Below are positions 1 through 64,000 of a stretch of 64,000 nucleotides of DNA, piece after piece. The stretch is from assembly GCA_964508365.1 (NCBI GenBank), contig CAZDTP010000007.1, forward strand, positions 43,507 through 107,506, read 5' to 3'. Each line of letters opens with the position of its first letter. Positions within the stretch are counted from its first letter, which is position 1. Under the pieces are notes generated by a model, which was not told where the DNA came from, did no database searches, and saw only the letters and a list, made by a program, of their open reading frames with translations. Source of the DNA: an uncultured archaeon. Lineage in GTDB: Archaea; Asgardarchaeota; Lokiarchaeia; Sigyniarchaeales; SOKP01. The position numbers and the translations under genes are program-made.

Positions 1-307
1 ATATGTGAGAGGTGCTCGTGGTGGTTTGTTCTTATACGATATTACTAATTTTTCCTCAATTGCTCACATTGACGATTGGCTCAGCATTATACGAAAGGAA
101 ATAAGAGCTGAAGAGATATTTCCCATTATAGTTGTCGGAGGAAAGGCAGATTTAGTAGAAAGCAGAGAAGTCGCATCTGCTGAAGGTATTAAGATTGCAA
201 AATCAAGAAATACAAATGGTTTTATTGAAACAAGCTCTAAAACTGGAGAAAATGTAGAAAAAACCTTTGAAGCATTAACGAGATTAATGCTTAATGACGC
301 AAGATAG
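1..307 (+). CDS. Rab-like small GTPase, C-terminal part (5' end lies outside the window)
   Basis: RGARGGLFLYDIT, VVGGKADL (G4 variant) and ETSSKTGENV (G5) motifs; the frame is open to the window edge and G1-G3 are missing. Confidence 0.85.
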   Translation, partial: YVRGARGGLFLYDITNFSSIAHIDDWLSIIRKEIRAEEIFPIIVVGGKADLVESREVASAEGIKIAKSRNTNGFIETSSKTGENVEKTFEALTRLMLNDAR

Positions 308-377
308 AGATTAAATAATTATACTCTACATATTAAATCATTTATTTGCAAAAAAAGCACTACTACTTATAACAATA

Positions 378-1244
378 TTATCTATTTATGATTTCAGTAA
401 TTTTTTCGGGTTCTTTAGTATTAATCCTCCGATTTAACACCATTGTCTGATACTCCATGTCCTTTTTATATTGGTTCGCATACCTAATTAACTGCTCGAT
501 AATTTCAATTTCTTCTTCTGCATCACTAATACGATACCCTCCAAAATTGGGTATTTCAGCGTAGTCCTTTTTTAGAATTTCTTGAAGCTCGCTGGGTAAC
601 ACATCGGTTCTATCTTTTAATGCTGAATTTATAGCGTCAATTAAATCTCTATATATCTCCTGTTTGCCGAACTGACATAAAACGCATTTCGAGCTTCTAT
701 TTTTAAGAATATATAGTATTATAATACCAATTAAGTATCTAAAAGATTCGACTACTTCATTGAAGATACCTTTTTTCATGTATTTTTTCACGATAATTTC
801 TGCAATTGAGTATAAACTTGAGAAATATATGGCTCTGTAAAAATAGGCGGGATCAACACAGAACAATCGTGTGAACCAAAAGGGACTAGTTTCGTAAGGT
901 GGATCTTCATGAAGGATATAGTTTACCAACCTTCCGTCCCGTTCTTTATATAGTGTCCTTTCTTTTTTTAGGATATTTAAATAGGTAGAAATAGTGGACC
1001 GAGCGATATCTTTAAAAAATTTCTTATACTCTAATTCTACGTCACGTGTTGTGACTTTTTTTTTCCCCTCGAGAAAGAATTTAAGCATGATGCCTAAAAT
1101 TCGATTCTCGTGAAGGCGTCCGGTCTTTATCTGTTGTTCTTCTGATTCATCTTCCCGTATGTTATAAATATCAATTAGTTCAGGAGCGATTTCGTGAATT
1201 ATTTTTTCTAAGATATAAATATTTAATTCAGTAATTTCTAACAA
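378..1244 (-). CDS. Winged-helix DNA-binding protein, hypothetical
   Basis: 288 aa; VTTRDVE...IARSTISTYLNILKKERTLYKERDGRLVNYIL fits a wHTH with wing; TTG start. Confidence 0.6.
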   Translation of the reverse strand: MLEITELNIYILEKIIHEIAPELIDIYNIREDESEEQQIKTGRLHENRILGIMLKFFLEGKKKVTTRDVELEYKKFFKDIARSTISTYLNILKKERTLYKERDGRLVNYILHEDPPYETSPFWFTRLFCVDPAYFYRAIYFSSLYSIAEIIVKKYMKKGIFNEVVESFRYLIGIIILYILKNRSSKCVLCQFGKQEIYRDLIDAINSALKDRTDVLPSELQEILKKDYAEIPNFGGYRISDAEEEIEIIEQLIRYANQYKKDMEYQTMVLNRRINTKEPEKITEIINR

Positions 1245-1450
1245 TCCTCAAAATTGATATTTAGTTAACTTATTAAAAAAAATGTAAACTTTTAATAATA
1301 TTTATTCTAGTTGAATAGAATATTAATTCTATCTAATAAAACTACTATAAATATGGTAAGTTTAGGAATTTTTTCATAATAATATTCAAAATTTAAAAAA
1401 TCTATAACAATTAAATAAATTCTAGTTTTTTAGGACTTCTTAAGTGGTGG

Positions 1451-3241
1451 CTATTGACCGTATTTTTCTTTCCAGATAGGGTCGTTTATTTGGAGAGCAC
1501 GCCGTTGAACCTTCCCTATGATGTTTTTTGGCAAATCCCCAATGATAGCAATACTTTGAGGTACCTTATAATGAGCCATATTTTCTTTAGCCCATTCTTT
1601 GATCGAATGTGGTGATAAATCAGAGTCTTCCCTTATCGAAACCCAAGCTTTTATCAATTCTCCTGACTGATCATCAGGTAAACCCGATACAGCGACTTCT
1701 AAGATATCCGGGTGTTTCATTAAGAGTTCCTCTACTTCTTTTGGAAAGACTGAAAAACCTTTGAACTTAATTAATTGTTTCTTACGGTCCCTAATTTCAA
1801 TTGTCCCATCCTCATTCATGAATCCAATATCACCCGTTAGCAACCATTTTTTTCCGTTGTATTCAATTAAAGTTTCAGCTGTCTCCTCGGGTTGGTCCAA
1901 ATACCCTTTCATTATCTGAGGACCAAAAATACATATTTCTCCAGTATGCTCAACTCCAAAATTAGTATCATCGGGATTTCCTAAACAAATCGGTCCTTTA
2001 GAAAAATCATCTGAGTGAAAAATACCCCATCCTGTTCCTGGAAAAGGCATACCTATTACCTCAACCGGACTCTCCCCAAATAAATTGCCTGCACTTACAG
2101 CGGGACTGGCTTCACTTAATCCATATCCTTCCACAATTCTCCCTCCCGTGTTTGTAACGAACGCGTCTCGCACTTGTTTATGTAAAGGTCCAGCGCTAGA
2201 AATACATAATTTAAATTTTCCCATTACTCCTGGATATCTTCTATTCAAATCTTTTAATTCGGCAAGCTTTATAAACAAAATTTCTGCCCCCGCGTATATC
2301 AAACCTTCCGAACATGGTAGCTTCTCTATTAGCTCACATAGCTCGTCTTGAGATGGTGGTGATGGGAAGAGCATCATCCAACCACCTATTGCAATAGAAG
2401 TGTTCATGACAATCGTGTGAGCAAAACTATGGAATAAAGGGAGTATGCCTATATTTCCTATATCTGGCATTTCCCCTCCTAACCACAGCTTGCATTGTTC
2501 TGCATTCGATACTACATTAAAATGGGTTAATACTGCAGCTTTCGGTAAACCTGTGGTTCCTCCTGTCATAATAAATGTGGCCGCATCCTTTTTTGCGTCA
2601 ATATTTATGTTTATATCGGCATCTCTTGGTTCAGTTTTCATAAGATCTTTGAATTTGATTGCTCCTTCGCAATCACATTTTCCTGTTGGAATTTTTTTTA
2701 AGAACTTTCCAAGAACTTTCTTAATTCCAAACATCTGAACTAAATCAACAAGGTTGCTATAAACTACAATTTCAATATCTGTATTTCCAATTATGGGGCT
2801 GATGTAAGATTCATATAACGAATCCAACGCAATTAGCATTTTAGGTTTAACAATATGTATTTGATGTAAAATTTCAATAGGCTGGTATGTTGGATTTATA
2901 CCAGTGGCAATTGCTCCTATCCGCGTAATAGCATAGTAAGACACGATATATTGAATGCAATTTGGTAGATGGATAGCTACGACGTCACCCTTCTTAATCC
3001 CTAAATCCACTAAAGCAGTAGCTAACCGCTTAACATAATCTTGAAATTGCTTATAAGTTACCCACGTGTCGAGAAACCATATTAGATTATGATCTGGATA
3101 CTTCTCAACTTGACCATCTAACATCTCATTCAAGGATTTTTCTTCAAACTCTGCGTTGTATGGCACACTTTTTGGCCACCACTTTTGAAACCATCTCTTA
3201 TTCTCGTCAATTTGGTATGGTTTGTTTTTACTAGTATACAT
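1451..3241 (-). CDS. Long-chain acyl-CoA synthetase (AMP-binding family)
   Basis: MTGGTTGLPKA P-loop, EGYGLSEASP, LTGDIG, DRKKQLIK and C-terminal PKNIIGKV motifs. Confidence 0.93.
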   Translation of the reverse strand: MYTSKNKPYQIDENKRWFQKWWPKSVPYNAEFEEKSLNEMLDGQVEKYPDHNLIWFLDTWVTYKQFQDYVKRLATALVDLGIKKGDVVAIHLPNCIQYIVSYYAITRIGAIATGINPTYQPIEILHQIHIVKPKMLIALDSLYESYISPIIGNTDIEIVVYSNLVDLVQMFGIKKVLGKFLKKIPTGKCDCEGAIKFKDLMKTEPRDADININIDAKKDAATFIMTGGTTGLPKAAVLTHFNVVSNAEQCKLWLGGEMPDIGNIGILPLFHSFAHTIVMNTSIAIGGWMMLFPSPPSQDELCELIEKLPCSEGLIYAGAEILFIKLAELKDLNRRYPGVMGKFKLCISSAGPLHKQVRDAFVTNTGGRIVEGYGLSEASPAVSAGNLFGESPVEVIGMPFPGTGWGIFHSDDFSKGPICLGNPDDTNFGVEHTGEICIFGPQIMKGYLDQPEETAETLIEYNGKKWLLTGDIGFMNEDGTIEIRDRKKQLIKFKGFSVFPKEVEELLMKHPDILEVAVSGLPDDQSGELIKAWVSIREDSDLSPHSIKEWAKENMAHYKVPQSIAIIGDLPKNIIGKVQRRALQINDPIWKEKYGQ

Positions 3242-3381
3242 TTCACGTCTTACCTTATTTTTTCTAATAATAATTGAATAAGATAATTTTGATAACTCTG
3301 AATTTAAAATTATCCTTAACGATATTAAAGCCAGAAAAATAAAAAAATAAAAAAAAGAGTGGTATTTAATTTGATTGAGTC

Positions 3382-5508
3382 CTAAAATCTCGAATCTTTA
3401 CGCCTTTTAATTAAAATAGTAGCAACACCAAGTAAACCTACACCAGCAACCAAGAGAATTAAAGCCCAGAAACCTGTGGCTTCAAAAACCATGAACACGC
3501 TGAACGTAGGATCGTGCCATATACCACTTCCTTTTTCGAACATTGGGAAGCAAATAGCGTAAACCATAACGCTAAGGGTAACATTTAAGCCAATATCGGC
3601 AGCAAAAGTATCTACTTCACCTGGTGTTCCTTCGAAAGTCTCATGCTTATCTTTTTCAACTTCAAACAAAGCAACTGGAAGGATGCTCGTGTTTGCAGGT
3701 GCACTCGTAATTGTTCCTTCCGGACCATAGAGGTAATCAGGTCCAGCGATATCGACAAAAGCTAATTTTTCCCTTATATTCTGAGGTAAATAATTACCAA
3801 TCTTAAGCGAACGAGTTGTTTCGTCGTAATCTTCTGCGGGATCTAATGCTTCGAGGGGGTCGTCACCAATAGTGTCGATTTTAAGGTGGAAGTGTAATAC
3901 TGTTGAAACATAAACTATTGCGAGATCTAATCCAGCAATAGGGTTATTTGCACCTGGTGCATCAGGTCCGTTCCAAGGAGCAAAGAATTGATCTAACTTT
4001 ACAGCACCATGTAAAACAGGTATCTTACTACCATCAGCAGCATCTAATTCTTCGTGTTTTGGCTCAAAAGTAAATCCAAATTGTATATATGCTAGGGATT
4101 CTGGAGTAGCTCCTAAGTATGAATCTGATTCTATTCCAACAGGAACTGGATTAAGTGTGGCTTGTTTTAATGTTAAGCCCCAAGAAACCTTATTACCATC
4201 TTTTATAGGCAAATTAAAATCAAATTCACTTACCGCACCAAGCATTAATCGATGAGTTAATTCCGATCCACGAGGAACCTCTATAGGACGTCCGTCTACT
4301 AAAATCGGATCACCAGCAGAATTGTTTAGTTGTATATAATTTGCAGATATTCTATTATCAAAATTCGTATCGTTATACAAGAAAGCTCCAGTTAAGTGAT
4401 GTGTGAACAAGAAAAATTCTATATCTAAACCCTGAAAGATTGCAGCAGGATTAACAGGGCCGCTACCACCACCCAATAAATTCAAAATCTCGGCGACATC
4501 AATGTGTATTTCGAAATTTTTAACCCATAATTGAAATAGATCGAAAGTAAATTCGTTAATTTCCTTTTTAACATTAGCATAAACGTCAAATTCGGTTAAT
4601 AACCACTCCATATAACTGTCTTGTCTAACTTGAGCGGTTAAGTTCCATGAATCTAATATTGTACTTCCTTCCGGAACTTCTGCTTCTAATGTGAAATCAG
4701 AATCATCTCTCCCATCTTCACCAGTAACTTTCCAAGTTTTACTAAGACCAAATCCTGCACCTGTTATAATTTCTAACTTCCGCCATGAAATTGGATTTAA
4801 TACAAACAACTCTTCGCCCGTAAAAATGTCGTTAATATGAATTAAAAACCAAGTAATCAACTCAACGCCCTTTTGAATTAATTTATCGGGAATTCCTCCA
4901 ATAGTAGAAGGACCAGTTATTGTAGGACTTGAGGACATAGGACCACCCATGTAAGGTTGAATTTCAAGGAAAAAATCAATGATTTTTTTCACTGCATTGA
5001 CAAAAGAGCCATCGTTATCCCATATAATTAAAGTAACTCCAGCACCTACGGTTAAATTATACTGGTATGTTCCAGAGGTTTCAACTTCGCAATAAGCATA
5101 TCCATATTCACTCACATTATACGATCCTGCGATGTAATCAAAAGGAACCATGTAATATTCTTTCCTTGGACTGCTGAAATCTCTTAAGGCAGAATAAGTA
5201 TTTTCTTGTGTTGCGCTTAGCGCATACACTCCCGGCATGATTTCCTTACCGCTAAAGTTCGTTAATGTTTGCATAAACAACATTTCAAATACTGTCGCTA
5301 AAACATTACCCCCGGGACCTAAACCCCTAAACATCATACCAAATATGCTTCCAAAACCCCCGATAAGAGCAGTGGGTTCTAAATTTCCAAGTTGGTCGTA
5401 AGTATAATCATTGTCGTTTTCGTAACCAGCTACCATCATTGGCGTGGCTGTAAAAGAAGCTACCACTAATGTTATAACCATTAGACTTTTAGTGCTTACT
5501 TTTTTCAT
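3382..5508 (-). CDS. Large secreted protein with C-terminal membrane anchor (putative cell-surface protein)
   Basis: 708 aa; N-terminal signal-like hydrophobic segment, several N-x-S/T sequons, C-terminal TM followed by KRRKDSRF. Confidence 0.75.
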   Translation of the reverse strand: MKKVSTKSLMVITLVVASFTATPMMVAGYENDNDYTYDQLGNLEPTALIGGFGSIFGMMFRGLGPGGNVLATVFEMLFMQTLTNFSGKEIMPGVYALSATQENTYSALRDFSSPRKEYYMVPFDYIAGSYNVSEYGYAYCEVETSGTYQYNLTVGAGVTLIIWDNDGSFVNAVKKIIDFFLEIQPYMGGPMSSSPTITGPSTIGGIPDKLIQKGVELITWFLIHINDIFTGEELFVLNPISWRKLEIITGAGFGLSKTWKVTGEDGRDDSDFTLEAEVPEGSTILDSWNLTAQVRQDSYMEWLLTEFDVYANVKKEINEFTFDLFQLWVKNFEIHIDVAEILNLLGGGSGPVNPAAIFQGLDIEFFLFTHHLTGAFLYNDTNFDNRISANYIQLNNSAGDPILVDGRPIEVPRGSELTHRLMLGAVSEFDFNLPIKDGNKVSWGLTLKQATLNPVPVGIESDSYLGATPESLAYIQFGFTFEPKHEELDAADGSKIPVLHGAVKLDQFFAPWNGPDAPGANNPIAGLDLAIVYVSTVLHFHLKIDTIGDDPLEALDPAEDYDETTRSLKIGNYLPQNIREKLAFVDIAGPDYLYGPEGTITSAPANTSILPVALFEVEKDKHETFEGTPGEVDTFAADIGLNVTLSVMVYAICFPMFEKGSGIWHDPTFSVFMVFEATGFWALILLVAGVGLLGVATILIKRRKDSRF

Positions 5509-5820
5509 TATTTATGATCACATTGTTTTTTTTTAAATTTGGGTACTTAAAATAGGAATATCCTTTTTGTTTTTAATTGTTTATATTCTAATTCAATAGA
5601 AAATTTAAAATTAAGAGTTTTATCCTTACTAAATTTCGTGATTTCAGTATCATAAATTGTTTCGGTTAAATTAATTAATAATTTTGATATTTCTTTTAAT
5701 TTAATGCATGGTTGATTTAATCCAATATCTAAATTAATTGTCCTTAATAAATTCTCTACAGATGATAATTAAACGGAGTAAAAAACAAGAAAAGTTGAAA
5801 ATAAATGTAACAATTAAAAT

Positions 5821-6828
5821 CTATTCATCTAAAGTAATGAAAGTGTAAAATAACACGAAGATGTATAATATCGCTGAAATCAATAAACTCGATACCCTCA
5901 AAAATCCTGAGATTTCATCAGTTGTTAAAATCACATTTGAACCAATAAACACCGCTGCGATTAAATACCCTAGAAAATAGCTTTTAAAACTGCCATATTT
6001 TGACCTACCCCTTATAAGATTAATGAGGTACGTAAGGATTACGATTACTAAACCCGCAGTATAGATCAGGTCAACGATGGGATAGTTATATAAGTCCAAA
6101 TACAAAAAAAATCCAAAAAGAAATACCACTAAAACCTTCACATTTGTAAAACTCTTTTTTTGAGTGGTGTCTACAAATAATTGCTCGTACTCGCTAATAC
6201 CTGAATTAGAACACAAAATAATAAGAGAGCCGATTGATAAGGCTGTGAATAGGGAATAAGATATTTTAAAAAGATAATCAATAATGTTAAGCCAAATGTT
6301 ATTCCATAGGAAAAGAGGTAGTTCTAAAAATTCAGGTATTATACTCACAGTACAGAAGATCGGGATTAGAGACGCTAAAACCATTACAAGCTTTGTTAAA
6401 AAGGAGGTTTTTGTATCTTCTTCCCAACTATCTTTTCTAAAAGTTGTTAAGCGCCATGCAAAAGAAGCAAAACTTAAAATAGAAATTACTGGGGTTATGA
6501 TTGGAAAGACAAATATAAAGAGAATATAAACAGCATTGATTCCATAAAAAAATTTTAACCTTGATGGGACCACACTTATTTTATCATCAAAGGATTCCAT
6601 TGTGTTAGCAAATCGATTCGCAAATAATATTAGGAAAAATAACCAAGATACACTATAAACAATAGGGCTTAGAATTTTTATGACAATAAAATTCAAACTT
6701 GCATCGTTAGAATACCATAAGTTAAAGTCAACAAATGAAAATATCAAAAAAATACTCAACGGTACTAAAATAATAGCAAGCAAAACAATTAAACGAGGGA
6801 TTAATATTCCCTTAACAGTTTTCGTCAT
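5821..6828 (-). CDS. Polytopic membrane protein, hypothetical
   Basis: 335 aa with about 9-10 hydrophobic segments; no recognised motif. Confidence 0.7.
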   Translation of the reverse strand: MTKTVKGILIPRLIVLLAIILVPLSIFLIFSFVDFNLWYSNDASLNFIVIKILSPIVYSVSWLFFLILFANRFANTMESFDDKISVVPSRLKFFYGINAVYILFIFVFPIITPVISILSFASFAWRLTTFRKDSWEEDTKTSFLTKLVMVLASLIPIFCTVSIIPEFLELPLFLWNNIWLNIIDYLFKISYSLFTALSIGSLIILCSNSGISEYEQLFVDTTQKKSFTNVKVLVVFLFGFFLYLDLYNYPIVDLIYTAGLVIVILTYLINLIRGRSKYGSFKSYFLGYLIAAVFIGSNVILTTDEISGFLRVSSLLISAILYIFVLFYTFITLDE

Positions 6829-7001
6829 CGATCACGTACACTTATCCTCTTTTAATAACTATATATATAATGATGATACGATATTTTAAAATCTCTGTTT
6901 TATATGTGTATCTTTGAGGAATCTAATTTATCTAGTGATTTAAAAAAAGAAAAAAAAAAAATAAAATGATATGGGTATTTATCTTCTGTTTCCTAATTAT
7001 T

Positions 7002-7736
7002 TCACGCCTTCATTCCACAATTAGTACAAAAATCATTACCTGCAACAAGTTTAGCTCCACAGTTAGTGCAATGATCACTATCTAAAATGGGTTCTTTATC
7101 ATCTTCAACTTTCGCTTTAGATTTCTTACTTTTTTGTCTACTTCCCGCTCCAGTTGGCTTATATTTCAAACTGCCAATAAATCCACCAAAAACAGCACCT
7201 ACAAGACAGCCTTCTAAAATAGCTGTAGATACGGCTAAAACATAGGGTAAATCAGTTAAACCCATTACTACTCCGTTAATTATCCCCCCAATGATAGGGC
7301 CGATAACAGGGATCAGAGGTAATAAGAAATATAATAGTAAAGCAATGATTAAATACCCGATTCCAATAGCAAGACATGTTCGAATGCCTTTACCTGGCGT
7401 TTTAGCGTTTATACCGCATATCATCGAACAAGCTAATATCCAAGGCAATGTAACGGAGATTAACAACAATACGTCATCGGGGCGATAAATTAAGCACCAA
7501 TGAATAGGAAATATTAGGATTAATATGAGTCCCAAAAATGCTCCCGCGAGAATACCAAGAATACCGCCAATTCCTGGCAATAATGACCCTAAAGAACTTA
7601 GGGCGACATTTACATTTACGATTAAATCTCCTGTAACGCTTGCAGTTAGGTCTAAGAATTGAAAACTAATCCAGGATGTTAATAAAAGAAATATCATTCC
7701 TACGATTCCTGTCCAAAGTACACGTCCAAATCCCAT
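7002..7736 (-). CDS. Membrane protein with C-terminal zinc ribbon
   Basis: Gly-rich TM helices, basic linker, then CTNCG...FCTNCG. Confidence 0.75.
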   Translation of the reverse strand: MGFGRVLWTGIVGMIFLLLTSWISFQFLDLTASVTGDLIVNVNVALSSLGSLLPGIGGILGILAGAFLGLILILIFPIHWCLIYRPDDVLLLISVTLPWILACSMICGINAKTPGKGIRTCLAIGIGYLIIALLLYFLLPLIPVIGPIIGGIINGVVMGLTDLPYVLAVSTAILEGCLVGAVFGGFIGSLKYKPTGAGSRQKSKKSKAKVEDDKEPILDSDHCTNCGAKLVAGNDFCTNCGMKA

Positions 7737-7993
7737 GTGAAATTTTCTCGAATTCTTAATTCAATTTTATTTGATTTAATGATATTACATACTTATTATT
7801 TGAAACATGCTTCGATTATTTAAAATTTTGTTTTTATCATTTTTATAGAAAATCTACACAATATTTTATAACAATTTTGAAAGTTCTGAACTATTTTAGA
7901 AAGGGAGAAACACAAGGTCAATGATTTTAAAATTGGGATGATCTCTGGGTGATATAAATAAAATTTGAGATAAAAAAAGTTAAATAAAATTAG

Positions 7994-8686
7994 TTATTTA
8001 ATGTTGAGAATTGCTCCTTTTTCCATTTTAACAACTTTATCAGCATAGGACGCTAAGGAACCTCTATGGGTTACAACTATTACAGTAGTTTCCATATCTT
8101 TATTGATTTCCTTTAACAGATCCATAACTTGCTTTTCAGATTCCGGATCGAGATTTCCCGTAGGTTCATCAGCTAAAAGTACTCTGGGTCGATGGATAAT
8201 GGCTCTAGCGAGACCACACCTTTGTTTTTCGCCACCAGACATCTGAACTGGATAATGATCTTTTCTTTCAAGTAAGTTCACTTCTCTTAACGCAGCTATC
8301 GCTCGGTTTTCAATTTCTTTTTCTCGTAAAACTGTTGGCCATAAGAGGGCTTCAACATTTTCAATTGCTGTTAGAGTAGGTATTAAGTTAAAATCTTGAA
8401 AAACAAAACCGATTTTTTGTCTCCTTATCCGGCTTAATCTATCTTCTGTAGCCCTCGCTATATTTTCTCCATCAAATATTATTTTTCCAGAATCAGGTAT
8501 GTCGATTCCGCTTAAAACATTAAGGAGCGTACTTTTACCACATCCCGTTGGACCCTGAACTAATACAAATTCACCTGCTTTAATACTAAGGCTTACATCA
8601 GCTAAAGCTCTAATTATTGCTCCGGATCTTCTATATTCTTTATTAACATCGATTGCTTCAATCATGGTATCTTTATCTATTGGCAT
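7994..8686 (-). CDS. ABC transporter ATP-binding protein (LolD/MacB/FtsE-like)
   Basis: Walker A GPTGCGKST, Q-loop GFVFQDFNL, signature MSGGEKQR, Walker B LLADEPTGNLD, H-loop VVTH. Confidence 0.95.
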   Translation of the reverse strand: MPIDKDTMIEAIDVNKEYRRSGAIIRALADVSLSIKAGEFVLVQGPTGCGKSTLLNVLSGIDIPDSGKIIFDGENIARATEDRLSRIRRQKIGFVFQDFNLIPTLTAIENVEALLWPTVLREKEIENRAIAALREVNLLERKDHYPVQMSGGEKQRCGLARAIIHRPRVLLADEPTGNLDPESEKQVMDLLKEINKDMETTVIVVTHRGSLASYADKVVKMEKGAILNIK

Positions 8687-8699
8687 TTTTTAATCCTCC

Positions 8700-9254
8700 T
8701 CATTCACCTACTTTTTTTAATGCAATTATTGGCCTTACTTTCAAGATTTTCCGATTCGCTAAAACAATTGCTACCATTTGAACTACGATAAATATAAAAC
8801 TCGTTAAAATTACAGGAATTAACCCAATTAATGTCAATGGGAGAGATACTGATATAGCAGCAGATTGAAGATAACCAATTACTGCAGTATAGTGAAACAA
8901 GAGTTCAATGACTATGATAAATCCCATTAATGTCGTAAATAGGATTTTACCTGTAACCAATGAATTGATATTTTTGTTTGTATAGCCAATGCATTTTAAT
9001 GTTGCCCAGGTTCTCCTATTTCGAGACACGATAATCCACGCGTAAAGTAACGATAAAAATAGACTTGTTCCAAAAAAAATCAATACAAAATATCCCGCAA
9101 TTTCACCAATTTCACCTGTAATAGCCAATTCCCAAAATAAACTCGTAATGAAAATCAACGAGGTGTAAATTAGCGTAAAAACAGAAAATAATTTCTTTTC
9201 TCTCAGAGTCATTAGAACCGCTTTTTTCCACATTCTAAAAGCCATAAATTTCAC
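8700..9254 (-). CDS. Short FtsX-like ABC permease
   Basis: SRNRRTWATLKCIGYT matches the FtsX 'R..E.A.LKA.G' coupling motif; C-terminal RPIIALK; about 4 TM; 13 nt upstream of the ATPase gene. Confidence 0.75.
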   Translation of the reverse strand: MKFMAFRMWKKAVLMTLREKKLFSVFTLIYTSLIFITSLFWELAITGEIGEIAGYFVLIFFGTSLFLSLLYAWIIVSRNRRTWATLKCIGYTNKNINSLVTGKILFTTLMGFIIVIELLFHYTAVIGYLQSAAISVSLPLTLIGLIPVILTSFIFIVVQMVAIVLANRKILKVRPIIALKKVGE

Positions 9255-9332
9255 CGTTTGCTAAAAATTAATTTTTTATATGAATTGTTTGTATAGTTAT
9301 ATAATAAGATTATTATTTTAATTTTGGGTATC

Positions 9333-9737
9333 ATGTCTGTAGAAATTGAATCAATTATTGATGATCTCCTCTCTGAAGAAGAAAATATTTTTGGAGTAGC
9401 AATTATTAACAAATCTGGCACGCTTATCACACAAACTGAAAATTGGAATCTTAGCAACGATTTAGAAACGATTAACGAATTGCTTGGAGCCAAATTAGAG
9501 TTGGGACAACGAGGTATGACAAGTCTAACAATTCAAGGAATTAAATATATGATCGTCGAAAATACTGAAGAAAGAAAGATCGGAACCAATATTACGGGAA
9601 AAGGTCATGTTATTATATCACCAATTCCAATAGGTGGAACGGGTGCGTTAATTTGTTATATAAATCCTCAAGCCGGACCCCGAGACGCCTTATTTACCGT
9701 TCAATCTTACGCATTGAAACTACAAAAGCTAGTATAA
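9333..9737 (+). CDS. Asgard (Loki-type) profilin
   Basis: ITQTENWN...IQGIKYMIVENTEERKIGTNITGKGHV...PIPIGG.GALI.Y.NP.AGPRD closely matches Lokiarchaeal profilin as I recall it; ATG at 9333. Confidence 0.9.
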   Translation: MSVEIESIIDDLLSEEENIFGVAIINKSGTLITQTENWNLSNDLETINELLGAKLELGQRGMTSLTIQGIKYMIVENTEERKIGTNITGKGHVIISPIPIGGTGALICYINPQAGPRDALFTVQSYALKLQKLV

Positions 9738-9859
9738 ATTTTTTTATCCTTTTTTTATAGAATTGACAATGTTATCCTCATAATTAACTAGTCTGAAAAT
9801 AAATCTCTAATAATAAATCTTTAATTATAAATATTGATTCACAAATTATATAAAAAAAA

Positions 9860-10255
9860 TTGACAAAAGAGAGAAAAAAAATGCTAAATCAAATAGATGA
9901 GGTCTTATTCTCATATCTTATAACCTATCTACCGAACGTACTATCAATTACTTTCAATATTGTACTCCTAGTTTTTGCGATCTTAATATGTAAGAGAAAT
10001 TCATATAGTTATGGAATTACACTTATGCTCTCTTCAATCATATCATTAGCTTCAGAAATTATCTATATTTTCATTCAATATCCAATTTTGAGATATCGAT
10101 TGCAGGTAGAATTAGGGTTTCCTATGGGTGTAGTGATGCTAATAGTTACGACTGTATTTCTCGTTCTTATGAGTTTAAATGCGACAAGTGCAATATTGAT
10201 GGTTGTCTCAATATCTCTGATATATAAAACCCATAAAAAAGATAGAATTGATTAG
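9860..10255 (+). CDS. Small membrane protein, hypothetical
   Basis: About 3 TM segments, 131 aa; the start could be the ATG at 9881. Confidence 0.55.
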   Translation: MTKERKKMLNQIDEVLFSYLITYLPNVLSITFNIVLLVFAILICKRNSYSYGITLMLSSIISLASEIIYIFIQYPILRYRLQVELGFPMGVVMLIVTTVFLVLMSLNATSAILMVVSISLIYKTHKKDRID

Positions 10256-10322
10256 AATTGCAATCCTTACAATAGATTCAAAGAAATATCCAGACTTACA
10301 GAGCTAACACATCTCATTTTTT

Positions 10323-11423
10323 TTAAATCTTTATTTTGGTCCAATAAGGATTTAACAAGTTTTTAAGAAAGGTTTTAATTTTATCTATCTCCTTCCTCTT
10401 AGAATCGTCTAAAAATGATAGATTTTTCTCATAGTCAGGAGGTTCGTACTTTTCCTTTAATAAAGCTTTAATTATAGCTTCAACACAAAATGGTAATCCA
10501 ATTATGTCATAACCTCCTTCTAATATGAAAGAAATTTTACCTTCACATATATTTTCAGCAATTTTTAAAATTTTATCCGCAAATTTGTTGTAAGCAATAC
10601 TGGTTAACGAGCAATTACCAATAGGATCGGCGTAATACATATCAAATCCCGTAGCAACAACGATAAGAGCGGGCTGGAATTCATTGAGTATTGGGTCTAA
10701 TAAGTCAAGACAATAATAAAAATCTTCATTAGTTATTCCTTCTGGCACGGGAAAATTAATATTTTTACCAATTCCTTCATCCATTCCAAGTTCGTCAACC
10801 ATTCCTAAATCTCCTTCAGTAAAGTCAAACTCGTGTATAGAAAAGTAAAGAACGGAGGGATCGTCGTAGAAATATTGAGCTAAACCATCTCCGAAATGGT
10901 CATCTATGTCAATTATTGCAATTTTCTCGCTAAAACTTAACTTTTTGCGCAAATATAGAATTGAATTAGCAATATTGTTAAAAATGCAGAGTCCTGATGA
11001 TTTTTCTCTATGGGCATGATGTCCTGGAGGTCTGATTAAAGCAAACGACTGAGTAAAACTGTTCTTTACTACTCCTTCAATCGCTTCTATCGCACCACCA
11101 ACTGCTTTTTTAGCTAAATCGAATGTATCCTCAGTAACAAACACCTCTTCATCGAGTAACCCGCCACCTACGTCAGATATTTTTTTTATTGTTTCTATAT
11201 GATATTTCGAATGAGCTAGTTCTAAAATCGCATCATCAATTTTTTTTGGTTTAACTTTTACTACGCGATTATCTTTAAAAATTCCATTTCTTTCAAGATG
11301 ATTCAAAATACAGTTAATTCTAACGGGATGTTCAAACGATATAAAAGATGGTTTAGGGTATGGAGGAATGTGTTTGGACCCAAAATCATCGTCAAGAATA
11401 ATACCTATTTTTTTCTCTGGCAT
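10323..11423 (-). CDS. Histone deacetylase-family (Zn-dependent) amidohydrolase
   Basis: RPPGHHA, GLCIFNN, IDIDDHFGDG, GFD..YADP and LEGGY motifs. Confidence 0.93.
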   Translation of the reverse strand: MPEKKIGIILDDDFGSKHIPPYPKPSFISFEHPVRINCILNHLERNGIFKDNRVVKVKPKKIDDAILELAHSKYHIETIKKISDVGGGLLDEEVFVTEDTFDLAKKAVGGAIEAIEGVVKNSFTQSFALIRPPGHHAHREKSSGLCIFNNIANSILYLRKKLSFSEKIAIIDIDDHFGDGLAQYFYDDPSVLYFSIHEFDFTEGDLGMVDELGMDEGIGKNINFPVPEGITNEDFYYCLDLLDPILNEFQPALIVVATGFDMYYADPIGNCSLTSIAYNKFADKILKIAENICEGKISFILEGGYDIIGLPFCVEAIIKALLKEKYEPPDYEKNLSFLDDSKRKEIDKIKTFLKNLLNPYWTKIKI

Positions 11424-11517
11424 ATTATAAAAATTGGAAATGTTAGAATGACTAAACTCTTATATTAATATTTGCATACTAATATTAAAAAATAATTCCA
11501 AATTTAAAAAAAAAGGT

Positions 11518-13755
11518 TTGAGAATAGAAATGAACTTTGTTGAAATAGTTGCAATGTTCTTACTTAATGCTATTCCTATAATTATACTCGTTATCCCGTA
11601 TTTTTTCATACGAAAAAAGCTTGCTGGGAAAATATATTTTAGAATAATACTAGGGATCATGATTTTTTACCTAGTTTACTGGGTCCTTCCAATAATATTT
11701 CAAGTAGGAACCCCTCCATTAGAATTAGAATTGCAAGCTGGCGATGTAGGTAATATAGGTCTAGGAATAGGATACATAATCGCTCATGTTGGTTCTTTAA
11801 TCGCATTATTTGCTTACTACCCTCTTGTAACACTTCCATTCATATTCTTTGTAGCGCCCTTTATTTCAATTATCTATGTAAGGAACCGTATAAAGAAAGA
11901 AGTTGGAACGAAAAGCGAAAAATTGAAAAGCTTAACATATCAGATTATCGATAGTCCTTACAAGAGAATTAGAACAGATCTGTTTAAAGGTGACTGGTCA
12001 AGAGAAAAAGACATCTTAAAGCTCCTTATCGTCCTTTTACCTATTTCTTTATATTTATTACAAGTTCTCCTTAAAATTACTGGAGTTCAATCAGCATCTA
12101 TAGCTGATGACGCTAACGCTTTGGGTTGGTTTATTGAAATCTTATTTGTGTACCTCGCGACTTTCATTTTTAGTTTAGAAATATTGTTAAGTTCCCAGAT
12201 CGCATTAAGAGGACGATACTTCGGAGAAAATATCAGAGAGCAAACTTATAGGAGTTTATACACAGTTGGTGCACCAATATCTATTTTATCCATCATTCTA
12301 TTCCTCGTAGAAGATTTTGGTTCAATTGGATTGATAATATATTTCTTTGCATATTTTTTTATGGCGTCGTTTATTTTTATTCTGTTCCTTAAAATTTTTG
12401 AACCAATATCGATAATAATATTCATAAAAATAATCAATTGGTGGAAAAATAAAAAGGAAAGCAAGAAAAAAATAAATATCACTAATGTCTATTACGGGAT
12501 CGTTTTCAGTTGTTTAGCTTTTTTCATTTTTTTCATATTAAATAATTTTGTATTTGGCTCAGCTTTTCTCTTAATATTTGACGACCCAGAAAACATAATT
12601 AATTCGGCTAATTTTACTACAAGCGGTTCAGTCTATTTACACGAAAGTTTGGGATTTGATTTAATGAACATTTTCAATTTCGTAGCATTAATTGTGGTTT
12701 CGTTAATCATCGCTGTAATCTTTCTTAATCTTACTCTTAGGTTTACGAAAAGCATGTTTTTAGGGATCATCTCCTTTCTACCTATTTTAATCCTGCTTTC
12801 GATATTCTTCGTGATACTGGGTGGAAATGGGATGATAAATTTCGCACCAGATACATATTGGATAACTGGACAATCAAGTTATACTTCGATTTTTGGGTTT
12901 AATTTCTATACTTTAAGAACTGCGGGATTCACAGCAGATTTAACGGGAATCTTGTATTATCTTGCCATTCCTTACCAAATAACACAGTACATATTCAATA
13001 TTATCTTCTGGAGCTTACTGATATACTATATAAGAAAGAACTTTAGAGTAACTAATGTAGGTATCGACGAAAGACACTTAGAAAAGGTGATATTCTCGTC
13101 AATAACTGAATTTCCAAGCTACGAAGATTATTCGAAAGGTAAAATTCGTTATTTGATAACCAGAAGTGAAGATGTTGCTCTGAAGAATTTAGCTCTCGAA
13201 CGAGACGAAGTAAAATCCTTATTAACATCTGTTGAAACTGAAAAAATATTAGAAGATCTTAAACCCACGGACAAAAAGGAGATGGAGCGATTTTACTTTA
13301 CGCTCAAATACTTGTACAACAATAATTACATTGATGTTTTAAAACAAGAGTTCAGTTACATTTTTGAAAAAGCTGAAAAGCAAGGGCTTTACATTATATA
13401 CGATGATGGTAGAGGAATTTTTGATTATAATTTCGCGGAGGATTACAATCACGATCCTGGTATTGTTTCGGGTATGTTTTCAGCAATAACTTCCTTTATT
13501 AAAGAAACTACTAAGTCTCAAGAACTGTTAAAAACAATTGACCACGGCGATATTACCATCTTAATCGAATATGGAAAGCGCATTTTTGGAGCTTTATTTA
13601 TTAAGGGAAAACAAACTACAGAAGTTCGCTCTTCCTTAAAAGAGTTAGTGAACACATTTGAAGCCAAGTATGCAGATGTCTTAGCAGATTGGAGCGGAGC
13701 GTTAATATATTTCAAAGAGGACAATAAATTAGTAGAAAATATTTTCAAAGATTAA
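11518..13755 (+). CDS. Polytopic membrane protein with C-terminal longin-like domain
   Basis: About 12-13 TM in the first ~500 aa; the C-terminus GLYIIYDDGRGIF...IVSGMFSAITSFIKE...KTIDHGDITILIEYG...FEAKYADVLADWSG follows the Asgard longin pattern. Confidence 0.75.
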   Translation: MRIEMNFVEIVAMFLLNAIPIIILVIPYFFIRKKLAGKIYFRIILGIMIFYLVYWVLPIIFQVGTPPLELELQAGDVGNIGLGIGYIIAHVGSLIALFAYYPLVTLPFIFFVAPFISIIYVRNRIKKEVGTKSEKLKSLTYQIIDSPYKRIRTDLFKGDWSREKDILKLLIVLLPISLYLLQVLLKITGVQSASIADDANALGWFIEILFVYLATFIFSLEILLSSQIALRGRYFGENIREQTYRSLYTVGAPISILSIILFLVEDFGSIGLIIYFFAYFFMASFIFILFLKIFEPISIIIFIKIINWWKNKKESKKKINITNVYYGIVFSCLAFFIFFILNNFVFGSAFLLIFDDPENIINSANFTTSGSVYLHESLGFDLMNIFNFVALIVVSLIIAVIFLNLTLRFTKSMFLGIISFLPILILLSIFFVILGGNGMINFAPDTYWITGQSSYTSIFGFNFYTLRTAGFTADLTGILYYLAIPYQITQYIFNIIFWSLLIYYIRKNFRVTNVGIDERHLEKVIFSSITEFPSYEDYSKGKIRYLITRSEDVALKNLALERDEVKSLLTSVETEKILEDLKPTDKKEMERFYFTLKYLYNNNYIDVLKQEFSYIFEKAEKQGLYIIYDDGRGIFDYNFAEDYNHDPGIVSGMFSAITSFIKETTKSQELLKTIDHGDITILIEYGKRIFGALFIKGKQTTEVRSSLKELVNTFEAKYADVLADWSGALIYFKEDNKLVENIFKD

Positions 13756-13877
13756 TTCCATTTTCTTTATTTTTTTCTTTTTGCTGATTTAATTGATAAC
13801 GCCTATTGTATTAATTCACTAGAAAATAAATAGAAGATCTAAAAAACGCTTAAGAAATTCCTAATTCTTTATATTCG

Positions 13878-14678
13878 TTAATCAGGAACACTTGCAACAG
13901 CTCTAACCCAACCAGCGCTTGCCCTAGCTATTTTAATGGGAAAACAATAAATTGTAGCTCCAACAGGTGGAATTTTATCTAAATTTATCATTTTTTCCAT
14001 CTGAAAATAACCTAATTCTATCCCTGCGAAGTGACCTTCCCATATTATTGAAGTATCAGGTTTTTTCTCTTTTACTGATTGTTTCCATTTTTTTGCTGTG
14101 AGTGTAAATGGAGCGTCCCAAGACCACGCATCGATTCCAACTACGTGAACGCCTTGTCTAACTATATGTAATGTAGCTTCCTTACCAACTCCAACACCAT
14201 GATTAATATATTCTTTAGTTCCATAATGTTTTGGTGCATTCGTGTGAATGCATAGGATGTCACCCTCTTTTAACCGATGGTCTATACCCTTTAATTTATT
14301 TTCAATATCTTGAGGAGTCATTATGTATCCTTCCTCGTAATCTGTGCAATCCAGAACAATTAACGGACCAATGCCCCATTCTAATGGAAACTCGTCGATC
14401 GTCATAGCTTTTTTCTCTCCAATTTCTCTATCTTGAACAGGAGCAAAATGCCACGGAGCGTCCATGTGGGTTCCAGAATGCGTACCCAATGTAACACTTT
14501 CTGTAGTCCACCCCTTTCCAACTGGTAGATGTTCTGGTTTCAACCGAGAAAAGATAAAACCCATCTCTTCAGCGCCTCTATCGTGATCACCATACTCAAT
14601 ATGCGGTTGCGTAAGAGGAGGGTCAAATATAAGCTCGTCGGGATTTATAATAGGGATTGAAAGATCAATAAATTTCAT
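13878..14678 (-). CDS. Cyclase / kynurenine formamidase family metal-dependent hydrolase
   Basis: FIDLS, HSGTHMDAPWHF, VGIDAWSWD, EKMINL and PIKI..ASAGWVRAVA motifs. Confidence 0.92.
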   Translation of the reverse strand: MKFIDLSIPIINPDELIFDPPLTQPHIEYGDHDRGAEEMGFIFSRLKPEHLPVGKGWTTESVTLGTHSGTHMDAPWHFAPVQDREIGEKKAMTIDEFPLEWGIGPLIVLDCTDYEEGYIMTPQDIENKLKGIDHRLKEGDILCIHTNAPKHYGTKEYINHGVGVGKEATLHIVRQGVHVVGIDAWSWDAPFTLTAKKWKQSVKEKKPDTSIIWEGHFAGIELGYFQMEKMINLDKIPPVGATIYCFPIKIARASAGWVRAVASVPD

Positions 14679-14768
14679 TTTTCACACTTCAATGATTTAG
14701 TTTGTTCTATTATTATAAGAAATCAATGAAGATATTTATTAATCTACGAAAAAAGTTGATTTGTTTAT

Positions 14769-15239
14769 TTAACCCAAGAGTTTATTCGTAAACTGAATCC
14801 TTTTTCGATTGAGAAAAATATATGTAAGAGCAATGCTAAAAATCAAAATAATACCGATGTACAAAATAGATTGTTTAATTATAAAGACAGGAACGAGATC
14901 TAAAGTAATAAAATAAGTAAAATAGGGGCGCCAGAGAAAGGGTAATATTGGAAGGCGGGTGCTACAACAATAATAGACTTCCGTTCCGTTATTTTCAGGG
15001 ATTAGAACATGTGGAAATGAATCAAGATTATTAATTCTTAAATGCTTATAACAATAATCAGGGTTATTGCGATAATTGGAATCAATATACCAATTATCAC
15101 CCAATTGATAAAGTATCCCTGTACCTGATCTTGCTCTTACCACTTCTAAAAAAATTATAGAAATAACAGAAAATGTTAGGATAAATTCAATTAGCCGTTT
15201 TTTCACTACTTTTTTTAAATACCTTTTAGGAAGCCTCAT
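14769..15239 (-). CDS. Hypothetical membrane protein
   Basis: 156 aa; two TM segments flanking a Cys-containing loop. Confidence 0.5.
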   Translation of the reverse strand: MRLPKRYLKKVVKKRLIEFILTFSVISIIFLEVVRARSGTGILYQLGDNWYIDSNYRNNPDYCYKHLRINNLDSFPHVLIPENNGTEVYYCCSTRLPILPFLWRPYFTYFITLDLVPVFIIKQSILYIGIILIFSIALTYIFLNRKRIQFTNKLLG

Positions 15240-15471
15240 ACAGACGACTATTTATAAGTTGAGATCTCTAACAGCTAAAAAGACATGTATATTAATAAAA
15301 CTATCTTAACTTAATCAAGCAACTGTGAGCCATTACTCCCGATTTTTTTTACTCGACATTCAAATTTAAAAAAAAAGGTGCAGAAAAATAATTATTTATA
15401 ACGCACTAAATAATTTTCGATATTTTAATTAAAAATATATAAATAGTCAACTAAACGTTATATTATTTAGT

Positions 15472-15891
15472 GTGTCAATTTCAGCAAAAACTATAAAGGT
15501 ACTCCTTCTCAGTGGCGTAGTTCTTTTTTTTATTGGAACCTTTTCAATTATTTTTTATTTCATAATGGGTTTTGTAATTGAGATAATTATATCTCCTTTA
15601 TATCCTATTATTGGATTGATATTATTCGTTATTGGGGGATTTTTTATTGTAATAACACCAAGGAAGTATTACCATACTATAAAAAGGGGGAATAAGAGCC
15701 CTTTAGAAATAGAATTACTTATTATAGGTTTATGTGGATTAATATTTTGTACTTCTATATCTATAGCTGCTGATATTTATATTTATAGAAATGATGGTGT
15801 ATTTCCCTTTCGAACATTATTATTTTTTACTGCTAGTTTTGTAGGATTTATTACAATAAAAATTAGACGGAAAAAAAAGGCTAAAATTTGA
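15472..15891 (+). CDS. Hypothetical membrane protein
   Basis: 139 aa, about 4 TM, basic C-terminus; very AT-rich. Confidence 0.5.
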   Translation: MSISAKTIKVLLLSGVVLFFIGTFSIIFYFIMGFVIEIIISPLYPIIGLILFVIGGFFIVITPRKYYHTIKRGNKSPLEIELLIIGLCGLIFCTSISIAADIYIYRNDGVFPFRTLLFFTASFVGFITIKIRRKKKAKI

Positions 15892-15932
15892 TTTTATTAC
15901 ATGCGAAATTATTAAATACGTTATAAATAGTA

Positions 15933-17672
15933 TTATTCATTCATCTCATATGCGTCCTTTAATGAGTGAACGGTATTCCACACTTTACCAAACCGCTCAG
16001 GATCCACATTAGGTTTTTTAATCATCTTCAAACACCATTCCATCTGCTCAGGAGTAGTACCCGATTTATGATATAGATTCAATGCGTATTTGGAAAAATC
16101 TCTCACTAGAAAATCAAATATTTGATCTAAGGTATCTTCATCAATATCATATATCGTAGCGTTTTCAATGATTAAATGGGCATATACAATAAGAGAAAAG
16201 ATTTCGCCAATCCCTGAAAGCATGAAGTCCATATCTTTTTGTTGCTCGACACTAGGAGTAGCTTTAACTCCCATGATGTTAAACATCTTAATTTGGTCCA
16301 AAAATATGTTGACATTGGGTAAATTATATTGCTCAAACGCTGGTTTCCAATCATGAAAACGAACCTTTCCCAATCCACGAGTTGGTCCTTGATTAAAAAG
16401 GAATATATCGTCTTTAGCTTGATCTTGTCGAGGAACTTCTTCATATTTCTTATGATTCATAAAGAAATTTATCATAAATTTCAAGATCAAGGCGATATTT
16501 ACATGAACGGTGCCTTCGAGTTTCGGTAAAGCACGAATATCCTTTGCTGCCATTTCAAAATACATATCTTTTTCGAAACCTTTTGCCGCGATCACATCCC
16601 ATAGAAGATTGATAACTTCCTCTCCTTGAGTAGTCGTTTTCATTTTCATAACGGGAGCATAAAGAAGATATCGACGGTCCTTATCAGATGCTATTCTCAT
16701 ATAGTCAGCCGTTCTTAGGCCAAATAATTTCATAGCGATTAATCGAGTGTAAGCATCAACAAAGTTTTGTTTAACGTGCTGAAAATCAGTCACATACATA
16801 TTATAGAGCCTTCGATAAGATGCGTGATGAATTGCTTCATAAAATGCATGGGTGCAAATTCCTATTGAAGCCCATCCTAGGTTATATTTCCCCACATTTA
16901 CCGTATTTAGGGACGAATTCCATGCCTCCTCTCCTTTAGAAAGGATATCTTCTTCGGTTATGGGATAATCGTGAAGTGCAAAATTTGAAACGTAATTTTG
17001 GCTGTTGCATACATTTTTTATTAATTCATAGTTTTTGTGTTTATAATTGGCTACAAAGAAAACATATTGTGCCTTATTTTTCATGTCATAGGGAGGGATA
17101 TTACCGTCTTTATCAGCAAGTTTACCGAAGTTTGAGACCATTTCTGCTTCGTTACCATTGCCAATATAATACTTTTCTCCATTAGCTCTATATGAACCGT
17201 CTTCTTGAGGTGTTAATGCCATTTCAGTGCCGTAAATATCTGCTCCATGTGCTTGCTCAGATAGTCCGAAAGCAAATATAGCTCCCTCCTTAAGTAATTT
17301 CGCTGCTTTCTCCTTTGCTTTTTCATTTTTACTCATCCAGATTGGTCCGAGTCCTAGAATTGTAACCTGCCAAGTATACCAATAACTTAGACCATAAAAT
17401 GCCAGAATTTCATTAAACTCACATACTCTCCATGTATCCCATCGAAAATTCTCATTTTCTCCGTATTGAGAAGGGGTTAATAGATGGGCAAAAATTTTAT
17501 TTCTTTTTTGAAATTCAAGGAAATCAGAATACCATACTCGCTCGTGATCGTCCTCTTTAATTTTCGCTTTCCCTTTGTTTTCAAAAAACTCTATGGTTTT
17601 AAGCATAATGTCTTTTGACTTCTCGTCCGGATAATACCTTTTATGTTGCTTTGGATTTAATAAAATTGTCAT
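15933..17672 (-). CDS. Acyl-CoA dehydrogenase family protein
   Basis: FGLSEQAHGAD, GEKYYIGNG, RRLYNM...FQHV and ALPKLEGT motifs. Confidence 0.9.
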   Translation of the reverse strand: MTILLNPKQHKRYYPDEKSKDIMLKTIEFFENKGKAKIKEDDHERVWYSDFLEFQKRNKIFAHLLTPSQYGENENFRWDTWRVCEFNEILAFYGLSYWYTWQVTILGLGPIWMSKNEKAKEKAAKLLKEGAIFAFGLSEQAHGADIYGTEMALTPQEDGSYRANGEKYYIGNGNEAEMVSNFGKLADKDGNIPPYDMKNKAQYVFFVANYKHKNYELIKNVCNSQNYVSNFALHDYPITEEDILSKGEEAWNSSLNTVNVGKYNLGWASIGICTHAFYEAIHHASYRRLYNMYVTDFQHVKQNFVDAYTRLIAMKLFGLRTADYMRIASDKDRRYLLYAPVMKMKTTTQGEEVINLLWDVIAAKGFEKDMYFEMAAKDIRALPKLEGTVHVNIALILKFMINFFMNHKKYEEVPRQDQAKDDIFLFNQGPTRGLGKVRFHDWKPAFEQYNLPNVNIFLDQIKMFNIMGVKATPSVEQQKDMDFMLSGIGEIFSLIVYAHLIIENATIYDIDEDTLDQIFDFLVRDFSKYALNLYHKSGTTPEQMEWCLKMIKKPNVDPERFGKVWNTVHSLKDAYEMNE

Positions 17673-17891
17673 AATAATCTTTTCACCTTATGTTATAGTT
17701 AACGATTTAATTATAATTTAGAATCACTATTTCAAAATTACCTTTTTTATTTACTTATTTAATTAAATAGTTAGAATTAAAAAGAAGTTATAATATAAAA
17801 GGAAAAAATGTCATAAATACTAATAAAAACTTAATTAAAATCCAAGTAAAAAGGCTTAATTAAAACAAAAAAAAAGATTTTACTTGATTTT

Positions 17892-18779
17892 CTAGCTATT
17901 TACTTTATCAGCGTTTTTTGCAATTGCATCTACAATTTGAGGCCAAATTTCAGGCGGTAAGCTATGTCCCATGCCCTCAATGATTAGTAATTCCGCTCCA
18001 GGTATAGTTGCAGCTGTTTCTTTACCACCTTCAACTGGAACTAAAGGATCGTCACCTCCATGAATTACAAGTGTAGGAACTTTTATTGAGCCAAGTTTTG
18101 GAACACGGTTTTCAGCAGCTAATATTGCAAACAATTGTCGCGTTATTCCTTGGGGATAAAAAGAACGGTCATATAAAATAGCTGCAAATTCACGTTCTTT
18201 ATCTTCGTTATAGGGAAAGCCAGATCCATAAAGATAACGCCGACGATTCACTGATTCCTCAATATAAGCTTCACGATCTGTAGGCGCAGGTTTTAATAGT
18301 AATTGCATAGCTTCTGGCTTAGCTTGAGGGAGATTAGGATTTCCGGTTGTGCTCATTATTGAAGTTAGACTCAGAACGCGGGTTGGATGGCGTAATGCGA
18401 TTATCTGAACAATCATTCCTCCCATCGAAGCGCCACAAATATGAGCTTTTTCTATGTTAAGGGCATCTAGAAGACCAACTGCATCATCAGCCATATCTTC
18501 TACAGTATAGGGTGGCGATATCGTCTTTCCTTGCTGGCGTGCCATAAATTCCTTCATAATATTTGGTACCCCAGCTTCTTCAAATTTAGTAGATAAACCG
18601 ATATCGCGATTATCGAATCGGATAACATAAAATCCATTATCTACAAACATCATACAAAGCTCCTCAAGCCAGGTAATCATCTGAGCTCCTAACCCCATCA
18701 CCAAAAGTAAAGGTTTTGACGAGGGATCTCCAAAGGTGTCATACTCTATCTCAATATTGTTAGCTTTCGCTTTAGGCAT
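17892..18779 (-). CDS. Alpha/beta hydrolase
   Basis: GASMGG nucleophile elbow, RFDNRDIGLS, HGGDDPLVP, GMGH. Confidence 0.92.
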   Translation of the reverse strand: MPKAKANNIEIEYDTFGDPSSKPLLLVMGLGAQMITWLEELCMMFVDNGFYVIRFDNRDIGLSTKFEEAGVPNIMKEFMARQQGKTISPPYTVEDMADDAVGLLDALNIEKAHICGASMGGMIVQIIALRHPTRVLSLTSIMSTTGNPNLPQAKPEAMQLLLKPAPTDREAYIEESVNRRRYLYGSGFPYNEDKEREFAAILYDRSFYPQGITRQLFAILAAENRVPKLGSIKVPTLVIHGGDDPLVPVEGGKETAATIPGAELLIIEGMGHSLPPEIWPQIVDAIAKNADKVNS

Positions 18780-19015
18780 TAATATTACCTTAATTGTTTT
18801 TATTTTTGTTTCTATTGAATTATTCTTAATAGATCATTATTGCTTTTTTCTTATTTAAAAATATTTTTCTAATTTACATATCTCAAATTTATAAAAAAAC
18901 AACTTAATTGGGTAATCAACGGAATTGATATAATCGGCTGTGGACTCTCTCAAAATATTAAGAAAAAATTAAAAGAAAAAGAGAAAGAAAAAATAAATAA
19001 AAAAAATATACTAAG

Positions 19016-20710
19016 TTAATAATCCATTCCGCCCATGCCCGGCATGCCACCCATGCCGCCCATGCCACCCATCCCCGGCATGCCTCCCATACCGCCCGGA
19101 GGCATTCCACCAGGAGGGCCAGCTGATTTCGCACCTGCGATAACATCGTCGATGCGTAAAATCAATGAGGCTGCTTCGGTAGAGCTTTTAATCGCTTGAA
19201 TTTTCACCACAGTTGGTTCAACTACGCCAACTGACATCATGTTGAGGATAACGTCTCCAGTTTCTAAGTCGGTTCCGGCAAACTTGTTTCCTGTTTGATG
19301 TGCGGCTCTTAATTTCATTAACACGTCAATCTGGTCTAATCCGGCGTTTTCTGCGAGTGTTTTAGGGATGATATCAAGGGCATCGGCAAAAACTTCGACT
19401 GCGAGTTGTTCGCGACCTCCTAGAGTTTGTGCGTATTTTCTTAATTGGATAGCAGTTTCGATTTCTGGAGCTCCTCCGCCGCCGACAATTTTCTCGTCTT
19501 CGACGACATTTCTGACTACGCATAAAGCGTCGTGAATAGCTCTATCGACTTCATCTATGACAAGTTCAGTTCCGCCTCGAATTAAAATTACGACTGATTT
19601 AGGATCTTTGCATTCTTCGATGAAAATCCAGCTATCGTTCATAATTTTGCGTTCTTCGACTAATCCAGCGAATCCTAGCTTATCTTGAACAATATCGTCG
19701 AGATTGGTGAAGATCATTCCCCCAGTAGCTTTAGAAAGCTTTTCTATATCAGATTTTTTGACTCGTCGAATAGCCATTACTCCGGCTTTTGTTAAGAAGT
19801 GTTGAGCCATATCGTCGATTCCCTTCTGGCAAACTACTACATTTGCTCCAGATTTCACGATCTTGTCGGCCATGTTTCTAAGCATGCGTTCTTCTTCGTC
19901 TAAGAATTGTTGAATTTGATCTGGGCTCGTAATTTGGAGTTTAGCATCAAATTCAGTTTTTTCAATTTCTATAGCGCTCTGTAATAAGAGTACCTTAGCA
20001 TCTTTAACGATCTTAGGCATTCCGGGGCTGACAACTTCTTTATCCAAGATAATTCCTTTAATGAGGGTAGTTTCGTCAATTGATTCTCCCTCCTTTTTTT
20101 GGATTTGAACTTTTTCGATATCAGCGACCCATTTACCGTTTTCGCCTTTTTCGGCTATTGCCTTTATTGCATCGATACAAATTTCGGCTAGCATATCTCT
20201 TGATTCAGAAACGAGTTTTGAGGACATACAAGTCATTGCAGCATTTTTTAATCCTGCTCTATCGTCAATTCCGCTTTTTATTGACATTTTTTCTAGGATT
20301 TCAACCGCTTTCTCAGCCGCTTTTCTGAATCCCTCAGTAATAACTGTTGGGTGAATTTTTTGTTGTAGTAGCTTTTCTGCGCGCTTTAATAGTTCACCAG
20401 CAAGGATTACAGAAGTAGTTGTGCCATCACCCACTTCGGAATCTTGAGTTTTAGCAACTTCGACCATCATTTTAGCTGCAGGATGTTGAACATCAATTTC
20501 TTTTAGAATTGTTGCCCCATCGTTAGTGATAACAACGTCGCCGAATTGATCAACGAGCATTTTATCCATTCCACGAGGTCCTAGTGATGTTCGCACCGCT
20601 TCAGCGATAACTTTCGCAGCAGCAATATTATTTTCCATAGCGTCTTTTCCACGAGTTCTTTCGGTCCCTTCCCTCATAATCAGGATAGGTTGACCGCCTA
20701 ATTGTGCCAT
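19016..20710 (-). CDS. ths: Thermosome subunit (group II chaperonin)
   Basis: [32 protein letters not shown] and LRIDDVI motifs; GGM tail. Confidence 0.97.
19025..19115 (-). repeat. Coding GGM/PGM microrepeat at the thermosome C-terminus
   Basis: Degenerate 9-nt units (gcccatgcc/acccatgcc) encode [29 protein letters not shown]. Confidence 0.9.
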
Positions 20711-20884
20711 TTTAAATTCACACTATTTTGTTTTTTTAAATTAATTATTAATTATATAATGATCTCTAAGTCATAAAATTAAAAAAGTTTACGGAAATTA
20801 TAATTTTTAAATCGTGAAGGGGTAAGCTAATAAAATATTAGGGGTAGGAATTGGTTCTTGTAAGAAATAGATGCATTTTTTTCT

Positions 20885-21046
20885 TTATTTTTGAAGTTCT
20901 CTTTTCTTGAGTCTCAAATCTTTAGATCTGCATCTACGACATTTTTTAGCTTTGATGGGGTTCAAGGCTCCACACTTTCGGCATACTGTTTTCATTAACA
21001 AGTGGTGTCTAGCTATTTTTCTTTTGAAGGGGTCATCAATGGGCAT
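20885..21046 (-). CDS. rpl40e: 50S ribosomal protein L40e (eL40); missing from the ORF track
   Basis: Hand translation [53 protein letters not shown] (53 aa) with C4 zinc motif; AAGGAG upstream. Confidence 0.92.
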
Positions 21047-21290
21047 AATATAATCTCCTTTGCTACCAATCGTTATTGCGTGTTTTTTAGTTCTTAAAAT
21101 GCTTTTCTTTTTGAATTTATTTTAATAGTATTCCAAGTTGCAACTTAAGAATAATTTGAAAAACAATTGAAAGCTAAAAAATTTTTTGAAAGAGAATAGA
21201 AATATAGAAATAAAGTAAAAATTAAAATTTTATAAATAATTTTAGGATTTAACTTAGAGCAAGTAAAAATTCATATTTAATTGAAAGAAT

Positions 21291-21485
21291 ATGCCGAAAG
21301 AGATATTTGACGAGAAGAAATTCATAGAATTAGCAGAGTTTGCGATTCATTGTCGCGTTAAGAGAGTTAAAGATGTTGTAAAGTTAAAACTAAGGACAAA
21401 GAAGCGTCTTTACACATATAAAACTGATCCTACAACTGCTGATAGGTTAGTAAGAGGCTTAAATTGTGATATAATCGAGTTATAA
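21291..21485 (+). CDS. rpl38e: 50S ribosomal protein L38e (eL38)
   Basis: MPKEI...F...RVKR...VKLKLRTKKRLYTY...A matches the eL38 pattern; 64 aa. Confidence 0.8.
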   Translation: MPKEIFDEKKFIELAEFAIHCRVKRVKDVVKLKLRTKKRLYTYKTDPTTADRLVRGLNCDIIEL

Positions 21486-21518
21486 ATGGTGATTAATTGA
21501 TTTAATGGTACTAAATAA

Positions 21519-22028
21519 ATGAAAAATCTTCCTGCGTGTAAAACATGTGTAAGTTCCGGATTTTTATGTTCTAGTTGCCAAGAAAAACTAGATACAGGAG
21601 TTCTTACTCAATTTGAGTTAGATTTAGCTAAGGATTTGCTTGTTTTGGAGGAGGAAGAACAGTTTAATTTTTTAAAAAATATTTCTTTCTATAAAGCAAT
21701 TGATTTCGAAGATGTAGTAATTTTTGTAATCGGTAAAAAGGATAAGCTTAAAACAACTCAGGAACTTATTAACTGGTTAAAAGAAACGTACGAAGTGGAC
21801 GAATTAATATTAATTGAGCAAACTAAAAATCCTAGAGCTGCGTTAGAAAGTTTGATAGCACCGAGTAAATTAATTACTTTAAACGAGATATTTTTAGCTA
21901 CAGGAGATATTGAATTTAAAGGAGTTTTGAATAAGACGGACCAAGACATGATCTTATTTACTAAAGAAGAGCTTGAAGAATTAATTCTTGAACTCACAGG
22001 TAATACAATTCGCATTGAATTTCAATAG
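21519..22028 (+). CDS. Archaeal NusA-like Zn-finger/KH protein
   Basis: N-terminal LPACKTC..SGFLCSSCQEKL typical of the archaeal NusA-like paralog; C-terminal ELTGNTIRIEF. Confidence 0.7.
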   Translation: MKNLPACKTCVSSGFLCSSCQEKLDTGVLTQFELDLAKDLLVLEEEEQFNFLKNISFYKAIDFEDVVIFVIGKKDKLKTTQELINWLKETYEVDELILIEQTKNPRAALESLIAPSKLITLNEIFLATGDIEFKGVLNKTDQDMILFTKEELEELILELTGNTIRIEFQ

Positions 22029-22078
22029 TTTTTAGAGCATTATATCTTAATTTCTAATTTAAACAGGTTTAATAAATT

Positions 22079-22435
22079 GTGGACGAATATAAACAAGTTA
22101 TTTTAATAAGGACCGATTTGAAGATGGGTACTGGTAAGAAATGTGCGCAATCGTGTCACGCTTCAATTTCCTCATCGGATATTGTTAGGGTACAAAATAA
22201 AGATGCCTGGAAGAAATGGAAAAACGCTGGGCAGAAGAAAGTGGTACTGCGAGTTTCTAGCATTGAAGATTTAAATGAGATTGTTCAAAAATTAGAGAAA
22301 GCCAAGATCCCCTACTTTTTAGTTAAAGACGCGGGATTGACGCAGTTAACCCCTGGGACAACCACAGCGTTAGGGATTGGACCTGCAATATCAACTACCT
22401 TAGATAAAATCACTGGGGAATTGAAGCTACTTTAA
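22079..22435 (+). CDS. pth2: Peptidyl-tRNA hydrolase, Pth2 type
   Basis: [24 protein letters not shown]...GQKKVVL, DAGLTQ..PGT.T.LGIGP. Confidence 0.96.
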
Positions 22436-22459
22436 TTTATTATTTCTAGGCTGGATGAA

Positions 22460-23845
22460 TTGGATGAAGAAAATATTACTTCCATAGGATCTAAAAACCT
22501 CAGTAAGAGAGAAACAGAAAAAATTGTTGGAATCGAAGTTTTTTCTTCTTCTGGATATGAGGGTATTCAAGCTATAATTAAAAAACGTTATAAAGATTTT
22601 ATTGTCAGAGAGATAACCCCTTCAGGAAGAGTTCTCGAAATAAAAGAGGATTATGACCCAACATATTTTTCTGAAGGTAATAAAGATAACTATACCCTTT
22701 TTAATTTAATAAAAGTTAATAAGGACACATTTGAAGCAATAAGATTAATAAGCAAAGCCTTAGGTATTCCACCAAAATCGATAGGATATGCTGGATTAAA
22801 AGATAAACGATCTATAAGTGTTCAAATGGCTTCTATTCGAGGGAATTATGTTGAAAAATTGAAGAACTTGAAATTGGACGACATTTTTATTAGAAACATA
22901 TTTCCTTCAAAGAATTCTGTTAAATTGGGATATAACTGGGGGAACCAGTTTGTTATAACTTTACGGAACATCAAACACATGCCTGATCAAATGAATAAAA
23001 TAGAAAAGTTATTGACTTATCTCCGTAATCACGGTTTTCCAAACTATTATGGACTTCAGCGATTTGGTACTTTTAGACCGAATTCTCATATCATCGGGAG
23101 ATACATTTTAGAAAGCCAGTTTAAGAAGGCTTTTGAGGAGTTTGTTATAAAAGATTACTCTACAGAATTACCTCAATCTCAAAAAATAAGGGCTGAATTA
23201 GCAAAGACGGGTGATTTATATAAAGCACTCAACTCTTTTCCTACAAGTCTTGGTTATGAGAGAACTATGATCAAATATTTATTAGATAATCCAGGGGATT
23301 ATGAGGGTGCTATTTTTCATCTACCCAAATCCCTCATCAAATTACTGATTAGTTCGTTTCAATCTTTCTTATTCAATAAAATGGTGTCTTTACGTGTTTA
23401 TAAAGGGAATTCTTTACATAATCCTGTAAAGGGTGATGTCTTTAGCATACTAGACGAAGAAAATGGGAATATCACACAAATAAAACACACATACGGTGGG
23501 TTTTACGATGAGTATCTACAAGAGGCGAGAAAACTGAATCGAGCAAAAATCATAGCCCCTCTAATAGGATATAATACAGACACTGACGAATTTCCTTACA
23601 TGAAAACCTTATTTTTAGAGATAATTAAGAAAAATCGTATCTCTTTAAATCTATTTAAAAATAAGCTATTAGAAATGTATGATTTCAAGGGTTCTTTTAG
23701 GCCAATAATAGCAAAACCTGTAGGCTTAAAAATTCTCGAATATTCTAGTGATAATCTTTTCCCAAATAGATACAAAATGAAAATTGAATTTTCTCTTCAG
23801 AAAGGCTCTTATGCTACATTACTTCTACGTGAAATAGTAAAATAA
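22460..23845 (+). CDS. truD: tRNA pseudouridine(13) synthase
   Basis: DFIVRE, GYAGLKDKRS, GNQF.ITLR, FPNYYGLQRFG, F.L.KGSYAT.LLRE. Confidence 0.95.
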   Translation: MDEENITSIGSKNLSKRETEKIVGIEVFSSSGYEGIQAIIKKRYKDFIVREITPSGRVLEIKEDYDPTYFSEGNKDNYTLFNLIKVNKDTFEAIRLISKALGIPPKSIGYAGLKDKRSISVQMASIRGNYVEKLKNLKLDDIFIRNIFPSKNSVKLGYNWGNQFVITLRNIKHMPDQMNKIEKLLTYLRNHGFPNYYGLQRFGTFRPNSHIIGRYILESQFKKAFEEFVIKDYSTELPQSQKIRAELAKTGDLYKALNSFPTSLGYERTMIKYLLDNPGDYEGAIFHLPKSLIKLLISSFQSFLFNKMVSLRVYKGNSLHNPVKGDVFSILDEENGNITQIKHTYGGFYDEYLQEARKLNRAKIIAPLIGYNTDTDEFPYMKTLFLEIIKKNRISLNLFKNKLLEMYDFKGSFRPIIAKPVGLKILEYSSDNLFPNRYKMKIEFSLQKGSYATLLLREIVK

Positions 23846-23849
23846 GAAA

Positions 23850-25397
23850 TTAGGTGATAACTACCTCGTAATCTTGAATGGTTTCAATACCAAGAATATC
23901 GTTCACCTTAATAGAAATTTTGTGTTTCCCTTTCTCCTCATAGTTATATGGAACGGAGGTTAAATGCAGTTTACGATCTTTTAACGTTCGATATGAAATC
24001 CAAGCCGTAGCAAAACTATGTTCACGATGGTTAAAATCAATAGCCCAGCTATCAATCCAATCTGAAAAAGATTTTATGCTGTTTTTAATGCTATCTTTAA
24101 TAAAACTTAAATTTGGAACGATATAATCCACAAGATCAACCGTTACCTTAGAGTCTTTTTCTGAAATCTTAACAACAAATTTAATATCTTGAATTAAAGA
24201 AAAAATATCCTTCTTTTGTATATTCTCAACGAGAAAATCTTTGTATGTATTTATTTCTTGCGTATATTTATTATTTCTCATGATTTTGAAGGGCTGAGAT
24301 CGTCTTTCATATTTTTTATTCCAATCTATCAAATCATTGCTATTCCACACATCAATGATTCTCTTACGACTAATGTTTATGGCCTGTTTTCCAATGTCTG
24401 AACCAATCCACCGCCGACCAAGTTTTTCCGCAACGACTAAAGAAGTTCCAGTACCGCAGAAAAAATCAGCAATAATATCGCCTTTATTAGAAGATGCAAG
24501 TATAATTCTCTTCAAAAGCCGCTCGGGTTTTTGGGTAGAAAATGCTTGATATTCAAATGTATTTGCTCTAATATAAGGAATATCCGTCCAAACATCACGA
24601 GGAAAGATACCTTTATTTGTAACATAAACTTTTTGCGATAGTTTTTTCCCATTGTGACTTCCACCCCGATAATAGAACATACCTTTATCGTCTTCTTTTA
24701 ATGCAAACTTAACTCGATCAGAATATTCCATATAGATTCCCGGATCGTCGTTGAAAGTATATTCATTTGATTTAGTGTAAAATAATATAGAATCAAACGA
24801 TCGGATAAAAAATTTTCTTGTTTTAGCTGAAGCGGCGGGATAAGCCCAGATGATTTCGTTTCTAAAATTTTCTTTTCCAAAAATCTCGTCTAATATTACT
24901 TTAATATAATGCGAAACATGCCAATCTAAATGAACATAAATACTTCCATTTTCAGAAAGAAGATTCTTCATTAGCAATAATCTATCGTAAAGAAAATCAA
25001 TAAACTCGTCAATTCCTCCTTCCCATATATCAGAGTAAGCTTTTTTATTCTCGAATGTGTTATTCTCTCCGATAAAAATTTTTGATTCAAAATTACCCCC
25101 TGTTGCATATGGTGGATCGATATATATAAGATCAATCTTGTTTAAAAATTTAGAAATCAGCGATCCTAAGATACTTTTATTTTCGCCCCAAATTAATAAA
25201 TTTTTCCAACTGTTAGAACTTTTTCTTTGTTCATGGGTCCATGAACGTTTATCTTTTGATCTATCATTATCAAAAAAAATGCTCTTTGTTATGGGATTTT
25301 CTATTAGCTCCAAGACCTGAAAATCCAAGATATTTTGAGAATAATTTAATTTTTGAGTGTGATTTTCATCTTTTTTTTCCCAATATAGTTTCGGCAT
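23850..25397 (-). CDS. Site-specific DNA methyltransferase (type III Mod-like, N6-adenine)
   Basis: IDLIYIDPPY catalytic motif, TQKPERLLKRII, DFFCGTGT SAM motif; C-terminal WIDSWAIDF...SYRT...G...I.IKV.DILG domain as in Mod proteins. Confidence 0.9.
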   Translation of the reverse strand: MPKLYWEKKDENHTQKLNYSQNILDFQVLELIENPITKSIFFDNDRSKDKRSWTHEQRKSSNSWKNLLIWGENKSILGSLISKFLNKIDLIYIDPPYATGGNFESKIFIGENNTFENKKAYSDIWEGGIDEFIDFLYDRLLLMKNLLSENGSIYVHLDWHVSHYIKVILDEIFGKENFRNEIIWAYPAASAKTRKFFIRSFDSILFYTKSNEYTFNDDPGIYMEYSDRVKFALKEDDKGMFYYRGGSHNGKKLSQKVYVTNKGIFPRDVWTDIPYIRANTFEYQAFSTQKPERLLKRIILASSNKGDIIADFFCGTGTSLVVAEKLGRRWIGSDIGKQAINISRKRIIDVWNSNDLIDWNKKYERRSQPFKIMRNNKYTQEINTYKDFLVENIQKKDIFSLIQDIKFVVKISEKDSKVTVDLVDYIVPNLSFIKDSIKNSIKSFSDWIDSWAIDFNHREHSFATAWISYRTLKDRKLHLTSVPYNYEEKGKHKISIKVNDILGIETIQDYEVVIT

Positions 25398-25485
25398 TAT
25401 TAATCGTTAATAAGATGGCAAAAAATTTATTCTTATTTTCCTTTTCAAATATAATTTTATGTAATTAATTGTCAAACACGAAACC

Positions 25486-26808
25486 ATGTCAACTGAAGAG
25501 ATGGACGGATGGAGAAAAACTCATTATACTAAAGATGTAACTTTGGATTTAGTCGAAAAGGAAGTAATTTTAGGTGGTTGGGTTAGAAATTATCGTGATT
25601 TAGGTGGTTTGAGGTTTATAAACCTTCAAGATGTCTACGGAGAGCGTCAAATCACCTTAAAAAAAGGCATAGTGTCTGATGAGATTTTCGAAAAAGCTAA
25701 AGTAGGATATCAGTATTGCCTTATGGTAAAAGGAACAGTTAAAGCCTTTGAAAAAGCTCCTGGTGGCATCGAAATTATCCCCATCGAAATAAAGATTTTA
25801 AACAAAACTCCTGAAAAATTGCCAATCGATATGACAGGAGAAACTACTACTGAATTAGATTTAAGGCTAAATAATAGAGCGCTAGATCTTAGATCAGTAA
25901 GGAACCAAGCGATCTTTGCTATTAGAGGAGAAATTCTAAATTCTACGAGAAATTTTTTGCTTGATCACGATTTTAAAGAGATCTATACGCCTAAAATTAT
26001 TAGTTCAGCTACTGAGGGTGGAACAGAACTATTTCCAATTATGTATTTTGATAGAGAAGCCTTTCTTACTCAATCTGCCCAATTATATAAAGAGCAATTG
26101 AGCGGTGTATATGAGAGAGTATTTGAGATAGGTCCAAGTTTTAGAGCTGAGAAAAGCCATACAAAACGCCATTTATGTGAAATAGTGCAGTTGGATATGG
26201 AAATTGCATTCGCGGATATGAAGGATGTTCTAGAATTATTAGAAGAATTAGTTCAAAATGTCATTATCGGCATTCGAGATAAGCAGATGTCTGCTTTAAA
26301 ACTACTAGGAATGGAAAACAAGACTGTCGTCCCAGAAATCCCGTTTCTAAGGTATACTTATGAAGAATTACTTGATCTATTAAATAATAAACTAAACCTA
26401 AAGATTGAGTGGGGAGAAGATTTATCGACAGAAGCTAATAGAAAACTCGGACAGGAAATACCAGGTTATTACTATATAACTCACTGGCCGATGGCAATAA
26501 AACCATTTTACATTATGCCATCAAAAGATCCAAAATTTAGCGAATCATTTGATTTACAAAAAGGTTGGCTAGAATTAAGCTCTGGTGGTACAAGAGTCCA
26601 TAACAAAGTACAATTAGTAAAAGCATTAGAAAGTAAAGGACTTAATTCGCTTGCTTTTGAATCACATCTTAGAGCTTTTGATTATGGAATGCCTCCTCAC
26701 GCTGGTTTTGGCTTAGGAATCGCAAGATGGCTAACGGTTTTATGTGGATTGGATGATATTAGAGAGGCGGTTATGTACCCTAGAACTCCTGAAAGATTGA
26801 CTCCTTAA
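25486..26808 (+). CDS. aspS: Aspartyl-tRNA synthetase, archaeal type (probably non-discriminating)
   Basis: OB-fold GWVR..RDLGG, LTQSAQLYK, FRAEKSHT.RHL.E, MPPHAGFGLG; KAPGG loop. Confidence 0.95.
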   Translation: MSTEEMDGWRKTHYTKDVTLDLVEKEVILGGWVRNYRDLGGLRFINLQDVYGERQITLKKGIVSDEIFEKAKVGYQYCLMVKGTVKAFEKAPGGIEIIPIEIKILNKTPEKLPIDMTGETTTELDLRLNNRALDLRSVRNQAIFAIRGEILNSTRNFLLDHDFKEIYTPKIISSATEGGTELFPIMYFDREAFLTQSAQLYKEQLSGVYERVFEIGPSFRAEKSHTKRHLCEIVQLDMEIAFADMKDVLELLEELVQNVIIGIRDKQMSALKLLGMENKTVVPEIPFLRYTYEELLDLLNNKLNLKIEWGEDLSTEANRKLGQEIPGYYYITHWPMAIKPFYIMPSKDPKFSESFDLQKGWLELSSGGTRVHNKVQLVKALESKGLNSLAFESHLRAFDYGMPPHAGFGLGIARWLTVLCGLDDIREAVMYPRTPERLTP

Positions 26809-26858
26809 TTTAAATGAATATATTGAATATTAATAATAATAATTAATTTTACAGAATC

Positions 26859-27770
26859 ATGGACAATAAGTGTATCGAATCTTATATAAAAGCAGGTAAA
26901 GCAGTGAAGGCTGCTAAAGAATTAGCCAAAAAGCTAATTAAACCTGGAGTGACTTTTTTAGAAATTGCGAACAAATGCGAAGAAGAAATTATCAATCAAG
27001 GTTGCAAATTATCATTTCCAATAAATATGTCACTTGATAAATACGCTGCCCATTATAGCCCAATAATTGACGATCCAACAGTAGTACCTGATAGAGGATT
27101 GTTAAAAATAGATTTAGGGTCTCATTATAATGGATATATTGCAGATTCTGCAATCACTTTTAATATAAACAATGAACCTGAACTGCAAAACTATATTGAT
27201 GCTGCTAAAGAAGCACTTGATGCAGCAATTAGACTTTTTAAGCCTGGAATAAAACTATATGAAATTGGAGAAGTGATTGCCGAAAAAATACTTAACCGAG
27301 GGTTGAGACCAATAACTAATCTTGGCGGACACGAGTTAAAGCAATATAATCTGCATGCAGGTCCATTTGTCCCTAACTATAAAGATTTAAATCACAATAA
27401 AGTTATTCAGCCTGGGGAAGCCTACGCTTGTGAACCATTTGTTACTTCTGGCATTGGAATTGTCGTCAACGGTAAGAAATCTTATATTTATCGATTTGCG
27501 AAGAAAGTCAAAAAAAACCTCCCATATGAAGAATTAAACTACATGAAGAAGATAGAAAAACTTACTAACTACCTACCATTTTCGCCACGTTTAATCGAAA
27601 AACATAATATTATCCCAAAAAACAAAATACAAAAAATAATTGATATTTTTATAAGAAAAAGAATATTAGATCATTATCCTCTTTTAATAGAAAAGACTGG
27701 AGCTCCAGTTGCTCAACAGGAGCATACAATATTAATAGATCTAGATGGAAATACAATTGTCACCACCTAA
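26859..27770 (+). CDS. map: Methionine aminopeptidase type II
   Basis: AAHYSP, KIDLGSH.NGYIADSA, NLGGH..KQY.LHAG, YACEPF, AQQEHTI. Confidence 0.95.
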   Translation: MDNKCIESYIKAGKAVKAAKELAKKLIKPGVTFLEIANKCEEEIINQGCKLSFPINMSLDKYAAHYSPIIDDPTVVPDRGLLKIDLGSHYNGYIADSAITFNINNEPELQNYIDAAKEALDAAIRLFKPGIKLYEIGEVIAEKILNRGLRPITNLGGHELKQYNLHAGPFVPNYKDLNHNKVIQPGEAYACEPFVTSGIGIVVNGKKSYIYRFAKKVKKNLPYEELNYMKKIEKLTNYLPFSPRLIEKHNIIPKNKIQKIIDIFIRKRILDHYPLLIEKTGAPVAQQEHTILIDLDGNTIVTT

Positions 27771-27780
27771 TACAAAATTT

Positions 27781-28629
27781 ATGGAAAATCTCACAAGTGT
27801 TATTCTTTGTGCCGGTAAAGGGAAACGCGCTAAAGGAATTGCGGATGATATACCGAAGCCATTAATAAAAGTTATATCATTAAATAATCAATCTATTCTA
27901 GCAATTCTAATATCACATTTATATCGATTTGGTATTGAACCAATTGTAATAGTAACTGGATATTTAGGTGAGCAAATTGAGAAATACATTATTTCATCTC
28001 AAGCAAAAATCCTATACAAAAGCGAGATGATAATAATCACCAACGCTGGAAATCGATATGAGTTAGGTCCTTTGCATTCTTTTCTAAGTATTACAAGAAA
28101 TAAACGGGTTTTTAAAACTAATGAACTTTTTCTTGTTATTCCGGGAGATACTATTTTTGACTACAAACTTATGGAAAAAATTTTAAATTTGCTTAAAGAT
28201 AATTACTCTAAAGTTAATCAGAATTCCATTATTTTTTACCGAAGAACTAACAAATTAGCACTAAATAAAGAGACCGAAAAATATGGACCAATGCGTAATA
28301 AAATACTATCTTGCATAAGAACAAAGGAAGAACGCTCAAAACAATATGTTAAAGAAATATTTCAGAGAAACATAAATACATTGTCAGATGAAGAAGAATT
28401 CAATCAGATTATCCCGATTTTCATTATAACTTATGATTATGTGAAAAATTTTGAGAATCTTGCTAGCAAGATAAAATTGAATAAAATTGTTGATGCTGTA
28501 AACTTATCTATAAAAAACCAAATGGAATTTTTAACATGTAGGGTTAAATCAGAACATAATTTTTACGATGTTGATACTGCCTCCGACTTAAAACTTGTGA
28601 ACGAGCATTATAAAAAAAGTGGACAATAG
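27781..28629 (+). CDS. Nucleotidyltransferase (NTP transferase family)
   Basis: VILCAGKGKR...IPKPLI N-terminal motif and C-terminal YDVDT..DL; ATG at 27781 preferred to 27745. Confidence 0.8.
   Translation: MENLTSVILCAGKGKRAKGIADDIPKPLIKVISLNNQSILAILISHLYRFGIEPIVIVTGYLGEQIEKYIISSQAKILYKSEMIIITNAGNRYELGPLHSFLSITRNKRVFKTNELFLVIPGDTIFDYKLMEKILNLLKDNYSKVNQNSIIFYRRTNKLALNKETEKYGPMRNKILSCIRTKEERSKQYVKEIFQRNINTLSDEEEFNQIIPIFIITYDYVKNFENLASKIKLNKIVDAVNLSIKNQMEFLTCRVKSEHNFYDVDTASDLKLVNEHYKKSGQ
28612..28618 (-). terminator. Putative oligo-U terminator of the candidate ncRNA
   Basis: T7 run on the minus strand directly after the closing helix (...GTCCAC TTTTTTT). Confidence 0.4.
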
Positions 28630-29083
28630 TAGCTCCGATTATCACAGAAAACTTGTTTCAATGGATTATCTTTTTTTTTCCAATGAATGGTATCTGGATC
28701 AAAGCCCTATTGACTATAAATCTAATTTTAAACGAGGGCTTTCATGTTTTAATGTCACGTGTAGCAAATAAAAATGTTATTCATTCTACAAGAGATCAGG
28801 CAAAACAGCTTCGAATTACCATAGATTAAGAAGAACTTAATTGCTTTTCTCTACAAAATAATTGCTCCAGCGTGAGAATTATTGAAAGCGTCCAAAATTA
28901 ATAACAAATGATTATAGAGTATTTTCAGTGTGAAAAAATTAATAAAACCGATTGGAAACCAATGTATAAACATTTACTCTGGGTTAAAAAAAAATCCAGG
29001 ACACAAGAATCAATTTGCAACAACTACTCCGTTGTTTAAATTGCACTTACGTATCAAAAACCAATGATTTAAACTATTGTCCA
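28620..29083 (-). ncRNA. Candidate large structured non-coding RNA, family not identified
   Basis: 11-bp terminal inverted repeat TGGACAATAGT (28620-30) / ACTATTGTCCA (29073-83); internal hairpins (e.g. 29011-29043, 28701-28742); TATA about 24-31 nt upstream and U-tract downstream on the minus strand; no long ORF. Confidence 0.5.
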
Positions 29084-29105
29084 AATAATTAGATGGGAAA
29101 ATGAA

Positions 29106-29113
29106 TATTTAAA
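29106..29113 (-). promoter_or_regulatory. Putative archaeal TATA box for the candidate ncRNA
   Basis: TTTAAATA on the minus strand, about 24-31 nt upstream of the GGACAATAG 5' end at 29082. Confidence 0.4.
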
Positions 29114-29219
29114 TTTAACTATTAACCTAAATAATATAAACATCCTATTAATTACAGAAATATTAATTTAATCTAATATTATCTCTCAGAAATAAGGTAC
29201 AGACAAAAAAAAGTTCCGT

Positions 29220-29606
29220 ATGAAAATGTCTCTGAAAATACAAATTGATCTTTTTGGGATAGGAACAATCAGCGGTGAAATGATACGGTATTATGCACCT
29301 TTATCAGCTGATGCAATAATTAATAAGCTGCCGATGGTGCTAAGAGGAAGGTTTAGTTTCGGATCAAAAGTCTATTGGACTCTCCTGGGAGTTGAAATTT
29401 TTAAGGGAACTAATCCAAAATCTAATAAAAATGTAGAAGAAGGAGATATCATTTATAACCCTAAATCTGATGAATTAATATTTATTTTAGAAGATACAGA
29501 ATTACAAACTAAAGTAAATAAAATCGGAAAGGTTACTGAAAATCTCGAATTCTTTCTGCGAGCGAAGAATGGTTTGAATACCAAAATATCTAAGATGAAA
29601 TCATAA
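29220..29606 (+). CDS. Cyclophilin-like fold protein (TM1367-like)
   Basis: RYYAPLSADAI..KLP...GR...VY...VEEGDIIY.P..DELIF.L pattern. Confidence 0.7.
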   Translation: MKMSLKIQIDLFGIGTISGEMIRYYAPLSADAIINKLPMVLRGRFSFGSKVYWTLLGVEIFKGTNPKSNKNVEEGDIIYNPKSDELIFILEDTELQTKVNKIGKVTENLEFFLRAKNGLNTKISKMKS

Positions 29607-29630
29607 AATCAGACTTTTCAAGAGTATAAA

Positions 29631-30449
29631 ATGGCGATTTCGAACAGATTAATTGTAGTGTTTATTTTTTTTTATTTAGGAGTTATATTATATTTAATTT
29701 TATTTCTCGCCGTCCCAGATATCCAAAACGCCATAATACAATCGCGTCACGAGATTACGGGACTTACAGAGGGATCTAATTACTTAATTGCCCTTCTTAT
29801 CTCATTTTTCATCTGTCTTATAGGAAACGCGAGCGTTGGGTTTCCAATACCTTACCCTTTTATATTATTTTCGCTTTCTAATTCAATTTTCATCAGATAT
29901 TTACATCTTGGATTAACATTAGATGAAGTTCTTTTGAACGGACCTTTTTGGTTTGAAATTCTACTTATAGCAGTAATAGGAGGTATAGGGAGTGCAATTG
30001 GTGAACTTGTTGGATTCCTGATTGGGATTGGTGCAAAGAAAGTTGTTAAACGAACCCAATCTAAGACTCTTGAAAACGTACAAGGTTTTGGCAAATTGAT
30101 ATTAGATCATCCAAAAACTATGCATTTGTATATATTTATTGCTGCAGCTCTTCCTATTCCTGACGATCCACTTTGGATAGCTCTAGGAATGTCCGGAAAA
30201 AAAATAAATTTCACGCGCTGCATATTATGGGCTTGGGCAGGTAAAAATTTAACTACAATATTTTATGTTTCATTTCCAATTTTGATTTTACTAGGATTTA
30301 CGGCAACAGGAATAGAAGTAAGTGATATTTCAAGTGTCATAACAGAATCCATTATGTTATTAATCACGCTTGCTATAATGCAATTCATACTATCATTTAA
30401 TTGGGAGAAGTACTTAACAAAGAGAAGCGAAAAAAGATTACCCGAATAA
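29631..30449 (+). CDS. DedA/VTT-family membrane protein
   Basis: GIGSAIGELVGFLIG, FIAAALPIPDD.L.IALG and AWAGK motifs. Confidence 0.8.
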   Translation: MAISNRLIVVFIFFYLGVILYLILFLAVPDIQNAIIQSRHEITGLTEGSNYLIALLISFFICLIGNASVGFPIPYPFILFSLSNSIFIRYLHLGLTLDEVLLNGPFWFEILLIAVIGGIGSAIGELVGFLIGIGAKKVVKRTQSKTLENVQGFGKLILDHPKTMHLYIFIAAALPIPDDPLWIALGMSGKKINFTRCILWAWAGKNLTTIFYVSFPILILLGFTATGIEVSDISSVITESIMLLITLAIMQFILSFNWEKYLTKRSEKRLPE

Positions 30450-30472
30450 GTATAAAGAAACCTATATGAAAA

Positions 30473-30640
30473 TTACTTTTCATTATTCTTTAAGCAGTTT
30501 TTACAAACGAACACAACTTTTCGTTTGTTTTTCGAATTTTCATCGTGGTAAACTCTCTTGTAAATGTAATTATTACAAATGTTACATAAAGCTGGGGTTC
30601 GAGCCTCTTCTAATAAGGGCCCTAAATTATCAAAAGTCAT
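30473..30640 (-). CDS. Small C4 zinc-binding protein; missing from the ORF track
   Basis: Hand translation MTFDNLGPLLEEARTPALCNICNNYIYKRVYHDENSKNKRKVVFVCKNCLKNNEK (55 aa), with CxxC...CxxC; starts 9 nt after the Alba-like stop. Confidence 0.7.
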   Translation of the reverse strand: MTFDNLGPLLEEARTPALCNICNNYIYKRVYHDENSKNKRKVVFVCKNCLKNNEK

Positions 30641-30649
30641 AAATCAATT

Positions 30650-30982
30650 CTAATGGAGTGATTTTGAGAGGGTTATTTCGATTTTAGAAATTAAATCCTT
30701 TTTATTTTTGTTATTATAATTGTTGCTGTTGTTTTTTCGATAATTATTCCTTTGCCTATTTTCAAAGAAAGGACGGCTCCCTAACGAGATATTGGCTATC
30801 TCTACTCCTGGATACATACGTTTTTTTAAAATTTCAGCAACTTCAACCGCAGTTGAAATTTCTTCTCCTTCCCCTTTTATTAATAGCGATTTTGTTCCCC
30901 CTGAAAATGCAAAAATTGCATCCTTTATTGTTTTCTCCCGATCAGTTCGATTTCTTATTATAAGGGTTGTGTCATTAGGCAT
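30650..30982 (-). CDS. Alba-family nucleic-acid-binding protein
   Basis: LLIKGEGEEISTAVEVAEILKKR...VEIANISLGS...ISKIEITL matches the Alba fold. Confidence 0.8.
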   Translation of the reverse strand: MPNDTTLIIRNRTDREKTIKDAIFAFSGGTKSLLIKGEGEEISTAVEVAEILKKRMYPGVEIANISLGSRPFFENRQRNNYRKNNSNNYNNKNKKDLISKIEITLSKSLH

Positions 30983-31196
30983 GAAAAAACCTTATTACCA
31001 ATTATTTATTAATTGTGAAATAAAAGCAGTCTAAATATTAATTATACATCAAGTAATATAAAATTTATTTAAATTATCTATTGAAAGCAATACTTTACAA
31101 GTAATTATGTGAATTATCTCTCAAATACAACAAATAAATTATGCTTTCAATTTGCTACAAAAATAAGGTCGCATCATGATTATATAATTGTAGAAT

Positions 31197-32396
31197 TTAT
31201 AAATTGAACTCAGAACGACTCTTCAAATCGTCTAATACCTTACTATATTCAGAAATCCTTTCCTCAAAATGTTCAATTACCTTTCGTTCATCTGTATCTA
31301 GATAATCGAAAAATGGTGAAATTTTTTCAATCCTTTTGCTAAAATCATTCATAATTTTTGTATACCAGTCGTTTGGCTTAGCTAGCATTTCATTTAGCTT
31401 TTTTTTGTATCTCGCCTTCTTTTTCTTGAACTCAGCATCGTTCTTCTCAGCGATGAGTTCAGAAAGGTTTGCTTCATATTTTTTTAATTCTTTTTCAATC
31501 TTTTCTCTAAACTTCGGGATTCTGTAGATATTTTTGTCGATATCAGGATCCCATTCATATAAATAGTAATCCTCATTTTCAGCTTCTATTTCATCGTTGG
31601 TTATTTTAATATCTCTTTTTAAAACCATAATAAGACCGAAATTCCTTTGAAGTTGAGCAAGATATCTGTTTCGTAAAATTTCGTCTATATATTTAATTTC
31701 ATTCAGGACATCCTTAATGTTTTTATTGATTTCTTTTACTACTTTATCAACAGTTTTAACCATTTTCTCCATAGTATGTTCAAACTTTAATTCTATTGAG
31801 TTTGAATATGCAGCGAACATACCGCGATCAGGATTCTTCAACCTTATTCCCGCTATTCCTAGATAATATGATTTGGATTCTTTTTGGCAATGATCAAAAA
31901 CAAGAGCAATAGCAAATGGGTTAACACCTTGGTAAAAGAGTTGTGTTTCAATATCTCTAGGTGAAAAAATAAACCCAATTCCAGGATGAGTGTGCCACCA
32001 ACCTACAAAGAAATCTTCCTTATTATCTTGAATTGCTCTTTCATATATTGCGGTATTAAACTGAGCTGTATCAACATAATGCTTACTCTTATATTCAACA
32101 TACGCTCTATCGCCTACCATAACGGGGATTGCATCCTTAATGACCACTTCTTTATTTTCCTTAATCGTCCCAACCAATATACCATAAACTTCACGCCAGG
32201 TTTTTTGAGGAAGATCGTTGTTTCCGTATCTCATAGCATAACCAACAATGCGCCTATAAGCATTGTATGACAAAAATACTGGAGTGATTGCCGGATCAAT
32301 ACCGTACTTCTGAATGTAGAAATCTCTCTTCGATATCTCGATCATTTCATTAGTTTCGGATAAAAAATTATCTTCCTTCTCTTTTTGAAGTTTCAA
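31197..32396 (-). CDS. MPN/JAB1 (JAMM) metalloprotease, Rpn11/CSN5-like, with helical C-terminus
   Basis: REVYGILVG and GWWHTHPGIGFIFSPRDIETQLFYQ..NPFAIALVFD; the start may be the ATG at 32345. Confidence 0.88.
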   Translation of the reverse strand: MKLQKEKEDNFLSETNEMIEISKRDFYIQKYGIDPAITPVFLSYNAYRRIVGYAMRYGNNDLPQKTWREVYGILVGTIKENKEVVIKDAIPVMVGDRAYVEYKSKHYVDTAQFNTAIYERAIQDNKEDFFVGWWHTHPGIGFIFSPRDIETQLFYQGVNPFAIALVFDHCQKESKSYYLGIAGIRLKNPDRGMFAAYSNSIELKFEHTMEKMVKTVDKVVKEINKNIKDVLNEIKYIDEILRNRYLAQLQRNFGLIMVLKRDIKITNDEIEAENEDYYLYEWDPDIDKNIYRIPKFREKIEKELKKYEANLSELIAEKNDAEFKKKKARYKKKLNEMLAKPNDWYTKIMNDFSKRIEKISPFFDYLDTDERKVIEHFEERISEYSKVLDDLKSRSEFNL

Positions 32397-32590
32397 TGCT
32401 CAAAACCTAATTTATAGTTTTAAATCGACTAACTCTGCTTAGTGAGCCTGTAATGAATCCGTATAATTTTCAAATCTCTTAATAGTTATAATTATCTATT
32501 GGATAAATTTAAAACTTTTAAATTTATCAATCTTTTTAACAAATTAGAAAGTTAACACATTTAATTTATTACTTCGATTAAGTAACCTTC

Positions 32591-33133
32591 ATGAAAGTTA
32601 TAGGATTTTGTGGATTAGCAGGTTCGGGTAAATCAACAGTCTTGAAAGCTATAAAGGATTTAGGGATTATTATAACGATGGGGGATGTTATAAGAAACGA
32701 AGCAAAACATAGACATATCTCCCCTAGTGATGAGAATTTGGGGAAAATCGCCCTAGAATTACGAAAAAATTACGGACAAGAGATTATTGCTGAGAAATGC
32801 GTAAATTTAATTAAAAAGTTAGAAAGTGAAGTGTGTTTCATAGATGGGTTGAGATCTATGGCAGAAGTTAAAGTTTTTAGAAAATACTGGAAATTTCCAT
32901 TAATTGCAACTATAGTAGATGAAAATATTAGGTATGAAAGACTTTCTAACAGAAAAAGACCTGATGATCCAAATTCTTTAAGCGAGATACAGGAAAGGGA
33001 TCAACGAGAAATTAGATTCGGCTTAAATGAAGTTATAGAAAACGCGAATTATAAAATAAATAATAATATATTAGAAGCAGATGTTCAGCAAGAAACACGC
33101 GCTTTGATTTTTAAAATTATAGAAAATTATTAA
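32591..33133 (+). CDS. P-loop nucleotide kinase (UPF0200 / dephospho-CoA kinase-like)
   Basis: GFCGLAGSGKST, MGDVIR, IDGLRS..EV, RYERL..R.R.DD. Confidence 0.8.
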   Translation: MKVIGFCGLAGSGKSTVLKAIKDLGIIITMGDVIRNEAKHRHISPSDENLGKIALELRKNYGQEIIAEKCVNLIKKLESEVCFIDGLRSMAEVKVFRKYWKFPLIATIVDENIRYERLSNRKRPDDPNSLSEIQERDQREIRFGLNEVIENANYKINNNILEADVQQETRALIFKIIENY

Positions 33134-33137
33134 ACAT

Positions 33138-34040
33138 TTATTTCAAATAATCTACAATAGCTTTCGATAATGAGACTTTACTCACTTCATTATCAATAGA
33201 ATCTGTACCGATTATATCATCTGCTCCTGCTTTTAGTATTCTATATCTTGCATTTTGTAATAAAAGGGCGTGGGTTGCTACAGCAAATATTCTATTAGCC
33301 CCCTCCTCCTTTAAAATTTTTATAGCTTTAGCCATCGTTCCGCCCGTTGCAATAATATCATCTGAAATGATGACATCTCTATTTTTTAAGCTTAATTTTC
33401 CCGACATTGTTATTTCTCCCGATTTAACATCTCGTACTTTTTCAAAATAATCTACTGGTACCTTGTCTCCAAAATGTTTCGCAAATGCTCTAGATCTTTC
33501 TACAGCACCTTTGTCAGGAGCGACAACTACAATATTTTTAATATTTAAAGATTTAATATAATCCGCTAAAATTTTCATAGAATCTATATTCACACGTTTA
33601 CATTGGATTTCTTCTAATGTTTTTTGAGAGTGGATATCAACAACATAGAGCTCATCAATTCTCATAGAATCTAAAAGTCTTAGAACTAATTGAGCAAATT
33701 TACACTCTCCTGGTCTAAAAACACTATCTTGACGAGCATATGCTAGATAAGGAATAACAACAACAATTTTAGCGGCACCCATTCTTTTAACAGCTTCGAT
33801 CATCATTAAAAGCTCGAATAATCTTCCATTTTGGTTTTCGCTTGAGCTCGGTCCTGTTGATTGGACGATTATAACTTCATTTCCTTCTATTAAGGAATCA
33901 TCCTCAACGTTTATTCTAAGGTAGTTTTCTCCATCAGGAAAGATTTTTGTTTCAGTATTATAGTAATTGATGTCTAAATCCTTAGCAATTCTTACCCCAA
34001 GCATTTGGCTTGCTGGACCCACAATTAAGATCTTTTTCAA
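33138..34040 (-). CDS. prs: Ribose-phosphate pyrophosphokinase
   Basis: FPDGENYLRI, PYLAYARQD, VVAPDKGA, DDIIATGGTM. Confidence 0.96.
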   Translation of the reverse strand: MKKILIVGPASQMLGVRIAKDLDINYYNTETKIFPDGENYLRINVEDDSLIEGNEVIIVQSTGPSSSENQNGRLFELLMMIEAVKRMGAAKIVVVIPYLAYARQDSVFRPGECKFAQLVLRLLDSMRIDELYVVDIHSQKTLEEIQCKRVNIDSMKILADYIKSLNIKNIVVVAPDKGAVERSRAFAKHFGDKVPVDYFEKVRDVKSGEITMSGKLSLKNRDVIISDDIIATGGTMAKAIKILKEEGANRIFAVATHALLLQNARYRILKAGADDIIGTDSIDNEVSKVSLSKAIVDYLK

Positions 34041-34094
34041 ACAGCATCACTTTTTTATAGTTACTTTTTACATTTTAACATATTGTTCCATCTC

Positions 34095-34814
34095 TTATAT
34101 TTTTTTTATAAACTTAAGAGCAGCATTAAAAATATCTTCCCTATGCCCTTTAAAAGAATGACCTCCCGCTTCAAATTGAAGCACATTCTCCTCATTTAGA
34201 CCGAGTTGGTTTTGTATCTGCGAGAGATTAGAGAATGGGATTCTATTGTCATCTTTACAATGGGCTATCAGAATTCTTTTATTGTTTAATGGTTCGTCTT
34301 TTAAAAAATATTTAGGGCTGATTTTCTGAACAATATCCTCTTGAAACTTTATAGTGGTCGAATGATAATCGTATCTCGCACACAGAGCAATTAAAGTCTT
34401 TACTTTTTTGTTAAGGAAACCTTGTGTTAATATAATTGCACCCCCTATACTCCTTCCAAATAGAATTATTTTTTCTTCCAAGAGTCTATAAGACTGATGG
34501 GTTAACACCCAATCAATTACAATTTGGATGTCGGAAAATATTTTAACAACCATCCTATCCCATCTAGATCCCGTCTGTTTTTTAGTTTCTCCATGCGCTC
34601 GGTAATCGTAAGACAACACATAAAATCCAGCGTTAACGAATTTTTCTGTATAATACTTAACGAAATAACTCTCGCGATGATCCAATAATCCCGCTAGATT
34701 AATTATAAAAGGCGCTTTCTTAGGTGTATTAGGACTAGAATAAATTGTTCCTTTTAGAAATAAATCTTCATCTTTGATCGGAATATCTATATTTTCAATT
34801 TCTGTGCTATTCAT
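34095..34814 (-). CDS. Alpha/beta hydrolase
   Basis: YDYRAHGE, GRSIGG, HCKDD.RIP, GGHSF. Confidence 0.85.
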   Translation of the reverse strand: MNSTEIENIDIPIKDEDLFLKGTIYSSPNTPKKAPFIINLAGLLDHRESYFVKYYTEKFVNAGFYVLSYDYRAHGETKKQTGSRWDRMVVKIFSDIQIVIDWVLTHQSYRLLEEKIILFGRSIGGAIILTQGFLNKKVKTLIALCARYDYHSTTIKFQEDIVQKISPKYFLKDEPLNNKRILIAHCKDDNRIPFSNLSQIQNQLGLNEENVLQFEAGGHSFKGHREDIFNAALKFIKKI

Positions 34815-34825
34815 TTTATAAATAA

Positions 34826-35266
34826 TTAATTCCTTTTACTTTTGTATTTCACAATAAGATTCCTTAAAGTATTTACTGCTAGGTCTAAACTATGTTTGTG
34901 ATCGTCAGGTAATCCATTTAAAGCGAGGTTTATATCCTCGGTTGTTAAACTTTTAGCAAACTCTAAAGATTTCCCTTCAATTAATATAGTTGTTTGACTT
35001 CCAGTTGCTACAGTTGCTCCGCAGCCATCAGTAAAGAAATTAGCGTTTTTAATCATATCGTCTTGAATCGTTAAATAAAATTCCATCGTATCATTTTTTT
35101 CTCCCTTGCATGAATGAAATATTGTGAAATTAGCCGGTTTTCCCCAATTTTTAGGGGTATGAAACAACTTTACAATATGTTCGTTAAAATCGTGTATTTC
35201 TTTATTAATGATTTCCTCTTGTAGTTCCTCTACAAATTTGTCAAAATTTCCCTCACCTTGGGGCAT
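34826..35266 (-). CDS. IscU/NifU-N-like scaffold protein with degenerate Cys set
   Basis: F..PKNWG, DTMEFYL.I....I..A.FFTDGCGAT.A.GS, GLPDDHKH; ATG at 35266. Confidence 0.8.
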   Translation of the reverse strand: MPQGEGNFDKFVEELQEEIINKEIHDFNEHIVKLFHTPKNWGKPANFTIFHSCKGEKNDTMEFYLTIQDDMIKNANFFTDGCGATVATGSQTTILIEGKSLEFAKSLTTEDINLALNGLPDDHKHSLDLAVNTLRNLIVKYKSKRN

Positions 35267-35267
35267 C

Positions 35268-35561
35268 TTATTTAGAATCCTCCAGATGTCTAAGCACATG
35301 TTTTTCTAATCGAATTTTTCTATCAATTTCATCACTAAGCTTGCCATATTTATTTAATATGTTAATTATATCTTTATTCAAATTGTTATGTTCTTGTAGA
35401 CAAGTGCTCTTCTTTAAAAAATCTTCTCCATGCCTTAAAGCAGATAAATTTTCCGTAATTTTAATTAATTCAGTTGCGATCACGCTATTTATATAAATTA
35501 GATCTGAAAACATATCTTTCATGTATAATACTATTTTTATTTGGTCAGCAGACATATGCAA
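35268..35561 (-). CDS. Hypothetical helical protein
   Basis: 97 aa; stop lies 1 nt before the IscU-like ATG, so probably operonic. Confidence 0.65.
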   Translation of the reverse strand: MHMSADQIKIVLYMKDMFSDLIYINSVIATELIKITENLSALRHGEDFLKKSTCLQEHNNLNKDIINILNKYGKLSDEIDRKIRLEKHVLRHLEDSK

Positions 35562-35614
35562 TAAAAGATCTCTAGAAATTAATTCATTATTATTTAAGTT
35601 TTATAGGCGATTAA

Positions 35615-37318
35615 TTAAAAGAAAAATGCAAAATAAGCTGCCATATAGATTAAGCTCCCGAAAATTAGAGCCAAAATAATCCCCATTCTTATTAGAAAAG
35701 TGTTTTTCATCTCAGTTTTCATAATTTCCTTTGGAAAATTTTTCAGATTCTTTATGCATTGATTAATCCTGCTGGTTTCCTTTAACTTTTGAGTGATTTG
35801 AATTCTATAGGTTATAGATTGCGATTTAATTTCAATGAAATCTATCGGAAAGCATAAATAAAATATAATGAATGCGATTACCAATATCCACAACAAAGTA
35901 CTAATCAAATTATCTATTCTTAGTGCTAAAGTATCTGCTGCTATCCATCCTTCCAATTGTTGAAGCGTGAGGAATACTAAAAGCCCACATATTCCAAACA
36001 CATCAAAAAAATCTATTTTTCTATACCACTTTTTTACACTTAGTGATTCTACCTTTTTAGCAGCAACATAGTGGAACTTATGTAGGAATTCTCGTTTGAA
36101 CTTAAAATCTTTTGATTCTTCGTTAAATTTAAACACATCTCCATTCTTCTTACTAAAATCGTAAAACATAGCTTTTACCAACAACATTAAACCGTATATT
36201 AAAGCGAACCACCATACCTGAGGGCCAAATAATACCATTTGTGTGAGCATGATAAGAGCAATTGTTATTAAAAATAATCCAAAAATAAGCTTAAATAATT
36301 GAAAATTAGTCGAGTTAACACTTGAGATTACATTATCCTCGCCGTTCGTTTCTGCATGTCGTAGATTTGGATTACATTCTAAGAAGTTAGCAAAATTTTC
36401 TTTAAAATCAGATTGGTTCTTCAATTTTATCGGTGAAAACCACATTTCGTATAATTTTTCTTTCGTAGCAATTTCGAAGAAATTTTGTTGAAATATTACT
36501 AAAACGACTAAAGCTATGATGTCAATAATAGATAATATGATAAATGTCCATGATAATATGAAATCTGGCCCTGCTCTTTCTGCGGCAAGTAAGGGAATCG
36601 CTGTCATAAGTTGTAGGACAATAAAAGGTATCATTAGAATAATCCAAGCCAATTTTGGTCCGATGTGATTATTTTGGAATCGTATGAATTCGGTATCCTT
36701 TTTCGGAATTTCGGTTAACCATGCAAACCCAGGTCTAATTTCGGAAAAGAAAAGAAAGTTCTTCGATTTGGAAAAAATGCCTCGAAATGGACTCAGAATA
36801 AAATAAATTAATAAGCCTAGACCAGCCATTAGCATGGGGAAACCAGTAACATAAAACCAGGAGGGGCCACCAAGAAATATCGCACTCCCAAATTCTACCT
36901 CGTGACCAATGTCACCTCCAAATATAGTATACGAGATAAAGCCATTTAAAATTAAGAGTATCGAGGCTATGAGTCTCGAAATAGCAAACGAGTTGAATTT
37001 CACATAATCTTCAACCGGTTCTCTTAAATCTCGCATTTTTTTAAAAGTTAAAGAATTTTCCCGTATATAGCAGGGCGTTATATAATATTTCGAAGTAATT
37101 ATAGCTCCGAATATAATAATTAAGATGTTTACGATTAGTGAGAGGTTAGATCCATTAAGAGTTATTCCAAAATCATAGCCTAAGAGTGTAAAAAGACACC
37201 CTAAAAAAATAATTAGTATACCAATTGCTAAAAAAAAATAACGTAGATATCGTTTTTTGGGATGTATTAATTTTAAATTCTCAATTTCTTCGTCGGTTAA
37301 ATTTGTCATTGAAAGCAC
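35615..37318 (-). CDS. Polytopic membrane protein with internal duplication
   Basis: 567 aa; two similar TM plus beta-rich modules (FFEIATKEKLYEMWF vs FIEIKSQSITYRIQI). Confidence 0.7.
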   Translation of the reverse strand: MLSMTNLTDEEIENLKLIHPKKRYLRYFFLAIGILIIFLGCLFTLLGYDFGITLNGSNLSLIVNILIIIFGAIITSKYYITPCYIRENSLTFKKMRDLREPVEDYVKFNSFAISRLIASILLILNGFISYTIFGGDIGHEVEFGSAIFLGGPSWFYVTGFPMLMAGLGLLIYFILSPFRGIFSKSKNFLFFSEIRPGFAWLTEIPKKDTEFIRFQNNHIGPKLAWIILMIPFIVLQLMTAIPLLAAERAGPDFILSWTFIILSIIDIIALVVLVIFQQNFFEIATKEKLYEMWFSPIKLKNQSDFKENFANFLECNPNLRHAETNGEDNVISSVNSTNFQLFKLIFGLFLITIALIMLTQMVLFGPQVWWFALIYGLMLLVKAMFYDFSKKNGDVFKFNEESKDFKFKREFLHKFHYVAAKKVESLSVKKWYRKIDFFDVFGICGLLVFLTLQQLEGWIAADTLALRIDNLISTLLWILVIAFIIFYLCFPIDFIEIKSQSITYRIQITQKLKETSRINQCIKNLKNFPKEIMKTEMKNTFLIRMGIILALIFGSLIYMAAYFAFFF

Positions 37319-37426
37319 GCAATTATTTAATAATTAATAATACATTTTTTGTTTTTATCTTTAATAAAAGTTCAATTTTAAAATTAGACCAACATCTTTT
37401 TATACAACATAAAAATTAGTAGAAAA

Positions 37427-37903
37427 ATGGATTATAAATACTTTCATGATGGGTTGCTATCATTATCAGTTGTTCAATTTGTCTTTTCATTAACATTATT
37501 ACTTGGGTCTATAATTTTAAAGCCTTATATTGCCTTGGAGCCAGATGAAAGAGATTTTATAATTCTCTTAGCCTTGGTAAATCTTGTTTTTAGCTTTTAC
37601 TATTTAATAGAAGCTCTAAAGTTGGAAAGCATATTTAGTTTAGAAGAAAAACACATTTTCAAATTTGGAAAGAGAATTGGAGTAATATCATTATTATATA
37701 CACCTCATCTATTTGTATTTATATCATTATTGTTTATAGATTTGCATGATCTTCAACTGATGATGGTAATCTTAAATCTAATTATAGAAACACTTTTACT
37801 TGGAATTGTCTTTAAAGAAATTTACGATATTCTCTTTAAGGAGGAGACTGAAAGAAAATTTGAACTGGAACAAAATCGAAAATTATATTTTGAAAAAAAG
37901 TAA
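37427..37903 (+). CDS. Hypothetical membrane protein
   Basis: 158 aa, about 4 TM, charged tail. Confidence 0.65.
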   Translation: MDYKYFHDGLLSLSVVQFVFSLTLLLGSIILKPYIALEPDERDFIILLALVNLVFSFYYLIEALKLESIFSLEEKHIFKFGKRIGVISLLYTPHLFVFISLLFIDLHDLQLMMVILNLIIETLLLGIVFKEIYDILFKEETERKFELEQNRKLYFEKK

Positions 37904-37936
37904 ATTAAGATAATGCATTTTTGAAATCTTTATTTA

Positions 37937-39181
37937 TTACTTGGTTATATGAGCTAATTTCTCTATAGCAGTATCTATCATTTTAAGCTTAGTTGAGTAT
38001 TTTTCTAGTAATTCTGCGAATTTATCAATATCGATTTCTTTGTTCTCTTTTAGTAATTTCAATTCATTAATAGTTCTTACGATCCCCGCTTTCTTATCAA
38101 TTAATCTTTCTCGTTTGCTATATGGGATTTTTTGCTCCAATTTTTTCTTTTGAAACGATTTAAATCTCTTAATATTCAAATCCTTTGGCACGAACTTTGT
38201 TAAGTATACAGTGCTTTTTGGGACAAATGGGGCTAAATTTTCTGGAATAATAATAATTGGTTCCGGGTCTTGAATTCTTTTGATCTCCTCATAATCTAAT
38301 AGATCTAAGTTCTTATCTTTCAATATATCTTTAACAATGGATAGATTTTGCTCAATACTACTTCTTTCCTCATTAGATAATTCAGACAGGCTACTGATCA
38401 TTTCACTCCATATTTCTTCCGATTTTAAAAAGTAAAAGTATGCTTTCTGTTGGAGTTTCGTAACTTTATCTTTATTGATATTAGTGATAGAAGATTCTAA
38501 CGAAGCTTGAGCTTTTAATTGGCATGCTTTACCCATATCGAAATGAAATTGAGCTCTTAATTGTTGCTTTTTTTTCTCCTCATGTTTCTTTAAATAGAAT
38601 AACCTTTTTGACAGTGAACTTAACCCCGCGTAGAGTTTAGAGGCAAAGTATGTGTTATTAGAATTTTCTTCCTTTAAAGCTGCGATACTCTGCGCAAGTA
38701 TTCGCGCTTCTTCAGAGTTTAATTCTAGGTTCTCAGATGAAAGAGTTATCCCTAAATCGTGTTGATTAATAGATGCTGCACTAAAATACGCGCCCGTTTT
38801 AAAAATTTTGCTACATTCAACCATAGCTATTATAGCATCTTCCCATTCTTCATCAGCTTCAAAAATTTCTGAGATATGAGAGTAAGCTCGTGCCATAACC
38901 CATAAATTTCGGGCGCATTCAAACATTATGTCTTTTATCTGGATTTCCCTGTTGTTCTCTAGTGGTTCTAAGAAAGTTGGAGTAATGTCTAAATCTTTTA
39001 AGAGTTTAATTTGATCTTCATTTTGATAGTTAATATTTAAGGTTTTAGTGTATTCTAAGACAAGATTTAAATCGTCTAAATTAAAAGTTTCTTCTTCTTT
39101 ATCTAACGCTTCTTCAATTTTTTTAATTTTATAATGCAGATAGCGAATTCTTTGCATTACTTCTTCCGTAAAAAAAGTCAA
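37937..39181 (-). CDS. All-helical protein, possibly Bro1-like
   Basis: 414 aa; MFECARNLWVMARAYS and ILAQ...FASKLYA resemble Bro1 helices (by-eye match only). Confidence 0.5.
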   Translation of the reverse strand: MTFFTEEVMQRIRYLHYKIKKIEEALDKEEETFNLDDLNLVLEYTKTLNINYQNEDQIKLLKDLDITPTFLEPLENNREIQIKDIMFECARNLWVMARAYSHISEIFEADEEWEDAIIAMVECSKIFKTGAYFSAASINQHDLGITLSSENLELNSEEARILAQSIAALKEENSNNTYFASKLYAGLSSLSKRLFYLKKHEEKKKQQLRAQFHFDMGKACQLKAQASLESSITNINKDKVTKLQQKAYFYFLKSEEIWSEMISSLSELSNEERSSIEQNLSIVKDILKDKNLDLLDYEEIKRIQDPEPIIIIPENLAPFVPKSTVYLTKFVPKDLNIKRFKSFQKKKLEQKIPYSKRERLIDKKAGIVRTINELKLLKENKEIDIDKFAELLEKYSTKLKMIDTAIEKLAHITK

Positions 39182-39285
39182 AATTCACACTTACAGTTTT
39201 TTGTTTAAATTTCAGTTAAATGTATTAATTCAATCTCATTTTAAAACCATTTTAAAATTATGAAAATAAGTACTTCATATTAAAA

Positions 39286-40605
39286 ATGTTCCATCAAGAC
39301 ATCTTTATTTTTGAATTCGTCTCGGGAGGAGGACTTAGTCAAGCGGAAATTCCTTCTTCTTTAATCTGCGAAGGTTATGCCATGTTAAGGACAGTTATAG
39401 CGGATTTTAAGAATTTAGGTTTTCATATTACTACTCTGTTAGATTCCCGGATAGATTTTCTATCTCAATATATAAAAGCAGATGTAATAAACTTTGTTGA
39501 GCTAGAAGAAGATTATTTAAAAAAATATACCGATTGCGTAAAAGATTCTAACTATTGTTTTGTAATTGCACCCGAATTTTCAAGTATTCTCTATAATCTT
39601 ACTAAAATTGTTAAAAAGAATAAGAAGAAATTATTAAGTATAGATTTAAACGGGGTAAAGCTCGGAGCATCTAAGCTCGAAACATATCTGTTCTTTATTG
39701 CAAATGAACTAAGTACTCCAAAATCATACAGAATCCCATTAAAAGAAGGGGTTTTAGATTTAGATTTCATCTTTCAAAAATTTGATCAACTAAATAGTCC
39801 CATCGTAATTAAACCTGATGATGGAGTAGGATCAGAATTAATTTTTTATTTTGAGAAAAAGGATGATGTTTTACTTTTTTTTGAAAATTCTTATAAAATA
39901 TTAGATACAAATAGAAAATACATACTTCAAGAATATATTGAAGGCGATCCTATGAGTGTTTCAATTATCAATGATCAACCTCTTGAAAAAACTGTCGAAA
40001 ATAATCCTAAAATTCTTAGCATCAACTCTCAGAATTTACAAATAATGGACCCTACTAAGGATTCTCTATATCTCGGAGGTTTTACGCCCGTAGATCAGTT
40101 TGAACAGTTAAAAACTCAGATAGAAGATATATTAAAGTGTGTAGATTTATCAGCTTTTAAAGGCTATTTTGGAATAGATTTTGTGAAAAAGACTGACAAT
40201 TCTCTATCTTTTATCGAGATTAATCCAAGATTAACAACATCCTATGTAGGAATTCGGAATGTATTAGAATACAATCCTATGGAATTACTTCTTGATCAAA
40301 AAAAAAAGTTACTTAAGAATTACAATTTATCTCCACATAAGTATTCAGAATTTTCTCAAATAAAGTTGAAATATGAGGGTGAGTATACAATGGGAGAGAT
40401 TAATAATTTAGTAATGCCTAAATTGATAAATCTGATTCCAGAAATAATAACTCCACCAATTATTATAGAAGGAGTAAACAATAATCAGGAAGCTTGTTAT
40501 TCTTGTTTTATCGCTACAAAAACTAATGACATCCAATCGTCGAAGTATCGCATTTCTCAAATTACTCAGATTTTTAGCAAGTTTGATTTTAGAATAACTA
40601 AATAG
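39286..40605 (+). CDS. ATP-grasp ligase (MfnD / tyramine-L-glutamate ligase-like)
   Basis: FEFVSGGG...SL..EG.AML, VIKPDDGVGS, LQEYIEG..MSVS, GYFGIDF, IEINPRLTTSYVG. Confidence 0.78.
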   Translation: MFHQDIFIFEFVSGGGLSQAEIPSSLICEGYAMLRTVIADFKNLGFHITTLLDSRIDFLSQYIKADVINFVELEEDYLKKYTDCVKDSNYCFVIAPEFSSILYNLTKIVKKNKKKLLSIDLNGVKLGASKLETYLFFIANELSTPKSYRIPLKEGVLDLDFIFQKFDQLNSPIVIKPDDGVGSELIFYFEKKDDVLLFFENSYKILDTNRKYILQEYIEGDPMSVSIINDQPLEKTVENNPKILSINSQNLQIMDPTKDSLYLGGFTPVDQFEQLKTQIEDILKCVDLSAFKGYFGIDFVKKTDNSLSFIEINPRLTTSYVGIRNVLEYNPMELLLDQKKKLLKNYNLSPHKYSEFSQIKLKYEGEYTMGEINNLVMPKLINLIPEIITPPIIIEGVNNNQEACYSCFIATKTNDIQSSKYRISQITQIFSKFDFRITK

Positions 40606-41491
40606 AAATTAAGAGGAAAATTGAGAACCCACCATAATGTACTAACAATGAGACTATTAGCGAATTTTCAATTTTCAATTTTTTATTAATACTTAAATTA
40701 TATGTTAATAACCACAAAGACCACATTTGAAATAAAATCATAAGTACATAGTCTAACACTCTAATATATGAATAATCTAGAGAATCCGTTGAGCTTAAAA
40801 TAAACCGTAACACTAAGTAAATATCTAAAGGAAAAAAAATTATTGCAAAAGATGTGAAAAATTTCATTGTGTTCTCTTTTTTCCTATAAATGATTCGAGA
40901 TAGTCCCTCATTTATAAGAAAATAAAGAAGGATGTTACCAATAAATAAAAGGGCAAGTAGAAATTGAATAATTGCCTCAGCACTAGAAAATATCATCAAG
41001 GGTTCGCCGAAAAATAGAAAAAAGGGGAATAAATCGTTCAAACCGCAAAAGATGGAACCAATTAAAGCAATCAGAATTGAAAATATAATTACGCCGTATT
41101 TCCTTTTGTTCTCGTAGTTGATATAAGTTTTTGGAGTAAGGAACATTAATCCTTTTAAAATGGGAGAATTGAATTCCTTTTTGCTGAATTCAGGTGTGAT
41201 AATGGTATCTTTATTGTCAATCAGCGAAGTATAAGCGTGGAGTCCTAATTCCGTTAAAAAATACTTTTTATCCTCTTGCTGTTCAATCAGACTAGATAGA
41301 GTATCTAAATGGTGATAAATAGTACCCGTGCTCACATTTAACTCATTTTTAAGATAAGTAAATGAAGAAAATTTATTTTCTCCTATTATTTTAATTATCT
41401 TTCTTCGTATTTCATGACTTAAAGCATAGTAAAAAGTAGCTTCGGCATCAGAAGAATCAATTTTTTTTTCTATTCCTTCTTTTTCTTTAAT
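40598..41491 (-). CDS. ArsR-type winged-helix fused to a Yip1-like multi-TM domain
   Basis: The frame is open upstream of the track's GTG (41335) and gives YYALSHEIRRKIIKII...SFTYLKNELNVSTGTIYHHL..L (complete ArsR HTH), followed by about 5 TM; start codon uncertain (ATT at 41491 assumed). Confidence 0.7.
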   Translation of the reverse strand: MKEKEGIEKKIDSSDAEATFYYALSHEIRRKIIKIIGENKFSSFTYLKNELNVSTGTIYHHLDTLSSLIEQQEDKKYFLTELGLHAYTSLIDNKDTIITPEFSKKEFNSPILKGLMFLTPKTYINYENKRKYGVIIFSILIALIGSIFCGLNDLFPFFLFFGEPLMIFSSAEAIIQFLLALLFIGNILLYFLINEGLSRIIYRKKENTMKFFTSFAIIFFPLDIYLVLRFILSSTDSLDYSYIRVLDYVLMILFQMWSLWLLTYNLSINKKLKIENSLIVSLLVHYGGFSIFLLISI

Positions 41492-41509
41492 TTTTAGATC
41501 CCTTCCTAA

Positions 41510-41917
41510 TTATTCATGTTTGGTTAACAATATGTTTAAAATATCGAAAAATATTAGAATCGAACCAATAATTGAAAAGTAAAATCCGATTTCTGCATAG
41601 GGGATATAAAGGAGTTCTCTGGGAATGATCTCAATAATGAATATTAAAAAAAATCCAAGTCCTATGAAATTGATTATCACAGAATTAATTTTATACTCTA
41701 TATTATAAATAATTACTAAAGTTCCAACCAAACATATTATTCCGCAAATTAAAGGAAATAAATATAAAAAAGAATCTTCAATTGCTACACTTGTGGTCAA
41801 TAGATATATAATTAATAAAGATTGTCCTGAAAACCAAGACAAAAATTGGGAAATTATCAATAATATCGAACCAACTAATCCTAGTAACCTAAAATCTAAA
41901 TATTTTTTGAAATTCAT
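41510..41917 (-). CDS. Small membrane protein, hypothetical
   Basis: 135 aa, 4 TM; LLIISQFLSWF motif. Confidence 0.65.
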   Translation of the reverse strand: MNFKKYLDFRLLGLVGSILLIISQFLSWFSGQSLLIIYLLTTSVAIEDSFLYLFPLICGIICLVGTLVIIYNIEYKINSVIINFIGLGFFLIFIIEIIPRELLYIPYAEIGFYFSIIGSILIFFDILNILLTKHE

Positions 41918-42039
41918 TATTTTCCCGACACAAGAATTTTTTATTTATATAAACATTCAAATAGTATAAACTAAAATAGTAATATTAATTTAAGTCTTAA
42001 AACACGAGTCTTAAATATACAAACTTTTTACCAACTAAT

Positions 42040-43434
42040 ATGCCGACTGAAGAAGAAATGGAAGATGATCTAGATTCAATTCCCTTATTTGACTATTTAA
42101 AAAAAGCGATACCCGTCGAGGAACTTAGGGATTTCTCTTCCTCAAGACGCATTGGAAGTATAGATTTTGTAAAAGGGGTTGCAATAGTTTTTATAATAGC
42201 GGCGCATACAGCTGGGGCGTGGCTTGTTCGTTACTGGAAGTTTTTTTACGGGATTGGTTTTGCCTTTCTAGACATATTTGGCCCCTCTCTATTCGTCTTT
42301 CTATCCGCTTTAAGCGTTGTTTTCAGTATTCGCCGCAAAAAGGGAGAAATAAAAGAGAAGATTATAAGGAATAGAATTTTTTCTCGGGGTATTATGATTA
42401 TAGTTATAGCGGTTATTTTTAATTTAGTCTCTATAGAATTTACTATCGAAGGTTACTCTTTTCCCGCAACCTTATGGGGTTGGAACATATTGATGTTTAT
42501 TGGTTTATCGCAAATATTTTCTTATTACGCATTGAAACTTAGTAAAATTGCTCGCGCTATTATTGGTATGTTTATTATCTTTACATCTGACGCAATTCGG
42601 CAATACCTCTTTCAAGGTAAGGAAGCAGGAGACATCTTAAGCTCTATATTACATTATATTATCACTTCTCCTTCTCCTATGACTCCGTTATTACCTTGGA
42701 TTTCGATCTGTTTCTTATCTTCAATTTTTGGTGAATATTTATACGAAGCAATGATTAGTGGAACGAAAAAAGATTATAAAAAATTATTTCGAACATTTTT
42801 ATACTGGGGTTTATTTTTCGTCCTCGTAGGTATATTTCTAGGAAGAAATTCATATATACCAGGGGATGAGTTTATTATTGCTACGGATTTTACGATTGGT
42901 ACGCTACCTTCAAGTGAATACCCTCACATACTTCTTTTATTTGACATGAGAACGCAAATGATTATACCTGAGATTACGTATCCAGGGATGTGGGAATTTT
43001 TGATAAGGGGAAGAGCTCCCAACATGATATATAATCTGGGTGCTGCTCTTGTGCTCATTGCATTATGTTTCTACGTCTTAGATATTAAAAGGAAAATGAA
43101 CAATTTTATATCAATGATAAATTATTACGGAAAGGTATCTTTAAGCTTGTTTTTGCTACATTTTGTTTTCATAACGATATTTTTAAATTCATTAGATTTA
43201 ATTCCTTACCTCATTATAATTTTCGGTTATCTTGGGTTTTGGGGTTTCACAATGTATATTTGGAACGAGTTCTACAATGGTGTAGGATCGCCGGAATGGC
43301 TTATGGTTCAGATTGGGCGAATCGGACAAAAAACTGGAAAAACAGTCAAGAAAGAGATACTTCAAATCGAAGAAGAAATAAAAGGAACGGTTCAAAAAAT
43401 AAAAAAAGACCATGACGAAGGGTCAAAGAAATAA
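42040..43434 (+). CDS. Transmembrane acyltransferase (DUF1624/HGSNAT/AT3-like), paralog 1
   Basis: RIGSIDFVKGVAIVFIIAAH fits the R..S.D..RG.A...M...H motif; FVFLSALS, PLLPWI, YGKVSLSLF. Confidence 0.75.
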   Translation: MPTEEEMEDDLDSIPLFDYLKKAIPVEELRDFSSSRRIGSIDFVKGVAIVFIIAAHTAGAWLVRYWKFFYGIGFAFLDIFGPSLFVFLSALSVVFSIRRKKGEIKEKIIRNRIFSRGIMIIVIAVIFNLVSIEFTIEGYSFPATLWGWNILMFIGLSQIFSYYALKLSKIARAIIGMFIIFTSDAIRQYLFQGKEAGDILSSILHYIITSPSPMTPLLPWISICFLSSIFGEYLYEAMISGTKKDYKKLFRTFLYWGLFFVLVGIFLGRNSYIPGDEFIIATDFTIGTLPSSEYPHILLLFDMRTQMIIPEITYPGMWEFLIRGRAPNMIYNLGAALVLIALCFYVLDIKRKMNNFISMINYYGKVSLSLFLLHFVFITIFLNSLDLIPYLIIIFGYLGFWGFTMYIWNEFYNGVGSPEWLMVQIGRIGQKTGKTVKKEILQIEEEIKGTVQKIKKDHDEGSKK

Positions 43435-43608
43435 ATCTCAATTTAAATTTCGATTTCTAAACAAAATTATTTAGAAATTTCAAGTTCATGCCTTTTTTTT
43501 AACTTATATAATAAAGTTTAAATTTTCATAAGATGAGAATACCTTATAATTTTGTAGTTATTGATTTACAAATAAAATTCAAATTATCAACATGTCGATG
43601 AGCGAAAA

Positions 43609-44877
43609 ATGTCAATTGAAAATGAATTTAAAACAGCAACCGAATCCCCTCATCTCTTTAACTATTTGCAAGAACTAATTCGTTTAGAAGATATCCGAGA
43701 TTTTGCTTCTCCAAAGCGTATCGGAAGCATTGATTTTGTAAAAGGTTTTGCAATAGTTTTTATTATGTTAGCACATTCAGCTGCCATTTGGTTAAACAGT
43801 GAAAATTACTATCTCTATGGAATGCTATTTGCATTACTAGATTTTCTTGGGCCGTCTTTGTTTGTTTTTTTGTCTTCTTTAAGCGTGATATTCAGCATTA
43901 AAAATAAACAAAATTCTCTTCCTCCTAAAGTTATTCGGATGAGAATTTTCTCAAGGGGAATCATAATTATTTTAATAGCAACGATTTATAACATCACATC
44001 TCTAATTATAGAAGCCCCCGAAATTCCCTTCCCTCTCAATTTATGGGGTTGGAATATTTTAATGTTCATTGGCTTTTCCCAGATTTTTTCTTATTACGCT
44101 TTAAAAATTCCAAAATTATATCGCGGGATTCTTGGCATTTTAATCGTTCTTTTTTCAAATCCAATTAGAGATTTAACTTTTGTGCCTGGATTGGAAGGTG
44201 GTAATTTGGTAGTAATTACAATTCATTATATCGTAATTGGTCCTAATCCTATGGTACCCCTTCTTCCTGGACTCGCTATCTGTTTTATTTCTACTATTTT
44301 TGGAGAGTATTTATACGAAGCGATGAATAAAGGAACGCACGACGCTTATGTGGGATTGTTTCGCATTTTCATGGTTTGGAGTATAATCCTAATATTAGTT
44401 GGTATAAGTCTCGGATTTCAATCGTTTACTCGTTATACAATCTTAGGTGGCGTCTCAGAATATCCTAATATTGCATTATTAGACATAGCAAATGGTCAAA
44501 AATTCTTTGTAATACCGGGGATGCCAGAATTTTTAATAAGAGGTAGAGGCCCCAATATGTTATATAATTTGGGAGCAGCGTTGCTAGTGATTTCTATTAG
44601 CTTTTACTTTATTGATATTAAGAAAAAATATGGCAATTTTGTTAAAATGCTAGTATACTACGGCAAGGTATCTTTAAGTTTATTTTTCGTTCATCAAATA
44701 TTTCTCGGTTTGTTCAGTAGTCAATTTGGCATTATACTTTTTCTTATCACGGATTTAACCTATGTAGGTTTAATGGGATTTTGCATGTACATTTGGATGG
44801 AGTATGCAAATGGGGTTGGATCGCCAGAGTGGCTTATGGTAGCTATGGCAAGTTTGGGTAAAAAGAAGCGTAAATAA
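43609..44877 (+). CDS. Transmembrane acyltransferase (DUF1624/HGSNAT/AT3-like), paralog 2
   Basis: RIGSIDFVKGFAIVFIMLAH; colinear similarity to the upstream gene (WGWNILMFIG.SQIFSYYALK, GVGSPEWLMV). Confidence 0.75.
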   Translation: MSIENEFKTATESPHLFNYLQELIRLEDIRDFASPKRIGSIDFVKGFAIVFIMLAHSAAIWLNSENYYLYGMLFALLDFLGPSLFVFLSSLSVIFSIKNKQNSLPPKVIRMRIFSRGIIIILIATIYNITSLIIEAPEIPFPLNLWGWNILMFIGFSQIFSYYALKIPKLYRGILGILIVLFSNPIRDLTFVPGLEGGNLVVITIHYIVIGPNPMVPLLPGLAICFISTIFGEYLYEAMNKGTHDAYVGLFRIFMVWSIILILVGISLGFQSFTRYTILGGVSEYPNIALLDIANGQKFFVIPGMPEFLIRGRGPNMLYNLGAALLVISISFYFIDIKKKYGNFVKMLVYYGKVSLSLFFVHQIFLGLFSSQFGIILFLITDLTYVGLMGFCMYIWMEYANGVGSPEWLMVAMASLGKKKRK

Positions 44878-45097
44878 GGGAGCTATAATGATTATTACTC
44901 TTTATATTTCCTATTTTTTATTCCTCTTTAAAATGCGTATGTGCATTAATTTTAGCATTAAGTAAATTATATATAGTAAAAGTAACAAATTATAAATAGG
45001 AAATATAGTAAAAGTAATCAAACATAAATTGTAATATTTCTCCTTGTTTAGGTTGATAAGTAAGCATTCCACAACCAAAACATAGAACACGCTATAG

Positions 45098-45625
45098 GTG
45101 AAACCTTTGAGTAATACGTCATATAAATTTAAGGTCTGCTTATTCGGCCCTGGAAATGTTGGAAAAACAAGTTTGCTAATTAGATACATTAAAGATTACT
45201 TTACTACTGATTTGAAACAAACCATAGGCTCTAACTTTTTGATAAAAGACATAGAAATCGACCAAAAAGAGGTAAGACTCTTACTTTGGGATATAGGTGG
45301 ACAAGATCAGTTCGCTAAATTGCGTACTATATATTTTAAGGGAAGTAATGCAGCATTTGGCGTATTTGATTTAACTAGTCCTCAATCTCTTTTAAAACTT
45401 CCTGGTTGGGTCAGTAGTATAAAAAAGACGGTGAAAAAATCTATCCCAATGATCATTGTTGGGAATAAGATCGATTTAAAACGCCAAGTTGGGAGACAGG
45501 AAGCAGAAGATTTAGCAAAAAGATTAAATTGTGATTATTTAGAGACATCCGCAAAAACAGGTGAAAAAGTTGAGATTGCATTTGAAAAGATTGCTCGAGC
45601 TTGTCTGAGCTCAGTTGAAGAATAA
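45098..45625 (+). CDS. Rab-like small GTPase
   Basis: G1 GPGNVGKTS, TIGSNF, G3 WDIGGQ, G4 NKID, G5 ETSAK; no C-terminal Cys prenylation motif. Confidence 0.93.
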   Translation: MKPLSNTSYKFKVCLFGPGNVGKTSLLIRYIKDYFTTDLKQTIGSNFLIKDIEIDQKEVRLLLWDIGGQDQFAKLRTIYFKGSNAAFGVFDLTSPQSLLKLPGWVSSIKKTVKKSIPMIIVGNKIDLKRQVGRQEAEDLAKRLNCDYLETSAKTGEKVEIAFEKIARACLSSVEE

Positions 45626-45655
45626 TCTTATATGAATATCTCTTTAATTAAGTAA

Positions 45656-46294
45656 TTAGCTTATTTTTATGTTGTATTTTAGAATTTCCTCAACCAAATT
45701 ATCTAATCCCATGTATCTTATCGAATTTATACCCATATCACTAGCTGATCGGACGTTGTTTAAACCGTCGTCGATAAATAAAATTTCTTTTGGTTTGCAT
45801 CCGGCTATTTTTATGGCTAGTTCAAAAACTTTCGGATCTGGTTTTGTGAGATGAATTTCATGAGAAAGTAAAAATTCATCAAAAATTTCCCAGATATCCC
45901 ACTTTTGTTTCTTCAAGTAGTTCCAATGGCTTGAGTTAATATTTGACATGCAGATAAGTTTAAAGCGGTTTAAAAGTTTAATCCGTTTTATCAAATCGAC
46001 CATTTCTAAATTAAGTTTATCAATGATGCTGTTAAATGAATCGAAAAATTGAGTTTGGTCGAGAGCACAAGCTCCTAGTACTTCACACGATTGTTTATAA
46101 AATTCTTCATCGGTTATTTTACCTTGATGATATATGTCTGATTGGCGAAAAAATTCTAACATTATTGGAGTTTGAGGTTTATTCAACGGAGATGTTGTAA
46201 TAACATCTTTGAAAAACCTACTAAAATCCAAATCGATTATAACATCTCCTAAATCAATAATTATACATTTTATCGTCATTATAATCATCTGCAA
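45656..46294 (-). CDS. HAD-family phosphatase (YihX-like)
   Basis: IIIDLGDVIIDLD, MSNIN, KPDPKVF, LFIDDG..NV..A..MGI. Confidence 0.9.
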   Translation of the reverse strand: MQMIIMTIKCIIIDLGDVIIDLDFSRFFKDVITTSPLNKPQTPIMLEFFRQSDIYHQGKITDEEFYKQSCEVLGACALDQTQFFDSFNSIIDKLNLEMVDLIKRIKLLNRFKLICMSNINSSHWNYLKKQKWDIWEIFDEFLLSHEIHLTKPDPKVFELAIKIAGCKPKEILFIDDGLNNVRSASDMGINSIRYMGLDNLVEEILKYNIKIS

Positions 46295-46313
46295 TCTTAA
46301 TGTATATATAACT

Positions 46314-48374
46314 TTACTTCCTGAAATAAACCTTAGTCGAGAATTTTCTAAATGGTTTAGGTAATTTATGTTTTGGAAATCCTTTAGTGTCTTCGTTTAA
46401 CATTTCAATAAGCTCGCTTAGTTTTATATTGTTAACATTTTTTGATGTTTCCTTTTTCGGGCCTATTGGATGACCAATTAGTCTTTTTCTTACTGAAATA
46501 GTCTGATCTTCTAGCTCTTTTTTCCCGAGTATTATTGTATAGGGAATCCAATCAATTTCGGATTGTCTAATTTTTTTACCTAATTTTTCATTTCTATCGT
46601 CATAATCTACTCTGTAGGATTCTTTACTGAGAATTTCGAGTATTTTCTCAGCATAATCATGCTGATCATTACTTATAGTTAAAATCCTTACTTGGATAGG
46701 AGATAACCAAGTTCTAAATCCCGGAACTATTTTATCTTTATCTCGTATTGCCGTCTCGATTAAACCCCACAAGATTCTCTCTAAACCTCCTGTTGGAGAA
46801 TTATGAAGAATAACTGGGTACTTCGTCTCACCATCTTCATCTGTGAAATTAATATTATATTTCTGCCGTTTGATTCCTTTATTATCGATCATAGACTCTA
46901 AAGAACTCTCTACATCGATTTGGTTAGTTGAGAGAGTAGCACTTTTATTCTGAGCTGAAAGAACAGGTCTTTCGAACTTTAATACGAAGTAATAATATCT
47001 TTCTTCCCATAATTCTAATAGTGCGGGTTGTCCTTCTTTCTGTATCAAATCTTTAATCCAATCTTTGTTATCTCTAAAAAAGTCTTGAGTTGTTCTAAAA
47101 ATTATGTAGGATTTTATTCCCAAATCCTCTAAAAGGTTCTTAATTAAGAAATATTGGCTCTTAAACTCTTCTATTGACGATTTTAAATCTTTACATAATG
47201 TATGCATATCAGGCATTATAAACCCACGTAATCTTCGTAATCCTGTAAGTTCTCCTTCTTGTTCTCTCCTAAAATCATACTGTTCATATTCATACACTCT
47301 CATTGGGAAATAATGAGGTTTTAGATTCATCGAACTAAACATGTCAAACAGAAGGAAATCAGAGGCAAATCTCAATAAATATCTATCACTCCCAGATTCT
47401 ACCCAATATGTTCTCGCTGGAAATCTTGCGGTTTGGGCAGTCAATTTCTTATTCTTTACTGTATACATAATTGGCGTATCGATTAAAATGGCTCCATAAT
47501 CTATTATTCTATCTTCAATAAAGGTTTTAATCAAATTCTTCATGATTACTCCGTTACTATACCAACGTAAATTTCCTTTATCGCTGTTTTCATCAAAATC
47601 GACTAATTCAAACTCTTTCATGACTTTAAGATGTGCGGGTTCGATTCCTTCGTCTTCTCTTGTAGATCCTAATTCCGATTTTAGGAATTGATAAAAATTT
47701 TCGTCTCTTAACCCATTAGGAGGCATTATATTCTTGTTTTCATCAAATTCTATATTTAATTCATTTCCGTCAGTTGTGATTACCTTAAAAACAGCATTTA
47801 CTATGTGTTCTTCGGGTTGAATGTACAGCTTAACATCGCGATACATTTCAGCTACTTCATGGCCAATACAGTTAATTTTAAAAGATTTATACCACCCAAA
47901 TGGAGAATAGCTTGCTTGTATCCCCATATCGTTCAGAATCTTAGATATTTTGGGACAAACATCCATTGCGTTTTTTTCATTACTTAGAAACTTACTTAAA
48001 TGTGCCCAAGGATATACTAATACCTTATCTACTCTGTACATATCTCGTTCTTTTATTAGCTCGAGTAATTTTCTTTCTTTTCCCTTTATCTTTCCATTTA
48101 CGATCTTTTGATTATGTTCTCTAATTTCCTCGTTTTTGATTCTAATCTTTTCTGGAAAATCGGTTATCTGTAGTATGGCTTCTTCTATAACTTTAGCACC
48201 CTGCTTTGCTATTAAATCAGTGTCGTAAGTATCTTGATCTTCTACAGAAACATAAGCTACTAATATTAAGCCCTTCATCTCAATGGTTTTTTTGGGGAAT
48301 GCCTGAGGATTAGATGTCGCCTCTTTATTCTTTATAACTTCAACTCCATCTGAGTGTATTAACAAAATTTTCAT
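46314..48374 (-). CDS. thrS: Threonyl-tRNA synthetase, archaeal type with N-terminal editing domain
   Basis: MKILLIHSD, VYPWAHLS, PFGWYKSF.I.C.GH, FRREQ.GEL.GLRRLRGF.MPDMH, LHNSPTGGLER. Confidence 0.96.
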   Translation of the reverse strand: MKILLIHSDGVEVIKNKEATSNPQAFPKKTIEMKGLILVAYVSVEDQDTYDTDLIAKQGAKVIEEAILQITDFPEKIRIKNEEIREHNQKIVNGKIKGKERKLLELIKERDMYRVDKVLVYPWAHLSKFLSNEKNAMDVCPKISKILNDMGIQASYSPFGWYKSFKINCIGHEVAEMYRDVKLYIQPEEHIVNAVFKVITTDGNELNIEFDENKNIMPPNGLRDENFYQFLKSELGSTREDEGIEPAHLKVMKEFELVDFDENSDKGNLRWYSNGVIMKNLIKTFIEDRIIDYGAILIDTPIMYTVKNKKLTAQTARFPARTYWVESGSDRYLLRFASDFLLFDMFSSMNLKPHYFPMRVYEYEQYDFRREQEGELTGLRRLRGFIMPDMHTLCKDLKSSIEEFKSQYFLIKNLLEDLGIKSYIIFRTTQDFFRDNKDWIKDLIQKEGQPALLELWEERYYYFVLKFERPVLSAQNKSATLSTNQIDVESSLESMIDNKGIKRQKYNINFTDEDGETKYPVILHNSPTGGLERILWGLIETAIRDKDKIVPGFRTWLSPIQVRILTISNDQHDYAEKILEILSKESYRVDYDDRNEKLGKKIRQSEIDWIPYTIILGKKELEDQTISVRKRLIGHPIGPKKETSKNVNNIKLSELIEMLNEDTKGFPKHKLPKPFRKFSTKVYFRK

Positions 48375-48500
48375 GGGATTTTCAACTTTTTCTTCTTCTG
48401 GACAATTGTTAATAAAAAATCCTAAATATTTTTCTTCCTTTTGATAATTAAATATATTTAAAATTGAAATTAATTATTACTAAAATATTTATTTATAAGG

Positions 48501-49121
48501 ATGAGTCTTAATAAGATTTTTTCGGAAATTAATGAAACTGTAGAGAAGCTAGATAAAGATAGAGAAAACATTCTAAAATTATCTCGTATATTAATCCGTG
48601 ATTGTAGTATTGCAATAAAAAATATTCATAGAAAGGAATTTAGTCAATATCACCAGAAAGTCTTAAATATACAAAAAGTCCATAAAGATATGCTACTTTT
48701 GGTAAATAAAAATCCTGGAGTTTTCTTAAAGTATTTAAAAACTCCGGAACAAGAGTATACGGAAGCAATAGCGTTTTATGCTATCATATCAAAAGAACCT
48801 CTTCCACTACCCAGTGATTTAAACATCGATCCAATAAATTATGCTCTAGGTCTTGCTGATGTAATTGGAGAATTAAGAAGATATGTATTGGACAATATAA
48901 GGAATTCAATTTTAGATGATATAAACGATGTATTAGAATGTATGGATGATATATACACTCATTTATTTTCGATCGATTTTCCTTCCGGTTTAACACAAGA
49001 TTTACGACACAAGATAGATCAAGCGAGAAATATAATTGAAAAAACTAGAGGAGATGTATCTATTTCGCTTCAAATGAATGATCTAAAAAGATGTATAGAA
49101 AACAGAGAAAAAAAACCTTAA
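48501..49121 (+). CDS. Translin/TRAX-family (archaeal C3PO) ribonuclease
   Basis: EQEYTEA and YALGLADVIGELRRY acidic motifs, LRHKIDQAR...EKTRGD. Confidence 0.85.
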   Translation: MSLNKIFSEINETVEKLDKDRENILKLSRILIRDCSIAIKNIHRKEFSQYHQKVLNIQKVHKDMLLLVNKNPGVFLKYLKTPEQEYTEAIAFYAIISKEPLPLPSDLNIDPINYALGLADVIGELRRYVLDNIRNSILDDINDVLECMDDIYTHLFSIDFPSGLTQDLRHKIDQARNIIEKTRGDVSISLQMNDLKRCIENREKKP

Positions 49122-49223
49122 TTTTCTGCAATTCTATAATAAATATACAATCTTTCATAGATATAGTTATTAAGAATTGGTTTATTATCTATATTTGAAA
49201 AAATGTAAATGAGCTGAAAAAAA

Positions 49224-49661
49224 ATAGCGAAGAAAGTATTAGTTGCTGGTACGTTTGACATACTTCATCCTGGTCATGTATATTTAATCAATGAGGCTGC
49301 TAAAATGGGTGATGTATATGTAATTGTTGCTACAGATAAGAATAGAAAAATATATTCTGGAGAAAGACCTATAATACCAGAAGACCAGAGGTTAGAAGTT
49401 GTCAAGAGTATAAAAAACGTAAAAGAAGCAAGATTGGGGCGATCTGATAACAATACTCTTAAAACTGTTGAAGAGATCAACCCTGATATTATCCTTTTAG
49501 GTCCAGACCAAAATTATAATCTTGAAACTTTAAAACGAGATTTAGACAAAAAAGGTTTAAGCAATATTATAGTAAAAAAGCTGGATACATATTATGAGAA
49601 ATACGCGCTTCACTCCTCTAGCTTAATCAAAAAAAAAATATTAGAACAGTATAAGAATTAA
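49224..49661 (+). CDS. ribL: FAD synthetase (archaeal cytidylyltransferase family)
   Basis: KVLVAGTFDILHPGH (HIGH-like) lies upstream of the track's ATG at 49305; PEDQRLEVV, PDIILLGPDQ; next to ribK; start codon unresolved. Confidence 0.85.
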   Translation: MAKKVLVAGTFDILHPGHVYLINEAAKMGDVYVIVATDKNRKIYSGERPIIPEDQRLEVVKSIKNVKEARLGRSDNNTLKTVEEINPDIILLGPDQNYNLETLKRDLDKKGLSNIIVKKLDTYYEKYALHSSSLIKKKILEQYKN

Positions 49662-49677
49662 AATCTTTAGTGAGGTT

Positions 49678-50403
49678 ATGTCAAACAAAGGAGAGATATC
49701 ACCTGAAAACTACGCTAATTGGTTTGCTCTCTATCAACTTTGTAAGCATATAGAACATCGACAAACAATTAATATTAGCAGTGTAGAGTTCGGGAAACTT
49801 CTAAACTTGAGTCAGCAAACTGCTTCGAGAAGAATTTACGATCTGGTGGAACTCGGGTGGATTAAAAGAAAAATTGAGAAAAAAATCCAAAAAATTGTTG
49901 TTACCAGAAAAGGGAGTAATGTAATGCTCTTAATGTATAAAAATTTAAAGGAAATTCTTGCGAGCATTGTTATACTTGGTTCTGTTCAGAGTGGAATCAA
50001 AGAAGGTGCTTACTATGTAGCAATTAAAGGATATTTTGAACAATTCCAAGAAAAATTAGGCTTTTTACCATATAAAGGTACATTGAATTTAGAATTGAAT
50101 GATACGAATATTGATTTATTAAGAGAAAAACTAAAATATATCAAACCTGTGATTATTTCTGGATTTAAAGACGATAACTCAGAGCGGACTTATGGAAATG
50201 TTTATTGTTATCATTGTTTTATATCACGCACAGATAATCCAGAGAAAAAAACTAAAGCTGCAATACTTGATATACAAAGAACTCATCATGAAAAAAATAC
50301 AATTGAAATCTTGGCTAAACCTTATTTGAGAGATAATTTTAACCTCAAAGATGGAGATAAATTAATAATTGAACTAAATTTTAGTAGCCAAAATCTTGTT
50401 TAG
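49678..50403 (+). CDS. ribK: CTP-dependent riboflavin kinase with N-terminal wHTH (RbkR-like)
   Basis: LSQQTASRRI HTH; G.V.SG.KEGAYY, F.EKLGF.PY.GTLN, RTHH...IE..A..YLR....LKDGD. Confidence 0.9.
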   Translation: MSNKGEISPENYANWFALYQLCKHIEHRQTINISSVEFGKLLNLSQQTASRRIYDLVELGWIKRKIEKKIQKIVVTRKGSNVMLLMYKNLKEILASIVILGSVQSGIKEGAYYVAIKGYFEQFQEKLGFLPYKGTLNLELNDTNIDLLREKLKYIKPVIISGFKDDNSERTYGNVYCYHCFISRTDNPEKKTKAAILDIQRTHHEKNTIEILAKPYLRDNFNLKDGDKLIIELNFSSQNLV

Positions 50404-50435
50404 CTTGGAAAAAGATTTATGAGAGCTCAATAACT

Positions 50436-51074
50436 TTACATATTATTCTCGTGTTCTTTTATAAGATTCTTAATTTTAAAATATCTAAAAAAAGCTGTGG
50501 CTAATACTAAAAGCATGAAAACGAACAAAAATTCGTTTACATAACCGATAAAATTCGCTACCAACATCGTGACCACTAGATAGAATAACCTTTCGGATCT
50601 TGCCATCAAACCAAAATCAAAATCACCTTTAAAGAATACCTCTGCTCTCGCTCTTAAATAACTTATCATAATAGAGCTAAGAAATGATATAAGGATAATT
50701 ATTTTCATGTCAAAAATACCCCATAAAACGCTATTCCAGTTATAAATCAAAAGTGCTAAAAATATTACAAATTCACTTATTCTATCCATTAAAGAATCAA
50801 AAAATCCTCCAAATTTCGTTACCTTTTCTTGTTCCCTTGCGATTGCTCCATCAACTCCATCAAAAAAGCCAGTTACGAAGATAAATATTGAAAATAAAAG
50901 CAAATTCGATAAGAAAACGAGAAGAATGAAACTTATGATAGAAAAACTAAGCATAATAATCGTAGCTAAATTTGGACTTAAACCCACTCTACTTAGAAGA
51001 TGTGCAACCCTTTTGACTAGTGGTCTGAAAATTCTGCGAAGTCTAAATTTTGATGCCATATCTCGTATATTCAC
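50436..51074 (-). CDS. CDP-alcohol phosphatidyltransferase (archaetidylinositol phosphate synthase-like)
   Basis: DGVDGAIAR......FGGFFDSLMDR signature; SYLRARAE, RSER. Confidence 0.92.
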   Translation of the reverse strand: MNIRDMASKFRLRRIFRPLVKRVAHLLSRVGLSPNLATIIMLSFSIISFILLVFLSNLLLFSIFIFVTGFFDGVDGAIAREQEKVTKFGGFFDSLMDRISEFVIFLALLIYNWNSVLWGIFDMKIIILISFLSSIMISYLRARAEVFFKGDFDFGLMARSERLFYLVVTMLVANFIGYVNEFLFVFMLLVLATAFFRYFKIKNLIKEHENNM

Positions 51075-51278
51075 TTTGTTTTATGACTCTTTTTAATAAT
51101 CCTCTTCAGATTTTTCTTTAAAGCAGAAAGTATTAGGAAAGATTTAAAGATTATCTAATACCAAGAAATTCTTTTTATTTATATATTATACTTAATTATA
51201 CCATATATAATTTTTTTAAGGTAATAACTTTAAATAGCTTATAAGAAAGATTAAAGAAAAAATTTTATGTGATTTTTA

Positions 51279-51584
51279 TTGAAATTACGACTTGTACTAA
51301 AAACTTCAACCAAAAAAGATAAAGAAGTGTGCATTAAGCTTGCTTTACCTCCAAGCAAACATTACGGTTTTATAAACTTCATTAATTTAGCTTTAAATCA
51401 AGATAAACCCGTTTCGTTATCTTTCGAAAAAGTAAGTAAAAAAGGAGATAAAGAAGAAAGCAAAATTGTTGGAATCTTTAAATTTGAAGGAAAAAGCGAT
51501 GCTGAATTGAAGAAGATTGAGGAAGAAATTAAAGATCAAGAAAGAAGAAGGAAAAAACAGCACCAAAAAAGAGTTCAAGGCTAA
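51279..51584 (+). CDS. Hypothetical basic protein
   Basis: 101 aa with normal codon use and a charged C-terminal helix; no family recognised. Confidence 0.7.
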   Translation: MKLRLVLKTSTKKDKEVCIKLALPPSKHYGFINFINLALNQDKPVSLSFEKVSKKGDKEESKIVGIFKFEGKSDAELKKIEEEIKDQERRRKKQHQKRVQG

Positions 51585-51668
51585 ATTCTATTGAATCAAA
51601 AAATATTTCTCCTACCTTTTTACTTAACTATCAAAAGCAAGAGTAAAACCTTATCAATCTTAAATCCC

Positions 51669-52421
51669 TCATAAACTGAATTTTAGAAAGCCCAATTTTA
51701 TTAAATTCTTACATATATTGTAGACTTGCGCATGTTCTAAATCTAGGTTTTCCGTTATCTGTCTTATAGATTTTTTCCCATCGATTTGATAAAATACTTT
51801 TTGCGAAGTATCACCTGTCAAATAATATTTTGGATTAATTTTTTTTAGTGTTGTGAATCGGGGGATTTGATTACAGTAAGGTGGTAAGTTAGGTGGAGGA
51901 TCTAACTTACTCCTTAGAGCCTGTAAATTGGATTCTTCAGTTAATTTTACTTCTACGTTTTTAAACAGCTCAATCATTCTTTCCTTAAACCCTGTATCGC
52001 TTTCATTCAATTCTTCCTCTGCAAAAGTTTCTAAGACATTCTCAAAGGATTTGAATTCATTTGTATTACCTTTCCAATTCAAAACAACATCGAGGCTGAA
52101 TTTTTGTAAAAATGTTCGAGAAATTTTCCTTAAAATTCTTAGAACATTCACAGGTTTGGATTTTTCATCGTATGTGGCGATATAAATTAAGTTTGGAATA
52201 CCTGAGGCCTTTAAAAACGATAATTTTAAATCATTATTAGATAATTTCAATTCGCTAATAGTTCCTAAATCCTCAAAAGAGTCAGAAAAAGAGTTCAGTG
52301 CTGAAAAAAACCCAGAAACCATAAGTAATGAATCTGTTTCTGAGAAAATATTTTTTGCTATAGAAAAATTCTTAAATAATAGCGGTAAGCCATCTTTAAT
52401 AATTAAGAAATCATGTATCAT
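51669..52421 (-). CDS. Longin-like domain plus C-terminal winged helix
   Basis: MIHDFLIIKDGLPL...MVSGFFSALNSF...ISELKL longin pattern; C-terminal IDGKKSIRQI..NL.L....VY.ICK.LIKLGFLKF wHTH. Confidence 0.72.
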   Translation of the reverse strand: MIHDFLIIKDGLPLLFKNFSIAKNIFSETDSLLMVSGFFSALNSFSDSFEDLGTISELKLSNNDLKLSFLKASGIPNLIYIATYDEKSKPVNVLRILRKISRTFLQKFSLDVVLNWKGNTNEFKSFENVLETFAEEELNESDTGFKERMIELFKNVEVKLTEESNLQALRSKLDPPPNLPPYCNQIPRFTTLKKINPKYYLTGDTSQKVFYQIDGKKSIRQITENLDLEHAQVYNICKNLIKLGFLKFSL

Positions 52422-52637
52422 GAATTAAACTCGTCTTTCTTTATTCAGCTATTTATTAAAACTCAAATAAAAATCATCAACCTTGGTATCAATAAAATTT
52501 AACATCCAAAAAAGAAAAAAAAAAGTAATATCCTAGTAATATAAAAAAAATATTGAAATCTTTAAACGATATGGATATATTATTATTTGGAATTTGAAAA
52601 TTATTTACAATTCCTTAACTTTCAATGATAAGGTAAA

Positions 52638-53741
52638 ATGATAAGGATAAAATCTCCAGGAAGGATATGTCTTTTTGGTGAACATCAAGATTATTTAGAT
52701 TACCCAATTATTTCAATGGCTATATCTAAGTACATTTATTTGGAAGCAAAGAGAATTTCTGAAAAAAAATTAGAAGTAGGGCTGCCTAACTTAAATCAAT
52801 TCATGGAAATTCCGCTTAATAATGAGGAACTGGATTATGATTCAAAGAGAGATTACCTAATAAGTGGATATAATCAGTTCATTCGGAAAAAATTCAGATT
52901 CAATAAAGGATACAAAATAAAAATCACTGGAGACATCCCGATTAATGCAGGTGTTGCGAGTTCTTCTGCATTAGTTATCTGTTGGTTATATTTTTTAAAC
53001 TTTATTACTGAAAGAAAGTTAGAGCCGTTTCAAATGGCTTTAGAAGGGTATTATACGGAAGTAAAAGAATTTCAAGAAGGTGGCGGTATGATGGATCACT
53101 TTGCATCGGTATTTGGTAACCTAATCTTTTTAAAACCGGAAGAACCTAAACCTAAATTAAAAACATATGATTTCACTCTTGATGGGTTTGTTTTAGGAAA
53201 TTCTATGGAGAAGAAAGCAACCGTAGATGACTTAATTAGGACAAAATTTTCATCTTTAAAAGCATTTGAAATATTAAGTTCGATTTTTCCAAACTTCGAT
53301 CGTTTCTACACAAAATTAGAAGATATTAAGCCTTATTTGTCCAGTATAAAGGAAGAATATAAAAAGAAGATAATTGGAAACATTGTGAACCGGGATATTA
53401 CTTATAAAGCTAAAAATTTAATTGAGAATCACATTAATTTAGTTAAACAAAGAAGTAGCCCAAGTGTTGATCTTGATTTCTATCAAAAGCTTGGAACTCT
53501 CTTATATCAGCATCATGAGCAATTGAGGGACAATATTGGAGTATCCACAAGTAAAATTAATAAAATTATTGAAGATTGTCTAGAATCTGGAGCTTTTGGC
53601 GGTAAGATTAACGGTTCGGGATTTGGTGGAACGATGTTCGCCCTTTTTCCTAATAATGAACAGATTCTTAAGAAAACTATCCAAAGAGCTGGAGGAAAAG
53701 CATACAATATAAAAACAAGTTATGGAGTTGAGACATACTGA
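52638..53741 (+). CDS. GHMP-family sugar kinase (galactokinase-like)
   Basis: SPGRICLFGEHQDY, IPINAGVASSSA, GGMMDH, GAFGGKINGSGFGG. Confidence 0.9.
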   Translation: MIRIKSPGRICLFGEHQDYLDYPIISMAISKYIYLEAKRISEKKLEVGLPNLNQFMEIPLNNEELDYDSKRDYLISGYNQFIRKKFRFNKGYKIKITGDIPINAGVASSSALVICWLYFLNFITERKLEPFQMALEGYYTEVKEFQEGGGMMDHFASVFGNLIFLKPEEPKPKLKTYDFTLDGFVLGNSMEKKATVDDLIRTKFSSLKAFEILSSIFPNFDRFYTKLEDIKPYLSSIKEEYKKKIIGNIVNRDITYKAKNLIENHINLVKQRSSPSVDLDFYQKLGTLLYQHHEQLRDNIGVSTSKINKIIEDCLESGAFGGKINGSGFGGTMFALFPNNEQILKKTIQRAGGKAYNIKTSYGVETY

Positions 53742-54481
53742 AAGCAATAATACTCTGTGCGGGTCATGGGATGAGGTTACAACCTTATACTCATAACTAT
53801 CAAAAAACTATGCTGAATCTTCACGGTAAACCTTTTTTAGAATATGTTTTAGAAGGATTAATATTTGCAGGCTTTCGAGAATTCATTTTTGTGGTTGGGT
53901 ATAGAAAAGAACAAATTATTAAATATTTTCAAAGTGGTAAGAAATGGAATGTAAATATCGAATATTTTGAGCAAGAAAAGTTAGATGGAACTGGAGGAGC
54001 TTTATTACTTTGTGAGAGTTCTATTTTTAATAACCACTTTTTTTTAACATGGGGAGATATATTAGTACCTTATAAGATTTATAAAGAAGTAGTTGAGATA
54101 CATCAAAAAGAAAAGTATGATTATATTTTAGTTGCTAATTACATGGAAGACCCTTACTTAGGCGCCGCAATCTATAGCGATGGTAATATATGTACCAATA
54201 TAATTGAAAAACCACCGCTCGGAACCTCGAAGACTAATTGGAATAATTGTGGCGTATTCATTTTTTCTAAAAACATTTTTAATGTTTTGAGAAATCTCTC
54301 ACCTTCCGAAAGGGGTGAAATAGAAGTCCCTAAAGCTCTTTTAAAAGGGATAAAAGAACATCATTGGGAGGTAAGAGTTGTAGAAATGGAGAAAAGCCAA
54401 TTTAGAGTTGATTTAGGAGTTAAGGAAATATATGAACAATTAAAAGATGATTCATCATGGCTTCATTTTTTAAAAATTTAA
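53738..54481 (+). CDS. Sugar-phosphate nucleotidyltransferase
   Basis: (L)KAIILCAGHGMRL.P.T....K motif starting at CTG 53738; YFEQEKLDGTGGAL, WGDILV, IIEKP, SERGEIE. Confidence 0.88.
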   Translation: MKAIILCAGHGMRLQPYTHNYQKTMLNLHGKPFLEYVLEGLIFAGFREFIFVVGYRKEQIIKYFQSGKKWNVNIEYFEQEKLDGTGGALLLCESSIFNNHFFLTWGDILVPYKIYKEVVEIHQKEKYDYILVANYMEDPYLGAAIYSDGNICTNIIEKPPLGTSKTNWNNCGVFIFSKNIFNVLRNLSPSERGEIEVPKALLKGIKEHHWEVRVVEMEKSQFRVDLGVKEIYEQLKDDSSWLHFLKI

Positions 54482-54559
54482 ATAATAATAAAATGAAAAT
54501 AAATACATAATCAAACACTAGAAATATTTTATTTCAATTATGAAAGAGTAGTGGTCTAA

Positions 54560-56179
54560 ATGCGAATAAGAACAAGAAAAAATCTTTTAAAGAAAAATAT
54601 CGTGGTAACATTTTTGTTTTTGATCCCGGTAATAAGCTTTTTTAGTTTTATTGGTTTTGGTCTTAGTGTTCTCGACGATCTCGCTTCGCTCACTCTACAC
54701 CTTGAACCTCCAAATACCGATTTTTTCACTCCCTCAGATCAAATTATAGGAAACGAAACTTATTTAGATCAAATGGCTGATAAATTCGATTATCTGTTAG
54801 AAAAATGGCACATTCCTACTAATATAAGTATAGATGTTACATTCACCAATGCCTCGTATAACGAAGTTCAAAGCTATCATGGGACCGATAATGGAAATTT
54901 GCATTTAGGTTATACACTCGCTTCTCAATGCTTACGTTATAAATACGCATTGGATAATAGCGATTTAGATGAGTTAAATAATGCAACGCGTATGGTTAAA
55001 AATTGTGTTACAGGATTCAGCAACATGCTTGCTGCTCCTAATGGAGGTATTGGTCCAGATTACCCTGGAATGCCTGCAAGATTTGTATCTGCTCCAGAAA
55101 ATAGGAAATATCACGAATGGCTATTCCAAGATGATCCCCGACACTTTAATGGAACAGGAATATATAAAAATTGGAGAGTAAGACTACATACTTCTCGTGA
55201 CGAGCTAGCGGGATATTATCTGGGATTTGCTAGCGTGTTAAAATTCATCAATCCTGAAGCCAATGAAGAAAGCAGATGGTGCGTTGAAAGAATCAAGTTA
55301 TTAACAGCTCAAATGATAGAAGGCTTTCGCGAAACGAATTGGCTTGTGTTGGGTGGAGAAGGTGAACCTGTTGGATCAGATTTAAACCCGATATTAGGGG
55401 AGAGCATGTGGCAATTAGCCTTGCTTCGCATAGGAGCTACAGCTTATCCAGATAGATATGATTCGCTTTATCATTATGCAGCAACAAAAATCATGTCTAT
55501 GCACAATGGTCACATGGGATCAGCTAGTAATACTGCGTACGACACGTATGCTCTATCTTTTAGCATGGATGTAGAGTTTGCATTAATTATTTTAGAAGAT
55601 AACCCTCTAATTCAACACCATTATATAAGAAGATTCGAGGAAGGATTCTATAGTTTCCTAAGATACCACCGTAATGCCTTTTTTAATATTATTCACCTGG
55701 CCTTTATGAAAATGATTGATGATTCGGCTTTGTTTGAGGATTCTAGTTATACTGACGAAATAATAAAGTGGGATGTTTTGGATCAGTTGTGGAGATTTAA
55801 TACATCTGGATGGGGAAATGGGATAAGAAACTATAATTTAACCGTGAGACCGAATTCAACGAGAGCAACTAGTTTAAATCCCGCAATAGCCGCTATGGAG
55901 ATAGATCCGAGCAGAGCAAAGTGGGTTGAAATCTTTGAAAAAAACATATATGGGACTCTCTTCTCGTGGGTTGGAGAATTAATCGATCTCGACGATCCAA
56001 GCGATTCTCAATACACGCTCCCATTAACCATCTCAGAAATGGGCGTTCACCACTTTCTCTGGGAGCACAGCAAATTCTTTGGTACGGGAGGTAATCCAAC
56101 AGGAAATGGCTTGACACAAGTAATACCTAATAGCTATTTGGTCGTCTATTGGATGGGAAAAGCTTTTAATATATTCTAA
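54560..56179 (+). CDS. N-terminally anchored/secreted protein, possible (alpha/alpha)-barrel hydrolase
   Basis: 539 aa, single N-terminal hydrophobic segment, aromatic/acidic helical body (TDNG, TSRDELAGYYLG); function not recognised. Confidence 0.6.
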   Translation: MRIRTRKNLLKKNIVVTFLFLIPVISFFSFIGFGLSVLDDLASLTLHLEPPNTDFFTPSDQIIGNETYLDQMADKFDYLLEKWHIPTNISIDVTFTNASYNEVQSYHGTDNGNLHLGYTLASQCLRYKYALDNSDLDELNNATRMVKNCVTGFSNMLAAPNGGIGPDYPGMPARFVSAPENRKYHEWLFQDDPRHFNGTGIYKNWRVRLHTSRDELAGYYLGFASVLKFINPEANEESRWCVERIKLLTAQMIEGFRETNWLVLGGEGEPVGSDLNPILGESMWQLALLRIGATAYPDRYDSLYHYAATKIMSMHNGHMGSASNTAYDTYALSFSMDVEFALIILEDNPLIQHHYIRRFEEGFYSFLRYHRNAFFNIIHLAFMKMIDDSALFEDSSYTDEIIKWDVLDQLWRFNTSGWGNGIRNYNLTVRPNSTRATSLNPAIAAMEIDPSRAKWVEIFEKNIYGTLFSWVGELIDLDDPSDSQYTLPLTISEMGVHHFLWEHSKFFGTGGNPTGNGLTQVIPNSYLVVYWMGKAFNIF

Positions 56180-56272
56180 AAATTAATTTTTAAATATATT
56201 TTTGGCTACTTAAGAGAACTTCTCTAATTTCTTGATCTTTTAAAAAAAAAAATGAAAAATAAAGAGAGTTAA

Positions 56273-57565
56273 TTATTTTTCTTTAATTGTTTTATGTTCG
56301 TAATCTTCCTTCTTTAACATTAAGAAAGCACCAAGGCCAATATTAGAAACTATAGCCAAAAATAGAAACACTATTAGATAAGAGGCTGTAGCACTTAAAA
56401 TAATTCCTGTTAAAGACAACCCAAGAGTAGCACCTAAATTTGCGAAAGCATTACACAGAGAATAATAAGTACTACTCATCTCGGGATGCTGCTTTGAAAT
56501 TTCAGTTACTACAGCAGCGTAGCTAGAATGTCGCCACCCAATTGCACACCCTATTAATGTCGAAAAGAACAATAAAATAGGCCATTCTAATGGAACCATC
56601 ATTAGCAATAAAGCGATGGTAGTTAATATGTACGCAATATAAACGCTTATTTTTCTTGTGATTCGATCAGCGATTTGACCTCCAAGTATTGCTCCAATCA
56701 CCACCCCAATAGAAATTATCATAGTTAAATAGCCATTTACTAAGTATATATTTAAATCATCGCTAGGTAGTGAAAGGGATGTCCCACTCGAAGATAATAA
56801 ACCCATGTTTATTAAGATGAAAATTGAGACAAACAAAATACCAACAGAATCTACAATAGCTGCGAACAAAGAAAATCCGTAAGTTTTCCAATCTCTTTTA
56901 TTGTTGAACATTTCCTTAAGATGCTTACCAATTTTGGCTTCTGGGAATAACTTAGGCTCTTTTATCAAAACGGTTAAAAATGAACACAGAATAGTTAAAA
57001 TTCCTATAATGATAAACAACATCGGTACATTTAAGCTGCCGGTAACTACTAATAAAGCAAATAATGGACCTCCAGCTATAGCTCCTACGGACCTTAAACC
57101 CCAATTAAACCCTGATACGCGTCCTAATTTTTCCTTTGGTGTAATATCCAGCAATAAACCGTCGATAATTGTATCACCGAAAGCAACTCCAAGAAAAATG
57201 AAAATACCCATAATCGTAAAAACAGAAATGGCATTTTCTGGAGTAATCATATTATTTAATCCTAAAATGATCCACAATACTCCCGAAAATGATACCATGC
57301 TTATTATCCAAGGTCGCCTTCTCCCTATTTTTTTTAACCCAAATTTATCGCCAAGAATTCCATAAAAAATTTTAAAAATCCAGGGTAAACTAATTATTGA
57401 TCCCATAAACGCGAGTTTCGAAGCGTCTAGTACTCCAATAAATTGGATCAAATAAATTGGTATAATTACCGCGAATAGAGATTGATTAATTCCTTGGAAA
57501 AGGTAATTCACATTAAAAATAGCAATATAATAATTCTTAAATTCGACTTGTTCTCGTTCACTCAT
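56273..57565 (-). CDS. MFS transporter (AmpG/BT1-like)
   Basis: 12 TM; LPWIFKIFYGILGD...RRRPWI, DTIIDGLLLD, GGQIADR. Confidence 0.88.
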   Translation of the reverse strand: MSEREQVEFKNYYIAIFNVNYLFQGINQSLFAVIIPIYLIQFIGVLDASKLAFMGSIISLPWIFKIFYGILGDKFGLKKIGRRRPWIISMVSFSGVLWIILGLNNMITPENAISVFTIMGIFIFLGVAFGDTIIDGLLLDITPKEKLGRVSGFNWGLRSVGAIAGGPLFALLVVTGSLNVPMLFIIIGILTILCSFLTVLIKEPKLFPEAKIGKHLKEMFNNKRDWKTYGFSLFAAIVDSVGILFVSIFILINMGLLSSSGTSLSLPSDDLNIYLVNGYLTMIISIGVVIGAILGGQIADRITRKISVYIAYILTTIALLLMMVPLEWPILLFFSTLIGCAIGWRHSSYAAVVTEISKQHPEMSSTYYSLCNAFANLGATLGLSLTGIILSATASYLIVFLFLAIVSNIGLGAFLMLKKEDYEHKTIKEK

Positions 57566-57748
57566 TTTTTTTGTTTTAAATTTTAGTTAGATTCAATAAT
57601 TAAATTCTTAGAAGTATTTAAAATTTCCATTCTTCATATAACATCTACATAAATTGGACTCCATATCTTTTTAAATAAATAAATCATCTCAGTACTTACA
57701 AACAGATTCTAATAAGTAATCGTCTTAATTAAAAAGTGATAAGAAATT

Positions 57749-58315
57749 ATGTCAGATGAAAGATATAAGAATCGCTATTATTCTAAAAAAAAATATGAAG
57801 CTGCAATCGAGACTTTAGGTGTAGGTTTAGTATTTTTATTCGTTGCTATATTATCTCTATTTTTCATAGCATTTGGTATCGACTTTATTGGTCTTTCCGC
57901 TTGGGGTTATTGGCTTTTTATTCCTGCTTTCTTCATAATACTTGGGGGTTTTTCGCAGTATTATACCAATATCAAATTCCAAAAAGCTATAAAAGTTGCG
58001 ATACTTGACCGCGGTAATCAAGGTAACCATAAGTTAGAGGATATAGCTCTTGAAGTTGGAATTAAGCCTAAGGACGTACTTCAAGTTCTTATTGATCTAC
58101 GCCAAAAAGGAGTAGTCAGTTATCGTTTTAACTCGGATACAGGGGAAATAATCCTCGGTGAAAAAGTTGCATATATGAAGTCTGAAGATTATGTCGTTCC
58201 CCCTAAAAAACTTGAGGAACCTTTGGAAACTAAAGGAAAGGCATATTGCGTTTATTGTGGCCATCAATTACCTAAAGAAGGTAATTTCTGCGAAAATTGC
58301 GGTTCAAAAATATAA
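57749..58315 (+). CDS. Membrane protein with winged-helix (PCI-like) and zinc ribbon
   Basis: 2 TM, then LEDIA.EVGI.PKDV..VLIDL..KGVV...F...TGEI, then YCVYCG...FCENCG. Confidence 0.65.
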   Translation: MSDERYKNRYYSKKKYEAAIETLGVGLVFLFVAILSLFFIAFGIDFIGLSAWGYWLFIPAFFIILGGFSQYYTNIKFQKAIKVAILDRGNQGNHKLEDIALEVGIKPKDVLQVLIDLRQKGVVSYRFNSDTGEIILGEKVAYMKSEDYVVPPKKLEEPLETKGKAYCVYCGHQLPKEGNFCENCGSKI

Positions 58316-58416
58316 AACTAAGTATAATTTTTCCCCTTTTTTTTAGTCTTTTTATAATTTGAAAGTTTAAAAAGTATGTGAAGTTTAATCTTCATATTAA
58401 AGCTGAAATGTTTACT

Positions 58417-59454
58417 ATGAGTCAAAAAGTACTCACTTTAGGAGAAATAATGCTAAGATTATCCCCTCCATATTTTAAAAGGTTTACTCAAGCAAGATCC
58501 TTTGATGTAATATTCGGGGGCGGGGAAGCTAATGTTGCAGTTTCTTTAGCAAATTTCGGTATTTCTGTTGATTATATTACAAGATTACCTCAAAATGATC
58601 TCGGAGATGCGTGTATTCAATATTTACGACAATATGGAGTTAAAACTGAAAAAATCTTAAGAGGTGGGGATAGAATCGGGATTTATTTTCTGGAAATTGG
58701 AGCATCTGCTCGAGCGAGTAAAGTAATTTACGATCGTGAGAATTCTGCCATTGCGACAGCTGATGTAAGCATGTTTGATTGGGATGACATTTTTAAGGAT
58801 GTGCAATGGTTTCACTGGACTGGTATCACTCCAGCAATTTCTTATAACTTAGCAGAAATATGCCTTAATGCCGTTAAAGAAGCAAAAGTTAGGGGAATTA
58901 CTATATCATGTGATTTAAACTACAGAAGCAAATTATGGAAATATGGAAAAAGCCCCTTAGATGTTATGCCTGAATTAGTGAGTTATTGCGATATTGCAGT
59001 CGGAAACGAGGAAGATGCTGCAAAAGCTCTCAACATTCTTGCTCCAGATACGGATGTCACTTCTGGTAAATTAGATCCAGAGAAATATAGATTTGTTGTA
59101 CAGGAAATGATCAAGAAGTTTCCAAACTTGAAAAATGTTGCGATCACTCTTAGAGGATCGATTTCTGCTAGTCACAATACTTGGGCAGGGGTGCTATACA
59201 ATGGAAAAGAAATGTTTATTAGTCCTCATTATGAAATTACTCATATTGTAGATAGGGTTGGCGGAGGAGACTCATTCGTTGCAGGTTTAATCTATGGTTT
59301 TCTAAATTTTGAAGAAGATTATCAACAAATATTAGATTTTGCAGTAGCTGCCTCATGTTTGAAACATACCATTTTCGGGGATTTCAATCTAGTTACGGTT
59401 GATGAAGTTAGAAAAATAATGAAAGGAGATGTTTCTGGTCGTGTATCAAGATGA
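58417..59454 (+). CDS. kdgK: 2-dehydro-3-deoxygluconokinase-type PfkB sugar kinase
   Basis: GEIMLRLSPP, GGGEANVA.SLA, DLNYRSKLW, VDRVGGGDSF.AGLIYG, KHTI.GD.N, SGRVSR; ATG at 58417. Confidence 0.88.
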   Translation: MSQKVLTLGEIMLRLSPPYFKRFTQARSFDVIFGGGEANVAVSLANFGISVDYITRLPQNDLGDACIQYLRQYGVKTEKILRGGDRIGIYFLEIGASARASKVIYDRENSAIATADVSMFDWDDIFKDVQWFHWTGITPAISYNLAEICLNAVKEAKVRGITISCDLNYRSKLWKYGKSPLDVMPELVSYCDIAVGNEEDAAKALNILAPDTDVTSGKLDPEKYRFVVQEMIKKFPNLKNVAITLRGSISASHNTWAGVLYNGKEMFISPHYEITHIVDRVGGGDSFVAGLIYGFLNFEEDYQQILDFAVAASCLKHTIFGDFNLVTVDEVRKIMKGDVSGRVSR

Positions 59455-60244
59455 ATTTGCGAAGATGGTAATTACCGCAACTACGGCCAATTCCTGGATA
59501 TATCCCGATTTGAAGAATTGGGCTGAAAATACTGATGAGTTAATTGATGATGTAGTTAAGTGTTATGAAGCGGGAGCTGCTATTGCCCATGTCCATCTTC
59601 CAAGAGGAGAAGAAATAGAAACTGTCAAAAGAATTAGAGAAAGATGTGATATTATAATCCAAGCAGGAATGTCGAGTTATCCTATAGAAGAAAGATCGCC
59701 GGATTTTCATGCAAAACCAGATTTGCTTTCCGTTATTGCAAATCATCATGCAGAACATTTTCCAGAAGGGAGTATAAATGTCATTCATGATCTTGATGAG
59801 TTAGAGCAATATTGCGTCTCATGTAAAAAGTTTAATATTAAAGTGGAATGGGAAATATGGCATACTGGTTCTTATTGGAATTTGAAATATTTAATCGATA
59901 AAGGTGTTTTAGATCCTCCGTATGTCTTAACTCTTTTCTTTAATTGGCCTGGAGGAACATGGTCCCCACCTTCTGCAGATGAATATTTACATAGAATTAA
60001 ATATATGCCCGAGGATAGTATACACACTATAAGTGTTATGGGGAAGGAACAAACAAAAATTGCGGTATTAGCAATTCAGCATGGTGGAAATGTACGTGTA
60101 GGTACAGAAGATTTTCCATTTATCAAGGAAGGTGTTCCAGCTAAAGATAATGCTGAAATTGTGGCCCGAATGGTAAGAATTAGCAAAGAATTAGGGCGTG
60201 AAACTGCAGATCCTTCTGAGGCAAAAAAAATTTTAGGTATATAA
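59429..60244 (+). CDS. Beta-keto acid cleavage enzyme family (BKACE/Kce, DUF849)
   Basis: C.EAGAAIAHVH (Zn), GGNVRVGTED, NAEIVARMVRI..ELGRE.A.P.EA; the start may be 59465. Confidence 0.88.
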   Translation: MFLVVYQDEFAKMVITATTANSWIYPDLKNWAENTDELIDDVVKCYEAGAAIAHVHLPRGEEIETVKRIRERCDIIIQAGMSSYPIEERSPDFHAKPDLLSVIANHHAEHFPEGSINVIHDLDELEQYCVSCKKFNIKVEWEIWHTGSYWNLKYLIDKGVLDPPYVLTLFFNWPGGTWSPPSADEYLHRIKYMPEDSIHTISVMGKEQTKIAVLAIQHGGNVRVGTEDFPFIKEGVPAKDNAEIVARMVRISKELGRETADPSEAKKILGI

Positions 60245-60273
60245 ATAATAATAGGACCAAACTATCTATAAAG

Positions 60274-61404
60274 ATGACTTTACGTGAAAGTATCCTCAAC
60301 ACTTTTGCCAAAAAGGAAACGCATCAGATTGTTTTTAGTCCAAGAATATACTACTGGTATCTTGGAAATAAAATATATTCAAAAAGGAAAAGCAATCTCT
60401 CTTCTAATATTCCTTCTCACTATTATGGTAAAAAGCAAATTGATATTTATACTGATTTGTGCGCCAGTCCGCGATATTCTGAAGAAACATTATATATCTC
60501 TTTATATGATGAAATAATCAACCCAGATGCCAATATTAAACTAATAAGGCAAAAAGGTTCTAAACCAGATGAAACTATTCTTTTATTTAAAACCCCTCAC
60601 GGTAAACTTAAGCAAACCGAATCAGTAGGCGGAGGAATTGGAGGAACTCTAACGGAATATCCGATAAAATCGCTTGAAGATATAAAAACAATGCAATATA
60701 TTCTAGAGAATACAACTTTCTATTTTTCAAAAGAAAAATATGAAACTGCTGATGCACAATTCGGAGAGAGTTGTGTAACTAGTACTTATTTATCAAAATC
60801 TCCTTACCAAAAGTTAGTTACTCAATTCATGGGTTTCACACAAACTATATTATTTTTAAAAAGATACCCTTCTCAAATGGATAATTTTATAAGGTTTTTG
60901 GAAGATTGGGACGATCAGATGTATTATCAAATCGAAAAATCTCCAATAGAAATTATAAACTTCGGTGAAAATCTCGATTCAAACCTGAGTCCTCCGCATT
61001 ATTTTGAGAAATATCATATTCCTTATTATGAAAAAAGAGTAAAGCAATTACATAGGGTCGGAAAGTATTGCCATATCCATATAGATGGTTCATTGAGAGA
61101 TTTTCTTCCTTACTTTGCGGAATTACCCTTTGATGGACTAGAAGCTTTGACAGCAAAGCCTCAAGGAGATGTAAGCTTAGAGGAAATCAAAAATTCAATC
61201 GGAGATAAGATTTTATTGGACGGAATTCCCTCAATCTTATTTTTACCTCAATATAACAAAAGTTATCTAAAAAAATATACTCAAACTGTTTTAGATTTGT
61301 TTTTTCCTAATCTAATCTTAGGAGTATCTGACGAGCTCTCACCTAATGGAGATATTCGAAAAATTGAGATGATTGCTAAGATGATTCAAAATTTCGAAGC
61401 ATAA
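60274..61404 (+). CDS. Uroporphyrinogen decarboxylase / MtaA-CmuA-like TIM-barrel protein
   Basis: NFGENLD..L.PP.YFEKY..PYY, HIHIDG, GLEALT..PQGD, LLDGIP, LGVSDEL. Confidence 0.75.
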   Translation: MTLRESILNTFAKKETHQIVFSPRIYYWYLGNKIYSKRKSNLSSNIPSHYYGKKQIDIYTDLCASPRYSEETLYISLYDEIINPDANIKLIRQKGSKPDETILLFKTPHGKLKQTESVGGGIGGTLTEYPIKSLEDIKTMQYILENTTFYFSKEKYETADAQFGESCVTSTYLSKSPYQKLVTQFMGFTQTILFLKRYPSQMDNFIRFLEDWDDQMYYQIEKSPIEIINFGENLDSNLSPPHYFEKYHIPYYEKRVKQLHRVGKYCHIHIDGSLRDFLPYFAELPFDGLEALTAKPQGDVSLEEIKNSIGDKILLDGIPSILFLPQYNKSYLKKYTQTVLDLFFPNLILGVSDELSPNGDIRKIEMIAKMIQNFEA

Positions 61405-61642
61405 AAATTAACCTAATTTATACGATCAAATTAATTAAAATATAGAGATATTCAAATCATCGAACCTAAAATGAGATTCAAATGAAGCTCCATGAATCAA
61501 AAAAATAAAACAAAATAATGTAATTTAAATCATCGTTAATCTCCAAAAAATGTTAGAAAGTTTTATATATAAAATCACCCAAATATTTTATCATTATCTA
61601 CTTCTTGCTTTAAGTAAAAGATAAAAGAAATGTTGGGAAAAA

Positions 61643-62533
61643 ATGGATGGTTCTTTATATTTATTCGGTGTTTTTTTAGCTATTTTATCTGGAAGTATAA
61701 ATAATATAGGTTTAGTTTTCCAAAAAAAGGTAGTTAATGAAGTAGCCCCTGAAGCAAAATTCTTTAGAAGTTTAGTGAAAAAACCTCTTTGGATAACAGG
61801 GTTGTTAATGGAATTAGCAATAGGCTCAGTTTTTTTCATGATCGCTCAAATTTATATAGGTCCCGCGTTAATACCCGGTTTGATGGCGTTTGGTTTAATT
61901 TTTCTCGCTATTGGGTCTGTTAAAATTGTTGGGGAGACTTTAAAAAAGGTAGAAATTATAGGAATTATCTTAATGATTTTAGCGATCTTTCTATTAGGTC
62001 TTTCTGAATTAAGTATAGATATTGCTGGTATAGATATACTAGCTTTTGACCTTGTACTTAACATGACTATTTTTACAGTTGTTTTATTTCTAGGTTCATT
62101 CATATGTGAGATTTTACAAAGAAAAATTGAAAAATTAAAAGGAATATTATTAGCAATATCCTCCGGATTCCAATTTTCATTAACTAATTTTTGGATTGCA
62201 CCGTTAATGGCGGTTATCGCTCATGTTTTTGGAGGAAATGCCACTTTAGGTGAATTATTCTTATTTATAGTATGTGCAGTAATATTAATTGCAGCAAGTA
62301 TCTTAGGGATTATGAAAATCCAACAATCATTCCAAGTAGCTAACGCTAGTCGAATGATTCCTATTCAGCAAGTACCTATACAAATTACACCAATAATAGC
62401 ATACTTTTTTGTATTCACACTACTGCCTTCTACAATCTTTCCTATTATATATGTGCTTATTGGTGTTTCTTTAATCTTATTAAGCTCGTTTCTCTTAGCG
62501 AAAAGACAAGCAGGATTAGAAGCTATAAAGTAA
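61643..62533 (+). CDS. DMT-superfamily (NIPA-like) membrane transporter
   Basis: IGLVFQKK...LVKKPLWITG, GPALIPGL, VGETLKK.E..G; about 9 TM. Confidence 0.75.
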   Translation: MDGSLYLFGVFLAILSGSINNIGLVFQKKVVNEVAPEAKFFRSLVKKPLWITGLLMELAIGSVFFMIAQIYIGPALIPGLMAFGLIFLAIGSVKIVGETLKKVEIIGIILMILAIFLLGLSELSIDIAGIDILAFDLVLNMTIFTVVLFLGSFICEILQRKIEKLKGILLAISSGFQFSLTNFWIAPLMAVIAHVFGGNATLGELFLFIVCAVILIAASILGIMKIQQSFQVANASRMIPIQQVPIQITPIIAYFFVFTLLPSTIFPIIYVLIGVSLILLSSFLLAKRQAGLEAIK

Positions 62534-62543
62534 GGTTAGAAAA

Positions 62544-63338
62544 TTGGCAAAAATAATATTCTTTCAACCACACCCGGATGATTTAGAGCTAAATTGTGGT
62601 CATCTCATTCATTACCTAGCAACAAAAAGTAAAAAGAAGCATATTATCAAGATTGCTTCAACAACTAAAGGTGAATATGGACTTCCTGGAGCTCAATATG
62701 ATAAGTTTAAAGGTGATTTTCTTGCAAAAGTTAGAACTCTAGAATTATACAATGCTCAAAGCATTCACGGAATACCTCCAGAAAATATACACTTTTTTGG
62801 ATATGTTGACGGTTTAGTAGAATTTACTAAAGAATTTGTAAACAAGATTGCTGAATATTTAAAGACGGAAAAACCTGATATAATTTTCGCACCAGAAGCA
62901 ATTTATACGGCTTATTATCATATGGATCATGTTAATACAGGTAGGGCAATATATTACTGCATTCATAACAAGTTAATCGACTTTACTCCAAAACTTTATT
63001 TTTATTCGACGTTAAGCCCAACATTTTACTTCGGTTTTAAAAAGGAGGATTTTTCTTTAATTGATCAATTACTTGCTTGTCATAAAACACAATTTTGGTT
63101 AATTAATTACGCTACATGGACATATAAACCAAAAACAAGATTAGCAGGAAGGAAGTTAAGCGGTTGGAAATATGCTGAGAAATATCGAAGAGTGTTTTTT
63201 CACAAAAATAATAAAAGTAAGAATAAACCATCATTAATGGTTAGAATGTTAAGCCATTGGTATTCAAGTATGCCTTTCTTTAAAGCTAAATACCCCCAAG
63301 ATGTATTAGAAATGCTTAAAAAAGAAGGAAAAATCTAA
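62544..63338 (+). CDS. PIG-L/LmbE-family N-deacetylase
   Basis: FQPHPDDLE..CG, TKGE.G, VR..E...A, YHMDH, HKTQ. Confidence 0.9.
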   Translation: MAKIIFFQPHPDDLELNCGHLIHYLATKSKKKHIIKIASTTKGEYGLPGAQYDKFKGDFLAKVRTLELYNAQSIHGIPPENIHFFGYVDGLVEFTKEFVNKIAEYLKTEKPDIIFAPEAIYTAYYHMDHVNTGRAIYYCIHNKLIDFTPKLYFYSTLSPTFYFGFKKEDFSLIDQLLACHKTQFWLINYATWTYKPKTRLAGRKLSGWKYAEKYRRVFFHKNNKSKNKPSLMVRMLSHWYSSMPFFKAKYPQDVLEMLKKEGKI

Positions 63339-63480
63339 TTATTTTAGGAGAATCTTTATAATATTTATAGTAAAAATATGTATCATGAAAATATATAAAG
63401 AAGAAAAGCGAAATAATTATAATATATAACAAAGAATTTAATTGATAATTGAATAACTAAAAGAAAAGAGGTGTTTTTTT

Positions 63481-63822
63481 TTGGCAACTCATGAAGAAGT
63501 TAAAGAAGCTTTAAATAAATGGGTGAAAATTCTTGATGATCCAGAGGTTGCGGATGAATTTGAAGGATTTAATAAGACGATGCAATTCGAATTTTCAGAC
63601 CTAGATTATAAAATAAAAATGATTTTTGAAAATAAAACAGCAAGATTAGAGGAAGGAATTGATGAAAACGCTGAAATGGGTTTAGAAGTCAATTCCGATC
63701 TTTTTGTGGGCATTGCTACCGGCGAAGTAGATCCAATGGAAGCCTTTATGGAAGGAGAACTTAAAACTAAAGGCGATATGGACTCATTACAGAAATTAGA
63801 TATCTTCATGGATATTGATTAG
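63481..63822 (+). CDS. SCP2 sterol/lipid-binding domain protein
   Basis: GEVDPMEAFMEGELKTKGDM..LQKL SCP2 signature. Confidence 0.88.
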   Translation: MATHEEVKEALNKWVKILDDPEVADEFEGFNKTMQFEFSDLDYKIKMIFENKTARLEEGIDENAEMGLEVNSDLFVGIATGEVDPMEAFMEGELKTKGDMDSLQKLDIFMDID

Positions 63823-64000
63823 CGAATTTTTATTAGAAATTAATTATTTTTTTTAAAATGTTTTTGTTTTGTTTGGAAAATATGAAGTTTTAATTGCATT
63901 GTTCAAAACCTAAGAATATTGAAAATAAGTATTTTCATAAGAAAAAAATATTATAATATAAAAAATTATTCTGGCTTGAGATAAAATGGAACCAATTGGT

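Follow-up and report, generated by a model that had tools for sequence, protein, structure and literature searches.

A very probable noncoding RNA gene of about 465 nt, single copy and new to Rfam, in one family of Lokiarchaeia

INTRODUCTION

Asgard archaea are the closest prokaryotic relatives of eukaryotes. To our knowledge, large conserved archaeal noncoding RNAs (ncRNAs) beyond rRNA, RNase P RNA, and signal recognition particle (SRP) RNA are very rare, and we know of none described for the Asgard archaea. Among the described RNAs, the large orphan bacterial RNAs OLE (RF01071), ROOL, GOLLD, and the raiA motif come close to the element analyzed here. They are several hundred nucleotides long and single copy, have a promoter and a terminator of their own, are restricted to particular lineages, where they keep a conserved neighborhood, and had no assigned function at the time of their discovery. 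The Lokiarchaeial RNA resembles them in all these traits but shows no sequence or covariance-model similarity to any of them, and whereas their folds are ornate and supported by GC pairs, this archaeal RNA has a GC content of 29% and few helices outside its terminal helix and 3′ domain.

The RNAs of RNase P (RF00373) and MRP (RF00030) are similar in having a helix that closes the 5′ and 3′ ends, a multi-domain size, and an independent, single-copy, housekeeping-like gene, although the Lokiarchaeial RNA lacks the CR-I/CR-V core, has an unsupported P4, and matches neither model. Finally, the Y, 7SK, and vault RNAs have in common with it a terminal helix conserved in sequence, U-rich tracts, a variable interior, and an inferred role as a platform for proteins. 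However, the Lokiarchaeial RNA has four to five times the length of Y RNAs, no Ro60 was found in its genome, and it has no match in Rfam.

RESULTS AND DISCUSSION

Locus and transcription signals

The window (the whole 64,000-nt stretch of DNA that was analyzed) contains a gene coding for a 294-aa protein with an NTP-transferase fold (27745-28629, plus strand) and a cyclophilin-like gene (29220-29606, plus strand), which flank the gap where the element is located. The open reading frame (ORF) search of the window found no long ORF between them. The element is bounded by the perfect 11-bp inverted repeat reported in the original prediction, with arms TGGACAATAGT (28620-28630) and ACTATTGTCCA (29073-29083). 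The stop codon of the NTP-transferase gene (28627-28629) falls inside the left arm, and the last codons of this gene also overlap what is, on the opposite strand, the 3′ strand of the terminal helix (P1). A perfect inverted repeat of at least 11 bp with arms at least 300 nt apart was obtained in 94 of 2,000 dinucleotide shuffles of positions 28550 to 29150 (4.7%), and the repeat by itself is only marginally beyond chance and is weak evidence for a feature. Folding of both strands was modestly better than that of the shuffles (z of −2.7 and −3.3). We accept the element as real because it is conserved and covaries across relatives, as described below.

The other sequence features pointed out originally were also found, namely, several internal stems (the hairpin at 29011-29044, AAAGCCCT/AGGGCTTT, TGTAG/CTACA, TTAAG/CTTAA, and ATTGG/CCAAT) and the transcription signals on the minus strand. 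In the alignments, AAAGCCCT/AGGGCTTT and TGTAG/CTACA are not conserved beyond the closest relatives of the window. An archaeal TATA box, TTTAAATA (29115-29108, minus strand), is located 23 nt upstream of the GGAC with which the 5′ arm begins and is invariant or nearly so, with fixed spacing, in all the homologues read. At the other end, an oligo-T terminator (T7, 28618-28612, minus strand) follows GTCCAC and abuts P1, and a T run after the 3′ arm was present in every confirmed homologue. From the promoter spacing and the terminator, the predicted transcript would be approximately 465 nt long and would run along the minus strand of 28619-29084 (a position in the RNA is converted to a window coordinate by subtracting it from 29084). 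The caveat that the element is not enriched in GC was justified, since its GC content of ca. 0.28 to 0.32 equals that of the flanks; the RNA has 29% GC versus 45% in the RNase P RNA of the same genome.

Distribution and synteny

Counting genomic copies and comparing the same interval in related genomes had both been proposed along with the original prediction. A BLAST search found one copy in the genome of origin (4.07 Mb, 100% complete), and the comparison placed the element in a syntenic position throughout one Lokiarchaeial family, with covariation in P1. Within the genus, 24 genomes had an element that could be aligned over its full length at 66 to 92% identity or, at minimum, at both ends. 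In these loci, a TATA box is found 21 to 23 nt upstream of (U)GGACAAUAG, the opposite end is AUCGGAGCNNCUAUUGUCC followed immediately by a T run, and the length of the element varies from 412 to 513 nt.

To go beyond the genus, we used a covariance model built from the 100 nt at the 3′ end (R1, corresponding to the 3′ domain), which recovered exactly one copy in 93 of the 135 genomes of the family, belonging to genera g1, g18, g20, and g21. The remaining genera were found through conserved synteny or through the pattern formed by the promoter and the 5′ end. The syntenic order is methionine aminopeptidase, NTP-transferase, the RNA (antisense), cyclophilin-like protein, VTT/DedA, and Alba. Genera g11, g12, g13, g14, g15, g16, g19, and g22 were added with both arms and the T run, and g17 only by its promoter and 5′-end pattern, so that the element is present in all 13 genera of the family, 12 of them from end to end and one as promoter and 5′ end only. 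The pattern TTTAWATA-N18-26-GRAYAATAG was present in 106 of the 134 other genomes of the family, although some of these matches are due to chance, as a reversed control pattern also gives matches.

No homologues were found outside the family, as the pattern matches in four other families lacked both the 3′ partner and CAUUGG and appeared at the rate of the control. In a closed genome from the neighboring family, a tRNA gene occupies the site that is convergent with the distant homologue of the NTP-transferase. Metagenomes provided 97 contigs matching the 3′ motif, of which at least 52 are confirmed homologues with both arms, while some of the rest match by chance. These contigs do not terminate at the boundaries of the RNA, and exact matches to the small ORFs internal to the RNA were found in only one metagenomic contig. 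A search for contigs or records derived from metatranscriptomes gave none. The adjacent NTP-transferase gene evolves fast, and the element is better conserved over its full length than the protein, retaining approximately 70% DNA identity where the latter is only 44 to 49% identical.

Evidence for an RNA transcribed from the minus strand

Covariation was found in P1, the helix of 11 to 12 bp (GGACAAUAG/CUAUUGUCC) that joins the 5′ and 3′ ends of the RNA. In the window, its 5′ strand is UGGACAAUAGU (29073-29083, minus strand) and its 3′ strand is ACUAUUGUCCA (28620-28630, minus strand). Among 54 nonredundant sequences from the 13 genera, 96.4% of the cells in the 12 terminal pairs are paired, and five pairs show compensatory changes, values that were reached by none of 500 shuffles. 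For instance, GGAC/GUCC is replaced by GGAG/CUCC, GGAU/AUCC, or AGAC/GUCU in different homologues. Pairing was lost when the partner strand was slid.

The mismatched positions are also informative about the strand. Read as minus-strand RNA, P1 has 22 G·U pairs and a single A·C among its departures from Watson-Crick pairing in 98 sequences, and because of this 22:1 ratio we consider it a helix of an RNA transcribed from that strand. Such an asymmetry is expected of a minus-strand RNA helix and not of a DNA repeat bound by a protein. The proposed helix H-c, in the 3′ domain, contains two U·G pairs in nearly all sequences and is therefore possible only in the minus-strand RNA. Nevertheless, H-c, H-b, and the conserved motifs hardly vary and so provide no covariation evidence; tertiary RNA contacts or base pairing to a target would explain their conservation equally well.

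A protein-coding small ORF was rejected, since, of 511 indels, only 28 have a length divisible by three (remainders of 1, 2, and 0 in 350, 133, and 28 cases, respectively), variation is flat across codon phases with no three-base periodicity, and the longest ORF has a median length of 41 aa. The locus has the generic attributes of an archaeal ncRNA gene, that is, a TATA promoter, an oligo-T terminator, conservation, and covariation at the RNA level.

Anatomy of the RNA

Just inside P1 lies the 5′ motif CAUUGGUUUUUGAUAC (29051-29066, minus strand; this and the coordinates that follow refer to the same strand), with the family consensus GCAUUGG-N4-5-GAUAC. It is the most widely kept internal motif, present in all genera, and is probably unpaired, as no consistent pairing partner was predicted for it among 98 homologues. 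Next is H2 (29011-29044), a hairpin predicted by RNAalifold with an outer CAAUUU/AAAUUG stem and an inner AACAAC/GUUGUU stem; in other subgroups, different sequences make up the inner stem (UACAG/CUGUA and CGGU/ACCG). It is followed by an internal oligo-U tract (U9, 28986-28994), ca. 90 to 100 nt from the 5′ end, which occupies the same position in nearly all homologues and genera.

The middle of the RNA is variable in both sequence and length, and complete homologues measure between 358 and 622 nt, with conserved ends. A scan for stacked covarying column pairs detected little in this region. A central GGAGC motif, CUGGAGCAAUUAU (28858-28870), is a conserved copy in the alignments, and two blocks, CCUGAUCUCUUGU and GCUACACG(A/U)GACAUU-AAAC (28746-28800), are formed by near-invariant columns in 33 to 54 sequences, although no compensatory change in the alignments supports pairing between them. 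In g1, g18, g20, and g21, the 3′ third contains two conserved blocks, CUGAUCUCUUGU and UGAUACNCGAGACA, after which comes AAUAGGAGCUUUGAU.

The 3′ domain (28631-28712), on which R1 is based, comprises three proposed helices. H-c, formed by GCUUUGAU (28698-28705) and AUCGGAGC (28632-28639), pairs in 95% of the cells and hardly varies, and the same is true of the hairpin H-b, UUCAUUGGA...UCCAUUGAA (28657-28687). In H-a (28690-28697 with 28645-28652), complementarity is kept by at least five different sequences, with a mean duplex z of −1.6. P1 and H-c share one continuous 3′ strand, and because this strand runs uninterrupted, P1 could stack coaxially on H-c. Two other pairings were discarded: one in which the internal CAAUAGGAGCU would pair with the 3′ end, which shows no covariation in the alignments, and one of CUCUUGU with CGAGAC, which is disrupted without compensation in part of genus g21. 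To call the element highly structured would be an overstatement, as there are few conserved helices beyond the terminal helix and the 3′ hairpin domain and the RNA has 29% GC.

Compared to dinucleotide shuffles, three short words are enriched: GGAGC (16-fold, two or three copies per RNA), CAUUG (3.7-fold, three or four copies per RNA), and GAUAC (3.1-fold). CAUUG is quasi-palindromic, and two copies can pair with each other as C-G, A-U, U·U, U-A, and G-C, and precisely this pairing forms the core of H-b. One CAUUG is located near each strand of P1 in g14, g15, and g22.

Comparison with described RNA families

Searching Rfam had been suggested as a check on the original prediction, which considered either a highly diverged RNase P/MRP-like RNA or a new class of large Asgard ncRNA. 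At the gathering threshold, no Rfam family matched the element in the window, and with E values of up to 10, positions 28400 to 29300 together with 19 diverse homologues gave only scattered noise, with no recurring family. In particular, the RNase P, MRP, and SRP models had no match on the element. We also found no description of this RNA by full-text searching of the literature. An independent minus-strand gene with a covarying terminal helix, present across a whole family and unmatched in Rfam, supports the second of the two readings, the new Asgard class.

Several well-known RNAs could be discarded individually. Archaeal SRP RNA does not match the element, and the genome has its own full-length copy (RF01857, 68.8 bits) on contig C5. 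For C/D box or H/ACA sRNAs, the only snoRNA-type matches were at the level of noise (22 bits versus a threshold of 55 bits), they did not recur in the homologues, and no boxes were found; likewise, inspection of the alignments revealed no K-turn in a consistent conserved register. ARAGORN found no tmRNA or tRNA-like gene in positions 28000 to 29800. A Y RNA (Ro RNP) was rejected because no TROVE (Ro60) domain was detected in the 100%-complete genome, while the controls gave matches. A search for the La domain had no match in this genome, nor in any of the control genomes, so that it carries no information. In one subgroup, the 5′ motif AUUGG..GAUACAGA resembles the sequence of human U6. This likeness, which is not kept across subgroups and is accompanied by no Rfam match, U6 included, was treated as chance.

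A very probable new family and its possible mechanism

We consider it very probable that 28619-29084 (minus strand) is an independent, single-copy ncRNA gene of approximately 465 nt, belonging to a family new to Rfam. How the RNA works is much less certain. The mechanism that we put forward, plausible although at somewhat less than an even chance, is that of a protein-binding scaffold (either the core of a ribonucleoprotein [RNP] or a protein sponge) rather than a compact ribozyme. A scaffold or sponge is favored over a ribozyme because of the low GC content, the few helices, the single-stranded motifs, the repeated words, the U tract, and the variable middle. For the explanation as a whole, the new ncRNA gene and the scaffold reading together, we see the chances as evenly balanced.

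As a stable scaffold, the RNA would have its ends shielded by the sequence-invariant terminal helix, which might itself be recognized. The functional core would be formed by the conserved terminal regions, with the GCAUUGG..GAUAC motif on the 5′ side and the hairpin domain on the 3′ side, and with the variable middle (about 360 to 620 nt in total length) acting as a spacer. GGAGC (two or three copies), CAUUG (three or four copies), UUGAUAC, and the internal U tract would offer several candidate binding sites, the last of them possibly for an Sm-like protein. The role of the repeated motifs as binding sites is putative and derives from their enrichment. A structured core missed by the MAFFT-based alignments would be compatible with the low GC content and the few conserved helices.

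The internal U tract could have another consequence. A tract of U8-10 is expected to terminate archaeal transcription, and therefore a 5′ RNA of ca. 100 nt could represent most of the transcripts. Such a short 5′ isoform may be abundant.

Alternative explanations

We considered four other explanations. The one that fares best, unlikely though it seems to us, is a trans-acting guide or antisense RNA whose unpaired GCAUUGG, CGAGAC, and GGAGC would pair with rRNA precursors, tRNAs, or the starts of mRNAs. It would account for a 5′ motif that every genus retains and for which no fixed partner within the molecule was predicted, as well as for the two or three repetitions of GGAGC. Furthermore, CAUUGG could pair with CCAAUG, and GGAG is similar to the core of the Shine-Dalgarno sequence. 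However, the RNA has neither C/D nor H/ACA boxes, and its snoRNA-type Rfam matches do not rise above noise, while a length of 465 nt and a closed terminal helix are atypical among archaeal antisense sRNAs. The assembly of the genome of origin contains no rRNA genes.

The location of the gene suggests a second possibility, to which we assign a low probability, namely, a cis-antisense or convergent-transcription regulator acting on the mRNA of the adjacent NTP-transferase through the 3′ overlap. Across genera, the RNA is convergent with the NTP-transferase gene, their 3′ ends touch or overlap, and in g14 the RNA still adjoins the NTP-transferase gene even though the cyclophilin-like/VTT/Alba block is found elsewhere. 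On the other hand, in g15 the NTP-transferase was not detected beside the RNA, and the linkage may reflect conserved gene order alone. Moreover, a covarying terminal helix and conserved distal motifs in an RNA of 465 nt are more than an overlap of 10 to 60 nt at the 3′ ends would require.

We think it very improbable that the element is a diverged RNase P/MRP-type RNA, or another catalytic RNA, with its core made up of the terminal regions. The P1-like terminal helix, the multi-domain size, and the single copy do recall these RNAs; CGGAGCUAC, beside P1, is reminiscent of the eukaryotic CR-V, and in many sequences the UUCYG that precedes the U tract could pair with CGGAG. This pairing, with the CGGAG located beside P1, is the best P4-like candidate, but it forms in 64.7% of the cells, no better than in shuffles, shows no covariation, and is absent from one entire subgroup. 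In addition, the genome already encodes a canonical type-A archaeal RNase P RNA (RF00373, 133.5 bits, 45% GC) on contig C17, neither the window region nor the 19 homologues matched the RNase P, MRP, or SRP models with E values of up to 10, and the 29% GC and the fast-evolving middle also argue against it. For these reasons, the first of the two readings in the original prediction, that of a highly diverged RNase P/MRP-like RNA, was abandoned.

An element acting at the level of DNA (such as a MITE, a segment that can invert, or a replication origin whose inverted boxes bind proteins) would explain the AT richness of the element, its terminal inverted repeats ca. 440 bp apart, and its repeated short motifs, and arms bound by one protein would likewise change together. 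We nevertheless regard it as extremely unlikely, as DNA recognition does not predict G·U over A·C mismatches by 22 to 1 on one strand, and the TATA box and the T run are found immediately outside the arms with constant spacing. All four Orc1/Cdc6 genes are located on other contigs, and a single copy in the 4.07-Mb genome and one per family genome at a fixed syntenic site, with none dispersed, rules out a MITE or transposon remnant.

Significance

Returning to the protein-binding scaffold, a bolder version, which we offer as a speculation with the odds clearly against it, is that the RNA might be the core of a new and abundant housekeeping RNP of one large Lokiarchaeial family, in which the terminal helix, the Sm-type U tract, and the CAUUG and GGAGC words would organize proteins or RNA copies. 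Such a particle would be the archaeal counterpart, in its logic, of the eukaryotic 7SK, Y, and vault scaffold RNPs or of the bacterial OLE particle. The presence of a single-copy RNA of about 0.5 kb in all the genera of a Lokiarchaeial family with many species points to an RNA-based function, probably housekeeping. Given its restriction to a single family and its fast evolution, the RNA probably tells more about the invention of RNPs within a lineage than about the origin of eukaryotes. Its defined predicted ends, its conserved motifs, and the availability of over 100 natural variants provide a handle for the study of this function.

Genomic context of the large RNA gene

The NTP-transferase-fold gene that converges on the large RNA (27745-28629, plus strand) has its 3' end within the RNA gene, and the complement of the RNA terminator and 3' arm (28612-28630) encodes the final codons of the protein (KKSGQ-stop). 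This protein evolves unusually rapidly, with only 31-49% identity within the genus, compared with 56-80% for the adjacent methionine aminopeptidase and cyclophilin-like proteins. In genus g14, the NTP-transferase gene still adjoins the large RNA, and the cyclophilin-like/VTT/Alba block is found on a separate contig.

The same block is found in most genera and includes an Alba-family gene (30650-30982, minus strand) located ca. 1.6 kb from the large RNA. Alba-type proteins bind the RNase P/MRP RNAs of eukaryotes. For the large RNA, this offers no more than a lead to a possible partner.

In a closed genome of the neighboring family, the place that the large RNA occupies in the family of the window, convergent with a distant NTP-transferase homologue, is taken by a tRNA gene (anticodon CCU region; G037, contig C1, ca. 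2168-2243, minus strand; locus L206).

SRP and rRNA genes

The SRP RNA of the same genome was located on another contig (C5, 103671-103994; locus L022), where the entire Rfam archaeal SRP model was matched with a score of 68.8 bits, below the gathering score of 96.5 bits, so that standard annotation would miss it. The 16S and 23S rRNA genes were not found in this MAG, which is rated 100% complete, and in the stretch read from the closed genome of a relative (G093), 16S rRNA could be detected over its last 124 nt only.

Variants of the large RNA among relatives

One genome bin (G014) contains the whole locus twice, in slightly different versions, on contigs C57 and C117 (L064 and L006, respectively), and in one of the copies a G-to-U change disrupts one pair of helix H-c (28698-28705/28632-28639 in the window). 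As the contamination of this bin is 9%, the two copies probably represent two strains. In one subgroup of genus g21 (L050, L051, and L077), the terminal helix is displaced outwards (GAAAAGGACAAU/AUUGUCCUUUUC), and a 5' extension thereby base-pairs with part of the terminator T-run. A 412-nt version of the RNA was found in one close relative (L005; G004, contig C267, 1450-1861), lacking ca. 60 nt that comprise the 3' half of the 5' hairpin H2 (29011-29044 in the window) and the internal U-tract (28986-28994). This shortening could be either a natural deletion variant or an assembly error; in the former case, the 3' half of H2 and the U-tract would be dispensable parts of the RNA.
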